A stretch of 64,000 bases of DNA from positions 14,942,001-15,006,000 of the forward strand of contig CM102286.1 of assembly GCA_046563655.1 (NCBI GenBank), given 5' to 3'. A model generated the notes under the pieces. The model made no database searches. It saw only the letters and a list, made by a program, of their open reading frames with translations, and was not told where the DNA came from. The first letter of the stretch is position 1; each line of letters begins with the position of its first letter. The stretch comes from Yuukianura sp. NJ FZ-2021 (taxonomy: Eukaryota). Made by a program: the position numbers and the translations under genes. Below are positions 1 through 64,000 of this stretch, piece by piece.

Positions 1-47
1 ATTTTTTTTAGAAAAAATGTTAACTGTTTTGTTTTTGTGTTTTTTAG

Positions 48-3000
48 TTGGTGAATGTTCCCGAAGATGCTAATGGTCTCCTTGACCTCAATTTCTTGGA
101 AGAGAGGTTAAAAGAAGCCTCGGAGAAGAGGGATGATCTGATTGGTGGAGAGGGGAAACGGAGGCTTCTAATTGGTGCTTTCTCGGCCGCTTCCAACATT
201 AGTGGAATTCCAACGAATGATGTTGCAGTGACTGTTCTGATGCACAAATATGGTGGGATTGCACTGTGGGACTACTCTGCAGCAGCCCCGCATGTTCAAG
301 TGGTCATGAATCCAGTAGTCTTCAGTTCGAATCAACCTCAGGGAGCGGCTAAAAAAGATGCTCTATATTTCTCTGGTCATAAGTTTGTTGGTGGACCACA
401 AACGCCTGGTGAGTTATTGCGAAACTTACAAAAATTATCACCAATTTTTTGGCAATAACCACACAGCTCCACGTGCCTGCTTGGTGTGAAAAACAAAAAG
501 AAAAAATAGCTTTTAGTTTTGTTTTTTGCAAAAAGTTTTGCATATAGCCCATCTTACTTACAGTTTTCTTGCATTTGCTGTAATTTTTGCACATTGATGC
601 TGGAGGGATCTCAACTAGATCTGTTTTTTGTTTGTTGTTCTTTGTCTGGTTTGAGTTGGGATGAAAATGAAGCGTGAGAAATTCCATTAGGATTTTGAGA
701 GATGAAGAGATGAAGGTCACCTTTAGAAGATTGCCTGTCAATGTGCGATTGGACTCGGAGGAAGTGAGTCGTGCTCACAAAAGTCGTTAAAGTTATTTTT
801 AGTTTCCTTTTGAGACAAAGTGATTTTGACTTTGGGAGTTAACTGACAGCTTGAGGTTGAAAGTGTTAATTTCTCAATTAGCAAATACTTTAATTAGCTA
901 AATTTTTGGTTTTTCGCAGGGGTACTTGTTGCAAAGAAATCCTTGTTTGAAAATAGAAGTTCAAGTGTTGGTGGAGGTGGAACAGTTTTCTTTGTCACTG
1001 CTGACTCACATCGATACTTGAAGGTTAGTGGATTTTAATTTTAAATTTAAACTTTTTAAGTTTCGAAACCTACTTTATGCATTTACCGTGTCTGTCTGTT
1101 GGCCACAATTATCTCGAATTTCCCAATATTTCCGGAATCTGTTAAATTCGTTCCTGGTCAAAGGTCTTTTTTTCAAAAGGTCAAAGGTCAACTTTTTCAT
1201 GTTACCGTTCATAAAACCATAGTATACTTAAGTTCAAAAGGGCATGGCCTTGTCACAAGTCGTTTGGGAATGCGTCTTTCGCTACTTTCGTACACTCTGG
1301 GTTACATCCGGATTTTTATTAATATATTACTCCCATTTGATATATGTTAGTACGTTTTTGTTCGCTTGACCTGAATTTTCATGTGAGAACAGAAAGTGGA
1401 ATCTCTGGGTGTTGAAATTTGGAGAATCATTTATTTTTGTAACTTTTGCTTTTATTTTTGCAGAATGTTGAGTTTCGAGAAGAGGGCGGAACGCCAGGGA
1501 TTTTAGAGAGCATTCGACTTGGTTTGGTCTTTCGTCTTCAACAAACTGTTGGATTCCAAAATATTATTTCACGTGAAGCAGTTTACGTCAAGTGAGAAAC
1601 AAGGAAAAATCAAAAATTTAAAAGAAACAAGATTTTGAGTGTCAAAATGAGTCATTTGGGAAATTAAAAATTTGGATTGTGGTTTTTGTCTATTAGGAAA
1701 ACACTTGCGGATTGGTCAAAAATTCCAGAAATCAAGGTTTTAGGACCAACTCACTCTGCACGTTTGCCCATTTTATCATTTCTGATTGAACATGGTCCAT
1801 CGGTGAGTTGACAATTTTGTTTTGTACTTTTTTGATGTTGGTCATTTTGACTTTTTTGTTTACCCAACAATAATTTTTAGTAAACAAAAAGTTAATTAAA
1901 ATGTCATTTTGTGTGTAAATAGGGATACTTTCTACACTACAACTTTGTTACTGCTGTTCTCAATGATTTGTTTGGAATTCAAAGTCGAGGTGGATGTGGC
2001 TGTGCTGGACGTAAGTTGTAAAAAGAAAACTTTCAAAATTTTGAAGAATTTTGAGTAATTTTCAAAATTTCGATTTTTCAGCTTATGCACAGAGTTTGCT
2101 AGGAATCGATTTGGAATTGGCACGAACTTATGAAAATCTTCTGCTCGAAGACTGGTAAGTGTCTACTGCGTTGTTACTTTTGAAATTTCTCAGAACTTTG
2201 TTATGCCAAAGTCGTACTTTGTTATGCTAAAGTTGTTAAAGTTAATTTTAACGTTGTTTTGTTAAGTTGATTAAGATTGAGCAATAACTTTCATACGGAG
2301 AAGTTGTTGATAGTTTTAGTAGTTTTTGGTAAACTGTCTATTGAATGCGTTACTCCAAAAGCTGGGGAGAAGTTGTGGAAATTGATGAGGTGACACAATG
2401 ATGATGTTGAATTTATGACTTTTGGTTTTTGGAGGCGATTAGACCGTGACCATTTGAGAAGACAGCAAGAGGGGTCCTCTTATGAGATTTTCCGTCCAGG
2501 ATTCACACGCATTTCTATTCCGTATCATGCCTCTCATCAAGAAGCAGACTACGTGTCTCAAGCAGTCCAACTAATTGCAAAACACGCCTGGAAAATACTG
2601 CCACTCTACTCTTTCAATCCAGAAACAGCAGAGTTCCACCATCACATCAATTACGTACGAAACCTCTTCACTTTTCAATTTAAAGTTCTCACCTCAAAGT
2701 TCTCGTTCTAAAAAGAGTTTGTGTCATTTGTGGATGCAGCTCCATCAACGACGACTGTGGTTGAGCAACGCCGTCTTTGAAGTTGACGGAATCCGCTCAA
2801 AAGAACGCTCAAGAAACAATAGTGAAGATTATCCAAATTACGAAGAGTGCCTGCAACAAGCCAGAAATATTTTTCAAAACGCCCAAAACGTAAGTTCCTT
2901 AAGTGTTTAGCATTTATTAATTATTACAATACTAAAGAAATGTGGTGGTTTTTTGTCCGTGTTTGGAAACTTCTGGACAGTTGTGGACACTTCTTATCTT

Positions 3001-5828
3001 TTGATCTTTTTGTGAAAAATAATTTTTTTTTTTCGTTTTTAAATAACTTTTGGAGAAAAAATTGTCAAATGTTATTGTGAAATTGTGATTTTGGATGACT
3101 ACTGAACGAGTCTGCGGCGGAGCCCCAGTGAGTATGTGAAGCATGCTTGTGACTACAAAAATTAAATGTGTTCCATTTTTGCATAACGTGGGATTAGGTT
3201 TTATCAACCACTTGACTTAAGTTTTTGTGGTATTATCGCTTGTTTTGCGCAATTGTGAGCCTTGTAGAGTTAAAAGTGTGAAAACAAAGGATTAATTGAA
3301 GTGCAAACTGCATTGTGTTTGTATTTTTATGTTTTTAGCTTTGCAAAAGGAGGAACTTATCAAACCAGACTCTGCTCTTCCATCCCTCGGTGGCCCATCT
3401 TCGGTGGTTTCTACTTCCGTCAGAAAGTAGAGATTTGGTCCTGGAAGAGTCCAGTCCAGCACAAATCAAGAGTCAACGTCCCTTTCAAGTCAAAGTGTTT
3501 CCAGCATCAGAAAGTACGGACGACCTCAGTTGCCAAAACTACGAAGTGGGCAGTGTGCCTTACCAAATGATGCAGTCCGTCTGGGGAACAGCGGAGTCAA
3601 GGTCACCGGTCCACCATATCCGCAGTTCTCAAAGTGGGAGTGACCTCAACTGGACTTCTGGAAACGAAAGTGACAATGAACTGAGGATTCCAGGCACGAC
3701 GGTCACCGGACCGTCGATTCGGTTCTGCGGATCATTCGGCCGAACTGGACGAGAGTCGCCGCTGGTGCTGGCCAAAGTGGACACCCCCATGTCCACGTCC
3801 ATGTCAACGGAACTTCATGGACAGGTCGTGGACGGACAGGTCCGGCCTTGGACGAGTCATGGACAGACCGCCTCAGGCAGTCCAGTGAACATTAGTCAAA
3901 ATGAAGCACAGTTTCAAAGTTTCTCACCGTATCCGGAATACTCACCGCCGCCACATCAACCTACTCAGCCTTATGTCAACCAGTATCCGCAGTATCCTTC
4001 ATCCTCTCCAGTCCCAATTCAACAAAATACTGGCAGCATCAACTTTTACAACAATGGACACACTGTGCAGTCTCCAGTACTGCCGTGCTGTCCTTCTCCT
4101 TTTCCCTCAAATGTGATTTCTCCAGGCATGAATTGTAGTGCACAGTACCCCAATCAAAATGCTGGAAATTATCAAAGTCAAAGTCCAGTTGGAGTGCAGA
4201 CTCAGTTTTTTGATAGGTCAGGGTCACCGCAAGGTCAAGAGCCAAGATCTGGACACACTTTGAGTCCAGCCAGACAGCTCAAGAGTAGTTTTTCACTGGA
4301 TTCTGCTTTTGCAGAAGGGAACAATGAGGACCGTGTGAACATTGCTATGCGCAGAGTCACAAATGAAATTGCACTGGAACTGAAGTCAGAACTGCGTGAA
4401 GTGATTAGTCAAGTGGAGCAGGGGATTGATCCAGACGGAATACGGGAGAGAGCGAATAGTTTTAATACGAAGCATGATCGGAGGCTGGATGCACTCAAAA
4501 AGAGAACAAGGACTTTAAGTGGCCATGTTTTTAATCAAATCCATCGACATCATTCGGAGGAACCGAAAATACCCGACCTCAAGCATCTTCTTCTCGAAGA
4601 AGTTCCGACTTCGGATGGACCGAACGCGAAATCGCTGCCAGCGCTAAAGTCACTTTTACACAAAACTGTGCCGCTCAAGAGTCAAACTGTGAAGAAAAAT
4701 AAAAATGGAACGGCAGGAGTCGGGTGGCGAAGTCCCCCAAAAGAAATTTTCAAACCGACACTGGAGGTAGACAAAACTAAAATTGAAAGTCCTTGGTTTT
4801 TTTAAAATGTTCAGTTTAAATTTTTTTTTATATTTCAGGCTGTTCGTGAGTTTTGCATGATCAAGAACGGTGACAAGATTTTAGTTTGTCTGAGTGGCGG
4901 GAAAGACTCGCTTTCTCTGCTCCATACGATGCGTCAGTTGCAGTTTTTGTTGAAAAAAGAAGAGATTGAGTTTGACCTTGGAGCAGTTACGGTTGACCCC
5001 GCCAGTTCTGCCTATGACCCCCGACCACTCATTCCCTATTTAAAAGCACTCGGAGTCCCTTATTTCTATGAAGAGCAAGGCATCATGCCTCTAGCACTGG
5101 ACAAGGGGTCATCTGGGGTCACTTCTATTTGTAGGTTAGTCATTTTGAGACATTTGATCAGTGATTTGACGTTTCTTGACCTTGAGATAAATTGGAACTT
5201 GGCTCCACTTTAAATTGAAATGTTTGGATTTTATTTTTAGCTTCTGTAGCCGAATGAAACGAGGGAGGATTTATGCGACGGCGAGACGAGAGGGGTACAA
5301 TGTGCTGGCCTTTGGACAGCATTTGGATGACCTTGCAGAAAGTTTCATGATGTCCACTTTTCATAATGGACTCTTACGTACTATGAAAGCCGCCTATACT
5401 ATCAAGTAAGATTGTGCAAGAAAAAAATCGAATAATCGATTACTAATTGAAGTTAATCGATTGATTTTGTTTTAAACAGGGAAGGAGACTTGCGTGTGAT
5501 TCGTCCGTTTGTGAATGTGAGAGAAAAAGCGCTGAGAGATTTTGCAGAGTCGAGTGGACTGCCGATTATTCCTGAAAATTGTCCAGCATGTTTCACGGCT
5601 CCAACGGAACGACATCGTGTGAAGCAGTTGCTGGCTCAACAGGAAATTTTGTTTCCGATGCTGTTTGTGAGTCTCCGCTCAGCACTGCATCCGCTCATGG
5701 CCATCAACAAAACGGGAATGGAAAGTACAGTAAGGTCCAGAAAGAAAAAGAGCGGGGAAAATGGAACGATTGACAACAACAACCAATCAGGAGCAGCGGA
5801 ACTGCTGGATGATGGAGACAGCGAGTGA
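48..5828 (+). CDS. Multi-exon fusion protein: class V PLP-dependent cysteine desulfurase-like domain, S/P/Q-rich linker, TtcA-like tRNA thiolase (PP-loop); 5' end lies upstream of the window
   Basis: GT-AG exons join in frame (approx. 48-408, 920-1023, 1464-1591, 1697-1802, 1923-2010, 2083-2154, 2435-2656, 2740-2889, 3339-4766, 4839-5133, 5242-5406, 5480-5828). N-part motifs: WDYSAAAPH, FSGHKFVGGPQTPG (PLP Lys), REEGGTP, RGGCGCAGP. C-part motifs: LSGGKDS, CSFCSRMKRG, GQHLDD, RVIRP, NCPAC. Confidence 0.88.
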
Positions 5829-6243
5829 CACCGGCATGAAATTAAGCATTGACGATTTATAAATATTTTGGAACATTCGGTACTTTCTGTTCCGGTCTAT
5901 TTCTCTTGTGAGGTCGGTTCGTTTCAGTTTGTGTTTCGTACCGACGATACGACACGTTTCTGAATTAGTTTTTAGGAAGGCGTAATTGTTTGAAACTTAA
6001 CCTAACTTACGGATGCTCTGATGAAGATTTTACGTGAAGAAAATATTATAATGTTATAATTATAATAATAAGATATAGTAATTATGATAGTTTTTATTGT
6101 GCCAATTCGGTTAACGGTACTTTTTTAAATATTAGATATAAATAAATTAAGTATAATTTATAAATTATAAATTATAATTTATAAATATAAATCAGAATTT
6201 TCCAGTGAAAGTGGTTATAGCTATTAGAATTTTTGCTTTTGTT

Positions 6244-7063
6244 TTAGCATTTGCAACCAACGGAGCACTTTGATCCCTCTGCGTCTCCGCAGTTGCAAGT
6301 TACTGTGCAGCAGTCGGATTTTCCAGCATCTCCGCAGTTGCGAGATACTGTGCAGACACACGGTTTTCCAGCATCTCCGCACTTACAAGTTACCTCGCAG
6401 CATTTTTCAGCATCTCCGCACTTACAAGATACTGTCAACGTGCAGCAGTCGGGTTTTCCAGCATCTTCACACTTGCAAGTTACTGTGAAGACGCAGCATT
6501 CCGGTTTTCCAGCATCTCCGCATTTGCAAGATACTGTCGCTGTGCAGCAGTCGGAATTATCTCCGCACTTGGAAGTTGTCACCGTGCAGCAATCCGATTT
6601 TCCAGCATCTCCGCACTTGGAAGTTGTCACTGTGCAGCAGTCGGACTTTCCAGCATCTCCGCCCTTGCAAGTTATAACGCAGCAGTCGCATTTCTCAGCA
6701 TCTCCGCACTTGCAAGATACTGTGAAGACGCAGCATTTTCCAGCATCTCCTCGCTTGCCGGATACTGTCAACACACAGCAGTCGGATTTTCCAGCATTTC
6801 CGCACTTGCAGGCTACTGTTATTTTGCAGCAGTCGGATTTTCCAGTTGCTTCACACGATTGAGCAGTTGTGTTTTCTGTAAATGGAAAAAAGTTACAATG
6901 GTGCTAGGAATTTAGAAAATTCGTAAAAAAAAAAACTTGAAAAGCAGTGTTGTAGAAAGGCAAATTTTGAAAAGAAGAGTTGAAAAAAGGCAAATTTAAA
7001 AAAAGAACAATTTTAAGAAATAACATTTTGAAAAGTTGACTTACTTTGGCAGCAGGACGACAT
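6244..7063 (-). CDS. Long repeat-built metallothionein-like Cys-rich protein (~216 aa)
   Basis: Exon 1 7063-7045 (MSSCCQ, gtaagt donor) splices in frame to exon 2 6875-6244. About 12 repeats of C-K-C-G-D-A-G-K-S-D-C-C-x-V-T, C-terminal GCKC, almost no aromatic residues, MREs upstream. Confidence 0.85.
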
Positions 7064-7158
7064 TTTTTGAAGAATTTTTGTTTCGTGTTAGTAATACTTT
7101 GAAGTTTGTTTAAAGTTAAGTGGAAGTTAAGTTGAGCAAGTGAGTTAAGAACGGGAGC

Positions 7159-7263
7159 TTTTATATGATTTTCTTTCCGTTAGCGTTTGTTACTCTAACA
7201 AAGTGTCGAGTGCAAAATGTAGTGAGCCGTGTGCAACATTTTTAGTACTGCGTGCCGTGTGCA
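7159..7263 (-). promoter_or_regulatory. Metallothionein promoter: TATA box and three metal response elements
   Basis: Minus strand: TATAAAA at 7165-7159; TGCACTC at 7214-7208; TGCACAC(GGC) at 7235-7229 and 7263-7257. All match the MTF-1 core TGCRCNC. Confidence 0.8.
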
Positions 7264-7649
7264 AAAGCAGAAGTTCCTCGTGCAAACATTTTTCAACATA
7301 GTGAGTAACAGGACAATGCCTCGCATGTAATTTCCATTACTTCTTGCATTTTATAACTTAAAGTTAAATTAATTTAGTTTCAATGCACTTGTTACTTTAT
7401 GCAACTAAATTTCAAGTCCCAATGCAATTTATATTTTTTCAAAGCGCGTAAATTCAAAAATCGTCCATTTCAAATTCCAAAATCCTCCGCCCCAAAGAAA
7501 AAAGCATATAAAAAAAGCTCCTCGGGACAACAAGAACGAATGGATTTTTGTTGAAAACTTTTGTAACACAAACTATAAAAACTTGATTTTTAACTTTTTA
7601 GTTTGCGGTGTTCAATTTCACGACTTTTCCTAATTTCTGTTCACCAATT

Positions 7650-10600
7650 ATGGCAAATCGTTGGAGACAAGTCAGCGATCAAATCATGCAGGATCCACCA
7701 GACACAGACACGCCGGGTATTCCGCCACATTCTTCAAAAATTTCAATCACATATTCCAAAATTACACCATTTTTCAAAATTTCAATCAGAATTTTCATTT
7801 TTTTTTAAATTTTGTTCCTAGCAGATGGAAAAAGGACGCCCTGGGGTCCAAGAATTGGAAAACCAATTGGGAAAGTCAGCAAAGGTTTCTCCTGCATTCC
7901 AAAATTTCAAAACTCCAAAATTAAAAAAAATCACTCAAAATCAAACTCCCGCGTTTTTTTAGCCCGAACTGCCGACGCTAAAGCATTTCTGGTGTACCGT
8001 GACGATGAGACTGACGAGTTCAAACCCACTTCGGTGGCGGCCATTGACGTTTTGTCCACCGTCCCACCGGACAAAAAGCTTGAACCGGCCGAGCGTGAAC
8101 TTGTGGACGCCGTGGCATCAAATCTCGAGCGAAGTCTTTCACTGGAAAAAATAGTTCCGGAACAAAAAGGGCCGGAGATTCCGTACGAAGTTCAAGTGGA
8201 AATTGACAAAATGCCGACATGGCTTGGAGCCATGGTGGCTTTTCGCTATGACAAAATCAAGTCATTCTTTAAAGAAGAGACTTTGAAGTTCCTGAAAGGC
8301 GTTAATTTGAAGATTGACAAAGAGTATCGACCAGAGTTTGCGTACTTTGCGGGTCTCATGACCTCCGACCAGGTCATTTCCTACGAAGATGCAGAAGTGG
8401 ACAAAGAAATTTCAGAAGTGACACTCCAAGCACCAGAAGAAGAAGGGCCGAAAGAAAAACTGCTAAAAAATGACGGCTACGTTGTATTTCTAGTCACTGA
8501 AGCAAGTAAGACCTTTGTTCCATGCCATTTCGTCGAACGAATTCTTCCGAAATTAATTACTTCGAAAGTCAAATTCCTATGTAAAGTAGTTGTTAAGCTA
8601 ACAAAAACTAACATTCGACTTTCGAAGGAATTTGTTTCGCAGTAATTCATTCGACGAAATGGCGTGGTACGGAATGATTCAAGCATTTTTTTTTAAATTT
8701 CAAGTTTCTAAACTTTTTTTTTCGTTGAAAAAGTTGGAAAATGGAAGCGAAACAAAGAGAATTCCAAAATGTGGCATCCTAGACTCGTGCACGCAGTTGC
8801 CAAAAAGTTGCGTCATGACTTGACCTTGAAACCAAGCCCTGCTGACCTCGCTCTCACCAAACAAGATGTCATTCATCATCATCACTCAGACTCTGATGAC
8901 GAATCGGATTTTGACGAATTTGGAAAACTTAAGTGGGAGGTCAACTTTTTCAAAAAAATGAAAGTTTGAAACTTCTTTTCAAAAATTTTGAAAACTGGTT
9001 GTTTTTAGGTCATTCGCAGGCGGGAAGCAGCTCAACGCGACGCTGAATTTGAACTTGAGCTGAGTTTAAGCAAAGTTCCGAAAATACGGAAAGCTCCAGG
9101 ATATGTTGACGCTGAATCGCTGAAATCCAACACAAAACAGCTGGAAATCAAAGTAAAAGCGCTGAAAAGGAGACGCAAAGACAGAGGACTCGGCAAAGTC
9201 GCAGTTCGACGACAACTTTATAGACGCGGTCACTTTCGGCGACATTCGCGGCTGCTTGTCAACCGTTGCGGAGACAAAATGTTTGAAAGTCAACATTCTT
9301 AAAAATTTTGAATTTTTCTTAAAAATTTTGTGTTTTTTAAAGTGTTCGGCCAAAACGGCTCGAGTATCACGTGAGATCCGACGACAGTTTTCATCACTAC
9401 GTCGTCACACTCGTGGGCTCAATTTGGTTTCGCAGTTTTATCATGTTCATGATCTTCCTCAATGCAATCGTCCTCACTATTGAACCACTCGACTACTTCA
9501 GAGACTACGCCATCTACTTCCGGGTCATCGATGAGGTCAGAGGTCAACTTTTTTGGTCACAAAGGTCATTGAGGTCATTGACCTTTTGTATTCCAGTTCT
9601 TTCTGGCAATGTATCTCTTGGAAGCCATTCTGAAAATTTACGCTCATCCCATTGGCTACTGGAAGTCAGGATTCAATGTCTTTGATTTTTGCATTTTGGT
9701 CATTTCTCTAGTCAAGGTCAGCACGGTTTTTTATTCAAAATTTTTGTTTTTTGTTAAGAAATTGAAATTTTTTGGAAAGATGATCAACGATTGGCTGGAT
9801 GTGGCGGACATTCGGTTTCTGCGTGTGCTGCTCATCGTTCGGGCTCTCCGAATTCTCAGAGGAATCTCGCTGTCCATTCAGTTGCAAGTTTTAGTCGCAG
9901 CACTTGCTCAAACAGTCAGAACGCACGTCGTTAGCGTCGTCCTCCTCTTGATTCTTTTACTCTACATCGCTTGTAATGAAATAAATATAATATAATATAA
10001 AATGTAAATATAAAATATAATAAATCTTGTTTGAATTTCAGCAATCGGGGCCTTTTACCTCTTTTCCGATCGAAACCCAGCGTTGCATCGAAGTTGGGGA
10101 AACATTTTTGGAGGGATGCTGCGAATGCTGGTGTTCGTCACTGTGAGTTACAATTCAAATTACTACAAGCATTTATGTTTAATAGGAAAAGAAATCATTT
10201 TAAATTTTTGCAAAATTTTGGTTTTAAATTTTAAAATTTCTGAAAAGATGGATGGATGGACGGACATTTTGGAAGAATTTGAGGTCGGTGGTTTGCGAAC
10301 GCTCGGACGAGCCTTCAATCTCATCTGCATTGTTTTGGGAAACTTTATGTTTTCAAACATCTTCATTGCCATTATCATCATGAACATTACTGAAGCGACG
10401 GAGCTCTACCGCGTAAATTTCAAAATTTGAATCCAAAATTTCAAAGTTTCAGTTGAAAAATTTTAATTTTTGCTAATTGAAATAAACTGGCTTCATTCAG
10501 GAACGAATGCGACGAGACAAACAGGAAATTGTACGACGCAAGAAGGAGAATGTTTTCCGTCGTCAGAAACTGGACATGCGTCAACTTCTTGCACGTCAAA

Positions 10601-11064
10601 AGAAGTCAACGTCAACTGACTTTTACCATTTAGCAGAACAGTTTCAAAAACTACTAAGACATGACGACCTCGTCAAAATGACTGACGTTTGCTCCTCTCC
10701 ATTGTGGTTGGACGCTCTCTACAAAACGCTTCTGCGTACTCATCACACCTCCATTTTGTAAATTGAACTTTTCCTCATGCAACTTTTATCGGCACATGAA
10801 TCAATTCTCATGTTTTTTAGACTGATGAATCTGCATCGTCTCATGGCTGAAAACATGGTTGATTTGAACCGGTTGTACTCAAAAGGCAGAATGGAAGTGA
10901 AGACAATTCGAAGAGGAAGGTACAACAGATACATGCGAATCAAAGCCAAGTTGGCTCTACTCAAAAAAGAAATTTTGAAATTACGAAACGATCCGCCAAA
11001 ACAGCGACTGAGGGTTCGGCTGCCGTCGGATGATTCCGTTCCTCAATCGGCTGAACAACCTTAA
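7650..11064 (+). CDS. CatSper-type (CatSper3-like) single-domain 6TM cation channel alpha subunit with a long N-terminal extension (5' exon linkage less certain)
   Basis: S1 FRSFIMFMIFLNAIVLTIE, S2-S3 EAILKIYA..YWKSGFNVFDF, S4 RFLRVLLIVRALRILRGI, pore VFVT|MDGWTD across intron 10143-10247, S6 GNFMFSNIFIAIIIMNI, then a coiled-coil tail. Confidence 0.8.
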
Positions 11065-11377
11065 CACACCAAGTGCTTCGCAAAAACAAACATTTCAAAA
11101 CAAAAAATTGGTTTTTCAAAAATTTACATTGGTACAAAAGCGTTAAACCATTTCTTAGTTAGTAAGAATATTTAAAAAATGAAAGAAAAACTATAATCAG
11201 CAGATTCAGTGGGTTAGACACGCCTTTGAAGAGAAAGTTATTGATTTTAATTTGAAATGGAAAATGAGCACAAGGAGAGGGAAAGTTTCTCAAAAACTAA
11301 AAATAACACTAGTTTTACGAAATACAAAAAGGTGAAATTTTGAAGCGGTTGTTTCATTTTTTTTTTTTGGAAGTGAG

Positions 11378-13249
11378 ATGGAATCAAGTGTGCAGGAAAA
11401 GTTCAACAGGAATCTGGAGGTAGAAATTCAAATTTTCAAACCAAAACATTTTCGTTTTCTTAGTAAATTTCAAAATAATGTTTGTATTTTGAAGGTTTTG
11501 GAAGAAGTGTTGAGCTACTTGGATTTGGTTGATTTGAAATCAGCGAGATTCGTGTGCAAAAGTTGGGCGTTCGCAGGGGGGAGGGCCTTCAGTCACAAAG
11601 TTCTCGTGGCACATGAACCCTCGTCGCTCGCCAATTTGGAAGAAGTTGCTCAATTTTTAGCCAAACATCACATCAGACACACACTCAAACTGTCTCTGCT
11701 CATGAAATTTCCTTGGCCATGCGACAGAGACTACTACCCGGCATATTCGCTTCACAGCGACCCAACCACCAACACCATTGCCCACTTCAAACCATACTTT
11801 ACGCAGAACAATTGTGACTTGTACGTTGATTGCATTTCAAAAATGTTGCTGCGTCCCCTAGCAACGACCAACACCACAACTGAACTGTACTTGGAACTGA
11901 TGCTGCGGGATGCTGGAGATGCTGGATTCCTCGTCAGCATTTTGACACAAACCACTCATCTGCGCAAACTCGCTCTTGTGCTGGTCAACTCCACGGACGA
12001 AGCAGTCCAAAGTCTGCCGCTCAATTTCAAACTCCCGCCAACTTTCCAGTCACTCGGATTCCGACTTTTTGTGAAACATGAATACGCAGAAGCAATAGTT
12101 GTAATTTAGCAAAAATTCATGAAAATATGAAAGTTTGAGGAATTGTACGAAAAATGAATTGTTTTAAAAATATAGTTGGTGTTCTTTCTTTTGTTGTAGA
12201 CTGGTCATGAGTATCCAGATCAATGGACACTGGAATCCTACATTCACTTTTTGAAAGTATTCGAAAAGCGACTTCGTTTTCTCGACTGTACTTCATATCC
12301 TCTGATCCGTCCACACTTGGATTGCCATACGTACAAAGTCCGATCATGTTCCAAAGCTCTAAAAATTATTTGTGACCTTGATGACCTTGCCCTGCGCAAA
12401 TTTAAAGGGCTGCGTGCCAATCTGTCGAATTATATTTGTTTAACCCCCATTCCGAGACCACTCAAGTACTTGGCAGTCACCAGTGCCAGTCATGACGAGT
12501 ACAGCGGTGTTGAAGAAAACGATTTCAGACGGGAACCTTTCGTTCCCAAAACGCTTTTACCATACGCAACAACTTTAAGGATTTGCCAACTATTTTTGTA
12601 CCCTAGAGATGACTACATCACTTGTAAGAATACGATGCCCCTATTACCAGTACTGGAGGAGTTGAGTATTGTGCAGAGGTCGGCATTCCACGAAACTGAT
12701 ACTCGATCCAGCGATGTCATGAGCCTCCGACTTTTGTTTCTGGTGAGCAATCGATTGGCACAATTCAAAATTTTGAACTATTATTTTTTTGGTTGTCAGG
12801 GTGGATCTGAAAAGTTTAGTTCGGTTCTGCCATCGCTGAAGTCACTCACATACATTTCCGTCCCGTTTGTGGAAAGTACACAAGAATTCACAGAAATTTT
12901 CCCCGGGAAAGACGATAGTGGACTTCCGATTGAAATTCCTCAGCTGGAATTCCTCGTGGTTTCCATGACAACGGACTGCCTCTCTCCGGAACTGAGCCAA
13001 GTGATGGGCATGTTCCCCCAACTCAAAGTGTTGAGACACCTCAGGAAAGTGGAAGGTGGATTTGGAGTTTGTGACCACCAGAGGACCCTTAAGGGCTCAC
13101 TCACCTCGGGGCACTTGACGGGAAAAGTTCTACCACAAGAACCACTACTACAAAACAGTTTCCACCAACTGCGCCTGCGCAGTCACGAATATCCTTTCTT
13201 TTACTCTTATGTTGAACCACACGAGTCGCAAGTCGAGTGTAATGATTAA
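11378..13249 (+). CDS. F-box protein with divergent LRR-like C-terminus
   Basis: VLEEVLSYLDLVDLKSARFVCKSW F-box motif. An intron at ~12101-12200 joins ORFs 11378-12109 and 12251-13249 in frame. Confidence 0.7.
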
Positions 13250-13964
13250 TAAAACTAATACGGTTTCAATTTTGTTTAAACTAAATTAACTTAATTTTTA
13301 TTGATTTAAGTTTAGGTTTAACTTAATTTGTTTGAAATTACAAATATTCAAGGGTTATTTGCCAAGGTGGTGAAGATTCGGAAGAGAGTGATTACTTCTT
13401 TGAAGTGGTACCTTTTTTAGTGTCTTCGTCCTTCTTTTTATCCTTTATATACCCTTTATTTTGGCAATCGTGACCAAGGCTGTATTTGGTAGTAGGCTTC
13501 CCTTCGTCTTCATTTTTTGCGTTACAGTCACGACAATTATGATATAATTTTAAATTTGATGAAGATCCTCTGCAACGTCAACAAAATTAAAATAAAACAA
13601 GTTACAAATAAAAAAAAATCGGATCGTAACCCGAAGTGTACAAAAGTAGCGAAAGATGGCGCTGCACTCGTAAATATGGAATAAAACGTAAAGTGGCTTA
13701 CCCGTTCCCACTCGATTCCATTCTTGTCACAAAAGTTGTGAGATGAGATGATGTGAAGATGTGATGAGGACTGAGCAGCGGAACTGTTCGTTCTGTGAAG
13801 GCAGAAGCTAATTTGTGTCCTCACAATAATCCAACTTTACGTCCAGATTTAAAACAACCCGATTGAATCCCTTCGTTCTAAACCTTTATATTTTATTTTT
13901 AGCATAAAGAAAGAAATGGGACAATTGTTGCTACGTTTTCCAAAAAAAGAAAGGTTGAATGTGG

Positions 13965-14130
13965 GAAAACATGGTTGATTTGAATCGGTTGTACTCAAAA
14001 GGTAGAATGGAAGTGAAGACAATTCGGAGGGGGAGGTACAACAGATGCATGCGCATCAAAGCCAAGTTGGCGCTACTCAAAAAGGAAATTTTGAAATTAC
14101 GAACCGACCCGCCAAAACAACGACTTCGGA
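13965..14130 (+). pseudogene. Orphan duplicate of the last exon of the CatSper-like gene
   Basis: Near-identical to ~10849-11015 (ENMVDLNRLYSKGRMEVKTIRRGRYNR.MRIKAKLALLKKEILKLR.DPPKQRLR); upstream exons are absent. Confidence 0.8.
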
Positions 14131-14329
14131 TTCACATTCGTAAAAGAGCGTTTTAGATTTAATACTCCACAATATCTAGATCAGACGTCCAAACCTGACC
14201 AGAGGTTACAAGGTCTAAGTTGTTACGAAATGGTTCAGACGAAAGAAAAATTGAGTTTAAATATTTTGCACAAAACTGAAAAGTCAAATGCAGCTTAAAA
14301 ACAATTAATTAGTTCGTACATTCATTTTT

Positions 14330-17300
14330 TCAATCAAACACTTCATTGTGTCCGTCCTCGGTCTGCGGGGTTGAAGTTGTCATGGAGTTGGTGGTTGTGC
14401 CCGTGTCCATGACAAAGGGAGACACAGACGACGCAGGAGTAGTCATGTGACTCAGATACATGGGATGCTGGTGCGGTTGCTCTGGATACAAGTAATACTG
14501 ACTCGAACTGAGACTATTCGTGAGCAGCACTTGCTGCTGAAGGAGGTAGAAACTCTTTCTCCTCAAAAGAAAGTTCTCACATTCCAGGTAATGCTTTCTC
14601 TTCAGCTCCTTTTCCTCATTTTTGTGTCTAAAAACAACAAATCAGGAATTAGCATCATATTAAACTTAACATTTTCACAAATTCAATGTTAACTGATGTT
14701 AAGATTACCTTTCCAGAAGTTCCATGTACTCTGGATCATAGTCGTAGATGAGGTTGTTCTGCAGGAGTGGCCCAAGTTGAGGATGTGCTTGGAGGTACGG
14801 CGGAGCACTGCCACTGCTATTCACTTTCCTCAGAGGATTCGTCAGACTCGAGTCTGAACTTTGCTGCTGAAGGAGATGCTGACTAGTCAATTTTTTCTGA
14901 AAAATTACCACATCCAAAATCAGAAAACCAAAAAAATGTTGAAAAACTAACAGAAAAAACTAAAATGACTAAGTAAAAGCAAAAAGGCACCACTTTTAGT
15001 GCATTCCTCAGCCCATGAATGGTCATGCAATGTGAATAACCGGTGGAAATGGAGACAAACACAAAAAAATGAAACAAAAGCTAAGATTAAGTGCTCATTT
15101 CAAAATCCAGTGAAACTGTAAAAATGAATCCCGGTTACCCAAAAATCGCCACCGAAAGCCCCACCCAATGCTAATTTCTGTTCAGCGCATGCATCGTTGC
15201 CACCAAAAACACAAAAAGTTGAAGGCGGACAGAAAAGAAAAAGAAAGTGGACTAACCAACCCCCGAGAAGAGCCCTGCTCATCATGCAAGTTATTTAGTG
15301 AAATGCTCTGCTTGATTTTAGTTTTGAGGAACTCCGTTGGGCATGGATGGTCCTGCGCAGAAGTCCGAAAAGCCTGACTGAGTCTGGGCGGATGTTCGGG
15401 GATCATGGAGTGGATTGTTTCATAGGTCTTGGTGGGACTCAGTTTTTTGATGGGGCTGGAGTGGGCAGAGCTACAACTACTCTCGTCATCGCTACAACTA
15501 AGACTACTACCGGATCTCCTCAGGTCCAAACATGACTTGTAGAGGGAAGACTGGGGGGTACTTGACTTGGAGGGGGAGGACTGCGGGGTGGGGGACTTGG
15601 GGGACTTAAAAATCTGGTTCAGTGCTGAGGGGAGGTCTGTTCTGCTGTGACTCAGGGACGAGCTCTTTGAGATCATTATGGGCTTCATGCCAAAAATCAA
15701 AACAAAAATCCAAAAATAATGAAAAAAGAAATAAATCCCAAATTAAATAAAGTAAAGTCAAAAACTGAAGTAACAAAGTGTAAGAAATTAAATAAATTAA
15801 TTAATAATTAAAATAATGAAAGCTAATCACTCATTTAGCACCTCCGTCTTACCTCTCTAATTGATTCAGGTACTTCGATTTCAATCTGTGGATATCCAGT
15901 ACTAGGTTCAACCAACTGAAAATCATAGTAAACGTTAGGTTAAAAACCTAATTAAATAGTTAGACTATAAATGATGTTGTGTTAACTTACCTTCTCTTTA
16001 GTGATTTCTATGGTGTCTTTTCGATCAAATTGATCGTTGAGATATTTGTGATGGATCACTTCATCCTCATCGTCGCTGCTATCATTCGTCGAATGCTGCA
16101 CAACGCTGAATCGTCCCTTGCGCTGAAGTGTCGTGATTGGCGACGACTGCTGCTCACCCTCAACTCCCTTGCCATTCACTCCTGGAAAAAAAATGTTCCA
16201 AAATATATTATTCACATAGCACACCTTGAATTGTCCAAAATTTAAAAGTCAAATTCATTTTTCTATTGACAAGATAAATCCATAATTCAAGATGACATAA
16301 GCCTCTAAAGCCAAAATTCCTGGCAGAATTTTTTTTTTGTTTCATTTTCTGTGAAAGTCACGATTAGGCTAACAAATTCCCAGAAATGTATTTTCCTTAT
16401 TCATGAAAAATTAAAATTTTCCAAAATATTGTTTTTTCAATACACCATCACACCTTCTAACGTTCTACAGGAGGAATTTTGGAAAAAGTCAGAATTATTA
16501 GGCTAACAAATTCCCAGAAATGTATTTTCCTTATTCATGAAAAATTAAAATTTTCCAAAATATTGTTTTTTCAATACACCATCACACCTTCTAACGTTCT
16601 ACAGGAGGAATTTTGGAAAAAGTCAGAATTATTAGGCTAACAAATTCCCAAAAATGTATTTTCCTTATTCATGAAAAATTGAAATTTTCCCAATTATTGT
16701 TTTTTTTTCAAAACACCATCACACCTTCTGAATTTCTAACGTATTACTTTTGGAAAAAGTCTTCGTTAAGTTTAAGAAATTCTAACGTGACAGTGGGCTT
16801 AGGCGAAGCCCCAGCACGTATGCGTAGCATGCTTGTCAACATGAAAAAAGGAAATGCACGCCTTACCATCTTTTTCCTTGACAATGCTGACACAAAATCT
16901 TGAAACTTTGCGTATGATGGGATTGTTTTCAGGAACGAGTGGAGCTTTTGGCAATGGTGGTGGGACGGGAGCCATGCGCATCATGGTGGGTTGTTGAGTT
17001 GACAAAAGTATTGGAGAGGAGTAGTTGGTGGGCAAGTACATTGCAGTTGGTGGAACAGAAACCATATTAGTCGTAGCGTATTGGACTGGATTCGGAGCCA
17101 CAGGATTTGCGACTTGCACTTGCTGCGGAACTGCCTTTGTTGTCGTATGCATTTTCTGCAACTCCTGGGAAAAAAAATTGCAAATTGCAAAGTTCAAAAA
17201 CTATTCCTTTCCTCTTCTATTTTTTTTATATAAAAAGTTCAGATCTCACCTCTCGTAAATCATTAAAATCAAATCCCTGTGGCCGCATTCGCATTCGTTC

Positions 17301-20300
17301 TTCTGTTGTTGGTTTCAATTGCGTGTCGGAAGGAATTTGAATTGGATTTACAGTTGCTTCCAGACTCAAATCTGTCGATCCAATTGTATTTTCGTTGCTG
17401 CTACCACTAGTATCGACTTGTTGCTGCTGATGATGCGTGATGAGCGTCTGCAACTTGAAATTCAGATCCTCCAGTGTGTAAGGGGCACTGAAAAGATTAA
17501 CAAAAAAACAAAAGTTTCAAAAAAGTTGTTTTTATTTTTTGATTTTTTTAATATTACCAGTCGTTAACTGTCGTTTGTTGAGACAGTTTCCTCTGTTGTA
17601 TGACGAGTGGCTCAATGAAAGTTTGTTCCGGAGTGGAGAGTTGCGATGACACAATTTCATCTACCGGCGTGACCTTGAACCGTGACCCACCCACTCCAAT
17701 GTCATCGTCATCATCATCAATCAAGTAGTACTCGGAGACTAGTGGCATGATGCCTGGATTCTGTTGAATTTCATGAATAATGACGTTGAGTACTTGGATA
17801 AAGTTGCGAGAGTAGGTGGGACTCAAGTAATTAGAACTGATGAGATTCTTGCAAATGTCGATTGACTTCGTGTTGGAGTCACTCAGGTCGAATTTGAAAG
17901 TGATTGTTTTGGTTTTGGGGTAATTCGTTTCCAGTTTCAGTTCTAACTCGGTATTTGTTATGTTCAGAATCTTGAGTTTCGGTTTGAGAGATTCAATCAA
18001 CTTGAGTCTTTTGCGATGAGCCTTTTTGTGTTGAAGTGTTTGTTCAATTGGGGCTGACATGACTGCTTGCGGAGGTTGTTGCTGACTGTACTCCTGGGCA
18101 GACAAAATGTCCAACTGAAAACATTCAAAATTAAACAGATCAACATCAATTACATCAACAAATGTCAATTCGTCCTTGAAGCACATGGAGTTAAAAGAGA
18201 CGGTTGTTAACACACAGCACATTAGCAAATAATGCAAACAAAACCTACAAAAATTTTCCTCAAAATTGAGTTAAACTTTGAGTTAATTGTTACTTGAGTT
18301 ATTTGTGGTTAAGTTGAATAAAAACCTAGAAAAGTTAGAGCAAAAAGGAATGTTGAGTAAATGTGTGTTGAGTTATTAAATTACTTTGAGGTTGGGTGTT
18401 GTTTTAGAATGGATCTGAGTAGTAGTCGTAGCAGAATCCAGTTTCACTTCAGTTGTAACTAAATGATTTCTAACGTCTAATAAATTAGATTCAACCGGTT
18501 TATCATCATCAATCATCTACAAAAACAAACAACAAGTTATATATAAAAAAAGAGAGAAAAAGAAGCTGCAACAGAAAATTGATGCTGGGAAGCTTTTAAA
18601 AAACGGCATTGAAGCAAAGAGAAAACTTGCGTCAAGAGTTCAACGCCTTTTGGCTCAACAGTGAATTTGATCAACAAAGGTTACCGGTGGCGGTTGTTGT
18701 GATTGATCAAGTGACGGTGGTTGTTGCAAAATGACGACAGTAGTTGGGCGTTGAAGCCCATAGTTAGATCCTGTTTGGTTTCCTGTTTGTTGAATTGGGT
18801 AATTGATGTAAAATGAGGAATTTTGTAAGTTTTGTTGTGAAGCTGTTGTTGTAATTATCGTGTTTTGTAGTGGATGGAGTTGTGTTAGCGGTTGTGGATT
18901 GGGCATGTAGTTGGTTGTGTACAGTTGTGGAGCAGGACTCTAAAATCAGTCGAAAAAAAAAACGTTTCATCATCGTTTTTGAAATATAAAACTTACGGTT
19001 TCAACAACCTGCTGCTGGATATAAATCGGTCCTTGGTAAATCGGATGATGATGGTCTCCAGTGTACGTCACATAGCCAGAATCCATATGTTGGTATTCTA
19101 TCAACATGCACAAAATTGAGCAAAATCGATCAAAATTCATAAAAATCAAAATGATTTATACCAGTGGGTTGCGTAAGTGTGTGAGCTACAAGCTGCTCTT
19201 GTTCAATTTTCTTTTTGTTTTCATCCAAATCATGAAGGAGATTCGTAATATTCTTTTTCAACATTTTAGCAACGAGCTTGCTGTCTTCTTCAATGAGAAG
19301 TCCCGTTTTAGCCTAAAAATGGTAATGTTAGATTTTTGATAAAACTTTTTAACAAAAGTGACTTACCATTTCCTGGGCAATTTCATCCGGATTATCATTT
19401 TCAATGTCAAATTCAAATTGAATGGCTTCATTCTCCTTGTACTTGTTGGTTGACCTCTTCTTTGGATCCATCAGTCTCAGTCTAAATTCCACTTTCTTCT
19501 CTGTTAGTAACTTTTCCTTTGAAACCAATTCAATTTTGAGTCCAATTGTGTCTTCTTCGGTTGTGAAAAACGGATGATTGATCAAATCCTTGACACTCGG
19601 CCGCTCGTCTTTGTTCAATCGAATGCACTGATCAATGATTTCACGGATTTCGTTTGATTCGATCTTGTCGTAACTGGCAGGTTTAATCCCCTGTGAAGGA
19701 AAAACACTCAATTACTCAATTTTTCAAATTAATTAATTGTGTTTTTTACTACTTTTTTAGTACTTTTTACTACTATTCTTTTAAAGTTTGAACTCACACT
19801 GACGACTTTTTTGTAAATCTGAGCTGGTCCAGTGCATTCAGAATATGGATATTCACCAGTGGACATCTCGAGCATGCACATTCCAAAGGCATAGATGTCC
19901 ACTGTTTCGTTGTAGTGTTCATCATACATCTCTGGAGCCATGAACTCCGGAGTTCCAATGATCGACTTCACAAAAGACTTGTTCTTGAGAGTGGCCAATC
20001 CCAGGTCACCAATCTTCACTGAACCAGTTGTTCCAGATATAAAAATATTGTCACACTTCAAATCCCTGCAAAACAATTAAACGCCAAGTTAATTAATTAA
20101 CTAATGATTAGCAAGTCAAAGTCAATGCTTTACCGGTGAATGATTGGCGGAACACGAGAATGTAGAAAGTAAAGCCCCTTCAAAATCTGCTTGCACCAGG
20201 ATCGCAGTACTTTCAGATTAATTTTCTTGAAACGACGTAGATACCTGGAAACAAAAGAAATTAAAAGTTAATTATAAAAGTTTAAGTTAATCATTAAAGA

Positions 20301-21092
20301 TTAAAACTGGACATACATTTTAAGCGTCCCAGAAGTCATGAGTTCTGTGACGAGCACGATGTACTTCTTCTTGGTAGTGTTGACTTCCCAGTACTCATAG
20401 AATCTGACGATGTTCGGATGCTGAAGTCCTTTTAGCATTTCAGCCTCTTCTCTAAACCTTTGCCGTTCAGTCTTACTCAATTTCTTTTCCTGTTTAAAAA
20501 AAAAAACGAAAATTTGAGGTTAGAGAACCGAATTGTAAACGATTTTGAGTTGATTAGTTACCTGCAACTCACACCAAGCTACACTAACTCCCGTCTGCGT
20601 GTCCAACCCTCTGTAGACTGTCTTGAAACTGCCACGCCCAATTTCTTCGTCGAACTTCAAGTAGCGACCATTGGGACTCACATCGATTGCTTCTTCTTCC
20701 TCTTCGTCTGGATCCTCCGGAGTTTCTTCTTGTTGTGGCTTATTAGAAGAACTGGCAGAAGTCACTTGCGTTAAGGTAACGACCGGTGTGGTATTGGATA
20801 GAGCCGCAGTAAGATTGCCCACATTCTCCTCCGTCAAAGTGGAAGTAGAGTCCATTCGATGGGCCAACTCCACTTCATTTTCTTCATCCGGTACCTTGTC
20901 CACTTCAGCTTCAGGAGCAGTTTCCAGCTGACCTTGATTACTGGCCGCGGGAACTGATGTCACGGCGCTGTAAACTGCTGTAACGACAGTGGGAACTGAT
21001 GTCACCTCCAACTGCTCTGTACTTGGTACAGGTTGTGCTGCTGAAGCTGTGTCTGTGGACTGTGGTGGTGGTGGTACCTGATTCTCTTCCAT
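14330..21092 (-). CDS. Wnk: WNK serine/threonine kinase
   Basis: [14 protein letters not shown] (Lys in the Gly-loop), [56 protein letters not shown] autoinhibitory/CCT-like region, RFKV and RFCV motifs, C-terminal coiled coil [10 protein letters not shown]. Middle exons are approximate. Confidence 0.93.
16363..16760. repeat. Tandem repeat, 134-bp unit x3, in a WNK intron
   Basis: ATTAGGCTAACAAATTCCC starts at 16363, 16497 and 16631. Confidence 0.9.
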
Positions 21093-22217
21093 TTCAGATA
21101 ACCTGCTACCTTGTCCACCTATTGTTGCACCGATTCAATCAAAAGTTCTCCACACAAACAATTAGCACCAAATCGGTGAGAGAGTGAGATCGACCATAGT
21201 TGGCTATTAGGCTTCCTTTCCTTTTTCGAAGCAAATCTTTCCTTATGGTTAGAGGACAGCTATTCCTGGCAAACAAAAGATAATTAAAACATAATTTAGC
21301 TCTAAAGTAAGATATACACTTACCGATTAGTTTGAGATGAGAAATTGTGGATGTCGGAGATGCTCATCAACCAGAGGAGACGGAGATAGTTTGTGGGGAG
21401 GAATAATGGGAGGGGCCGTTCACCAAATCACGCTAAAAAGGACATCAAATTAATGAAATTCATTGCCACAACTTTGGATTGCTACTTGTAAAGTTATTTT
21501 TCAACTTACTTTCAATTACTCGGCATGTTAATTTATGAATCAGCAAAAATTGAATGAGGTCGAGGTCGAGGAACTTTATCTGCTGTCTGTCTGGTGTGTT
21601 CAATCCACTTACGACATCCTCTTAACCTAGAATTTGCTAGAAAGATTCAATGTCAGTTTTCCCTAAATGCTAAAGTGACTGCTTTAATTTAAAATACTTG
21701 GATTAACTAACTTTAATTGTGAATTAACTTCGAAACTTCAGTTTAATTCTCTAATTGAACTCAATTGATACAAAAAACTAAAAAACACAGGTGATTGGTT
21801 GGACAAAAACTCACTTCAACGCACCACCCACTCACATCCCATAGACGGGCAACTCCTTTTAAATAATAAAATTATAATTAATATTATTTTGTTATTATTT
21901 AAAAAAACTATAATTATTATTATTTTGTTATTATTCAAAAAAGCTGCTTTCTTTTTGATGAAATCTAGCTAAGTCTCAGGGATACCTAAAATTTCTTCTT
22001 GATGAAAACGAAGTCTGTGTCCGTAGGTGCTACTCCGAGCGATCCCAGGTGACATGGAGGGACATACAGCAACCGTTTCTCCAGCTTTTATATTTTGGAC
22101 AAGTATTTGCGTTTTGCGATTTTCACAAAGTGAAAGTCAAAATGTCAAAAGAAGAATCGATTTTATTGTAATTGAAATTTTGATAAGAAAAATTGTTTTA
22201 TATTTGAGTTGAGTAGG

Positions 22218-24139
<1,922 letters not shown>

Positions 24140-24421
24140 CGAGACTGGAAATAATTAATTGTTCAATTAGTCGATTAATTGCTCAATTAATCGATTAATT
24201 CCCCCGGGACTTGCCACTAGTAGTGGCTACAGAGTTGAAAATCTGATTTTTTTATACCTTTTATGCTACAGTATTTAAAAAAACTAACTTTTTTGTAGTT
24301 GTACCGCGACAATTTTTAAATTAAAACGTTGCCTGGGTTACAGTATTTGTTGCAATAATGCGATTTAGAAATTTTAAATTTTCGCGGGTCGTCGGTGGTC
24401 GGACTGACCGAAATCCAAATC

Positions 24422-25968
24422 ATGGCTGGACGTTCAAGTAAAAAACTGTTTTGTATCAAGTACCTTTGTTGTTTATGCATTGAACTTCCGCAGCATAAGA
24501 CACTTTTCCGGTACGACATGATTGAAGAGCTGGACTCAGCTGTCCAGGAACTCTATGACCAAGAAAACTCGGAATCTTTTCTTAAAAAGTACTTAACTCC
24601 CGGAGTGTACAACACTATGAAGTATCGACAAACCTACGAAGGAAACACACTGCTCGAAGTCATTATCTCAGGAACGAAGAATCCCGACAGTCTCTTTGGC
24701 GTCTACGCTCCAGATCCCGAATGTTACCGAACGTTTGGAGAGCTCATGTACCCCATCATATGTGCCATCCACTTCCTACCGAACATTGTGTCTCATCCAC
24801 GCAAAATCCGGTTCGGACCGTCCGACTTCCTCACATTTCTGGACATGGAAGATCGATATGTCAAATCCATCCGATTCGAACTTTCGCGGAACATTCTCGG
24901 ACACAAGTTTATTCCATCCATGACCAAAGTGGAGTTACAAAATCTGCAGGGGATTCTGTCAGCCCATTTTCAAAGTTTCAAAAGGTCGGACTTGCATGGT
25001 CGTTACGTTCGGTACAAAGGTTTGGAGGAACACACGGAAAAAGTGCTGACGAACCTTGGTCTCATGTTTCCAGCAACTGACAAGTTCCTGGAAGATGGAC
25101 TTGGACGAAAGTTCTGGCCAATGGGTCGTGGAATCTTCATTCCAGGCAAGGTTCCTTGACAACCGAATTGTAATCCCTACAACAGGTTGTCCAATGACGC
25201 AATCTTCTGCACCAATCCCATTTACATTACATGCAAAAGATTACCATTTAAAGACAGATTTGCTATTTTCAAACAAATTTTAAAGGTTCCAGTTATTAGA
25301 CAACCTGGTGTAGAAAAAGTGTTTATTTGTTTACGAACCTTGATTCCAGGGGCCATGGACTTTGCCATTTGGGTCAACGTTGAAGATCACCTCAAGTTAG
25401 TTGCTTCAGAACGATCTGGAGATTTCAAAAAGTGTTACGAACGATTCATTCAACGTAAGAAATTAAAAAAAGGAATCGATTAATTGAGTTGGTGACTAAG
25501 ATTTTTGTAATTTCAGTACACAAGAAGCTTCATCGTCGATTCAAGTTTCATTTTGATGAGCATTTGGGCTATGTCAATGTTTGTCCAAGTAACCTTGGAA
25601 CAGGAGTTCACGCTGAAATTGAGTTAGAGTTGCCAATACTCCAGCGTCATCCAGAACTGATTCAAAAGATTTGCAACGAGTATTGGTTGTCTACGCATGG
25701 ACATGGAGGAGAACACTCCAGCATGACTCCAGAGTCAACATTTTTCATCCGCACAACTCGAGCTCTTGGAATTGACGAGTACAACACGGCCATGCCAGTT
25801 TATGAAGGAGCCTTGGAATTACTCGTGACGGAGCAGCGATTCTCCAAGGAGCTGAGAAGACTGCAAATGGAAGGAGCTGGACTCGATTCGGTAGGCCTTA
25901 ATCTGTTCCCAAAAGACGCAAAAATCAAACCAGCTCATCCTTCAAAACATGTCCATTTGGCAATGTAA
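24422..25968 (+). CDS. Divergent arginine/phosphagen kinase-like protein
   Basis: SFLKKYLTP, GVYAPDPECY, FWPMGRGIF, WVNVEDH, HLGYVNVCPSNLGTG, GGEHS. Introns at 25146-25349 and ~25455-25516. Confidence 0.85.
25147..25342. mobile_element. MITE with CAAGGTTC/GAACCTTG termini and perfect 8-bp TSD (ATTCCAGG), forming an entire intron
   Basis: TSD at 25139-25146 and 25343-25350. Subterminal inverted repeat CTACAACAGGTTGTCCAATGAC / GTTATTAGACAACCTGGTGTAG. Related copy at 46338-46558. Confidence 0.85.
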
Positions 25969-26072
25969 AAGTGGAATAAATACTTTCTACCCTAATGATT
26001 ACAGTGTTCAATGTTTGTCTATAAAATTTTTTAGTTTAATGATTTATGCTTGACAGCTTATCAATGAATGAC

Positions 26073-27110
26073 TTAAGTGTAGGTTAGGAACTCTGGATCC
26101 ATATGCCCAGCTTCAGAAAGTGAACGAAGGACGACACGACCGCTGGGTGTGATGCTCAGTCTTGTGATGCTTCCATTTCCCAGAGTTAGACGAAGCCAAC
26201 CTTCAGCTGGAAACTGGAGGGCTCTGTAAATAAGTAATTTGATTTTTGAAAATTAATTGCTTTCAAATTCAAAGTAAAAATACTGGTGGTTATGGCTTTA
26301 CCTGCAAACAAAGTATCGAATAAGATTGGCGTGACAGACTATTATCTCGTGGGAATCTTCAGTTTGATCAACATCAGCTCGGTGAATGTACTTTCTAAAG
26401 GCAGCTTCGATACGAGGTCCTTCCATGAAAAATTCCTAAAAAGTCCAAATCTTGTCATTTCTTTGTAGGAATCAGCATATATTAAGCTATTTGCTTACGT
26501 ATTGCTCAGGATTCCAGTGGGAAACTGGAGGTTCTGGGGGAATAGGAGGTCCTTCTCGTAGAATTGGATCTTGAGTGAACTTGACACCGCCCATCTGAGC
26601 TGAAATGTTATCAGCAGTTTCCATGGCTCTGGTCATGTTGGAAACGTAGAAGTGCGTGAAAGTAATCCCAAGTTGAGCCAGCCGTTTGCCAGTGAGTTTG
26701 GATTGTTCGTGTCCTATTCTTGTCAACTTCCGATCAGACTCTTCCTCAGCCTCAATTTCATATTGTCCGTGACGGATTAAATAAATGTGACGAGTGGCAG
26801 TGACTTTCGAGCAGGGTTTCCCATCTTCTTCGCTTTTATTTTTACTTGGTTTCTTGAGGCTGTAAGGCTCTCGTCTAGAAATAAAAGGTAAAGGTATAAG
26901 AAAACAGCCAAAAGTAGTAAATGTTAATCGTTATTCTTAAATTCCTGACTTATCCCAGTTGTAGTCCCATTTGGTAGACGGAACGTAGAACTGCAAACCG
27001 GCGCCGGGGGCATCGACCGTTGCACAATTTGCAACAATTGTGTATCCACCCAGAAATCCAGCCCCGACGTACCCCGTCAATTTAATTGCACGAACGAAGA
27101 AGCCGGTCAT
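26073..27110 (-). CDS. Pgam5: Mitochondrial Ser/Thr phosphatase PGAM5
   Basis: N-terminal TM segment, [72 protein letters not shown]. Confidence 0.93.
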
Positions 27111-27788
27111 GACTGATGAATGATGATTGATGAAAGACTAATTATCGAAGATAACTAATGAGAATGACTAAACGATGGAAAGTGCAAAAACATGAATGAA
27201 AATTAAAAGTCATTGAAATTTTTTTAGAAGTTTGAATTTTGCCGAATCCCGCCTAAAAAGTGGGCGTTAGTGAGTTGTGTGGGTAACTTTTAGTCAAACT
27301 CTATTACGAAGCACTTTTCATTTGCAATGGCAGTTGCAAATCCTTAGATTTTACAAAATTGCGATTTCAATTCATTCCGTAAAACCGCACTGGTATCTAA
27401 TGTTTAATTATTTTCAAAATAAAACTAACACGTTTTGCAGATACGACTAAAAAAAGGTTCAATTGTTCTCTACTAAAATAAATTAGTTCTGAGCTTTTTT
27501 AGAATTATTACAGTGACCCCATCCCGGGGTCATTTATTTCTTCTTCATTAGCTGCCGCTAATTAGTTTTGCAATTTGTATCAAACGCCATTGATTAATGA
27601 AATTGGCATTAATCAGTCATCGTTTTGTCATTTTTTTGCGATTCTGAAAAAATAAAAGAATTTGCGAATAAATTTTAGCCGTGACCCAGACGAGTTTCAT
27701 TGTTGTTTCATACGTTTCGATTGAAACTTTAAAGCAGGAAGTGAAGAAGACGATTGTTTGGTATCTCTTTGTAGTTAACTAGCTCAAT

Positions 27789-29605
<1,817 letters not shown>

Positions 29606-30357
29606 ATTACAATTTCTCAATTAACCCCAATTTAATTCATGTAAGATATTCCAAAAACTAAATTAAAAATTAACTAATTGAAGTGAACAAATTGACTTTG
29701 TCTTTTCTTTTTGAAGTTTTAGCTTCCCTCTTATCAGTCGTACGTGACTTGTTTTACAGTTTTTTGTCTGGCGGTTGCCTAATCCTGTGACTTCTGTGAC
29801 CGGCCACTTTTAATTGATTCTTGAGCCTAAATGTCTGCTGAAGTCAAAGTTTTTAAGTGGAACTAAATGGTCCATAAACTTTGAAGCTCTAAGCATACGA
29901 GGAAGTATATGCTTTGTAGAACTAAAACATTTATCTTTAGACACTTTAGTTGTTTCCCATTCATTTTCCGTCCTTAACATCTTAACATTGACACATCAAA
30001 GATAAGAAAGTGACGACTTTTGAAAATTAGTTCACAGTAAGCACTCTTTTCTCCTTTGGTCTTCGACGGCTGAGGTCACGTAGGCAAAAGACGCTCTCAA
30101 ATTAAGCATTTTAGAGTAAAGTTTTTAGTCATTTCAAAAATTCTACAACACAGAAACGCTCTTAAATTTTGAAACTCGCGATTTCTGGACACAAAATCAC
30201 TCCAAATTCATCGTGGCCTCGAGCCGACACATCAGTAGTGTTCAGGTAAGCAAAGATTTTTTAAATTCTAGATTCTTTTTCAATTTCTGATTTTGTCGAA
30301 TTCGGATTTTCAAAATGTAGTACAAAATGTATTTTGAAATTCCAGATTCAGCATTGG

Positions 30358-31323
30358 ATGAGCTTGGAGAAGATGGAACTCGGAAACTCGCCGATAGATG
30401 GCGCTGATACCGAAATTCTGTTTCACGGCATTCCGATTTCTCAGTATTCCCTTTCGGAAACTCAAATTGTCCAGAATCTGGACTCTCCTGATTGGCTGCT
30501 GCGCAAACTCCTCTTCTTCGGCAGTGCTATTGCGTCAATCAGAGATTTAGAACACCTTGTTCCTGGTCCAATTGCAAATACAGTTTTCGGATCCCTCGTA
30601 CTTCTCGTCCGTGAATTTTACAAGTTAGACGAATTCCAAATTCGCTCAATTCTGACAAATCCGGGGATTAGTCGGATCCGACATTTAGTCATTTCAAATT
30701 GTGGTTCAGCCGAGTATTTTCTAGAAGCTTTCTACGCTGCTCGCATAATTTCTGGCGAAATTCTTCTGGAAGAGTTTCCTTATTATGAAAACTACCAACT
30801 TCTAATGTCATTTGAATCTAAATGTCTCCAAGCTTACATCGGAAGTTCCAAATACCGGGAAATTTCAAATGTTGCGTTCATCGGTTCAGGGCCACTTCCT
30901 CTGTCTTCAATTGAGCTGCTCCAGCATTTACCCCGAGGGGCAAAGGTCATGAACTTTGACCTCTCCGATGAAGCCATTGCTCTTGGAGAATCTATCGTCC
31001 GACTACAAAATCTCTCTCATCGCATCTCATTTTCAAATGCTGCGGCACTCGAAATCCAAGATTTGAAGCATGTTGATGTTGTCTATTTAGCAGCTCTCGC
31101 TGGTGGCTCCAATTTCGAAAAACGCCAAATTACGGAACATTTACACAAAATTATGAAACCGGGATCTGTGCTGGTTGCAAGAAGTGCGAGTGGGCTAAGA
31201 TCTTTCATCTATGAAAAACTAACGGAATCTGATTTTGGCAAATTCAAATCTTTCCGCCATTTTGATCCCACGAACAAAGTCATCATCAACTCAATTGCAG
31301 TCGGAATGAAACTGGATTTTTAA
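30358..31323 (+). CDS. Nicotianamine synthase-like protein (intronless CDS, probable 5'UTR intron 30247-30345)
   Basis: Motifs FPYYENYQLL..FE, VAFIGSGPLPLSSI, DVVYLAALAG, K..I..HL.K.MKPGSVLVARSASGLRSFIY, VINS, all typical of the NAS family. Confidence 0.88.
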   Translation: MSLEKMELGNSPIDGADTEILFHGIPISQYSLSETQIVQNLDSPDWLLRKLLFFGSAIASIRDLEHLVPGPIANTVFGSLVLLVREFYKLDEFQIRSILTNPGISRIRHLVISNCGSAEYFLEAFYAARIISGEILLEEFPYYENYQLLMSFESKCLQAYIGSSKYREISNVAFIGSGPLPLSSIELLQHLPRGAKVMNFDLSDEAIALGESIVRLQNLSHRISFSNAAALEIQDLKHVDVVYLAALAGGSNFEKRQITEHLHKIMKPGSVLVARSASGLRSFIYEKLTESDFGKFKSFRHFDPTNKVIINSIAVGMKLDF

Positions 31324-34300
31324 TCAAAATTTTCAAATTTTAAAATGTAAAAATTCTTTTGTAAATTCTTTTACTTTGGTCTTTTGTAAAAGTGAAATGC
31401 TCATTTTTAGAACATCTTTTGAAAAAGTGTGGGTGATTTTGAAATTGTAGAGAAAGAATTTGAGTGTTGAGACGTTTGTAAATCCTTATGTAATAAAAAA
31501 GCAATTTCATTGAGAGTCTATAAACAAGAAAGACTATATAAAAAGACTATATTTATTGTAGAGCAGACGCAGTTTCATAAGGTTACACCGAAAATCGTCC
31601 ACCGTCATTTCCTCACCGCACACTTTTCTCTTTAAATGAGGCAATAAAAAGTCCAATAGCATCACCAAAAATTCACATCACACCCGCACTTCACTCCATT
31701 TCCATTTCAAATTTCAAATTTTGGAGCCAAAAAACCATTTTGGCACCAAAAAGACACAAAAAGTACAACATTCAAGCCGAGGGATTTTAGAAAACTGGAG
31801 CCGATTTACAATTTTTCTTCACCTTCCACAATTCCTTTAAAATGTTCAACTTTTTTTTTGAAATATCAAATGTTCAGGGGTTTAAATTTTTGTAAAATTC
31901 AAAATTTGGGATGGTGTTGAAAATCGGGCTTGACGAATTGATGATCTGAGTCACGTGTCGTTTTGTTGCTCTTTTTGGCGGGAGTTTTTGTTGTGTTTCA
32001 AATGCAGGGTCATTTGGAGGCTAATTAAAGGCTGTGGCACACTCCAGTGGAAATCAACAACCAAATTATCATTTTATCAATTGGAATCTGTTGCCTCTAC
32101 ACACTCCACCAAACTCAAATTCAAAAAGAGCGGGAATCTGTGCCCGGAGAGAGGGAAGGAGTGACAGGGGCGAAGTGAGACTGGAGCGGAAGTATTCCCG
32201 GGAGACTGCGGGAGTTAATAGGTTTTCCTTTGATTCCTTTAAATATGTTCGTGTGCCTGTTCTTTAATTTGTACGAGGGAAGAGGGTTCCCTTGGTGATC
32301 ATTTGGACAAATCATGGTTGGGTTCCTTGATTCATAATAATTAAAGATCTCTTCCCCAGCACATCCCAAGTGGATTCCACAATTCAAGGACTGAAGCATT
32401 CTGTCCAGTAGTCTTATCGTGAACGGAGTTCTGGAGAACCTTTCAATTTCGGATCAAGATCTCCCGCCGAAAATAAACTGAATAAACTTTAGGAACTACT
32501 CTACAAACAACGCAGATTAAACTAACATTAATTGGATTCCAGTTTTAGTTGAGAAGAATTTCTTCGCGGAGAAAAAAAAATTCACGCCGCGAATCTCGTG
32601 TGAAGCAGCCTTAAGCTTAGAAGATATTCAAAACATTCTTATCACAAAATTTTCAAACTTAACAAAATTATTTTTTTTAGGTTCGTGAAATAAAATTTTG
32701 ACTTGCCATAATTGACTTTCACCGTGAAATGAGTCTCTAAGCTATCAATTTCTATGAGTTTTTGGAAATTAAACCACTTATTACGACTTATGGCGATAAA
32801 ATTTTGTGTGGCGGTAAAATTTGAAATCCACTTAAAATGATTACGTTCTGGTTGTGTTTTGGTAGAGAGAGACATTTAGTCTGGTAATTATAGCCACAAG
32901 GACAAAAGTCATTTGAAGTAGGGAAAGTCCAACTGTTGGATTCCACTTTCTCCTCCGCCCCACAATCTGTTCCGTATTAAACACTTAAGGCTCAAATCTA
33001 ATTTAAATGTAAATAACAGTTTTCTCCTGTGATTGTCACCCCTCTCCAGATTATCCCCTCAACCCAATGTTATCCCCCTCCTCCAACCCAACTTGTGTTC
33101 TTCCAAAGAACTCCGCCTCTGATAAAGAAGGACGACAGACGACATCACATCATTTTATCACACCCAAGGGAATCCATCACCCTCCCCCTTCTCTCCCACT
33201 GCATCGCACCACCGAATACCCGCTAACTCAAAAAACCCGCCAAAAAACTGAAACGAAAGTCAAAATTCCCTTGACTTTTAAACAAGAAGTGGAGGGGGAG
33301 AATTATGTGAAGCAGAAGTTGAACTTACGGCGGAGTTTCTCCCCTCATGAGATGGATTTTTGATGATTCGCGGGCGGGAGAGAATAAGTTAAACTTGACT
33401 TTTTCTTTTTTTGGTTGTGGTGATCCCCTGCTAAAGGTGGATTAGGAGGCATATGCTGTGCCTTTACTAAATTTTTGTGGTGGTGGACTTATGCCCTTAA
33501 GTGCCCCCTAAGACTTCATGTTGGTCACGCCTTTTTCCATGTCACAAAAAAGGAATTCGGAGAAGAGAAAATTGAGAGTGGAAAGCGAGCTTAACAGACA
33601 TTTGACAGGATTGTTCTTTTTGTAGTTTCAAAAGCATTTGTTTGTAAAAAAAAAACCACTTTTGTATACTTTAATTTTTTGAAAAAAGTAGTTTGCTGTA
33701 TTTTTGTATTAGGTTGAGATGTCTGATTACTTCTGAAGTTAAGGAAGGATAACAAGAGGGGCCTCAATTCGTTACAGTCTTGTGAACAATGAAAATTGAG
33801 ATCATAAAAACACTATTTGGAGGAGCAAAACGAAACGAACAATGTCTCTCTCTTCTTCTTTCAAAATTCAGTAATTACAATTTCAAAAAAAAGCAACTTC
33901 AAATTTTGAATTCCTTCGGTCATTCACCTAGACGACTTTGACAATGTGAAAGTCACAAACCTTTCGGATTTCAAAGAAAAGAATTTTTTAGAGTATGAAA
34001 AGGGAAAAGTAAACTTAACAAAACGGAATTTTTTCTCGGGAAGTCTTGTAGTAATAACTTTTTTTCTGAAATTTTGAAAAAGTTGCTTGAAGATTTTCTC
34101 GTTTCTGTTTTTCTGCAGTTTGGCATTGAGGTAAAAGTTGCAATATGAGAGCTAACTGTTATGAGAGGTGAGATAATTGCTTAATAATTGAGCAATTGAC
34201 ACAATTGTTTGCAATCAAAACTGAATTGGCGTCGACAGTTTTATGTAGTTTTAGTTACAGCGTGTGAAAAGTGGAAAAAGTGAGAGATTGTAAAAGCTGC

Positions 34301-36198
34301 TACAGAGTGAAACTAAGGTTTGAGAAAGTTGAAGTTACAGTTAATGTAAAAAGTGGTAGGTTTGTGTGTAAGGTTGGAGTTGAGTAAATTGTTGTGGTTG
34401 TAAACATGTCTGAAGTAAAAGTTTGTGTATGTTTTTAGTGTGTTGTTTCCAATTTGAGTTGTAGTTGATAAAGAATTCATTCCCAGAAGCCCTTGCTGCT
34501 CCAAGGGTCGTGGACAGAGAAAGCTTAGAAAACTTTCACTTTGCTTGAAAATCACGCATGTGGAACTCAGGAGGAACGAAGGGAGGAGACACTTCGATCG
34601 ATTCAACCTCAACCTGTCCTAGGCACAGGGTAGCAGCTACAAAATAACTACTTACATAGTTACTCCCTCCAAAACACAAATCTCACAATTTACAACACAC
34701 AACACAAAAAACTTACACCTGAGGTTTAAAAATTTCCCAAATTTCATGTTTATCACAATTAGTTACTCCCTCTAAAAAAAAATTAATACAGAATACATTG
34801 TATAATGGAAAAGCAGTTTACTGTTAAATTGACTTCTTCACATAACAATGAAATTGTGGAATTTCTGCTGAATAGTTATTCCCTCCAAATAACTTTTCTG
34901 TCTGAAGACTTATTAATGTATCGCGAAAAATAGAAACGAGAAATTACAAAGTCGCACAATTTTAAAAACTTTAATTGAACCTTGGAGAAAAGTTTTCATC
35001 AAAGTCAATGTTAGTAAGTTTTAAGTGACACGGCATGCTTTCCAAAATTTGAAAATAACCTTGCACTTTTGAAAACAAGGTCAAAGTAAAAGTCAAAACA
35101 CAAAAATTCCCACGACTCTTCAGTTTTGTTTTAATTTTCAAAATTTCGATTATAAATTGTTTTTCATTTTTGAATTTGAGATCTACTTTGAAATTCTTTT
35201 CCCTCTTGGTTTCTTGACATTGAAAAATAAAAGAGAGCGGGGAGATGGAGTAAATAATTGAGCAGAAGTTTTGAGTTTAATCACGAAATGAAAAGCTGCT
35301 TTTCTTATTTGTTTTAATTTCAAATTCAAATTTTGAAATGGCCGCCACAGTCGTGCCTCTCTAACAAGCAGGCGGAATGATTTCAACTTTTCTTTTTTAA
35401 TTTTGGTTTCGTGCTAAAAAGTTAGTTTTGAAAGGCCCGCCTCCTCCTTCGATGGAGAAATTTGGAAATTAAAAATTCAAATAATTACTTCGTTTCAAAT
35501 TCATCAAATTAAGGCTGGTGCTCTCCTTTTTCAAATCCAAAAGTTTCAAACATGTCCATGTTTTTTGAAAATCCTTTAAAGCTTTTGCGTGTCTATTGAT
35601 TAAACTCAGTCAATGTCCATGTCACAAAATTACACTAAAACTCCAATCAATATCAAACAGATGCTTTTCAACACTTCAAAATTTCACTCATTTCAAATTT
35701 TTTTTGAGTTGCCGCCATTCCACTTTTGAATTTTTTTTAAAACTACCGCCATTAAGGCAGACTTGACCCTCATTTTAAAATTTTAGTAATCGGAAAAAGT
35801 TTGAAACTCGGTGCAGCACTTTTTTTTTTGAAAATTTTGAATAATTTATTGGATTGCTGACGACAAAAACCGAATTGGTTTCAAAAAACGTAATTTCTAA
35901 AATTCTTGAAGAAAACACGCTTATTACAAGTCAAATTCAGCAGCGACGACATTTTCTTAGTTTTTCAAAATTCTGGATTTTCATTTACGGAGGTTGGAAT
36001 TTGTTTTTCGAAATAAATAAATTTTGAAAGGGGGATTTTACGGTTAAAAGTTTTCTAAAATTACACGCCCTCAAATAATTACACGTTTTTTGGAATGAAA
36101 AGAGATCAAAAGTTTCTTGGGATTTGCTTACGCATACAACCGTTTAACTAAAAGTTGTTGATGATGTTGGTGTTGATGAGTTTGAGTGTTGATGGAAT

Positions 36199-39083
36199 TC
36201 ACTGTTTGAGTAAATTGTCAATACTGAAATTTAGGTTGAATTTGGATTTGTTCTTTTTGGATTTGGACTCCAACTCCTTTTTCAGTTCTTCCAAATTTAT
36301 TGTTATGCCACGAGCAGACAGCTTCGCTGCTTGCTTCTCCAGATTCTTACGGAGCTAGCAATGAAAAATCAAAATTCAAAATTTGGAAATTCCTTGATTT
36401 TCCAAAATGGGTTTCAAAATTTTGTAGTTTTCCGTACTTTTACCTTTCTCTCTCTGCGTAGCTTCTCTTTGTGTTCCAGTTCATCTGGAGGAATTGGTTC
36501 TCCAGAGCAAGTCTGCGGTTGTGAGTTGTGTGCTGGACGGCCAGGGCCCTTCTTCGTGTGTTCCCGCTTCCGCCATTTTGCTCTCCGATTTTGAAACCAA
36601 ACCTTTAAAAAAACCGGGCATTACAAAGTGTCACTAGGGTTGTTCAAGTTCCGTTCCGTTCCGGTTTCACCGAGGAACGGAAACGGTACTGCATGAACCG
36701 GAGTTTTTTGAAAATGGACGGAACTAGTTTAAAAATTGGGAAAAGGAAACAAAATGAAACGGCACCGAAAGTTCGTTCCAAAAAAATGTGGAAAGGGAAA
36801 CAAAACGACACCGGAACGAAACGGAAACGGAACAAAAAGTTTGTTTCCAAAATACGTGGAAACGGAACCAACAGTTCATTTCCAAAAAATGTGGAAACGG
36901 AAACGAAACGACACCTGAAATAAGTTCCACGGAAACGAAACGACAAGTGAAATAAGTTCCGTTCCGTTTCTGGCAACGGCACTTGACCAGCCCTAGTACT
37001 CAAAGTGTAAATCCCTATGTTGAAGTTATGTTGGCCTAACCTAATGCCACTCAATCTAATGACAATTTATTAAGGGCTTTGGGAGATGAAGCCCCAATTG
37101 CTTTGGAATCCCCGGGGAGTAGAGACTCCCTGGGCCTAAATCCCCATTTCAAACGCTCTCAAAAGCACCCACATTCTCACACTCTCTGTAATTATCAAAT
37201 TCATTTTGGGGGGAGTTTTTAACTTTAAAAAGTGTTTTTTAACTTACAGCCACTCTAGATTCTTTGAGATTGAGCCTAAGCGCGAGTGCCTCCCGCATGA
37301 AGACGTCTGGGTAATGACTCGTGAGAAAAGCCCTCTCCAGTTCGTCCAACTGCCACGTCGTGAAGTTCGTTCTGGAGCGTCGTCTGTGATTGGGTGGTGA
37401 GTTGGTGTCGTCTGATTCGTCATCGGAATGACTTCCGGTAGTGTCGACGGACTTGAAGAGATTGATGAGGTTGAAGGAGAGGGGGTTGGGAGGGGCGGGG
37501 GGCGAAGGGGCAAGGTCATTCGAGGAGTCTTCGTTGGAGTGACTGTTCCCTAGGTGATGGTGGGGGTGGTAGGACTTGAGAGGGGGGTGGGGGGCAGGAG
37601 GTGGCTGGGCGGGGGACGGGGAGCCACCACCTCTCACGTGACTCAGCCCTGTAAACACAAAAATACACTTTTTACAACTCTCATTCCACAGAAAAATTCA
37701 AAAAAAAAATCCATTTTAAACACTTGATTTAAAAAAAATAAAAATACACTTCATATAATTCTCAGTCCACTGAGAAAATCCATTTTTAGACACATTAAAA
37801 AAATACACTTTGTACAATTCTCATTCCATATAGAAATATTTCAAAAAATTAAGGTTCGGTGAACTTTAACTTTTTTTAAAATTTGGTTTGAAATGGAAGT
37901 GTAATTCCACGAATTACTTGCAATTTCATGAACAATTTAAAATTCAAGTAATTACTTTGACACTTGGAGCCCTTAATTGCCCGAAAATCATTGCTTTCTA
38001 AATTTCTTAGTTTATAATTACTTATTATTGGAAAGTCAATTAAATGCTAAAGTCATTAAGATGAAGAGTGTTAAGTGTGAATTTCTTAATTACTTTTCCA
38101 CTCACTCCATGATTAATGTCGCATGATGATTGATGCCAGGTTAGCTTACTTTCACATTTTGTTCAAAACATCACTTTTTTTTCAAAAAGTTTTTGTTTTT
38201 TAAAACTAAAATATGAGATTGAAAGTGTAGGAATGTTAAGAAGCGGGGTTTGTGCTAAGTTTTTGTGTGACCTTAATGACCCTGGACTGAAATGAAATTG
38301 ATTCAGTTGTCTAAATTAATTGAATTTCCAATTACTTGATTCGGGTTTGAAATGAAGTTGATTGTAAAAGTTCCATATTTTTTGTGCTGTAAATATGTGA
38401 GACTTTTGACCCTGTGAGTACAAAAACCGGTTTGGAGAGATGGAGGGAGTAACTATGCAATGTTTCTTCTTCTCTGTATTCCATCGTAATTATGAGAGTA
38501 AATATGATTACTTTAATTACGAGATCGATGACAACCTAATAGGGTTCCGCTTTTAACAAAAACTAAGGTTCAAATTCACAATTTAGAGAATCTACGAGTT
38601 AATTGAACTTTTAACGCACGTCAGATTTTTAGTCACACTCTGACTATACTTTTCCACCTGACGAATCAGAAAACTATTTTTTAATTACTCTATTAAATCC
38701 TAAATGTAATTTACTTCTAGATGGCGAAAAATCTCTAAACTTCTTTTTCCAAAATTTTGTTCGAAATCAACCCTTGCAACCAATTTAACATTAAACCAAT
38801 ACAATAAAAAAGCTTCTTTTTTTTCATGTCGAAAACAAAACCACGGCTTTCTCCGAACCTCAAAATTCTAAAATCACAGTATTTGCTTTCCTGAATTCCA
38901 TAAAAATATGAAAATTGATTAAAACAAGTTTTTCAGGTTTCAAAATTTTAAAAAATTACCATTTTCCTCTTGTTGTACGAGTACTTTTGGGCTGAAGTTG
39001 CGTACCATTCCAGAGGTGAGGAGGTGAAAGTACGGGAGGGAAGTTGACTTTAAATAGTCACTCAACTTCATCCTCTCGTTCAT
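36199..39083 (-). CDS. unc-4: Paired-like (Q50) homeobox protein of the Unc-4/Uncx family
   Basis: Exons ~39083-38960, 37648-37249, 36601-36444, 36355-36199. Homeodomain [23 protein letters not shown]...[11 protein letters not shown], followed by the [19 protein letters not shown] signature; C-terminal eh1-like FSIDNLL. Confidence 0.9.
36635..36995. mobile_element. MITE (hAT-like TAGGG termini) in an unc-4 intron
   Basis: Imperfect TIR TAGGGTTGTTCAAGTTCCGTT / AACGGCACTTGACCAGCCCTA; internal GGAAACGGAAC motifs; no clean TSD seen. Confidence 0.7.
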
Positions 39084-42000
39084 CAGATTCAGCTCCAATT
39101 CCAGCTTTCACTTTTTACTTTCACAATTTTCAAAAATCAAACTTCCTCAAATTCAAAAATCTCAGACTTTCGCTACTTTTCAACCCCCGAAAACTCAAAT
39201 TCCATCACTTTTGAGCTTCAAAATTGTGTAACAATAGAGACAGTCTTAATCACCTCCACAAATCCATCTTTTTCAAAATTCAAATATTGCCAATATTGTT
39301 GAAAGTTGAATTTGGACGTCGTAGTGGTGTGAGTTGTTGTAATTGTTTGAAGTCTCCTCGACAGAGCACAGAAATCACTTAACTTTACACACACGGAACA
39401 ATCTATTAACTAATAGATAAAATAAAACAATTTTCCCAGTAAAGGCCTCATCTTCATTTCTCAGGCCTCCCTCCCGCCCAAACTCCAATTCAAACTCGTT
39501 TTGGCACTAAGCCCCGCCCACCGGTCCCCCGTCAGGGGCCGGGCGAAGGCGGGAATTCAAATTTCAAATGCAGGAACAGGGGGCGGGACTCTGGAATTTG
39601 AGGCTGCCCGGGCAATGGTTCTGTAACTAACGTTATTCTCCTGCTCCCTCCGTCACCAGCCGAACCACTCTTATTGATTTTCACTTTTTAACACAACTTT
39701 TACTTACACAAAAACTTCACTTTTGGCCAGAAATCAACTTTTCTTGGGAGTATTTTCTTAGTATCCGATTCAGTCTGAGGATTAGTCAGATCTCAATTTG
39801 GAAATTGAGTTGTTTCGATTAAACAAGAAAAAAAAGGAAACTATGTAATTTGTAGGAAACACAAAAAAAGTTTTTGGGCAGAGGCTAATTACAGGTGAAC
39901 AGAAAAGGGGGAAAGTGGGTTTTCGAAAAACTTTTTTTTAAAGTTCATTTTTCAAAAAAAGTTGAAACATGCTCTGCGGCTACAATTACTTGAATTCCCT
40001 CCTTCACAGAGTTACAACTTAATAGAATTAAGTAATTGTAGCCTTCATTCTAATTTATTACTTTCAAAATTTCCTTCTCTTTTAAACCAGGAATTACTCC
40101 GACTTAATCGATTCTTTAGGAAAATCAATCTTGTTCATGAGACAACTTATTTCTATAATTCTTAAACTTTACAACTAATTGAAATAAGTTTTTAGTAATA
40201 ACTAAAGTCGTTAACTTTTTATAATTATAGTAATTTGAAATAGAATGGCTATTTTGGAAAGTGATTCTGCGCATGCCTCAAATTGAGCAGCTCATTATAA
40301 GCTCAGGGCAAACGTGCAAAAAAAAAACAATAGGAATTTACGGTGTGCAAAAAAATTTACGGCGTGCAAAAACAGCAATAAAATTTTGTTTTTTCTTTTT
40401 ACGACTCACCATGTGTGAAGCTTCGTTTTTTTCACACTTTCCTTGTTTTTTAAAACCAAAATAAAAATCTATATTTCTAAACTAAGAAAATATTAATTAG
40501 CAATTAAGAAATTTTTTTTCGACACATGAAAAAAAAACTTGAGTTGCTGACAAGGAAGCTCCCGTTAACTTGTGAATACAAATTTTTTCCCACGCTCAAA
40601 TTGAATATTCCATCTTGATTAGAAATTCAGGCTTTTTTTCTCCCTCGATGTGAACGGCGAGAGTTGATTAATGTTCAAAAATGATTTTTTCTTCTGCGCA
40701 CCGTCATTTGCGCATCAATTTTGAGAAACATTTCATATTTTTTGATGTTGAGATAGCACAGGAAACCAATTTTTGTCCATTTTTCGTATTTGTGGAGCGC
40801 AACAAATTGTTCTTTCATTTCCAATTTTATTCGCGTCGTTTTTCCTGTCACCCGTCAAAAATAAAAACGAAATAAAAAAATGCAAATTGCGGAACAATTG
40901 TTTTCTTTCCAGAAGCACAAAAAGCTAATACGCAGGTCACGGCCATTTTGACAGTCACGTGACCCCGTGACATCCTGATTCGTTACAGGCCGTGTGAGGT
41001 CACGCGTCTCAAAAACTAAAATTTTGAAACTTTTTGAAAATTTTTTAAGCTCCTTTCAATTTGTAGACTTTAGTTTTCAGAAAAAGTTTTTGAGACAAAT
41101 TCAATTCTGGGATTTTCCAATTTATTTTAAAAAGTTGTGGATTAAAATCAAATTTAAAAATGGTATTTTTTTAATTCTTTTTAAACGTTCTGCTAAAGAC
41201 GTCAGGCTCGTGTTTGAACAGCACGTCTGTTCTAAATAGCACGCTTGTTCTAAAAATTGACTTCTTTGAAAAAACTGTTCTTTTTTAAAAAAACAACACT
41301 AAAAAGTGTTTGCGTGAAGCGGATTGTTTGACATGTAGCCTTTTGATCTCCACTTGGTGATTAACCTTTTACACTCCGGAGGGGTGCCTTGGCAAGGGTC
41401 CCCCCATACCTCTAAGGTTATGCTCAACTGTGTAAGGACTTAAGGGTCCCCCTTAAGTGCCCCCCCTTGAATTGGGGGGGCTTTCTCCCTTTGTTCTTTA
41501 TTTTTTATAAACACATTATTTTCCTAGGGCCCTTCGTTTTTTTAAGGGCCCTCATCTCCTCTGCGATGATTATCTTTAGGAAGATGTTCTTCTTCTCCTG
41601 TCTAATCACACTCTCACTTCCATTATTCTCCTCTCAGCCTATTTTCTGACACTGTAATTACTTTTCTAATCAATCATGAAACTCCAAAAGAAAAAACTAA
41701 GCTAACTGTCATTTATTTAACACGTCCTCCTCCCTCCTCCTCCTCCGAGACTTTTGTATTTTGTCCTCCCTCCTCCTCCTCCTCCAAGACTTTTCTATTT
41801 TGACACTTTGATTAACTAATTTCACATCTCACTTTCAATCCCAAAGTCTCACTTACCTTAATCACTCCAAAAATTAATTTACACCTCTCACTCTTTCTCT
41901 TTCTCGGACTTGAGCCGACAGGAAATTTCAAAATTTAACATAATTTAGATTTCGAAATTTGAACATAATTATTTAGCCATCCAATGAATAATTTATGAAC

Positions 42001-43109
42001 TCATTTTTATTTATCTGATTTGGGGTTTAATTTTTCTGGAATATGAGTAAGTTTAGATGGAAATCAAAAAGAGAGCAGTGGAGGGAGTAACTATTTGAAA
42101 GAACAGAATTCTCCAGAGACGGAAAGTGGATGATTGTGGTGAAGTTCCTGGATTTAGCAGACGGCTGTTGGATCGATTCCCGGTTCCTGCTCTTTCCAAA
42201 AAAAAAAGATAATCCCCATGGCAATCTCCGCAACTTTCAAAAAAATCTGGAAAAAAGGCCAGCAAAGTACCATCTTGGGAGAATTTCAATTTTCTCTCCC
42301 TCAACAAAACCACAGAAACAAATGCCACACTTTTGCCACTCACGAGACCAATTCAAATCGGATTTTCACTTTTGACTTTTAATTTTTGAGTTTTTGATTT
42401 TTTTTGAAAATCGGGGTCACAGGTCACCTAAGAGCAGAAATGCACAAATTTTGGTGAATTCATGTTTGAATTAATGAAAATTTGTCGTTTCCTGAAAAAA
42501 TTTGAAAATTGGACAAGTTTTTTTGAGGGGGTGGGAAACTAAAGCCTTGTTTAGAACGTGATACAAATCAGCTCAAATTTGAGTTGCACCAAAATGCCCA
42601 ACCCTAAAGACGATGAAGATATTTGGGAGTTTGTAAAAAGAAACAATTTCCAAAACTATTATTATATTAATAACAGAGCCCTTTTGGAAGGGCCCTTTGT
42701 TTTCCAGTTGGGTCCCTTAAGGGTACCCTTCGTGTAGTACCTTGAGGTATTTTCCTTGTTAAACCGCCTTTGCTCACATAAAAGCAGAACCTGCGCACCT
42801 TGTGCCCCTGGCGCACCACTTTTTTACTCCCCTTTTCTCTCTCCAAATTAACTCATCTATTTTCATCATCTCTGACAAGTTAATTTTCTCTTCTCCCTTG
42901 CAGTCTCCGCTCCTTGAAGAAAAGTCTCTCGTTATAATTCCTTTTATAATTAACACCTTTATTGACATGTTTATTATTTAATTTAATAAAAGGCACGACA
43001 TGCTCTTAAGCCCCCTTCACACTCCGACTCTCACGCCGCGTCCAAGCCCCGGGACTCCATTCTAATTGGATTTCTCAAGACTTTCTTAATGGAAACAAAC
43101 TCTCAGGAT

Positions 43110-43590
43110 TTAACAATGCCCAGCTCTGAAGGATTTAATAATGACGATGCCCAGCTCTGAAGGGTTTAACAATGATGATGCCCAGCACTTTCACATTTAA
43201 AAATGAGAATGCTGAGCTCTGAAAGATTTTTACATTGGTGATGACCAGCTCTGAAAGATTTAATAATGACGATGCCCAGCTCTGAACGGTTCAAAAAGCA
43301 CGATGGCCAGCTCTGAACGATTTTAAATAAGGATGCCCATTTCTTATAGATTTAAAAATGACGGTACCTAGATCTGAAACATTTAAAAATGGCGATGCCC
43401 AGCTTCGAATCATTTAAAAATGGCAATGCCCAGCTTTGAAACAGTTAAAAATGGCGATGCCCAGCTCTGAAACATTCAAAAATGAGGATGCCAAACTCTT
43501 TCAGATTAAAATTGAGGATGCACATTTCCTGCAGATTTAAAAAGAACGATGCCCATCTCCTGCGGGTTTAAAAATGACGATGCCCATCAC
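43110..43590. repeat. Minisatellite, ~31-bp unit x ~16
   Basis: GATGCCCAGCTCTGAA..ATTTAAAAATGAC recurs at ~31-bp spacing (43146, 43177, 43208, 43240, 43271 ... 43579). Confidence 0.85.
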
Positions 43591-45114
43591 TGTTTTATTC
43601 AGTTTTAATGAAGTTCCTCTGAACAGATTTATTTGTGTCATTTACACAACTTAAATGGCCCTCGTAAAAATTAAATCACCATTCAAATAAATTCAATAGA
43701 CAATTTCTCATCCTGAGTCTGAGGCGGGAAGTGTTTAAGCTGTTTCTCCACTTAATCAATTCCTCTTCCCACGCCTTCCTTACACTGTTAAAAACTAAAA
43801 CAAAAACTGTTTGGCGGCAACCAGTCAACAGCCACAAATGGAATGGAGCAACCTGCTGTGAACAATAAAACAATATTTTCATTTTAATCTCTGCTAAACA
43901 AAAAAGTGGTTCTTCTAAACACTCTAAACTCTCAAACTTTTTTTTTCCTTGCAAAACATCTTAATTCTAAAATCAAAATCCTGCTGTTTAACTTTTGATG
44001 AATATTGAAATTTTTTAAGCAGTGCTGTTTGAATTTCAAAATGAGATCAATTGTGATTTGTTTTAATATACTTTGTTTTAAAAGGTTGACGCCTCCCTCT
44101 CTTTTTTCGTTGGGAAAAATGAAATTTTGAACTTTTTTTTTGAAATGTTGGCTCGTTAAGAGGGTGGTTGTGCATGTGGAGTTTTGTGGATGATGATGAT
44201 GTAGTTATTTACTAATTATCTTGTCGCCTCTCGCTCTTCTCATTATTTTGAATTGTTGCGCTTCGGCTCTCTTTTTTTCAAAAAGTTCGTTTTAGACACT
44301 TTAAGAGAACTTTTTTGAAAAAAGGCTGGGAAATAAATTACAAGTTTGGAGAATAAAAATTAGTTGGGGTTCATTATTTCCTTGGCCTTTTTAGCATTGC
44401 TTGCCATGACATGAGTCGCGTGAGGAGATGAGTCTAAACTGTTGTATAAAAATCAGAGTTTGTACAATGGCGCATTTGCGCCCTCATTCATAACTGTCTC
44501 GTTAAATTCACAAAGTTGGCACGCAAACGCCGAAAAAAGAGCATATTCCAGCTGCTTTGTAAAGTAACGAGATACACGACTTTTCAAATTTTAGGAAAAT
44601 TTTAGTCCGAGACACAAAATGTACGACTTTTTGTTAGGTGGAAAAGTTTTTGAAAGTGTAGAAAGTGCAAAAAATGGAGTGTCATGTGGCAAAAACGGAG
44701 CAGATGGAACGAATGAAGGCTATGACATTGACAGTGTCAAAATGTAAAAAAGTTGGCGTTTCAAATCATATTTGTAGTGAAATTTTTTTTTCAAGTAGAG
44801 AATTGAAGTGTCTGAACACAAAATTTTGAAATCCAAAATGCACAACTTCCACGCCATCCTTTGTCAGCGAATTGCAACTTTATGAAAACTTTTTTTTGAA
44901 AGGCTCATTCGCGGGAAAGCAAATTTTGAATCACCATGAAAAAACTAGGCGTCAGGGGCGTCCCTTTCTCTTTTCTCACTTTCTCTTTCTTTATTCTGCA
45001 ACTTTCACCTTCTTTATTTTAATTGTTTAAACTCTCTGACTCCAAGTTTTACATCAATATTTTGTCAGTTTGACTTAAAAATGAAGTAAAAAATTAAAGT
45101 TTTAAGTTTGAGTT

Positions 45115-45166
45115 GTTTTAGGCACCAGTCCCTTCAGGGTCGTGGGTTCGAACCCAACTCTTGCCA
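45115..45166 (+). pseudogene. 5'-truncated tRNA-Leu(TAG) fragment
   Basis: TTTTAGGCACCAGTCCCTTCAGGGTCGTGGGTTCGAACCC..TTGCCA followed by oligo-T; D-arm and 5' half missing. Confidence 0.65.
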
Positions 45167-45200
45167 ACTCTTTTTTTTTTTTTTGAAAAAAAAATTGATT

Positions 45201-45282
45201 TGGCAACGGTGAGGTTCGAACTCACGCCTCCGAAGAGACCAGTGCCTAAAACTGGCGCCTTAGTCCACTCGGCCACGTTACC
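45201..45282 (-). tRNA. tRNA-Leu (anticodon TAG)
   Basis: GGTAACGTGGCCGAGTGGACTAAGGCGCCAGTTTTAGGCACTGGTCTCTTCGGAGGCGTGAGTTCGAACCTCACCGTTGCCA forms a cloverleaf with a long variable arm; oligo-T terminator downstream. Confidence 0.93.
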
Positions 45283-46277
45283 TCGCTTTGCAGATCCTGT
45301 GGTTTGAGCATCTCTTAACGTAAATTACGTCGGAGAACATTTAGATTTGCTGAGAAATGTTTGCAATTATTTTACACTTTTTGAAAAAGTATAAATGATT
45401 TTCATAACATTTTAGTAAAGAGAAAACCAGGTCTAAGGTCAGCGGTGCCTTCCTCGTCATTGGGGGTGAAAGTTCGAATCCCACGTCAAGGAATATTTTC
45501 TTTTACGGTTTCTTTGAAACTGCAATCGTAGTAAACTTTCTTAAATAAAATACGTACTCTGAAATAAATTTAATCAGTTGTAGAATCGAAGCGTAGCGTC
45601 TTGATCGTTACTGGTGTAAAGCCGATATTTTGCAATCTAGAAAAAGGAAGCGTTTGCGCAGTTTATCTTCACTTTCTCTTTTCACTTTCACCTTCCAAGA
45701 AAATTTTCAGTAGAGAGTTGGACGTGTAACGACCGAGTTTGCTGGTTAGGCTTCTCTGTACCAAATTCCACGCCACTACCATTACAACTTTCAAAATTGA
45801 ATTTCCCGGCTCGTCCGGAAAGGAAAAAACTATTAGAGCAACGATCTACAAAATGGTCAGTTTTTTCTTACTTTTCCCCAAAGACTAACAACGTTTTCAT
45901 TTCTTAAAGTAGTCCCAGCAGCACTTCATCCAAAACGCAAAACTAAAAACAGTCTGCACTTACTTCCGCTTCAGCACGCAACGTTTTCAATTTTGAATCT
46001 TCCGCTTTTTCATTTTAACAGGAAACTCGGTTCCTTGAATTTCCAGATTCAAATTTGAATTTTGAGATTTCCTTTCTGACGTTTTAATTATATTGTCTCA
46101 AAGACTTCTCATCTCTCCCTTTGTTTACTCTCGAGTTAGACTAAAAGTCGGAGAAGCGGAAATTGAATTTTGACAATTGAATTTTCCCACCCGCCGTTTC
46201 CACAAAATGGAGATGAATTCTTACTGGAGGGAGTAACTACACTGGAGATGGGCACCTAAAAACCACAAACCGCTGTG

Positions 46278-62333
<16,056 letters not shown>

Positions 62334-63056
62334 GGCACCAACAGTGACCTTCGACCTTTCACTTTTGAAAAGGTCAAAGGTCAAGGTGAAATGATCTTTG
62401 ACTTTTGAGTTATGAAAAGGTCAAAGGTCAAGGTGAGAAGGCGCAATATCACAATGCAGGACCACAATGGAGACAGTCAGCCTGGGACTGCTATAAATTG
62501 TACCAAAGGAAATAGAGAGCACTTAAGTGTACCTTTCCTACCCCTTACAGTCTACATTCTTCGACTTTTCTTTAAAGTATAATTTTATTTAACTGTTTAA
62601 TAATATTTAGTAAGTTTTTGTTCACTTTTCATAAAATATTTCGGTTTTGAAAATGTTTTGGTTTCATTAGTTAAACGTGGCGTGATACTTTATGGAAGAC
62701 TTTCCAACAAAGAGTATTCGTGGTTATAAGATTTAGAATAAATTTAAAAGTTGATTTGATGCGTGGGTTGTTACCGCTCTTCAATTCTGGATTTGCATAA
62801 CTTCTTTAAGGTATAATAACAGCGTTCCACCTTTGCATTAAAACAACACACTTCAAAAACACTTGTGTTTTGCTATTACATCAATCTGTCAATCTATAAA
62901 AAATAGCCTCGAAAATGCAAACAAACACTTCCAAGTATTACAATTTGCGTCATAAAAACTATAAAATTAATTCAACTTCAACAACAAAGTTCAGCAGTTC
63001 CAAAACCGCTTTTTAAAAACACCTCAGAATTAAACTTTAGTAAAATTTTAAAAAAA

Positions 63057-63733
63057 ATGAATTTGCGACTTTTCACTTTAGTATATTTTTGTGTGACTGT
63101 GTCATTTAATACTGGAAACGCCGGTAAGCCTAATTTTTTTTCTCCAAATTTTTGAAAAACGGCTAAAATTTCATAAAATGTTTTATTGTAGGGTACACTG
63201 GGCCGATGACATTGGCAGGGCTAAACTTGGTGAAAGAATTTGAAGGTTTCCGGGCCAACTTCTACCGAGATTCAGCAGCAAGACATTTAAATTATATTTA
63301 ATTATACTTTTTAATAACATATAATTAATTATATTTTATTACATTTTGTAGGGAATTCGTACAATTGGTTATGGACATGCGTGTCACGTGGGAGACAAAT
63401 GTGATGGAATTAAGGCTCCGATTTCAAAAGAATTTGGGAGGGACGCAACTTCTCAGTCAAGATTTGAAAATTTTCGAAAACTGTGTCAACCGAAACGTGA
63501 AATTTCCAAATCTGAACGACGCTCAATTTTCAGCTCTTGTTTCATTTTCGTTTAACCTTGGTTGTGGATCGCTACAAAAATCGACACTCTTAAAACTCTT
63601 GAATGCTGGAAAAACAAAAGAAGCGAGTTTGGAATTTAAAAAGTGGAATCGCGGCGGAGGAAAAGTTCTGCCTGGCCTCGTGCGACGACGTGAAGCAGAA
63701 CGTCAACTTTTTTGTTCAAAAGGTGGCTGCTGA
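63057..63733 (+). pseudogene. Secreted GH24 (phage-type) lysozyme, 3 exons, frameshifted by a 4-bp duplication in this assembly
   Basis: Exon 1 63057-63123 is a signal peptide. Exons 63192-63277 and 63352-63733 give EFEGFRANFYRDSAGIRTIGYGH (E-x8-D-x5-T) and LNDAQFSALVSFSFNLG...KWNRGGGKVLPGLVRRREAE. GGGA is duplicated at 63436-63443. Confidence 0.85.
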
Positions 63734-64000
63734 AAAAAATATGAAAATTATATAAAATCAACTTTTAGAATTTTTTTGTAGTTAATCATAATCAAGCGGA
63801 AACTAGTTGCAACCACGTCATTTGTTTTTTGCTATTTTTACAAAGTGAGAAACGACTAACACAACCATTCAGTAAAAAAAAAATAATGTCAATCAATTGT
63901 CAAGGTCTTCAAAACTGAAACCTGTTCTTCATTGTATCTCCTTTGAAATGTTTTTTGTTTCAAATCTTTTTTGACCACTTCAAAAAACCTTAATCTTCGT

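Follow-up and report, generated by a model that had tools for sequence, protein, structure and literature searches.

An animal gene joining a SufS-type desulfurase-like module to a TtcA-type tRNA thiolation domain

Analysis of a 64,000-nucleotide stretch of contig CM102286.1 from Yuukianura sp. NJ FZ-2021 (GCA_046563655.1, positions 14,942,001 to 15,006,000; hereafter the window) confirmed the presence of one animal protein-coding gene in which, as read from its sequence, a desulfurase-like enzyme is joined to a bacterial-type tRNA thiolation enzyme. The product is best understood as a three-part protein, comprising a desulfurase-like module, a disordered linker, and a TtcA-type domain, that probably acts as a self-supplied s2C32 thiolase. 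By homology, the N-terminal module would desulfurate L-cysteine, leaving the sulfur as a persulfide on the second Cys of an RGGCGCAGP motif. By analogy with Escherichia coli TtcA, the C-terminal module would adenylate C32 of tRNA using ATP and exchange O2 for sulfide held at or close to its Fe-S cluster, its cysteines presumably being the counterparts of those that hold [4Fe-4S] in the bacterial enzyme. Conservation of the fusion suggests that this arrangement may free the thiolase from a separate desulfurase.

A preliminary description of this locus had proposed, from splice phases, that a class V PLP domain and a TtcA-type module lie in a single reading frame. Indeed, direct reading together with a script check established 12 exons with GT-AG introns spanning 48-5828 on the forward (+) strand, with an AG acceptor at all 12 exons and a GT donor at 11/11 internal positions. 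The spliced exons total 3468 nt and comprise 1155 codons, uninterrupted by stops, and a terminal TGA (5826-5828); exon 9 alone is an open frame of 476 codons. Every motif that had been named (SGHK, RGGCGCAGP, SGGKDS, CSFC, GQHLDD, and CPAC) is present. Using the Orchesella protein P0002 as a tblastn query, exons 1-3 and 5-12 were recovered independently and in collinear order (E 1.8e-128 for the C-terminal group and 7.5e-42 for exon 1), and exon 4 falls within a hit spanning introns 3 and 4. The spliced model shares 57% identity with P0002 over model residues 1-551 and 51% over residues 596-1122, and is far beyond chance expectation. Model residue 1 aligns with P0002 residue 210, and thus about 200 N-terminal residues are missing from the model; the 5' exons lie upstream of the window, which holds the 3' four-fifths of the gene. 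Springtail proteins collinear with the 12-exon model are 1370-1541 aa in length.

More than 100 fused proteins were detected in public collections, the closest being those of springtails. The same N-to-C domain order occurs in ants, Besnoitia, Gregarina, and Cafeteria, and the architecture was confirmed in 7/7 further proteins scanned. Both domains are also carried on single Trinity transcriptome ORFs in other species (P0022, P0138, and P0161), and the window protein likewise has, within one ORF, a class V domain followed by a TtcA-like domain, with the CxC, CSFC, and CPAC motifs. These comparisons show the fusion to be spread widely among invertebrates and present in some protists; its occurrence in an apicomplexan, a gregarine, and a stramenopile is new here. 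The window gene is an animal one, and the fusion extends beyond animals.

A bioRxiv preprint from September 2026 reported s2C32 in Aplysia tRNA-Lys(UUU) and proposed a fused "IscS-TtcA" protein, LOC101861551 (1177 aa), as the likely s2C32 enzyme (10.64898/2026.09.27.754811). The thio-modification that the preliminary description had termed unrecognised has thus since been reported, and the idea of a desulfurase-TtcA fusion is no longer new. The preprint links the fusion to s2C by co-occurrence only (10.64898/2026.09.27.754811), and we found no published genetic or biochemical evidence tying a fused protein to s2C. We infer that the Aplysia fusion is orthologous to the window gene, judging by how the preprint describes it and by other members from molluscs and other animals. 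In both proteins a class V/CsdA domain comes first, followed by a variable linker, which spans 405 aa in Aplysia, and a TtcA-like domain. They also have in common the PLP Lys, SGGKDS, a conserved CxC pair, and cysteines arranged as C...CSFC...CPAC, although they come from different phyla and their linkers are unrelated. In the preprint, the Aplysia N-domain was aligned to IscS and its catalytic Cys was not identified (10.64898/2026.09.27.754811), whereas the window N-domain is SufS-type, with the second Cys of its CxC pair at the position of SufS Cys364. This candidate is the likely persulfide cysteine of the fusion and is newly proposed here.

The three parts of the protein meet in exon 9 (3339..4766, +), which encodes the end of the N-terminal module (to ~3440, with the motif LRWFLLPSE), the linker (~3456-4686), and, from ~4725, the beginning of the TtcA module (WRSPPKEIFKPTLE). 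Per-50-residue identities and composition indicate that the linker is poorly conserved and S/P/Q-rich, with a springtail-conserved helix at ~4359-4508. It is predicted to be disordered over about 400 residues, and its equivalent in the tardigrade protein P0029 has pLDDT <50. A long, poorly conserved, predicted disordered linker is what would be expected if the fusion coupled expression only, with the halves acting apart after linker proteolysis or through alternative transcripts, TtcA being supplied by NFS1/ISC-CIA and the N-terminal module doing another job. Such a division of labor, consistent also with the preprint's suggestion that cleavage is possible (10.64898/2026.09.27.754811) and with the stand-alone occurrence of the N-module family in animals and bacteria with no bacterial TtcA link, is unlikely. 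The domain order is the same in animals from sponges to amphioxus, in alveolates, and in a stramenopile, even though the linker has turned over wholesale; the tardigrade low-confidence linker comprises just ~65 residues (P0029 640-703); and the intron separating the linker exon from the first TtcA exon is an in-frame intron of 72 nt, with no space for a promoter.

The N-terminal module is assigned by homology to the SufS/CsdA-type (group II) PLP-dependent cysteine-desulfurase-like enzymes, as a member of a "long" class of ~570 aa. Exon 1 in the window (48..408, ending in phase 1) encodes a class V PLP fold, matches Pfam Aminotran_5 on its own (E 5.5e-4), and carries FSGHKF, with SGHK at 372-383. 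The class V module continues through exon 2 (920..1023; GVLVAKK...GGGGTVFFV...HRYLK; 74% identity in tblastn with P0002), exon 3 (1464..1591; NVEFREEGGTPGILESIRLGL..., aligning with SufS RFEAGTP), exon 4 (1697..1802), and exon 5 (1923..2010). The last of these ends in RGGCGCAG, with Cys codons at 1995-1997 and 2001-2003, and exon 6 (2082..2154; YAQSLLGIDLELARTYENLLLED; 79% identity in tblastn with P0002) completes the Pro of CAGP, the motif being intron-split (1986-2010 and 2082-2083). Exon 7 (2435..2654) begins the C-terminal extension that sets the long class apart from SufS, and exon 8 (2740..2889) continues it; all of these exons lie on the + strand.

FSGHKF aligns with FSGHKL of E. coli SufS (Lys226) and with solved SufS chains, placing the PLP Lys at codon 381-383, while SRGGCGCAGP aligns with VRTGHHCAMP, placing the second Cys of RGGCGCAGP at Cys364; the preliminary description had singled out the SGHK Lys and, in RGGCGCAGP, a candidate persulfide Cys. 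The loop is of equal length in the two proteins; its Arg, Ala, and Pro line up along with Cys364, and the HH pair is lost. P0002 aligned in the same way with three solved SufS-type chains. The second Cys (codon 2001-2003) is the likely candidate for the persulfide cysteine, and both cysteines are invariant in 30/30 fused proteins and in 15/15 stand-alone long class V proteins.

The best solved relatives of the module are all SufS-type (8d8s, 103 bits), as are all PDB matches listed by Foldseek for the AlphaFold model of P0029 (target-normalised TM 0.73-0.80), a model with high pLDDT through most of residues 50-639. The window model matches E. coli SufS with E 1e-15, versus E 0.024 over 40 aa for IscS, and among 30 fused proteins the SufS family model was matched by all 30 and the IscS models by 1 and 2. 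Membership of group I (IscS/NifS) was rejected on these figures. The module shares with SufS/CsdA the fold (TM 0.74-0.80), the SxHK lysine, EHH(A/S)N, and the R-x-G-x-x-C-A-x-P loop with its Cys, all in register, but differs from E. coli SufS in having 25-27% identity, C-G or C-A in place of HH before the Cys, and an added C-terminal extension of ~150 aa that is predicted to be folded. TIGR01979 (SufS) scores, taken like the NF007972 scores below on P0002 and P0029 as stand-ins for the window protein, were 134 and 114.9 bits, under the 475-bit cut-off. The module is thus placed by its sequence in a separate subfamily, which exceeds E. coli SufS in length by ~170 aa.

Homology searches further place the module in an uncharacterised ~570-aa family shared with Actinomycetota, an assignment that is new here. 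Stand-alone long class V proteins of ~560-580 aa were found in Streptomyces, Nocardioides, and other Actinomycetota, as well as in Octopus, Macrostomum, and Biomphalaria; bacterial members carry generic names in their sources ("aminotransferase class V-fold PLP-dependent enzyme"), and we know of no characterised member. They share 40-50% identity with the N-terminal module end to end, including the extension and the ...LRWF.LP.E ending, but, unlike the window protein, lack a TtcA fusion. Homology of P0002 and P0029 to bacterial proteins of 564-582 aa continues through the part encoded by exon 7, whose equivalent in P0029 is predicted to be folded. No TtcA-like gene was found within 8 kb of bacterial N-module homologs (0/80 loci), no conserved neighbor occurred in more than 7 of the 80 loci, and two of three bacterial genomes with a long class V gene had no TtcA match. 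This lack of TtcA linkage among bacterial homologs is counted against the self-supplied thiolase. Animals also have stand-alone N-module paralogs, so its function is not necessarily tied to TtcA. An acceptor protein (SufE/SufU) is normally required by group II desulfurases, and no such partner is apparent for this module, which likewise counts against the proposal; to our knowledge, this family has no SufE/SufU partner.

A further reading is that the module does not donate sulfur to RNA at all. It could instead assemble or repair the [4Fe-4S] cluster in the attached TtcA domain, or perform chemistry like that of selenocysteine lyases or cysteine sulfinate desulfinases. By their names, SufS/CsdA relatives include such enzymes, the SclA model was matched by 27/30 fused proteins, the HH pair of the SufS RxGHHC loop is replaced, and the TtcA cluster is described as oxygen-sensitive in the E. 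coli study (PMC4081106). We consider such a role rather improbable, as the desulfurase Cys, Arg, PLP-Lys, and EHHSN motifs are retained, although motifs do not separate cluster building from donation. In that study, the E. coli TtcA in vitro assay requires cysteine with a desulfurase, ATP, and DTT (PMC4081106); TtcA there draws its sulfur from cysteine and desulfurase, which speaks for donation but fits cluster building too.

The C-terminal module, the proposed thiolase, is assigned by homology to the TtcA-type PP-loop ATP pyrophosphatases rather than to the CTU1/NcsA or TtuA types. Exon 10 (4839..5134, +) encodes the PP-loop domain: SGGKDS lies at 4893-4910, and the codon at 5130-5132 gives the first Cys of CSFC. 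Exon 11 (5241..5405, +) supplies the remainder of this intron-split motif (5130-5134 and 5241-5247; second Cys 5245-5247), CSRMKRGRIY, and GQHLDD (5314-5331), and exon 12 (5480..5828, +) encodes NCPAC (CPAC at 5580-5591), an acidic tail, and the stop. The window model shares 35% identity with E. coli TtcA over 226 aa (E 2e-40), with SGGKDS, CSFC/CSLC, CPAC/CNLC, and GHxxDD all aligned. CSFC pairs with CSLC (Cys122/Cys125) and CPAC with CNLC; in the E. coli study, both s2C32 and the cluster depend on Cys122, Cys125, and the second Cys of CNLC (PMC4081106), and all three are matched here. SGGKDS and the four C-module cysteines are invariant in 30/30 fused proteins from sponge to amphioxus, as is NCPAC. 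By analogy, the module and E. coli TtcA (b1344) would be expected to share ATP- and [4Fe-4S]-dependent C2 thiolation, but the bacterial enzyme is a stand-alone protein of 311 aa that receives sulfur from a separate IscS (PMC4081106), and in the C-terminal module two residues are inserted ahead of the last CxxC. The last two cysteines of E. coli TtcA are numbered 219/222 in PMC4081106 and 210/213 when counted on the RefSeq translation.

The TtcA model was matched by 30/30 fused relatives (best E 7.8e-61), top among all families, compared with 9/30 at E<=1e-5 for NcsA, which agrees with the preliminary separation of this domain from CTU1/Ncs6. NCBIfam TtcA NF007972 scored 190.3 bits on P0002 and 183.1 on P0029, against 50-52 for TilS_N, 44-46 for TtuA, and 21-31 for NcsA. 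Both TtcA scores miss the equivalog cut-off of 272 bits, and the module is therefore TtcA-like rather than an NCBI equivalog; the TtcA and SufS shortfalls (190 versus 272 and 134 versus 475 bits) are counted against the self-supplied thiolase. CTU1/Ncs6/NcsA and TtuA share the superfamily and PP-loop with the module, and solved TtuA and NcsA chains are its sole PDB sequence relatives (38 and 21 bits), but they differ in that no Urm1/TtuB-type carrier is implied for the C-terminal module. The extra CxxC zinc-finger pair of CTU1, which the preliminary description had not seen in this protein, is indeed absent from the 40 residues before the window PP-loop. Membership of CTU1/Ncs6/NcsA was rejected on the NcsA scores and the lack of N-terminal CxxC motifs.

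A sub-cut-off score would also suit a domain that thiolates something other than C32 of tRNA, such as a uridine, a different position, or a different class of RNA. The domain shares only ~35% identity with E. coli and myxobacterial TtcA, and separate BLAST comparisons with these two gave only 113-138 bits, while 230 bits or more to the fused-type domain are reached by no fewer than 150 distinct clusters at 50% identity. Another target is nonetheless improbable: TtcA is the top family in 30/30 proteins, with a margin above 130 bits for P0002 and P0029, and the only eukaryotic s2C mapped to date is at position 32 (10.64898/2026.09.27.754811). Finally, an artefact, whether read-through of two neighboring genes, a pseudogene, or bacterial contamination, is refuted by the spliceosomal introns with matching phases and uninterrupted frame, by exon lengths that agree to the residue with the Orchesella protein at the junctions, and by flanking genes of animal type, namely WNK, arginine kinase, a homeobox gene, and an F-box gene.

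The fusion gene occupies 48-5828 on the forward strand and begins upstream of the window, since the first residue of the model aligns with residue 210 of the fused springtail protein P0002 (Orchesella dallaii), placing roughly 200 N-terminal residues before the window start. Its 12 exons were read by eye and then checked by script: AG stands at every acceptor and GT at every internal donor, the exon phases agree, and the joined sequence of 3468 nt comprises 1155 codons plus a TGA stop, with 0 internal stops. Two of the motifs, RGGCGCAG/P and C/S/FC (slashes marking the exon joins), are created only by joining exons across introns, which strongly supports the splicing pattern. Independently of this reading, a tblastn search of the whole window with P0002 recovered exons 1-3 and 5-12 in collinear order, and exon 4 was covered by a match running across introns 3 and 4. 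Springtail proteins are the closest relatives, with 57-59% identity in the N-terminal module and 73-77% in the C-terminal module; as judged by these best matches, the source animal is most likely a springtail or something closely related. The flanking open reading frames also encode animal proteins, all recognized by domain matches: an F-box ORF at 11336-12109 (+), an exon for the WNK kinase CCTL2 domain at 17554-18270 (-), two exons for arginine-kinase-type ATP:guanido phosphotransferase domains at 24359-25968 (+), and a homeodomain exon at 37239-37697 (-). A pseudogene or read-through artefact is thus ruled out by the splice structure, the open frame, the collinearity with P0002, and the animal genes on either side. 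The preliminary description had joined a desulfurase-like and a TtcA-type domain into one reading frame; that frame was borne out by the phases, the lack of internal stops, and the collinear relative, and all six motifs it named were found in the gene. The feature is real and was correctly described.

The C-terminal module scores as a TtcA relative. On two full-length relatives, P0002 and the tardigrade fused protein P0029, the NCBIfam TtcA model gave 190 and 183 bits, respectively, against 50-52 bits for TilS_N, 44-46 for TtuA, and 21-31 for NcsA. Across an alignment of 30 fused proteins, the TtcA model matched 30/30 (best E 7.8e-61), and the NcsA model reached E<=1e-5 in only nine. The spliced window protein shares 35% identity with Escherichia coli K-12 TtcA over 226 residues (E 2e-40) and 35% with a myxobacterial TtcA; in register with the E. 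coli protein stand SGGKDS, CSFC/CSLC (Cys122 and Cys125), GQHLDD/GHHRDD, and CPAC/CNLC. P0002 and P0029 both score under the 272 bits that NCBI curation sets for an equivalog; judged by its sequence, the module is TtcA-like, short of an NCBI equivalog. A grouping with CTU1/Ncs6, which would have undercut the proposal of a fused RNA thiolation enzyme, was not seen: TtcA ranks first and NcsA low, in a placement made by comparing family-model scores.

In E. coli, both s2C32 formation and the [4Fe-4S] cluster of TtcA depend on Cys122, Cys125, and 'Cys222', 'Cys219' is dispensable, and the in vitro reaction requires ATP, DTT, and cysteine with IscS (PMC4081106). The residue numbers of that study agree with the RefSeq translation (L001, the E. 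coli locus, 11014-11949 (-)) for Cys122 and Cys125; the cysteines of the last CxxC, Cys219 and Cys222, are 210 and 213 in RefSeq, and a further cysteine, 200, is 191, an offset of 9 confined to the later residues (PMC4081106).

The N-terminal module belongs to a different desulfurase branch from the one named in print. Its listed relatives of known structure in the PDB are all cysteine desulfurases or close relatives, mostly named SufS/CsdA, one being a cysteine sulfinate desulfinase; the best of those listed by sequence is 8d8s (103 bits). For the AlphaFold model of P0029, every Foldseek match listed is of SufS type, at target-normalised TM scores of 0.73-0.80. The SufS model matches 30/30 fused proteins. 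An IscS-type domain, the name used in a recent preprint on the Aplysia californica fusion, was ruled out: IscS models match only 1-2 of the 30, and the window model aligns with E. coli IscS at E 0.024 versus 1e-15 for SufS. The evidence from alignment and predicted structure says that the module is of SufS/CsdA type, the preprint's name notwithstanding.

This register also bears on the catalytic cysteine, which according to the preprint 'was not identified', with Cys448, Cys450, and Cys588 as candidates (bioRxiv 10.64898/2026.09.27.754811). FSGHKF aligns on the PLP lysine of SufS and RGGCGCAGP on RTGHHCAMP, so that the persulfide carrier Cys364 of SufS has its predicted equivalent in the second cysteine of the CGC pair (codon 2001-2003). 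Both cysteines of the pair are invariant in 30/30 fused proteins and 15/15 stand-alone relatives. As an alignment-based assignment, the SufS register resolves the question for the second cysteine. The contributions of the analysis include the correction of the N-domain family from IscS-type to SufS-type and the naming of the likely persulfide cysteine.

The module is also long, at about 575 residues versus about 400. Over residues 56-645 of P0002 and 44-620 of P0029, bacterial proteins of 564-582 residues that stand alone match along their whole length at 40-50% identity; they come from Streptomyces, Nocardioides, and other bacteria. Octopus, Macrostomum, and Biomphalaria likewise have stand-alone proteins that align with the module. 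The extra C-terminal part, encoded in the window by exons 7 and 8 and the first portion of exon 9 and ending in LRWFLLPSE, is folded with high confidence in the P0029 prediction. In a scan of species-representative prokaryote genomes, relatives were encoded at 594 loci or more, the best 80 of which (L002-L081) lie mostly in Actinomycetota, with some in Kofleriaceae, Gemmatimonadota, and Chloroflexi. The stand-alone family of about 570 residues, taken from these loci and three genomes (G001-G003), is SufS-like and carries an invariant GGCxCAGPY loop and an ...LRWF.LP.E end. Within 8 kb of the long class V genes, a TtcA-like gene was present at 0/80 of the best loci, and no neighbour family was common to more than 7/80; a TtcA match occurred in one of the three genomes and in neither of the other two. 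Thus, the ancestral role of the N-terminal module is not tied to TtcA. In Pseudolycoriella hygida, a 987-aa protein (P0121) combines oxidoreductase domains with the long class V module and lacks TtcA; it may be a merged gene model.

Between the two modules lies a linker at model residues ~450-860 (window ~3456-4686), rich in Ser (57 of 420), Pro (40), and Gln (33). Its identity to other springtails is 12-40%, except for one 50-residue block at 72-74%. In the tardigrade protein this stretch is almost wholly missing, and the short linker that stands there is predicted with a pLDDT below 50.

With the TtcA exon as sole query, 467 longer proteins were matched. Among the 120 of these listed, proteins carrying both PF00266 and PF01171 come from insects (mayflies, dragonflies, cockroaches, termites, thrips, and aphids) and from springtails, crustaceans, chelicerates, tardigrades, a nematode, annelids, corals, a sponge, echinoderms, amphioxus, and tunicates. 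A HMMER search over 1.84 billion cluster representatives returned 372 proteins at E<=1e-30; most of the best 150 are long and carry the C-module-type domain close to the C-terminus. Ten of these were looked up; named among them are Temnothorax ants, the apicomplexan Besnoitia besnoiti, and a Gregarina, with the stramenopile Cafeteria roenbergensis as a cluster member. Both domains occurred in the same order in 7/7 further proteins scanned, and with Besnoitia, Gregarina, and Cafeteria among the carriers, the fusion extends beyond animals. Trinity transcriptome ORFs from other species (P0022, P0138, and P0161) each hold both domains, showing that single mRNAs spanning the two exist. One of them, P0161 (EukProt, 1176 aa), bears a third domain, a C-terminal thioredoxin (PF00085, 51.8 bits), which fits the reductant need of TtcA in vitro, where DTT is required (PMC4081106). 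In an ENA entry of 235 aa (P0001), the peptide of the PP-loop exon occurs in three to four copies, suggestive of a duplicated exon or of an error in assembly.

A full-text literature search, with most subscription journals outside its reach so that others may exist, found a single report of the fusion, the preprint. It reports s2C32 in Aplysia tRNA-Lys(UUU), describes LOC101861551, of 1177 aa with CsdA and TtcA-like domains, records the fusion in 28 molluscs and, as data not shown, in 'birds and insects', and proposes that s2C is the dedicated task of the fused enzyme; gene and modification are tied together there by co-occurrence only (bioRxiv 10.64898/2026.09.27.754811). No vertebrate appeared here in the named rows among the 120/467 and 120/770 matches listed. 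The window gene adds one ortholog to a fusion family that databases already contain and the preprint has recently described. As biology this is fresh and still to be proven, but its main idea has been put forward before, and the window itself offers nothing that exceeds it.

Anatomy and residue conservation are what this analysis contributes, and each chemical step is carried over from homologs. The N-terminal module would build a persulfide on its SufS-equivalent cysteine, and the TtcA module would adenylate C32 and insert sulfide with the help of its own cluster. The fused protein is probably a self-supplied s2C32 synthase. That the halves are merely co-expressed and act apart seems unlikely; even very distant eukaryotes keep the two domains in one order while the linker turns over freely, which weighs for functional coupling. 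It is quite unlikely that the N-terminal module serves cluster assembly or repair, or performs other class V chemistry; the bacterial homologs without a TtcA link and the paralogs that stand alone in animals do speak against a donor reserved strictly for TtcA. It is improbable that the target is something other than C32, and an artefact is scarcely credible given the intact GT-AG frame and the animal flanking genes. The s2C32 synthase and these alternatives overlap, and their likelihoods need not add up to certainty.

A broader proposal can be held only tentatively. The fusion may be an ancient eukaryotic enzyme of animals, alveolates, and stramenopiles, in which a SufS-like branch of about 570 residues mobilises cysteine sulfur outside mitochondrial NFS1 and hands it directly to its own TtcA domain; s2C32 would then be a cytosolic tRNA modification that is widespread among invertebrates and protists, has been overlooked, and is absent from the usual model organisms, and the invariant CxC would be a built-in two-cysteine relay replacing SufE/SufU. 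If the fused protein is an s2C32 synthase, invertebrates would commonly have a supposedly prokaryotic tRNA modification, as would certain protists, and these organisms would own a dedicated cysteine-desulfurase module besides NFS1, with a bearing on eukaryotic cytosolic sulfur mobilisation and tRNA-Lys(UUU) decoding. The practical value of the window is modest: a clean gene model and one more ortholog.

Elsewhere in the window, an uninterrupted 352-aa ORF at 30265-31323 (+) matches nicotianamine synthase (PF03059, 166.6 bits), which is unusual for an animal genome and might reflect horizontal acquisition. A tRNA-Leu(TAG) gene lies at 45201-45282 (-). Just downstream of the fusion gene, the stretch 6277-6845 consists of tandemly repeated 45-51-nt units (~9-11 copies, 70-75% matches) and is open in three frames, the reverse strand encoding Cys/Gly-rich CKCGDAGK-like repeats; a Pfam search of its frames gave no match. 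An AT-only 23-nt satellite at 49518-51548 (86.6 copies, 90% matches) accounts for the 12.5% GC bin of the window.

What the first reader, a model, noticed from the sequence alone, without database searches (positions are those of the whole stretch)
7650..11064. CatSper-like sperm channel subunit in an apparent arthropod genome
Seen: a single 6TM domain with an Arg-repeat S4 and the pore sequence T-M-D-G-W-T-D. Known: TxDxW is the CatSper selectivity motif (CatSper3: TVDGWTD); CatSper is patchily distributed and absent from Drosophila and C. elegans. Inference: this lineage retains a CatSper complex. The ~500-aa basic N-terminal extension is unusual for a CatSper3-like subunit.
Basis: partly seen in the sequence, partly recalled or inferred. 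Interest (0 to 1): 0.72.

Follow-up and report, generated by a model that had tools for sequence, protein, structure and literature searches.

The report
Springtail CatSper3 gene with extra domain
This is an intact gene for the CatSper3 pore subunit of the sperm calcium channel in what is most likely a springtail, a group where the gene is already annotated; the one little-known feature is a conserved extra domain at the front of the protein.

Summary
Window 7650-11064 (+) fits a 12-exon, all GT-AG gene model of 807 aa. It has one 6TM repeat, an S4 with five Arg, and the filter T|MDGWTD split by an intron.

Three separate exons each hit mouse CatSper3 best in the PDB:
- S2-S5: E 3e-8.
- Pore-S6: E 7e-7, against CatSper4 0.077 and CatSper2 2.3, with CatSper1 not listed.
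- Post-S6 tail: E 3e-4.

All named close homologues are springtail proteins: Orchesella cincta 'Cation channel sperm-associated protein 3' (846 aa), O. dallaii, Folsomia candida and Allacma fusca.

The N-terminal extension is about 400 aa, not 500. It belongs to the gene. It is collinear with the Orchesella and Allacma models and with an independent metagenome contig. Variation in related DNA runs is 18 synonymous to 2 non-synonymous in exons, and 0 of 12 listed indels fall in exons.

The extension contains a conserved helical domain of about 115 aa with no Pfam, PDB or fold match.

CatSper in springtails is already in print (PMC2572835; PMC13674862). This is therefore a new member of a known kind. 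No transcript data were available, and the rest of the genome could not be searched.

The parts
7650..7716 (+). Exon 1 (tentative): ATG and the first 22 codons
   Evidence: First ATG after an in-frame stop, donor GT at 7717. Weakly conserved. One non-synonymous difference at 7689 in related runs. This is the least certain exon.
7822..7884 (+). Exon 2 (tentative)
   Evidence: AG/GT bounded and keeps the frame. The following 78-nt intron is itself in frame and has no stop, so intron retention cannot be excluded.
7963..8505 (+). Exon 3: N-terminal extension including the conserved helical domain
   Evidence: tblastn of O. cincta CatSper3 aa 64-176 onto 7980-8318, E 3e-17. 13 representative proteins with E<=0.001. 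11 of 11 listed differences in related runs are synonymous. The donor GTAAGA at 8506 is matched by homologues whose frame reads into the intron after '..VTEA'.
7989..8327 (+). Core of the conserved N-terminal domain (aa 53-165). Motifs: R-D/N-D-x-x-D-P-F/Y-K-P-x-S and L-P-x-W-L ... R-Y/F ... F-L
   Evidence: Alignment A1 has invariant P84, W86 and F109 and near-invariant R12, D17, K20 and L87. The AlphaFold2 model is helical, with pLDDT block means mostly 69-89 over exon-3 residues 11-120 and one dip to 53. No Pfam, PDB or fold match.
8734..8939 (+). Exon 4: conserved block W-x-P-x-x-V-H-R-x-A-x-x-L-R, then a His/acidic run
   Evidence: Aligns with all four springtail orthologues. 5 of 5 listed differences are synonymous. 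All listed indels between 8602 and 8685 lie in the 228-nt intron before it.
9009..9280 (+). Exon 5: strongly basic linker (pI 11.4) leading to S1
   Evidence: Only the donor at 9281 keeps the frame.
9343..9535 (+). Exon 6: pre-S1 segment and S1
   Evidence: Aligned with O. cincta aa 404-470. Hydrophobic stretch at aa 412-427.
9597..9716 (+). Exon 7: S2 and S3
   Evidence: Ion_trans match and best PDB hit CatSper3.
9780..9972 (+). Exon 8: S4 (9813-9863, five Arg), S4-S5 linker, S5
10042..10142 (+). Exon 9: end of S5, pore loop, ends with the filter Thr (10140-10142)
10248..10412 (+). Exon 10: filter M-D-G-W-T-D (10248-10265) and S6
   Evidence: PDB search: CatSper3 E 7.4e-7 (32.4 bits), CatSper4 0.077, CatSper2 2.3, CatSper1 not listed among 31 hits at E<=10.
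10501..10757 (+). Exon 11: post-S6 cytosolic tail shared with CatSper3
   Evidence: The only significant PDB hit is mouse CatSper3 residues 289-354, E 2.7e-4. Strongly conserved among springtails (RRQKLDMRQLLARQ ... LLRHDDLV).
10821..11064 (+). Exon 12: basic C-terminal end and stop codon
   Evidence: Aligned with the orthologues (R-Y-N-R ... K-A-K-L-A-L-L-K). TAA at 11062-11064.

Best explanation
The locus is one intact gene for the CatSper3 pore-forming subunit of the sperm cation channel, in a genome that is most likely a springtail's.

Inferred mechanism, taken from what is established for CatSper in mammals and sea urchins:
- The protein contributes one of four 6TM subunits to a heterotetrameric, Ca2+-selective pore. 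Its Asp in T-M-D-G-W supplies one carboxylate of the selectivity ring.
- Its five-Arg S4 senses voltage.
- The conserved post-S6 tail helps assembly with the other subunits.
- The channel admits Ca2+ into the sperm flagellum to switch or steer motility.

Specific to the springtail lineage, the subunit carries a cytosolic extension of about 400 aa. It consists of a conserved acidic helical domain of about 115 aa, a second short conserved helix block, an acidic run, and a polybasic linker that runs straight into S1. The most likely role of this extension is as a docking or regulatory module on the cytosolic face of the channel.

Shown here: the gene structure, the family assignment, the linkage and conservation of the extension, and purifying selection. 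Inferred: expression in sperm, the partners, ion selectivity, and the role of the extension.
For: **Family assignment**
- Three non-overlapping pieces of the window each rank CatSper3 first in the PDB: E 2.8e-8; next are NavAb-type constructs at 2.7e-5; E 7.4e-7; CatSper4 0.077, CatSper2 2.3; E 2.7e-4; the only other row is at 0.99.
- The full-length O. cincta orthologue matches mouse CatSper3 in one stretch, 421-739 against 33-350, at 156 bits, E 1.1e-44.
- Pfam Ion_trans matches once.

**Orthologues**
- All 5 close hits (out of 7 at E<=1e-10) and both hits are springtail proteins.
- The model aligns end to end with them: 329/777, 285/667 and 308/734 identical residues.

**One gene, not two**
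- All junctions are in phase and the introns are 61-228 nt.
- The same order of extension, linker, channel and tail is seen in the O. cincta, O. dallaii and A. fusca models. It is also seen on an independent 15.6-kb metagenome contig, L001, within 3.4 kb on one strand.

**Constraint**
- Of the 40 substitutions listed (of 124) between the window and contigs of two DNA runs, 20 lie in exons. 18 of those are synonymous, including 16 of 17 in extension exons 3-5.
- 0 of the 12 indels listed (of 18) lie in exons, although exons make up 71% of the span.

**Domain**
- 13 representative proteins match exon 3 at E<=0.001.
- Conserved columns; helical model.
Against: - No RNA evidence was available, so the junctions rest on sequence logic and on other species' predicted models. 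Exons 1-2 in particular are tentative.
- No tree with CatSper1, 2 and 4 was built. The word-indexed searches returned no named non-springtail CatSper sequences, so the paralogue assignment rests on ranked PDB scores.
- CatSper1, 2, 4 and the auxiliary subunits could not be sought in this genome.
- The F. candida RefSeq model (762 aa) lacks the core N-terminal domain, so the domain is either dispensable there or missed by that model.
- Orchesella has a second CatSper3-type gene (P0025), so subunit composition in springtails may differ from the mammalian 1:1:1:1.
- The role proposed for the extension has no direct support. No fold or family match was found.
Confidence: 0.85

Rival explanations
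1. The gene encodes a CatSper3-derived subunit that no longer works in a canonical four-subunit CatSper complex. It might form homotetramers, pair with its type-B paralogue, or act outside sperm.
For: - Orchesella carries two CatSper3-type genes (P0002 and P0025), and the metagenome locus L001 has a type-B-like tail.
- A butterfly is reported to keep only two alpha subunits (PMC6660944, section 16).
- F. candida is, from recall, commonly parthenogenetic, yet it keeps an intact-looking orthologue (P0003).
- The large lineage-specific extension shows the subunit has changed.
Against: - Other CatSper parts are reported for springtails: a CatSper4-like EST (PMC2572835) and O. cincta CatSper1 (PMC13674862).
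- A TMEM249-like gene is noted in this same genome (scan note, unchecked).
- The filter, S4 and the CatSper3-specific tail are all retained.
Confidence: 0.12
2. There are two adjacent genes: an upstream gene for a soluble helical protein (7650-9280) and a canonical short CatSper3 gene starting near 9343. Gene predictors would have merged them because they stay neighbours in springtails.
For: - No transcript data exist for the window (one search listed no RNA holder).
- The supporting orthologue models are predictions.
- A. fusca models also carry a further N-terminal MSP domain that may itself be a merge.
Against: - Only 62 nt separate exon 5 from the S1 exon. The frame needs two bases from exon 5, and there is no Met to start a protein between the intron and S1.
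- The basic linker aligns right up to S1 in all four orthologues.
- The same tight collinear order is present on L001, which has different intron positions.
- The NCBI LOC-numbered model of F. candida also joins the conserved blocks 3-5 to the channel.
Confidence: 0.05
3. The locus is a decaying or silent relic of CatSper3.
For: CatSper genes have been lost repeatedly in animals (PMC5553355 and PMC2572835, passages). No expression data are available here.
Against: - The 807-codon frame is open and all 11 introns are canonical.
- There are 18 synonymous against 2 non-synonymous listed differences, and no listed indel lies in an exon.
- Key residues are conserved.
Confidence: 0.03

Closest known systems
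Orchesella cincta 'Cation channel sperm-associated protein 3' (846 aa, P0002). Also O. dallaii (P0001/P0023), Folsomia candida LOC118438444 (P0003) and Allacma fusca (P0004/P0005).
   Same: The overall layout is the same: conserved N-terminal helical domain, a second conserved block, an acidic run, a basic linker, 6TM with a T-x-D-G-W-T filter, and a conserved post-S6 tail. Identity is 42-43% over 667-777 aligned positions and about 55% in S2-S5.
   Different: - The window's protein sits on a long branch (0.63) and groups with Allacma at 93/89 support rather than with Orchesella or Folsomia.
- The Allacma models add an MSP domain, which is absent from the window.
- The Folsomia model lacks the core N-terminal domain.
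Mouse CatSper3 (PDB 7eeb chain C), and the CatSper3 chain of 9ubw/9ubx
   Same: - Single 6TM repeat.
- The filter reads TVDGWTD in the mouse and TMDGWTD here.
- S6 and the post-S6 tail align.
   Different: - The mouse protein is 395 aa with about 30-50 residues before the aligned core. The springtail form has about 400.
- Its aligned S4 region shows fewer basic residues in the printed alignment.
Mammalian CatSper1 N-terminal domain
   Same: It is also a long cytosolic N-terminal extension on one pore subunit, variable between lineages. It has been proposed to tune activation and contacts between neighbouring complexes (PMC13674862, passages).
   Different: - It sits on a different subunit.
- It is His-rich and described as phase-separation-prone. 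Here the core is a conserved acidic helical domain with 0 His.
- No sequence relationship was seen.
- That paper states that the other subunits are largely conserved, apart from CatSper1's variation in length.
Bacterial single-repeat Nav channels (NavAb, NavMs, NaChBac)
   Same: Single 6TM repeat and the same superfamily. They are the next-best single-repeat hits.
   Different: - Their scores are lower: 27.9 against 37.6 bits, and 90.8 against 156 bits.
- They lack the CatSper3-type tail.
- The window gene has 11 spliceosomal introns.

Membership tests
CatSper pore-forming subunits, CatSper3 orthogroup | Single-repeat 6TM voltage-gated-like channel domain (Ion_trans) | tested here: met
   PF00520 matches once: E 6.3e-12, 45.6 bits, above the cut-off of 25. 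The orthologue P0002 has one Ion_trans at 438-664.
CatSper pore-forming subunits, CatSper3 orthogroup | Pore motif T/S-x-D/E-x-W with an acidic filter residue | tested here: met
   T|MDGWTD at 10140-10142 and 10248-10265, aligned to mouse CatSper3 TVDGWTD.
CatSper pore-forming subunits, CatSper3 orthogroup | Closer to CatSper3 than to CatSper1, 2, 4 or other channel classes | tested here: met
   - Exon 10: CatSper3 32.4 bits, CatSper4 16.7, CatSper2 12.1, CatSper1 not among 31 hits at E<=10.
- CatSper3 is also first.
- This is a ranking test against solved mouse chains and the 9ubw/9ubx CatSper chains.
CatSper pore-forming subunits, CatSper3 orthogroup | Post-S6 cytosolic tail homologous to that of CatSper3 | tested here: met
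   Exon 11 matches mouse CatSper3 residues 289-354, E 2.7e-4, the only significant hit. P0002 aligns through residue 739.
CatSper pore-forming subunits, CatSper3 orthogroup | Co-occurrence with CatSper1, 2, 4 and auxiliary subunits in the same genome | not testable with these tools
   No whole genome is held. The only leads are the scan note e1-7496595 (a TMEM249-like gene in the same genome, unchecked) and papers on other springtails.
CatSper pore-forming subunits, CatSper3 orthogroup | Testis or sperm-flagellum expression, and an alkalinisation- and voltage-activated Ca2+ current | not testable with these tools
   No RNA run was listed for the stretch. This needs bench work.
Two-pore channels (TPC) | Two tandem 6TM repeats in one polypeptide | tested here: not met
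   The 807-aa model and the 846-aa orthologue each have a single Ion_trans repeat. No chain named as a two-pore channel is among the 60 rows listed.
Four-repeat Cav/Nav channels | Four homologous repeats in one chain | tested here: not met
   There is one repeat only. Cav and Nav chains reach similar summed scores only by matching the single repeat 4-5 times ('stretches' column).
Bacterial Nav (BacNav) | Prokaryotic, intron-less protein of about 270 aa with a T-L-E-S-W type filter (the filter motif is recalled) | tested here: not met
   The gene has 11 spliceosomal introns and Asp, not Glu, at the filter position. BacNav scores are lower than CatSper3 scores.

The most novel reading that the evidence does not exclude
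The conserved N-terminal helical domain and polybasic linker of springtail CatSper3 could be a new, lineage-specific cytosolic module built into a pore subunit. It could dock a regulator or link neighbouring channels. That would take over a job done in mammals by the CatSper1 N-terminal domain or by separate cytosolic subunits. If so, animals with spermatophore-based sperm transfer would have rewired how the sperm Ca2+ channel is controlled.
Probability: 0.3. Interest if true: 0.5.

Novelty: new member of a known kind. Interest (0 to 1): 0.3.

Why it matters
The finding adds one more divergent springtail lineage to the arthropods that keep CatSper. That is useful for mapping the repeated losses of this channel.

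It also brings out something public annotation contains but no paper found in my searches describes. Springtail CatSper3 carries a conserved folded domain of unknown family ahead of the channel. A 2026 comparative study states that, apart from CatSper1, the subunits are largely conserved and do not show CatSper1's variation in length (PMC13674862). Springtail CatSper3 is a counter-example and a possible handle on how the channel is regulated in animals that transfer sperm by spermatophore.

The gene family assignment itself is ordinary.

Tried and rejected
- **Whole-genome search** for other CatSper subunits, sNHE and soluble adenylyl cyclase: not possible, because no genome is held.
- **RNA evidence:** no RNA holder was listed for the stretch. 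All 5 runs listed are DNA contigs.
- **Phylogeny against CatSper1-4, TPC and Nav:** not done.
  - The two word-indexed searches with the O. cincta channel region returned only springtail proteins, two protist channels and bacterial ion transporters (7 hits, 62).
  - PDB chains are not retrievable as sequences.
  - Ranked PDB scores were used instead.
- **Identity of the N-terminal domain.** All of these were blank:
  - Pfam on the window pieces and on all 15 members of A1 (best E 0.13).
  - PDB by sequence (one row at E 0.23) and by profile (one row at E 1.6).
  - ESM Atlas by features (no usable hit) and by structure (TM <= 0.28, all bacterial).
  - Foldseek against the PDB (0 of 65 rows at E <= 0.001).
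  - VIA-align wide (best Z 5.0 over 52 residues, generic helices).
- **Names or taxa for the 13 relatives of the domain:** 10 were looked up. All come from JGI/IMG, Logan, ENA or NCBI records on contigs of 1.3-15.6 kb, with no informative name.
A single-protein search gave one locus, L001.
- **An MSP domain upstream, as in the Allacma models:** no tblastn hit at E <= 1 anywhere in the window.
- **Alternative start at ATG 7825:** rejected because its frame does not join exon 3.
- **Supplements of PMC6660944** were searched for springtail and arthropod names: 0 occurrences. The PDFs yielded only 11,164 characters of text. Figure 4 is not held, so I cannot say which arthropods that study scored.
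Full report
**1. What is in the sequence**

The window is eukaryotic DNA of about 38-42% G+C with short introns. Between 7650 and 11064 on the + strand I built a 12-exon model:
- 7650-7716, 7822-7884, 7963-8505, 8734-8939, 9009-9280, 9343-9535
- 9597-9716, 9780-9972, 10042-10142, 10248-10412, 10501-10757, 10821-11064

All 11 introns are GT-AG and 61-228 nt long. The frame is open for 807 codons.

- one 6TM repeat;
- an S4 with five Arg (9813-9863);
- the filter T-M-D-G-W-T-D. An intron splits it between T (10140-10142) and M (10248). The orthologues carry the motif uninterrupted.

The extension before S1 is about 400 aa rather than 500. It is composite: an acidic helical core, an acidic variable part, and a very basic linker (pI 4.8, 4.1 and 11.4; overall 9.2). 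No ORF longer than 112 aa lies on the opposite strand inside the gene.

**2. Which family**

| Query | Best PDB hits | Next hits |
|---|---|---|
| S2-S5 frame | two CatSper3 entries, E 2.8e-8 and 7.2e-8 | NavAb-type chains from 2.7e-5 (102 sequences at E<=1) |
| Pore-S6 exon alone | CatSper3, 32.4 bits, E 7.4e-7 | Cav2.2 0.0014; CatSper4 0.077; CatSper2 2.3; CatSper1 not among the 31 rows at E<=10 |
| Post-S6 exon | mouse CatSper3 residues 289-354, E 2.7e-4 | only one other row, at E 0.99 |

Pfam finds Ion_trans once.

The full-length O. cincta orthologue matches mouse CatSper3 in a single stretch from before S1 to well past S6, at 156 bits and E 1.1e-44. Four-repeat Cav and Nav chains reach similar totals only by matching the one repeat four or five times. 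BacNavs reach 91 bits. No chain named as a two-pore channel is among the 60 rows listed there.

The CatSper3 assignment is therefore well supported. It rests on ranked scores, not on a tree with CatSper1-4.

**3. Whose genome**

- With the S2-S5 frame, the 5.8-billion-protein index returned two proteins: Orchesella dallaii, and Orchesella cincta 'Cation channel sperm-associated protein 3'.
- With the O. cincta channel region it returned 7 proteins at E<=1e-10. Five are springtail proteins (O. cincta, O. dallaii, Folsomia candida LOC118438444, and two Allacma fusca models). Two are protist channels at 27-28% identity.
- The search among shorter proteins added springtail fragments, a second O. 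cincta 'CatSper3' (P0025), and bacterial ion transporters (62 hits).
- The model is 42-43% identical to the full-length springtail proteins.
- In a tree of the pore-to-C-terminus region (10 rows, midpoint root) it lies inside springtail diversity. It groups with Allacma at 93/89 support, on a long branch.
- Several earlier scan notes on this genome also say 'probably a springtail'. They are unchecked and are not independent proof.

I conclude that the genome is a collembolan, or something very close to one.

**4. The N-terminal extension belongs to the gene and is under constraint**

- O. cincta residues 64-176 align to 7980-8318 (E 3e-17), and residues 237-406 align to exons 4-5. The multiple alignment is collinear from the first conserved block to the C-terminus.
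- Only 62 nt separate exon 5 from the S1 exon, and the codon across that junction needs both exons.
- An independent 15.6-kb metagenome contig (L001) carries the same order within 3.4 kb on one strand: N-terminal domain (7713-8087), linker (8673-9509), channel (9641-10393) and tail (10425-11086). Its intron positions differ and its tail is type-B-like. The architecture therefore appears to predate the A/B duplication seen in Orchesella.
- I laid contigs of two DNA runs on the gene: one of the probable source organism, and one of a second coded organism.
  - 40 substitutions were listed, of 124 in all. 20 fall in my exons, and 18 of those are synonymous. In extension exons 3-5 the count is 16 synonymous and 1 non-synonymous.
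  - None of the 12 indels listed (of 18) falls in an exon, although exons are 71% of the span.
  - All six listed indels at 8602-8611 and the one at 8685 lie in the open-frame stretch that I call intron 3.
  - Only the best-supported differences were shown, so these counts are a sample.

**5. What the extension is**

Exon 3 (180 aa) scored against 1.84 billion representatives found 13 proteins at E<=0.001 and 4 at E<=1e-10. All are short ORFs from metagenome or Logan contigs. Several of them read on into the intron right after the residues that end my exon 3, which supports that donor.

The alignment shows a domain of about 115 aa with these motifs:
- R-D/N-D-x-x-D-P-F/Y-K-P-x-S
- L-P-x-W-L
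- R-Y/F ... F-L

P84, W86 and F109 are invariant.

AlphaFold2 with this alignment gives an all-helical domain. Mean pLDDT is 66, and block means over residues 11-120 run mostly 69-89, with one dip to 53. It has no Pfam family, no PDB relative by sequence or profile, no Atlas look-alike, and no convincing fold match.

Wherever context is visible, the linker and the channel follow the domain. This holds for the window, the O. cincta, O. dallaii and A. fusca models and L001, and partly for P0014 and P0018. The F. candida model lacks the core domain but keeps the later blocks.

**6. How it probably works**

By homology with the solved mouse complex and with the physiology established in mammals and sea urchins, this subunit should be one quarter of a heterotetrameric Ca2+-selective pore in the sperm flagellum.
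- Its Asp would contribute to the selectivity ring.
- Its Arg-rich S4 would contribute to voltage sensing.
- Its conserved tail would contribute to assembly.

The cytosolic extension ends in a polybasic segment directly before S1. It is best read as a docking or regulatory module. That reading is inference only.

**7. What is already known**

- Cai and Clapham 2008 reported a CatSper4-like EST from the Arctic springtail (PMC2572835, passage).
- Romero and Nishigaki 2019 describe a heterogeneous distribution in arthropods. Their Figure 4 is not viewable here and their supplements gave no text hits (PMC6660944, passages and section 16).
- A 2026 PLoS Biology paper lists an Orchesella cincta CatSper1 of 633 aa. 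It states that the subunits other than CatSper1 are largely conserved and lack its variation in length (PMC13674862, passages).
- Cooper and Phadnis 2017 still summarise CatSper as lost in the lineage leading to arthropods (PMC5553355, passage).
- Full-text search results:
  - 'CatSper' with 'Collembola': 0 papers.
  - 'CatSper' with 'springtail': 4 papers, of which the two above bear on CatSper genes in springtails.
  - 'CatSper3' with 'N-terminal extension': 1 unrelated paper.

So CatSper in springtails is known, and the gene is annotated. I found no description of the extension.

**8. Verdict**

This is a real, intact and correctly recognised CatSper3 gene. It is a new member of a known kind, in a lineage where the family is already on record. 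The conserved extra N-terminal domain is the only part with some novelty. Interest is modest.

Noticed in passing
window 30265-31320 (+): A single 352-aa open frame matches the nicotianamine synthase family (Pfam NAS PF03059, E 1e-48). From recall, this family is typical of plants, fungi and archaea, so in an animal genome it is a candidate horizontally acquired gene.
   Followed up: partly
window 63329-63730 (+): An open frame matches phage-type lysozyme (Pfam PF00959, E 2.6e-31), in an animal genome. This is another possible acquired gene.
   Followed up: partly
window 6244-6915: A repetitive stretch just upstream of the gene is open in three frames on both strands. The minus-strand frame reads as Cys-rich repeats of the type C-K-C-G-D-A-G-K-S-D-C-C. 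It has no Pfam match.
   Followed up: partly
window 50001-52000: G+C content drops to 12.5% over this 2-kb bin, against 31-43% elsewhere. I did not look at it further.
   Followed up: no
P0004 / P0005 (Allacma fusca models), residues 37-124: The Allacma CatSper3 models begin with an MSP (major sperm protein) domain, PF00635, E 4.5e-12. It is absent from the window and from the Orchesella and Folsomia models. It is either a merged neighbouring gene or a lineage-specific fusion.
   Followed up: partly
P0025, P0027, P0028 and L001 10425-11086: A second, faster-evolving CatSper3-type lineage ('type B') exists in Orchesella cincta and in metagenome contigs. On L001 it also carries the N-terminal domain.
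   Followed up: partly
window 8536-8769 (intron 3): Contig depth in run X1 rises to 2,365-6,087 in the two bins covering 8536-8769, against roughly 180-610 in the other bins. There are many loose ends and an opposite-strand joint at 8551/8653. This suggests a dispersed repeat inside the 228-nt intron.
   Followed up: no
window 11336-13249 (+): The gene immediately downstream on the same strand begins with an F-box (PF00646, E 1.7e-6), followed by a long ORF with no family match.
   Followed up: no

Follow-up and report, generated by a model that had tools for sequence, protein, structure and literature searches.

A MITE in an arginine-kinase-like gene, very probably spliced out exactly as a GC..AG intron

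Introduction

The origin of new spliceosomal introns is an old question to which transposon insertion is now the leading answer, and animal cases are few. As described in PMC9860276, PMC12130899 and PMC11282704, Introners are DNA transposons of the type with terminal inverted repeats (TIRs) that create introns in Micromonas, Aureococcus, dinoflagellates and others. In the first two of these sources, what defines an Introner family is the presence of many similar introns spread over different genes of the same genome. PMC9860276 surveyed 835 animal and land-plant genomes and found Introners in no more than two groups of animals, to which PMC12130899 adds a sea urchin as an Introner-bearing animal.

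The locus described here raises this question for a single gene. Within a window of 64,000 nucleotides, by which we mean the whole stretch of DNA that was analysed, the reading frame of an arginine-kinase-like gene is interrupted by a short element flanked by a target-site duplication (TSD), and a sequence-only reading of the window had proposed that the insertion created an intron. Is the element removed from the transcript exactly, and is the intron new? Our answer is that a MITE, probably of hAT type, inserted in an arginine-kinase-like exon and is very likely spliced out exactly as a GC..AG intron. We found no published account of this case; the supplementary species lists of PMC9860276 and PMC12130899 were outside the scope of that search.

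Results

The interrupted gene and its reading frame

Judged by its domain matches, the host gene is an ATP:guanido phosphotransferase in which the N-terminal and the C-terminal catalytic domains are both matched (Table 1). Exon 1 was set to begin at the first ATG of the open frame, a presumed start codon, and it ends after base 1 of a Gly codon (phase 1). Left unspliced, the frame meets a stop at 25157-25159, 12 nt into the element (...GIFIPGKVP and then the stop) and ahead of the catalytic domain. With 25146-25349 and 25455-25516 excised, a 1281-nt frame of 426 open codons runs to a single terminal stop, in agreement with the claim of the sequence-only reading that removal of the first interval restores the coding frame.

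An exon of the upstream gene is identical at 62 of 63 residues to CDK8 chains of the Protein Data Bank, and a WNK kinase with a CCTL2 domain lies further upstream of CDK8. These neighbours mark the host as an animal. Within the C-terminal portion of CDK8 (ORF 23789-24139), a long glutamine-coding repeat occupies 23894-23994, where the contigs of all sequencing runs break.

Table 1. Positions of the gene, the candidate intron and the MITE copies in the window
Feature	Position	Strand	Description and basis
Coding exon 1, ATP:guanido phosphotransferase (arginine-kinase-like)	24422..25145	+	ORF; PF02807 (1.1e-23); X2 contigs 24434-25138
TSD, left copy, ATTCCAGG	25139..25146	+	Final G would be intron base 1
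Intron, 204 nt, GC..AG (very probable)	25146..25349	+	Last base of the left TSD, whole MITE, first 7 bases of the right TSD
MITE (copy 1)	25147..25342	.	196 bp, without coding capacity; sequence, repeat search, contig loose ends
TSD, right copy, ATTCCAGG	25343..25350	+	Source of the CAG acceptor; final G would open exon 2
Coding exon 2	25350..25454	+	X2 contig record 11 spans 25343-25454; PF00217 (1.8e-06)
Intron, 62 nt, GT..AG	25455..25516	+	Skipped in X2 contig; position conserved in L001
Coding exon 3, to the stop codon	25517..25968	+	ORF; PF00217 (2.5e-19)
MITE copy 2, 221 bp	46338..46558	+	Two-piece alignment to copy 1 (BLAST against the window)
MITE copy 3, diverged, 208 bp	47949..48156	-	Termini and subterminal repeats common to the family, interior different

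The element and its duplicated target

The terminal inverted repeats of the element match at 8 of 8 positions; they are CAAGGTTC at 25147-25154 and, at 25335-25342, its reverse complement GAACCTTG. A repeat search extended them imperfectly to 16 nt at 81% (25147-25162 / 25327-25342), found a subterminal inverted repeat of 22 nt at 86% (25177-25198 / 25292-25313), and returned the target-site duplication as a perfect direct repeat of 8 bp (8/8). The sequence-only reading had described a 196-bp element with TIR termini and a perfect 8-bp TSD, and both the sequence and the repeat search showed this description to be exact to the base. Folded as RNA, the element segment pairs its ends at -55.7 kcal/mol (z = -2.59), with 3 of 200 shuffles equally stable.

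We also scanned the 64-kb window for 8-mers resembling CAAGGTTC and GAACCTTG, with at most 1 mismatch each and a spacing of 80-600 nt. The scan gave 14 pairs, and matching 8-bp flanks were present only at 25147-25342 (8/8) and 46338-46558 (7/8), while the remaining 12 pairs had a flank agreement of 0-5 of 8. Since the flank match is almost confined to the studied pair, the element and its duplication are not a chance pattern.

These features suggest the following mechanism. A non-autonomous cut-and-paste transposon, the 196-bp MITE, would have inserted into the arginine-kinase-like coding exon at ATTCCAGG and duplicated 8 bp. With CAG|G at the end of the target and CAAGG at the start of the element, the left junction would become CAG|GCAAGG, a GC-type 5' splice site, and the right copy of the duplication would provide the ...TTCCAG|G 3' splice site. 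The spliceosome would then excise 25146-25349. As this interval consists of the element together with a single copy of the duplication, the mRNA would return to its pre-insertion sequence and the protein would be unchanged.

A high-copy MITE family

The contigs of four public runs (X1, X2, X3 and X5) were placed on 23800-26800, where X1, X3 and X5 behave as DNA. For X1 alone, 883 contig records were placed on this stretch, the majority of them on the element. Summed contig depth over the element was 56,504 in X1, 9,770 in X3 and 1,140 in X5, against about 200, 65.6 and 3-4 over the flanks. These ratios of ~150-300x in the three DNA runs are not copy numbers, and we read them merely as hundreds of similar copies. 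Loose contig ends fall exactly at 25147 (82 in X1, 74 in X3 and 38 in X5) and exactly at 25342 (23 each in X1 and X3); counts one base outside were 16, 8 and 4 at 25146 in X1, X3 and X5, and 6 and 3 at 25343 in X3 and X5. The pile-up of loose ends at 25147 and 25342 identifies these positions as the termini of the mobile unit. The family is a high-copy MITE: it is short and non-coding, with TIRs, a TSD of fixed length and many copies. A search for copies elsewhere had been proposed as a check in the sequence-only reading, and the contigs that diverge exactly at these two positions answer it at least in part.

Two further copies lie in the window (Table 1). Copy 2 aligns with copy 1 at 81% over 139 nt and at 78% over 50 nt, and its flanks, AAGGTAAC at 46330-46337 and AAGGTAAG at 46559-46566, form a 7/8 duplication of the same 8-bp length. 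The same flanks resemble a duplicated, donor-like 5' splice site (AAG|GTAAG). No coding exon is evident around copy 2 (46330-46566), and the flanks of copy 3 agree at 3 of 8 positions only. The stretch that holds copies 2 and 3 has no ORF of more than 102 codons.

We compared the flanks of the other copies with the target preference of hAT elements. The plurality sequence is GTTTTAAC in the right flank and ..TAAAAC / ..TTTAAAC in the left flank, with an agreement of just 0.41-0.48 on an AT-rich background. The T and the A of nTnnnnAn, at positions 2 and 7, are both present in this weak consensus; the studied copy (ATTCCAGG) has just the T, and copy 2 just the A. No transposase family match was obtained among the 9 long ORFs scanned in the window. 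Target-site duplications of 8 bp are also made by other superfamilies. From the 8-bp TSD and the flank consensus we assign the element, with moderate confidence, as hAT-like.

A joined, transcript-like form in run X2

All five listed runs, X2 among them, are marked 'DNA?', and no RNA run is on record. Record 11 of X2 (785 letters, depth 90) follows 24539-25138 and continues at 25343-25454, skipping 204 nt, and its last 73 letters resume at 25517, a joint from 25454 to 25517 that skips a 62-nt GT..AG intron. Record 13 skips 26224-26301 and 26435-26497, both with CT..AC ends, corresponding to GT..AG introns of a minus-strand histidine-phosphatase gene. In total, 4 of the 4 introns in the 23800-26800 stretch are absent from X2 contigs. 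Upstream of the gene, in the bin 24305-24405, X2 has a depth of 1.96, and downstream, in the bins over 25921-26122, a depth of about 8, whereas in X1 and X3 the depth is flat over these bins and the contigs run through the introns. Because X2 is without all four introns and its depth falls outside the gene, we took this run to be RNA-derived, and this is the weakest link of the chain that leads to splicing.

The joint between 25138 and 25343 is present in one contig only, and 8 letters at the joint fit either side, which makes nine cuts compatible with the contig. Standard ends are found in one of these nine equivalent cuts, GC..AG at 25146-25349, with the donor CAG|GCAAGG and the acceptor ...GATTCCAG|G. 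U12-type and other non-canonical ends were also considered, and no known pair occurs among the other eight. We infer that GC..AG at 25146-25349 is the actual cut among the nine indistinguishable ones; contigs are blind to the exact cut, as they are to rare variants and to the share of unspliced transcript.

The sequence-only reading had equated the 204-nt intron with the 196-bp element plus one 8-bp TSD copy, and this arithmetic holds in the sequence as well as in the 204 nt skipped by the X2 contig. The RNA junction that it had offered as a check, 25145|25350, falls within the 8-nt ambiguity of the observed joint, and the splice sites that it had named, a GC donor across the TSD/TIR junction and a CAG acceptor from the second TSD, are those of the sole standard cut. 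The alternative sites that it had listed (GT at 25151 with an internal acceptor) differ from the form seen in X2.

Is there an allele without the element?

The joined form could have another source. If the insertion were an unspliced null or a polymorphism, the element-free transcript would come from an empty allele and the filled transcripts would be lost to nonsense-mediated decay, a fate consistent with the stop 12 nt into the element, which would make unspliced transcripts decay targets. The sample does hold more than one haplotype, as X2 shows both forms at 24508, 24511 and 24538. X1 and X3 differ from each other at these three sites and at 25848 and 25852, among others, and many sites across 24053-26535 distinguish sample S1 from the window, so at least two haplotypes exist besides the assembled one.

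Contrary to what an empty allele would predict, every haplotype seen carries the insertion, in the window assembly and in the X1 and X3 contigs alike. In X1, record 4 (24361-25234) passes from the exon into the element on the left and record 5 (25294-25667) does so on the right, as do records 14 (23995-25234) and 20 (25295-26800), respectively, in X3; the left junction is thus crossed unbroken in two runs that represent different haplotypes. In X5, which comes from another study and bears another organism label, record 26 (25304-25695) bridges the right junction and no contig among those listed bridges the left one. The empty-site joint from 25138 to 25343 was found in 0 of the contigs listed for X1, X3 and X5. 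In addition, the variants of the X2 contig that lie nearest the joint, 25003 C and 25108 C, are the same as in the element-bearing DNA contigs. Contigs may drop variants, and an empty allele at low frequency could escape them, so some residual weight is left to this explanation, which we regard as improbable.

It is more improbable still that X2 is really DNA and that the joined form is a processed retrocopy or cDNA carry-over. The run is marked 'DNA?', and a joined form in a DNA run would exist as DNA. However, two neighbouring genes on opposite strands both lack their introns in X2 (4 of 4 skipped), X2 has very little depth in the bins that border the gene, and X1 and X3, from the same sample as X2, have none of these joints. 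A retrocopy would itself still record a spliced mRNA.

An intron-free orthologue and the direction of change

In a search of 5.8 billion proteins, the top-ranking relative of exon 1 was P0001 (57% identity), a gene call on the metagenome contig L001; the protein search returned two relatives at 132-422 aa and none at 423-2000 aa. L001 is syntenic with the window, with CDK8 upstream in the same orientation (L001 357-2410 against 22218-24135 of the window, with protein matches too). The DNA of L001 reads straight across the homologous codons of the insertion site without an intron, and its next intron, after the ...IQ codons, sits where the window has 25455-25516. Aligned with the protein of L001, the spliced protein of the window is identical to it in 245 of 440 columns, and no gap occurs from ~180 residues before the site to ~150 after it. 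A search for the element in L001 gave chance-level matches only, of 18 nt or less.

Because L001 lacks an intron at the site and keeps the neighbouring one, the comparison of the two sequences indicates that the intron at 25146-25349 is a gain and not a loss in the orthologue. An orthologue uninterrupted at this position had been put forward in the sequence-only reading as a check, and L001, syntenic and with the adjacent intron conserved, is such an orthologue. The least probable account is that the intron is old and that the MITE inserted into it or replaced it: MITEs are often found within introns and copy 2 is flanked by the donor-like AAG|GTAAG, but the 204 nt consist of the element and one TSD copy and nothing else, and the orthologue is uninterrupted at the site with its adjacent intron conserved, so an older intron is dismissed.

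The two proteins also differ in the catalytic motif, which reads CPSNLGT in the window (25590-25610) and SPANIGT in L001 (about 3670). We take the cysteine of the window motif to be the reactive one of phosphagen kinases. If it is, kinase activity may be absent from the L001 orthologue, and perhaps from the divergent clade as a whole.

Which insertions would be excisable?

Under the geometry of this family, exact excision requires a duplication that ends in AGG (GC donor) or that contains AGGT or AGGC. Of the 65,536 possible 8-mers, 3,564 (5.4%) satisfy this rule; the coding sequence studied here contains 1,274 8-mers, of which 29 do so. The consensus target of the family is AT-rich, without a splice signal, and fails the rule. 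Applied to copy 2 (46330-46566), the rule predicts exact removal, with GT..AG ends at shift 3. Of the three window copies, one forms an intron and two are in ORF-poor DNA. Since the consensus target has no splice sites and the other window copies lie in ORF-poor DNA, fortuitous intronisation, in which the target happened to end in CAG|G, is more likely than a specialised Introner.

Other features of the window

A single-exon ORF of 321 aa at 30358-31320 (+) matches nicotianamine synthase (PF03059, 7.6e-49). In the atlas, the clusters closest to it come from plants, fungi, bacteria and archaea. Such a gene is unusual in the neighbourhood of animal genes; it may have been transferred, or it may represent a rare animal NAS. 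At 6244-6915 (both strands), a minus-strand ORF of about 219 aa is composed of cysteine-rich repeats of the form CKCGDAGKSDCC; a Pfam search of this ORF gave no match. The sole Rfam matches in the window are two tRNA genes, at 45201-45282 (-, 54.2 bits) and 56243-56312 (+, 31.9 bits), the first of them about 1 kb upstream of MITE copy 2.

Discussion

Exonic DNA transposons are known to be spliced out elsewhere. Ds (hAT) in maize exons and Tc1 in C. elegans exons are removed from the pre-mRNA by the spliceosome, mostly imprecisely and via cryptic sites inside the element. The element described here shares with Ds and Tc1 the removal of an exonic DNA transposon by splicing and differs from them in that the removal is exact.

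The studied intron resembles Introners more closely. As in those systems, a non-autonomous element with TIRs and a TSD makes up the whole intron and is absent in the orthologue, the splice signals are split between the TSD and the element end, and the length of the mRNA is unchanged. The TSD provides the G of the donor as well as the AG of the acceptor; the contribution of the element is limited to donor positions +2 to +6. In PMC9860276, splice sites that both come wholly or partly from the TSD are one Introner variant among several. Unlike Introners, one intron is seen here and the family consensus flanks have no splice signal. Held against the features by which Introners are recognised, the element equals the whole intron, the frame is kept (the RNA status of X2 being our reading of that run) and the element is absent in a syntenic orthologue. 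The element works like an introner; we do not class the family as one.

Among animals, a parallel is the tunicate Fritillaria borealis, in which MITE-derived introns have mostly AG-AC or AG-AT ends and need an altered spliceosome (Henriet et al. 2019, as reported in PMC11282704). By that account, the two cases share an animal host and MITEs with TIRs and TSDs that turned into species-specific introns. They differ in their intron ends, which here are GC..AG for the studied intron and GT..AG for the 3 others with transcript support in the stretch. GC-AG introner introns, as PMC11282704 describes them (see also bioRxiv 10.1101/2020.10.14.339549), are typical of dinoflagellates (Polarella, Symbiodinium) on a genome-wide scale. 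The present intron is like these in that its GC donor is formed at the junction of target and element; in contrast, the examples in PMC11282704 and PMC9860276 have protist hosts and short TSDs of 3-5 bp. With hAT elements such as Hermes, for which PMC10368747 gives the target preference nTnnnnAn, the family shares an 8-bp TSD and, in the weak flank consensus of other copies, T2 and A7. It differs from Hermes in that no transposase or autonomous partner was seen here and ATTCCAGG fits only the T.

The locus is a well-supported new example of a known mechanism of intron gain. In one place it shows the target, the duplication, a donor built at the junction, exact removal in a transcript-like contig and an intron-free orthologue. 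It also yields a testable rule, that ~5% of random 8-bp targets would make the element instantly spliceable, which predicts exonic insertions genome-wide. The finding would be of greater importance if the family were a recurrent source of introns throughout the genome. A tentative proposal, which we consider rather unlikely on present evidence, is that this hAT-like MITE family actively generates introns in its animal host. If it were true, the CAAGG end would make a GC donor wherever the 8-bp duplication ends in AGG, and hundreds of copies in a compact, gene-dense genome would give dozens of recent, lineage-specific introns. There would then be one more animal lineage with Introners, and a simple, predictable rule for the survival of exonic insertions.

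Follow-up and report, generated by a model that had tools for sequence, protein, structure and literature searches.

Gene content of the locus

The window analysed here (a stretch of 64,000 nucleotides, without any N) carries one gene of the nicotianamine synthase (NAS) family, which lies between the 3' end of a proteasome-subunit gene and a homeobox gene. The following features were annotated:

28718..29605, + strand: last two exons of PSMC2 (26S proteasome regulatory subunit 7), with Pfam AAA and AAA_lid_3 domains and 93-98% identity to animal orthologues
30246..30345, + strand: putative 5'UTR intron of 100 nt, or an acceptor alone as trans-splice site (GTAAGC ... TTCCAG, at the level of motifs only)
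30358..31323, + strand: NAS-family CDS (protein P0001), 321 codons and stop, single exon, PF03059
36414..37697, - strand: paired-class homeobox gene, two homeodomain exons (37242-37697 and 36414-36620), 3' end facing the NAS gene

The stop codon of PSMC2 and the ATG of the NAS gene are separated by 752 bp. The PSMC2 exon at 29198-29602 shares 92-98% identity with animal sequences of many phyla and 64-80% with those of plants (among the best 120 of 7305 matches listed); two opisthokont entries reach 93% as well, so that this exon by itself is no proof of an animal. Downstream, the homeodomain is divided after position 46 and resumes at 36414-36620. Its PDB matches at E <= 1e-5 number 23 and include aristaless, ALX4, Paired, CRX, Pax3/6, PHOX2B, PRRX2, OTX2, PITX2, goosecoid, DUX4 and ceh-37, all of which we take to be paired-class; paired-class homeodomains are animal-specific. 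The NAS gene is physically set among animal-type genes, as the sequence-only reading of this DNA had stated when it named PSMC2 and unc-4 as its neighbours; the former name stands, and the latter is kept here as a presumed unc-4-like gene.

The 89 stop-to-stop ORFs of at least 90 aa outside the NAS locus (from 91 listed in the window) were scanned for domains, and ion-channel exons, an F-box gene, a histidine-phosphatase exon, a phosphagen kinase, a further kinase exon, a WNK kinase with OSR1_C and CCTL2 domains, and a phage-type lysozyme exon were recognised. None of these 89 ORFs was recognised as a nicotianamine transporter or downstream enzyme, and none had a CntM-type opine dehydrogenase domain.

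Coding sequence and 5' signals

The NAS reading frame opens at 30265 and runs unbroken from a first ATG at 30358 to the stop codon at 31321-31323, encoding 321 aa (ORF list, standard code); the intact NAS-like ORF of about 321 aa with no coding introns that had been read from the letters is thus borne out. Since the frame opens at 30265, an in-frame upstream coding exon is unnecessary, and the start methionine is matched by the three orthologues with full N-termini (P0002-P0004; alignment A1). As for the 5'UTR, a donor motif (cag|GTAAGC, GT at 30246-30247) and an acceptor motif (TTCCAG|, AG at 30344-30345, 12 nt 5' of the ATG) can both be read from the sequence, so that the GT-AG intron proposed earlier keeps its two motifs and has its start corrected by one base.

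In base composition the gene resembles its host: GC3 is 0.40 (host exons, 0.37-0.63), with an RSCU correlation of 0.29 (host exons, 0.21-0.56). No second NAS copy was found in the 64-kb window (tblastn with P0001 as query; next match at E 0.078), no transposon-like flanks were seen around the gene, where the repeats consisted of short AT-rich matches only, and no Rfam match at E <= 0.1, hence no iron-responsive element or known RNA, was obtained in 29600-38500.

Conservation of the locus in a second species

A metagenome scan with the alignment of close relatives (clade X, see below) returned 39 loci, among which one contig, L001 (3396 nt), is the sole close relative. It carries one long ORF, whose product (P0002) is 65% identical to the NAS protein of the window, and an acceptor-like TTTCAG about 30 nt 5' of its own NAS ATG, which would fit a cis intron and trans-splicing alike. 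In a blastn comparison with the window, L001 gave eight HSPs, seven of which are collinear: one in the coding region (68% identity) and six in downstream non-coding sequence (81-100%). The remaining HSP lies elsewhere in the window (E 3.5e-4); it is weak and was regarded as chance. The six conserved non-coding blocks are:

31479..31526, + strand: block 1, candidate 3'UTR or poly(A) region, 81% identical to L001, AATAAA at 31492
31633..31683, + strand: block 2, 51 nt, 100% identical to L001, AATAAA at 31643
32010-32097, no strand assigned: block 3, 86% identical to L001
32212-32357, no strand assigned: block 4, 81% identical to L001
32961-33045, no strand assigned: block 5, 91% identical to L001
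33110-33175, no strand assigned: block 6, 81% identical to L001

Because of their AATAAA signals, blocks 1 and 2 may be part of the NAS 3'UTR; blocks 3 to 6 may be regulatory elements of the adjoining homeobox gene.

Over 314 aligned codons of the two NAS genes, pS is 0.79, i.e. saturated, and pN is 0.245. These values indicate that the two species diverged anciently, that the NAS protein is under purifying selection, and that the downstream blocks are constrained. Linkage to host genes, which would be expected of a resident gene together with the same locus in a relative, is given by PSMC2 and the homeobox gene, and the same locus with six conserved blocks is found in L001. The saturated pS, the low pN and the synteny with L001 show the NAS gene to be old, resident at its locus and selected, and not a contaminant; an intact, selectively maintained NAS-family gene is resident in this animal genome.

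Family assignment and predicted structure

P0001 matches the Pfam NAS family (PF03059) at E 7.6e-49 with 166.9 bits (cut-off 27.1), over residues 59-319 and profile positions 17-272 of 276, which is far past chance level for a profile match. The best generic methyltransferase model in Pfam is Methyltransf_31, with 28.1 bits, and the NCBIfam equivalog model for CntL (NF033601) gave 36.7 bits, far below its cut-off of 350. The nearest solved structures by single-sequence comparison are the archaeal thermonicotianamine synthase MtNAS (E 1.6e-6) and CntL (E 4.6e-5); a profile of 14 sequences against the PDB gave 1.1e-20 and 1.3e-6, respectively. Matches of residues 107-172 to unrelated PDB chains (E 0.3-0.8) were sub-threshold and were taken as chance.

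An AlphaFold2 model of P0001 (90-row alignment) has a mean pLDDT of 95 and a pTM of 0.92, and shows the N-terminal helical domain and the Rossmann-type SAM-binding domain of the NAS fold. The Foldseek top ten in the PDB are all MtNAS or CntL chains (target-normalised TM 0.63-0.84); the TM to target is 0.78-0.84 for MtNAS, 0.63-0.75 for CntL, and only 0.35-0.52 for generic methyltransferases. Residues 21-58 form an N-terminal segment ahead of the Pfam domain, which is clade-specific and confidently folded in the model. P0001 reaches its C-terminus at profile position 272 (of 276), so that the autoinhibitory tail found at the C-terminus of class I plant NAS is missing.

An ordinary methyltransferase is ruled out by the Pfam scores (28.1 against 166.9 bits) and by the low TM values, and the grouping with an ordinary animal methyltransferase family, which had been named in advance as the outcome that would speak against the NAS assignment, did not occur in profile or fold. 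P0001 is a true NAS-family gene product.

Active-site residues

E123 of P0001 aligns with E81 of MtNAS, the residue changed in the E81Q crystal entries, and Y146 with MtNAS Y107 (HMMER alignments). The residues G176-S-G178-P-L-P-L and D201 are present and conserved in P0001, and presumably bind SAM, as in other class I SAM enzymes. Invariant in all 90 aligned relatives, the bacterial ones included, are E119, E123, Y146, G176 and G178.

Mutagenesis of AtNAS1, as reported in the accessible part of Seebach et al. 2023 (PMC10248798), found E77 and Y106 to be essential, and likewise E73 and the loop 206-VGMD-209, which set plant NAS apart from microbial NAS-like enzymes and whose deletion inactivates AtNAS1. 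By motif reading of alignment A1, which held no AtNAS1 sequence, E123 and Y146 correspond to AtNAS1 E77 and Y106, and E119, at a site near the reaction chamber, to E73, where MtNAS has G77. The loop equivalent to VGMD has the same length in P0001 and reads AGGS; MtNAS has a four-residue gap there, and fungal sequences vary at this position too. E119 and this loop are also found in an actinobacterial relative (Pseudonocardia, P0047; alignment A1) and so do not prove nicotianamine synthesis; the invariant residues, being shared with bacterial relatives, are needed but not diagnostic for it.

Relatives and phylogeny

A word-indexed protein search returned 47 matches, comprising seven proteins at 42-65% identity, plants at 33-38%, fungi at 29-35%, and an actinobacterium at 28%. 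None of the 13 matches that carried an organism name was from an animal, and none of the 47 was named as Folsomia. An exhaustive HMMER search gave 895 matches at E <= 1e-3, only nine of them at E <= 1e-30; the top match in prokaryote genomes was an Acidimicrobiales MAG (39% identity). A protein-atlas search with the NAS protein returned only generic NAS clusters (plants, fungi, bacteria, archaea), and the 20 pattern matches in viral contigs included no relative.

A first tree was calculated from 102 rows (23 clade-X or named sequences, 14 others, 46 representatives of at least 240 aa from among P0053-P0099, and 19 of 80 prokaryote loci); fragments, representatives of lower rank and 61 loci, mostly of methanogens, were left out. 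The window protein falls in an 11-row clade, termed clade X (SH-aLRT 100), whose stem measures 1.04 substitutions per site. In a careful IQ-TREE search with 66 rows, after removal of 36 long-branch or near-duplicate rows, clade X was recovered with support of 100/99 and a stem of 1.13 substitutions per site, as sister to all of the other 51 rows (plant, fungal, actinobacterial and unlabelled), which are joined with support of only 67/61. Clade X falls within none of the plant, fungal and actinobacterial NAS clades. The AU tests, for which the groups were all chosen after seeing the tree, gave the following:

clade X with the plant clade: p-AU 0.338
clade X with the eudicot subset only (nesting within flowering plants): p-AU 0.014
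clade X with the actinobacterial clade: p-AU 0.074
clade X with both fungal clades: p-AU 0.054

No supported nesting of clade X in a donor clade was found in the 66-row tree or by the AU tests. By its sequence, the window NAS is a member of a distinct, old lineage of the NAS family.

Comparison with known systems

With plant and fungal NAS (PF03059; AtNAS1 and the core-only class III NAS of fungi and moss), the window protein shares the NAS profile over its full length, both catalytic residues (Glu and Tyr), a further Glu (AtNAS1 E73, by motif reading) and the motifs FPYYENY and GSGPLPL; like the class III enzymes it has no C-terminal tail. It differs from them in its identity of only 33-38%, in forming a separate, long-stemmed clade, in AGGS for VGMD, in its clade-specific N-terminal segment, and in its animal host. 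MtNAS (PDB 3fpe and related entries) and CntL of the staphylopine pathway (PDB 7c9m and related entries) are the top structural matches of the predicted model, which has the same two-domain fold and Glu/Tyr positions; however, the window protein is only about 15-21% identical to them, MtNAS has Gly at the E119 site and is without the four-residue loop, and CntL is set apart by the unreached equivalog cut-off and by a CntM-type partner, which was not found in the window.

In animals, the whitefly Bemisia tabaci carries an angiosperm-derived NAS, BtNAS (Bta04871), which is described by Dirick et al. and given as 63% identical to plant NAS in the accessible portion of Gilbert and Maumus 2022 (PMC9599486), and for which a part in metal nutrition is proposed. 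The window gene is likewise an NAS-family gene in an animal genome. The whitefly gene nests in flowering plants in the published accounts, whereas the window NAS is 33-37% identical to plant sequences and its nesting among eudicots is rejected; a whitefly-like origin inside flowering plants is accordingly set aside (p-AU 0.014, for a group picked after the tree and a tree that held no whitefly sequence). By these sequence comparisons, the window NAS would represent an event independent of, and much older than, that of the whitefly.

A putative NAS entry in GenBank for the springtail Folsomia candida is mentioned in Sci Rep 2019 (PMC6934671), the accessible portion of which also describes a Zn-containing ion from the slug Arion whose mass fits a Zn-nicotianamine complex, and states that NAS function had never been shown in animals. 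The Folsomia entry resembles the window gene in being an animal record annotated as putative NAS, and was compared by its description only; in the searched text of the supplements of the Folsomia genome paper, neither 'nicotianamine' nor 'PF03059' nor the accession occurs. A 2026 preprint (10.64898/2026.08.27.747422) mentions Metazoa in an NAS tree, in its accessible part with no species named. Our literature search, which covered supplementary tables only in part, returned no animal NAS beyond the whitefly gene and the springtail mention. The premise of the sequence-only reading, that NAS is not part of the standard animal gene set, needs some qualification: both NAS in an animal by gene transfer and the NAS family itself are already known, and the window NAS is read as a new, independent animal case.

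Predicted function

We consider it probable that the ORF encodes a functional, core-domain-only enzyme of the NAS family from a gene resident in the animal genome. SAM would be bound in the Rossmann-type domain, as in plant and fungal NAS; the conserved Glu/Tyr pair would transfer 3-amino-3-carboxypropyl (aminobutyrate) units, with release of methylthioadenosine; and the enzyme would yield nicotianamine or a compound chemically very near to it, which may bind Zn, Fe, Ni and Cu in the cytosol. If nicotianamine itself is made, each molecule would take three SAM and set free three methylthioadenosine. Such a product is likely on account of the conserved residues, and a physiological role in metal binding may be inferred from it.

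The foremost alternative, which we hold to be unlikely though still to be reckoned with, is that of an NAS-like aminobutyrate transferase with a different product, thermonicotianamine-like or opine-precursor-like, made from another amino acid. The sole solved relatives, MtNAS and CntL, do make different products, the VGMD loop is not kept in sequence, and two plant NAS proteins are without detectable nicotianamine synthesis in the accessible part of Seebach et al. (PMC10248798); the long stem of clade X (1.04-1.13 substitutions per site) and its confidently folded N-terminal segment (residues 21-58) point the same way. Against this reading, E119 stands where MtNAS has Gly, the four-residue loop that MtNAS lacks is present, and in overall sequence P0001 resembles plant and fungal NAS (33-38% identity) more than MtNAS (about 20%). 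A CntL-like role is likewise disfavoured, by the CntL equivalog score (36.7 bits against 350) and by the lack of a CntM-type domain among the 89 ORFs scanned.

Origin of the gene

For the nicotianamine synthase proposed here, entry into an ancestor of the animal lineage would have been long ago, most likely by horizontal transfer from a microbe or fungus; the gene would then have gained host composition and host-type flanking signals, and purifying selection would have kept it. Membership in the NAS family, embedding among animal genes, conservation and selection of the locus as seen with L001, and host-like composition all fit a long-domesticated gene. Of the domesticated, horizontally transferred gene suggested by the sequence-only reading, the long domestication thus agrees with these findings, and the transfer is suggested by the patchy distribution of NAS only: the phylogeny set the 11-row clade apart from plant, fungal and actinobacterial NAS and singled out no donor clade. 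From that patchy distribution alone, horizontal acquisition is inferred as the most economical origin.

Without transfer, the gene would descend vertically from an ancient eukaryotic or opisthokont NAS that was lost in most animals. Clade X does lie in no donor group and is sister to all 51 remaining rows, the AU test speaks only marginally against its union with fungi (p-AU 0.054), and the gene is old, as follows from the saturated synonymous sites. We nevertheless regard vertical descent as improbable, since it would require very many independent losses, none of the 13 organism-named matches (of 47) is from an animal, surveys give, in their accessible parts, a scattered distribution with the whitefly alone among metazoans, and the NAS CDS is intronless amid intron-rich host genes.

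An assembly chimera or contaminant, i.e. an NAS gene of a co-sequenced microbe or fungus misjoined to animal DNA, is hardly credible: the junction of PSMC2 and NAS is known from this window alone, but in the independent contig L001 an NAS orthologue is followed by about 1.9 kb of the conserved non-coding sequence that lies downstream here too, GC, GC3 and codon usage agree with host exons, the flanks are AT-rich and eukaryote-type with AATAAA signals conserved in L001, the window is free of N, and the runs listed for this stretch (five, all of DNA, from two studies) contain 32-67% of the sampled words from 28700-32000 (a test of presence only, and one study is possibly the source of the window). 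The argument against contamination that had been drawn from the flanking animal genes is thereby upheld, and is extended by the synteny with L001, purifying selection and host-like composition.

Possible implications for metal chelation in animals

Nicotianamine has a central part in the metal transport of plants, whereas animals are generally regarded as obtaining it only with their food. The NAS gene described here would have a different and much older origin than the whitefly case, and two species with saturated synonymous sites both retain it intact in matching surroundings; if this holds, metallophore chemistry has been supplied to animals by gene transfer more than once. Judged from its sequence, this animal lineage may produce its own metal chelator, with consequences for metal tolerance and ecotoxicology, and the gene is a clean candidate for showing biochemically, for the first time, that an animal makes nicotianamine itself.

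Only tentatively do we put forward the wider and rather doubtful reading that clade X as a whole is an NAS lineage confined to animals, which was acquired a single time, in the distant past and apart from the whitefly event, and that it provides an endogenous nicotianamine-type ligand in a whole animal group. If so, a poorly sampled group of animals would handle Zn, Fe and Ni partly via a plant-like small-molecule chelator, and this might account for the stray nicotianamine-like Zn complexes reported in invertebrates.

Other predicted genes in the window

Two further ORFs of the window were compared with databases. The F-box/LRR-like ORF matched generic fungal protein clusters below the level of recognition and was set aside as uninformative. 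The phosphagen-kinase exon gave 12 matches, the best named of which are insect arginine-kinase-like (33-38% identity); one other match reached 56%.

Conserved sequence flanking the nicotianamine synthase gene

31479-33175: six non-coding blocks, 81-100% identity to L001, a metagenome contig with an orthologue of the nicotianamine synthase (NAS) gene
30331-30357 (170-215 in L001): region with an acceptor-like motif

Synonymous sites of the NAS CDS are saturated between the window and L001, yet the six non-coding blocks downstream of it retain high identity, and one of them (51 nt) is 100% identical. The blocks are without Rfam match; they could represent elements of the NAS 3'UTR, or else enhancers for the adjoining homeobox gene. 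Upstream, both NAS orthologues carry a strong acceptor-like TTTCAG/TTCCAG 12-30 nt 5' of the start codon, a motif that could mark spliced-leader trans-splicing instead of a cis intron.

Other features of the window

63167-63730, + strand: GH24 phage-type lysozyme (muramidase) gene
24359-25965, + strand: divergent phosphagen (arginine-kinase-like) kinase
49518-51548: AT-rich satellite, 23-bp unit, about 87 copies, 90% matches

The lysozyme gene was identified by matches to Pfam (Phage_lysozyme, E 2.6e-31) and to GH24 muramidases in PDB (about 1e-23). Its coding sequence is split into three segments in different reading frames, at about 63167-63301, 63352-63440 and 63440-63730, so that introns appear to be present. 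This is a second bacterial- or phage-type gene within one animal window.

The best named relatives of the phosphagen kinase are insect 'arginine kinase-like' proteins of only 33-38% identity, while one unnamed metagenome protein is 56% identical. These values suggest that databases of named sequences cover the lineage of the host poorly. The composition profile of the window falls to a GC of 0.125 due to the satellite.
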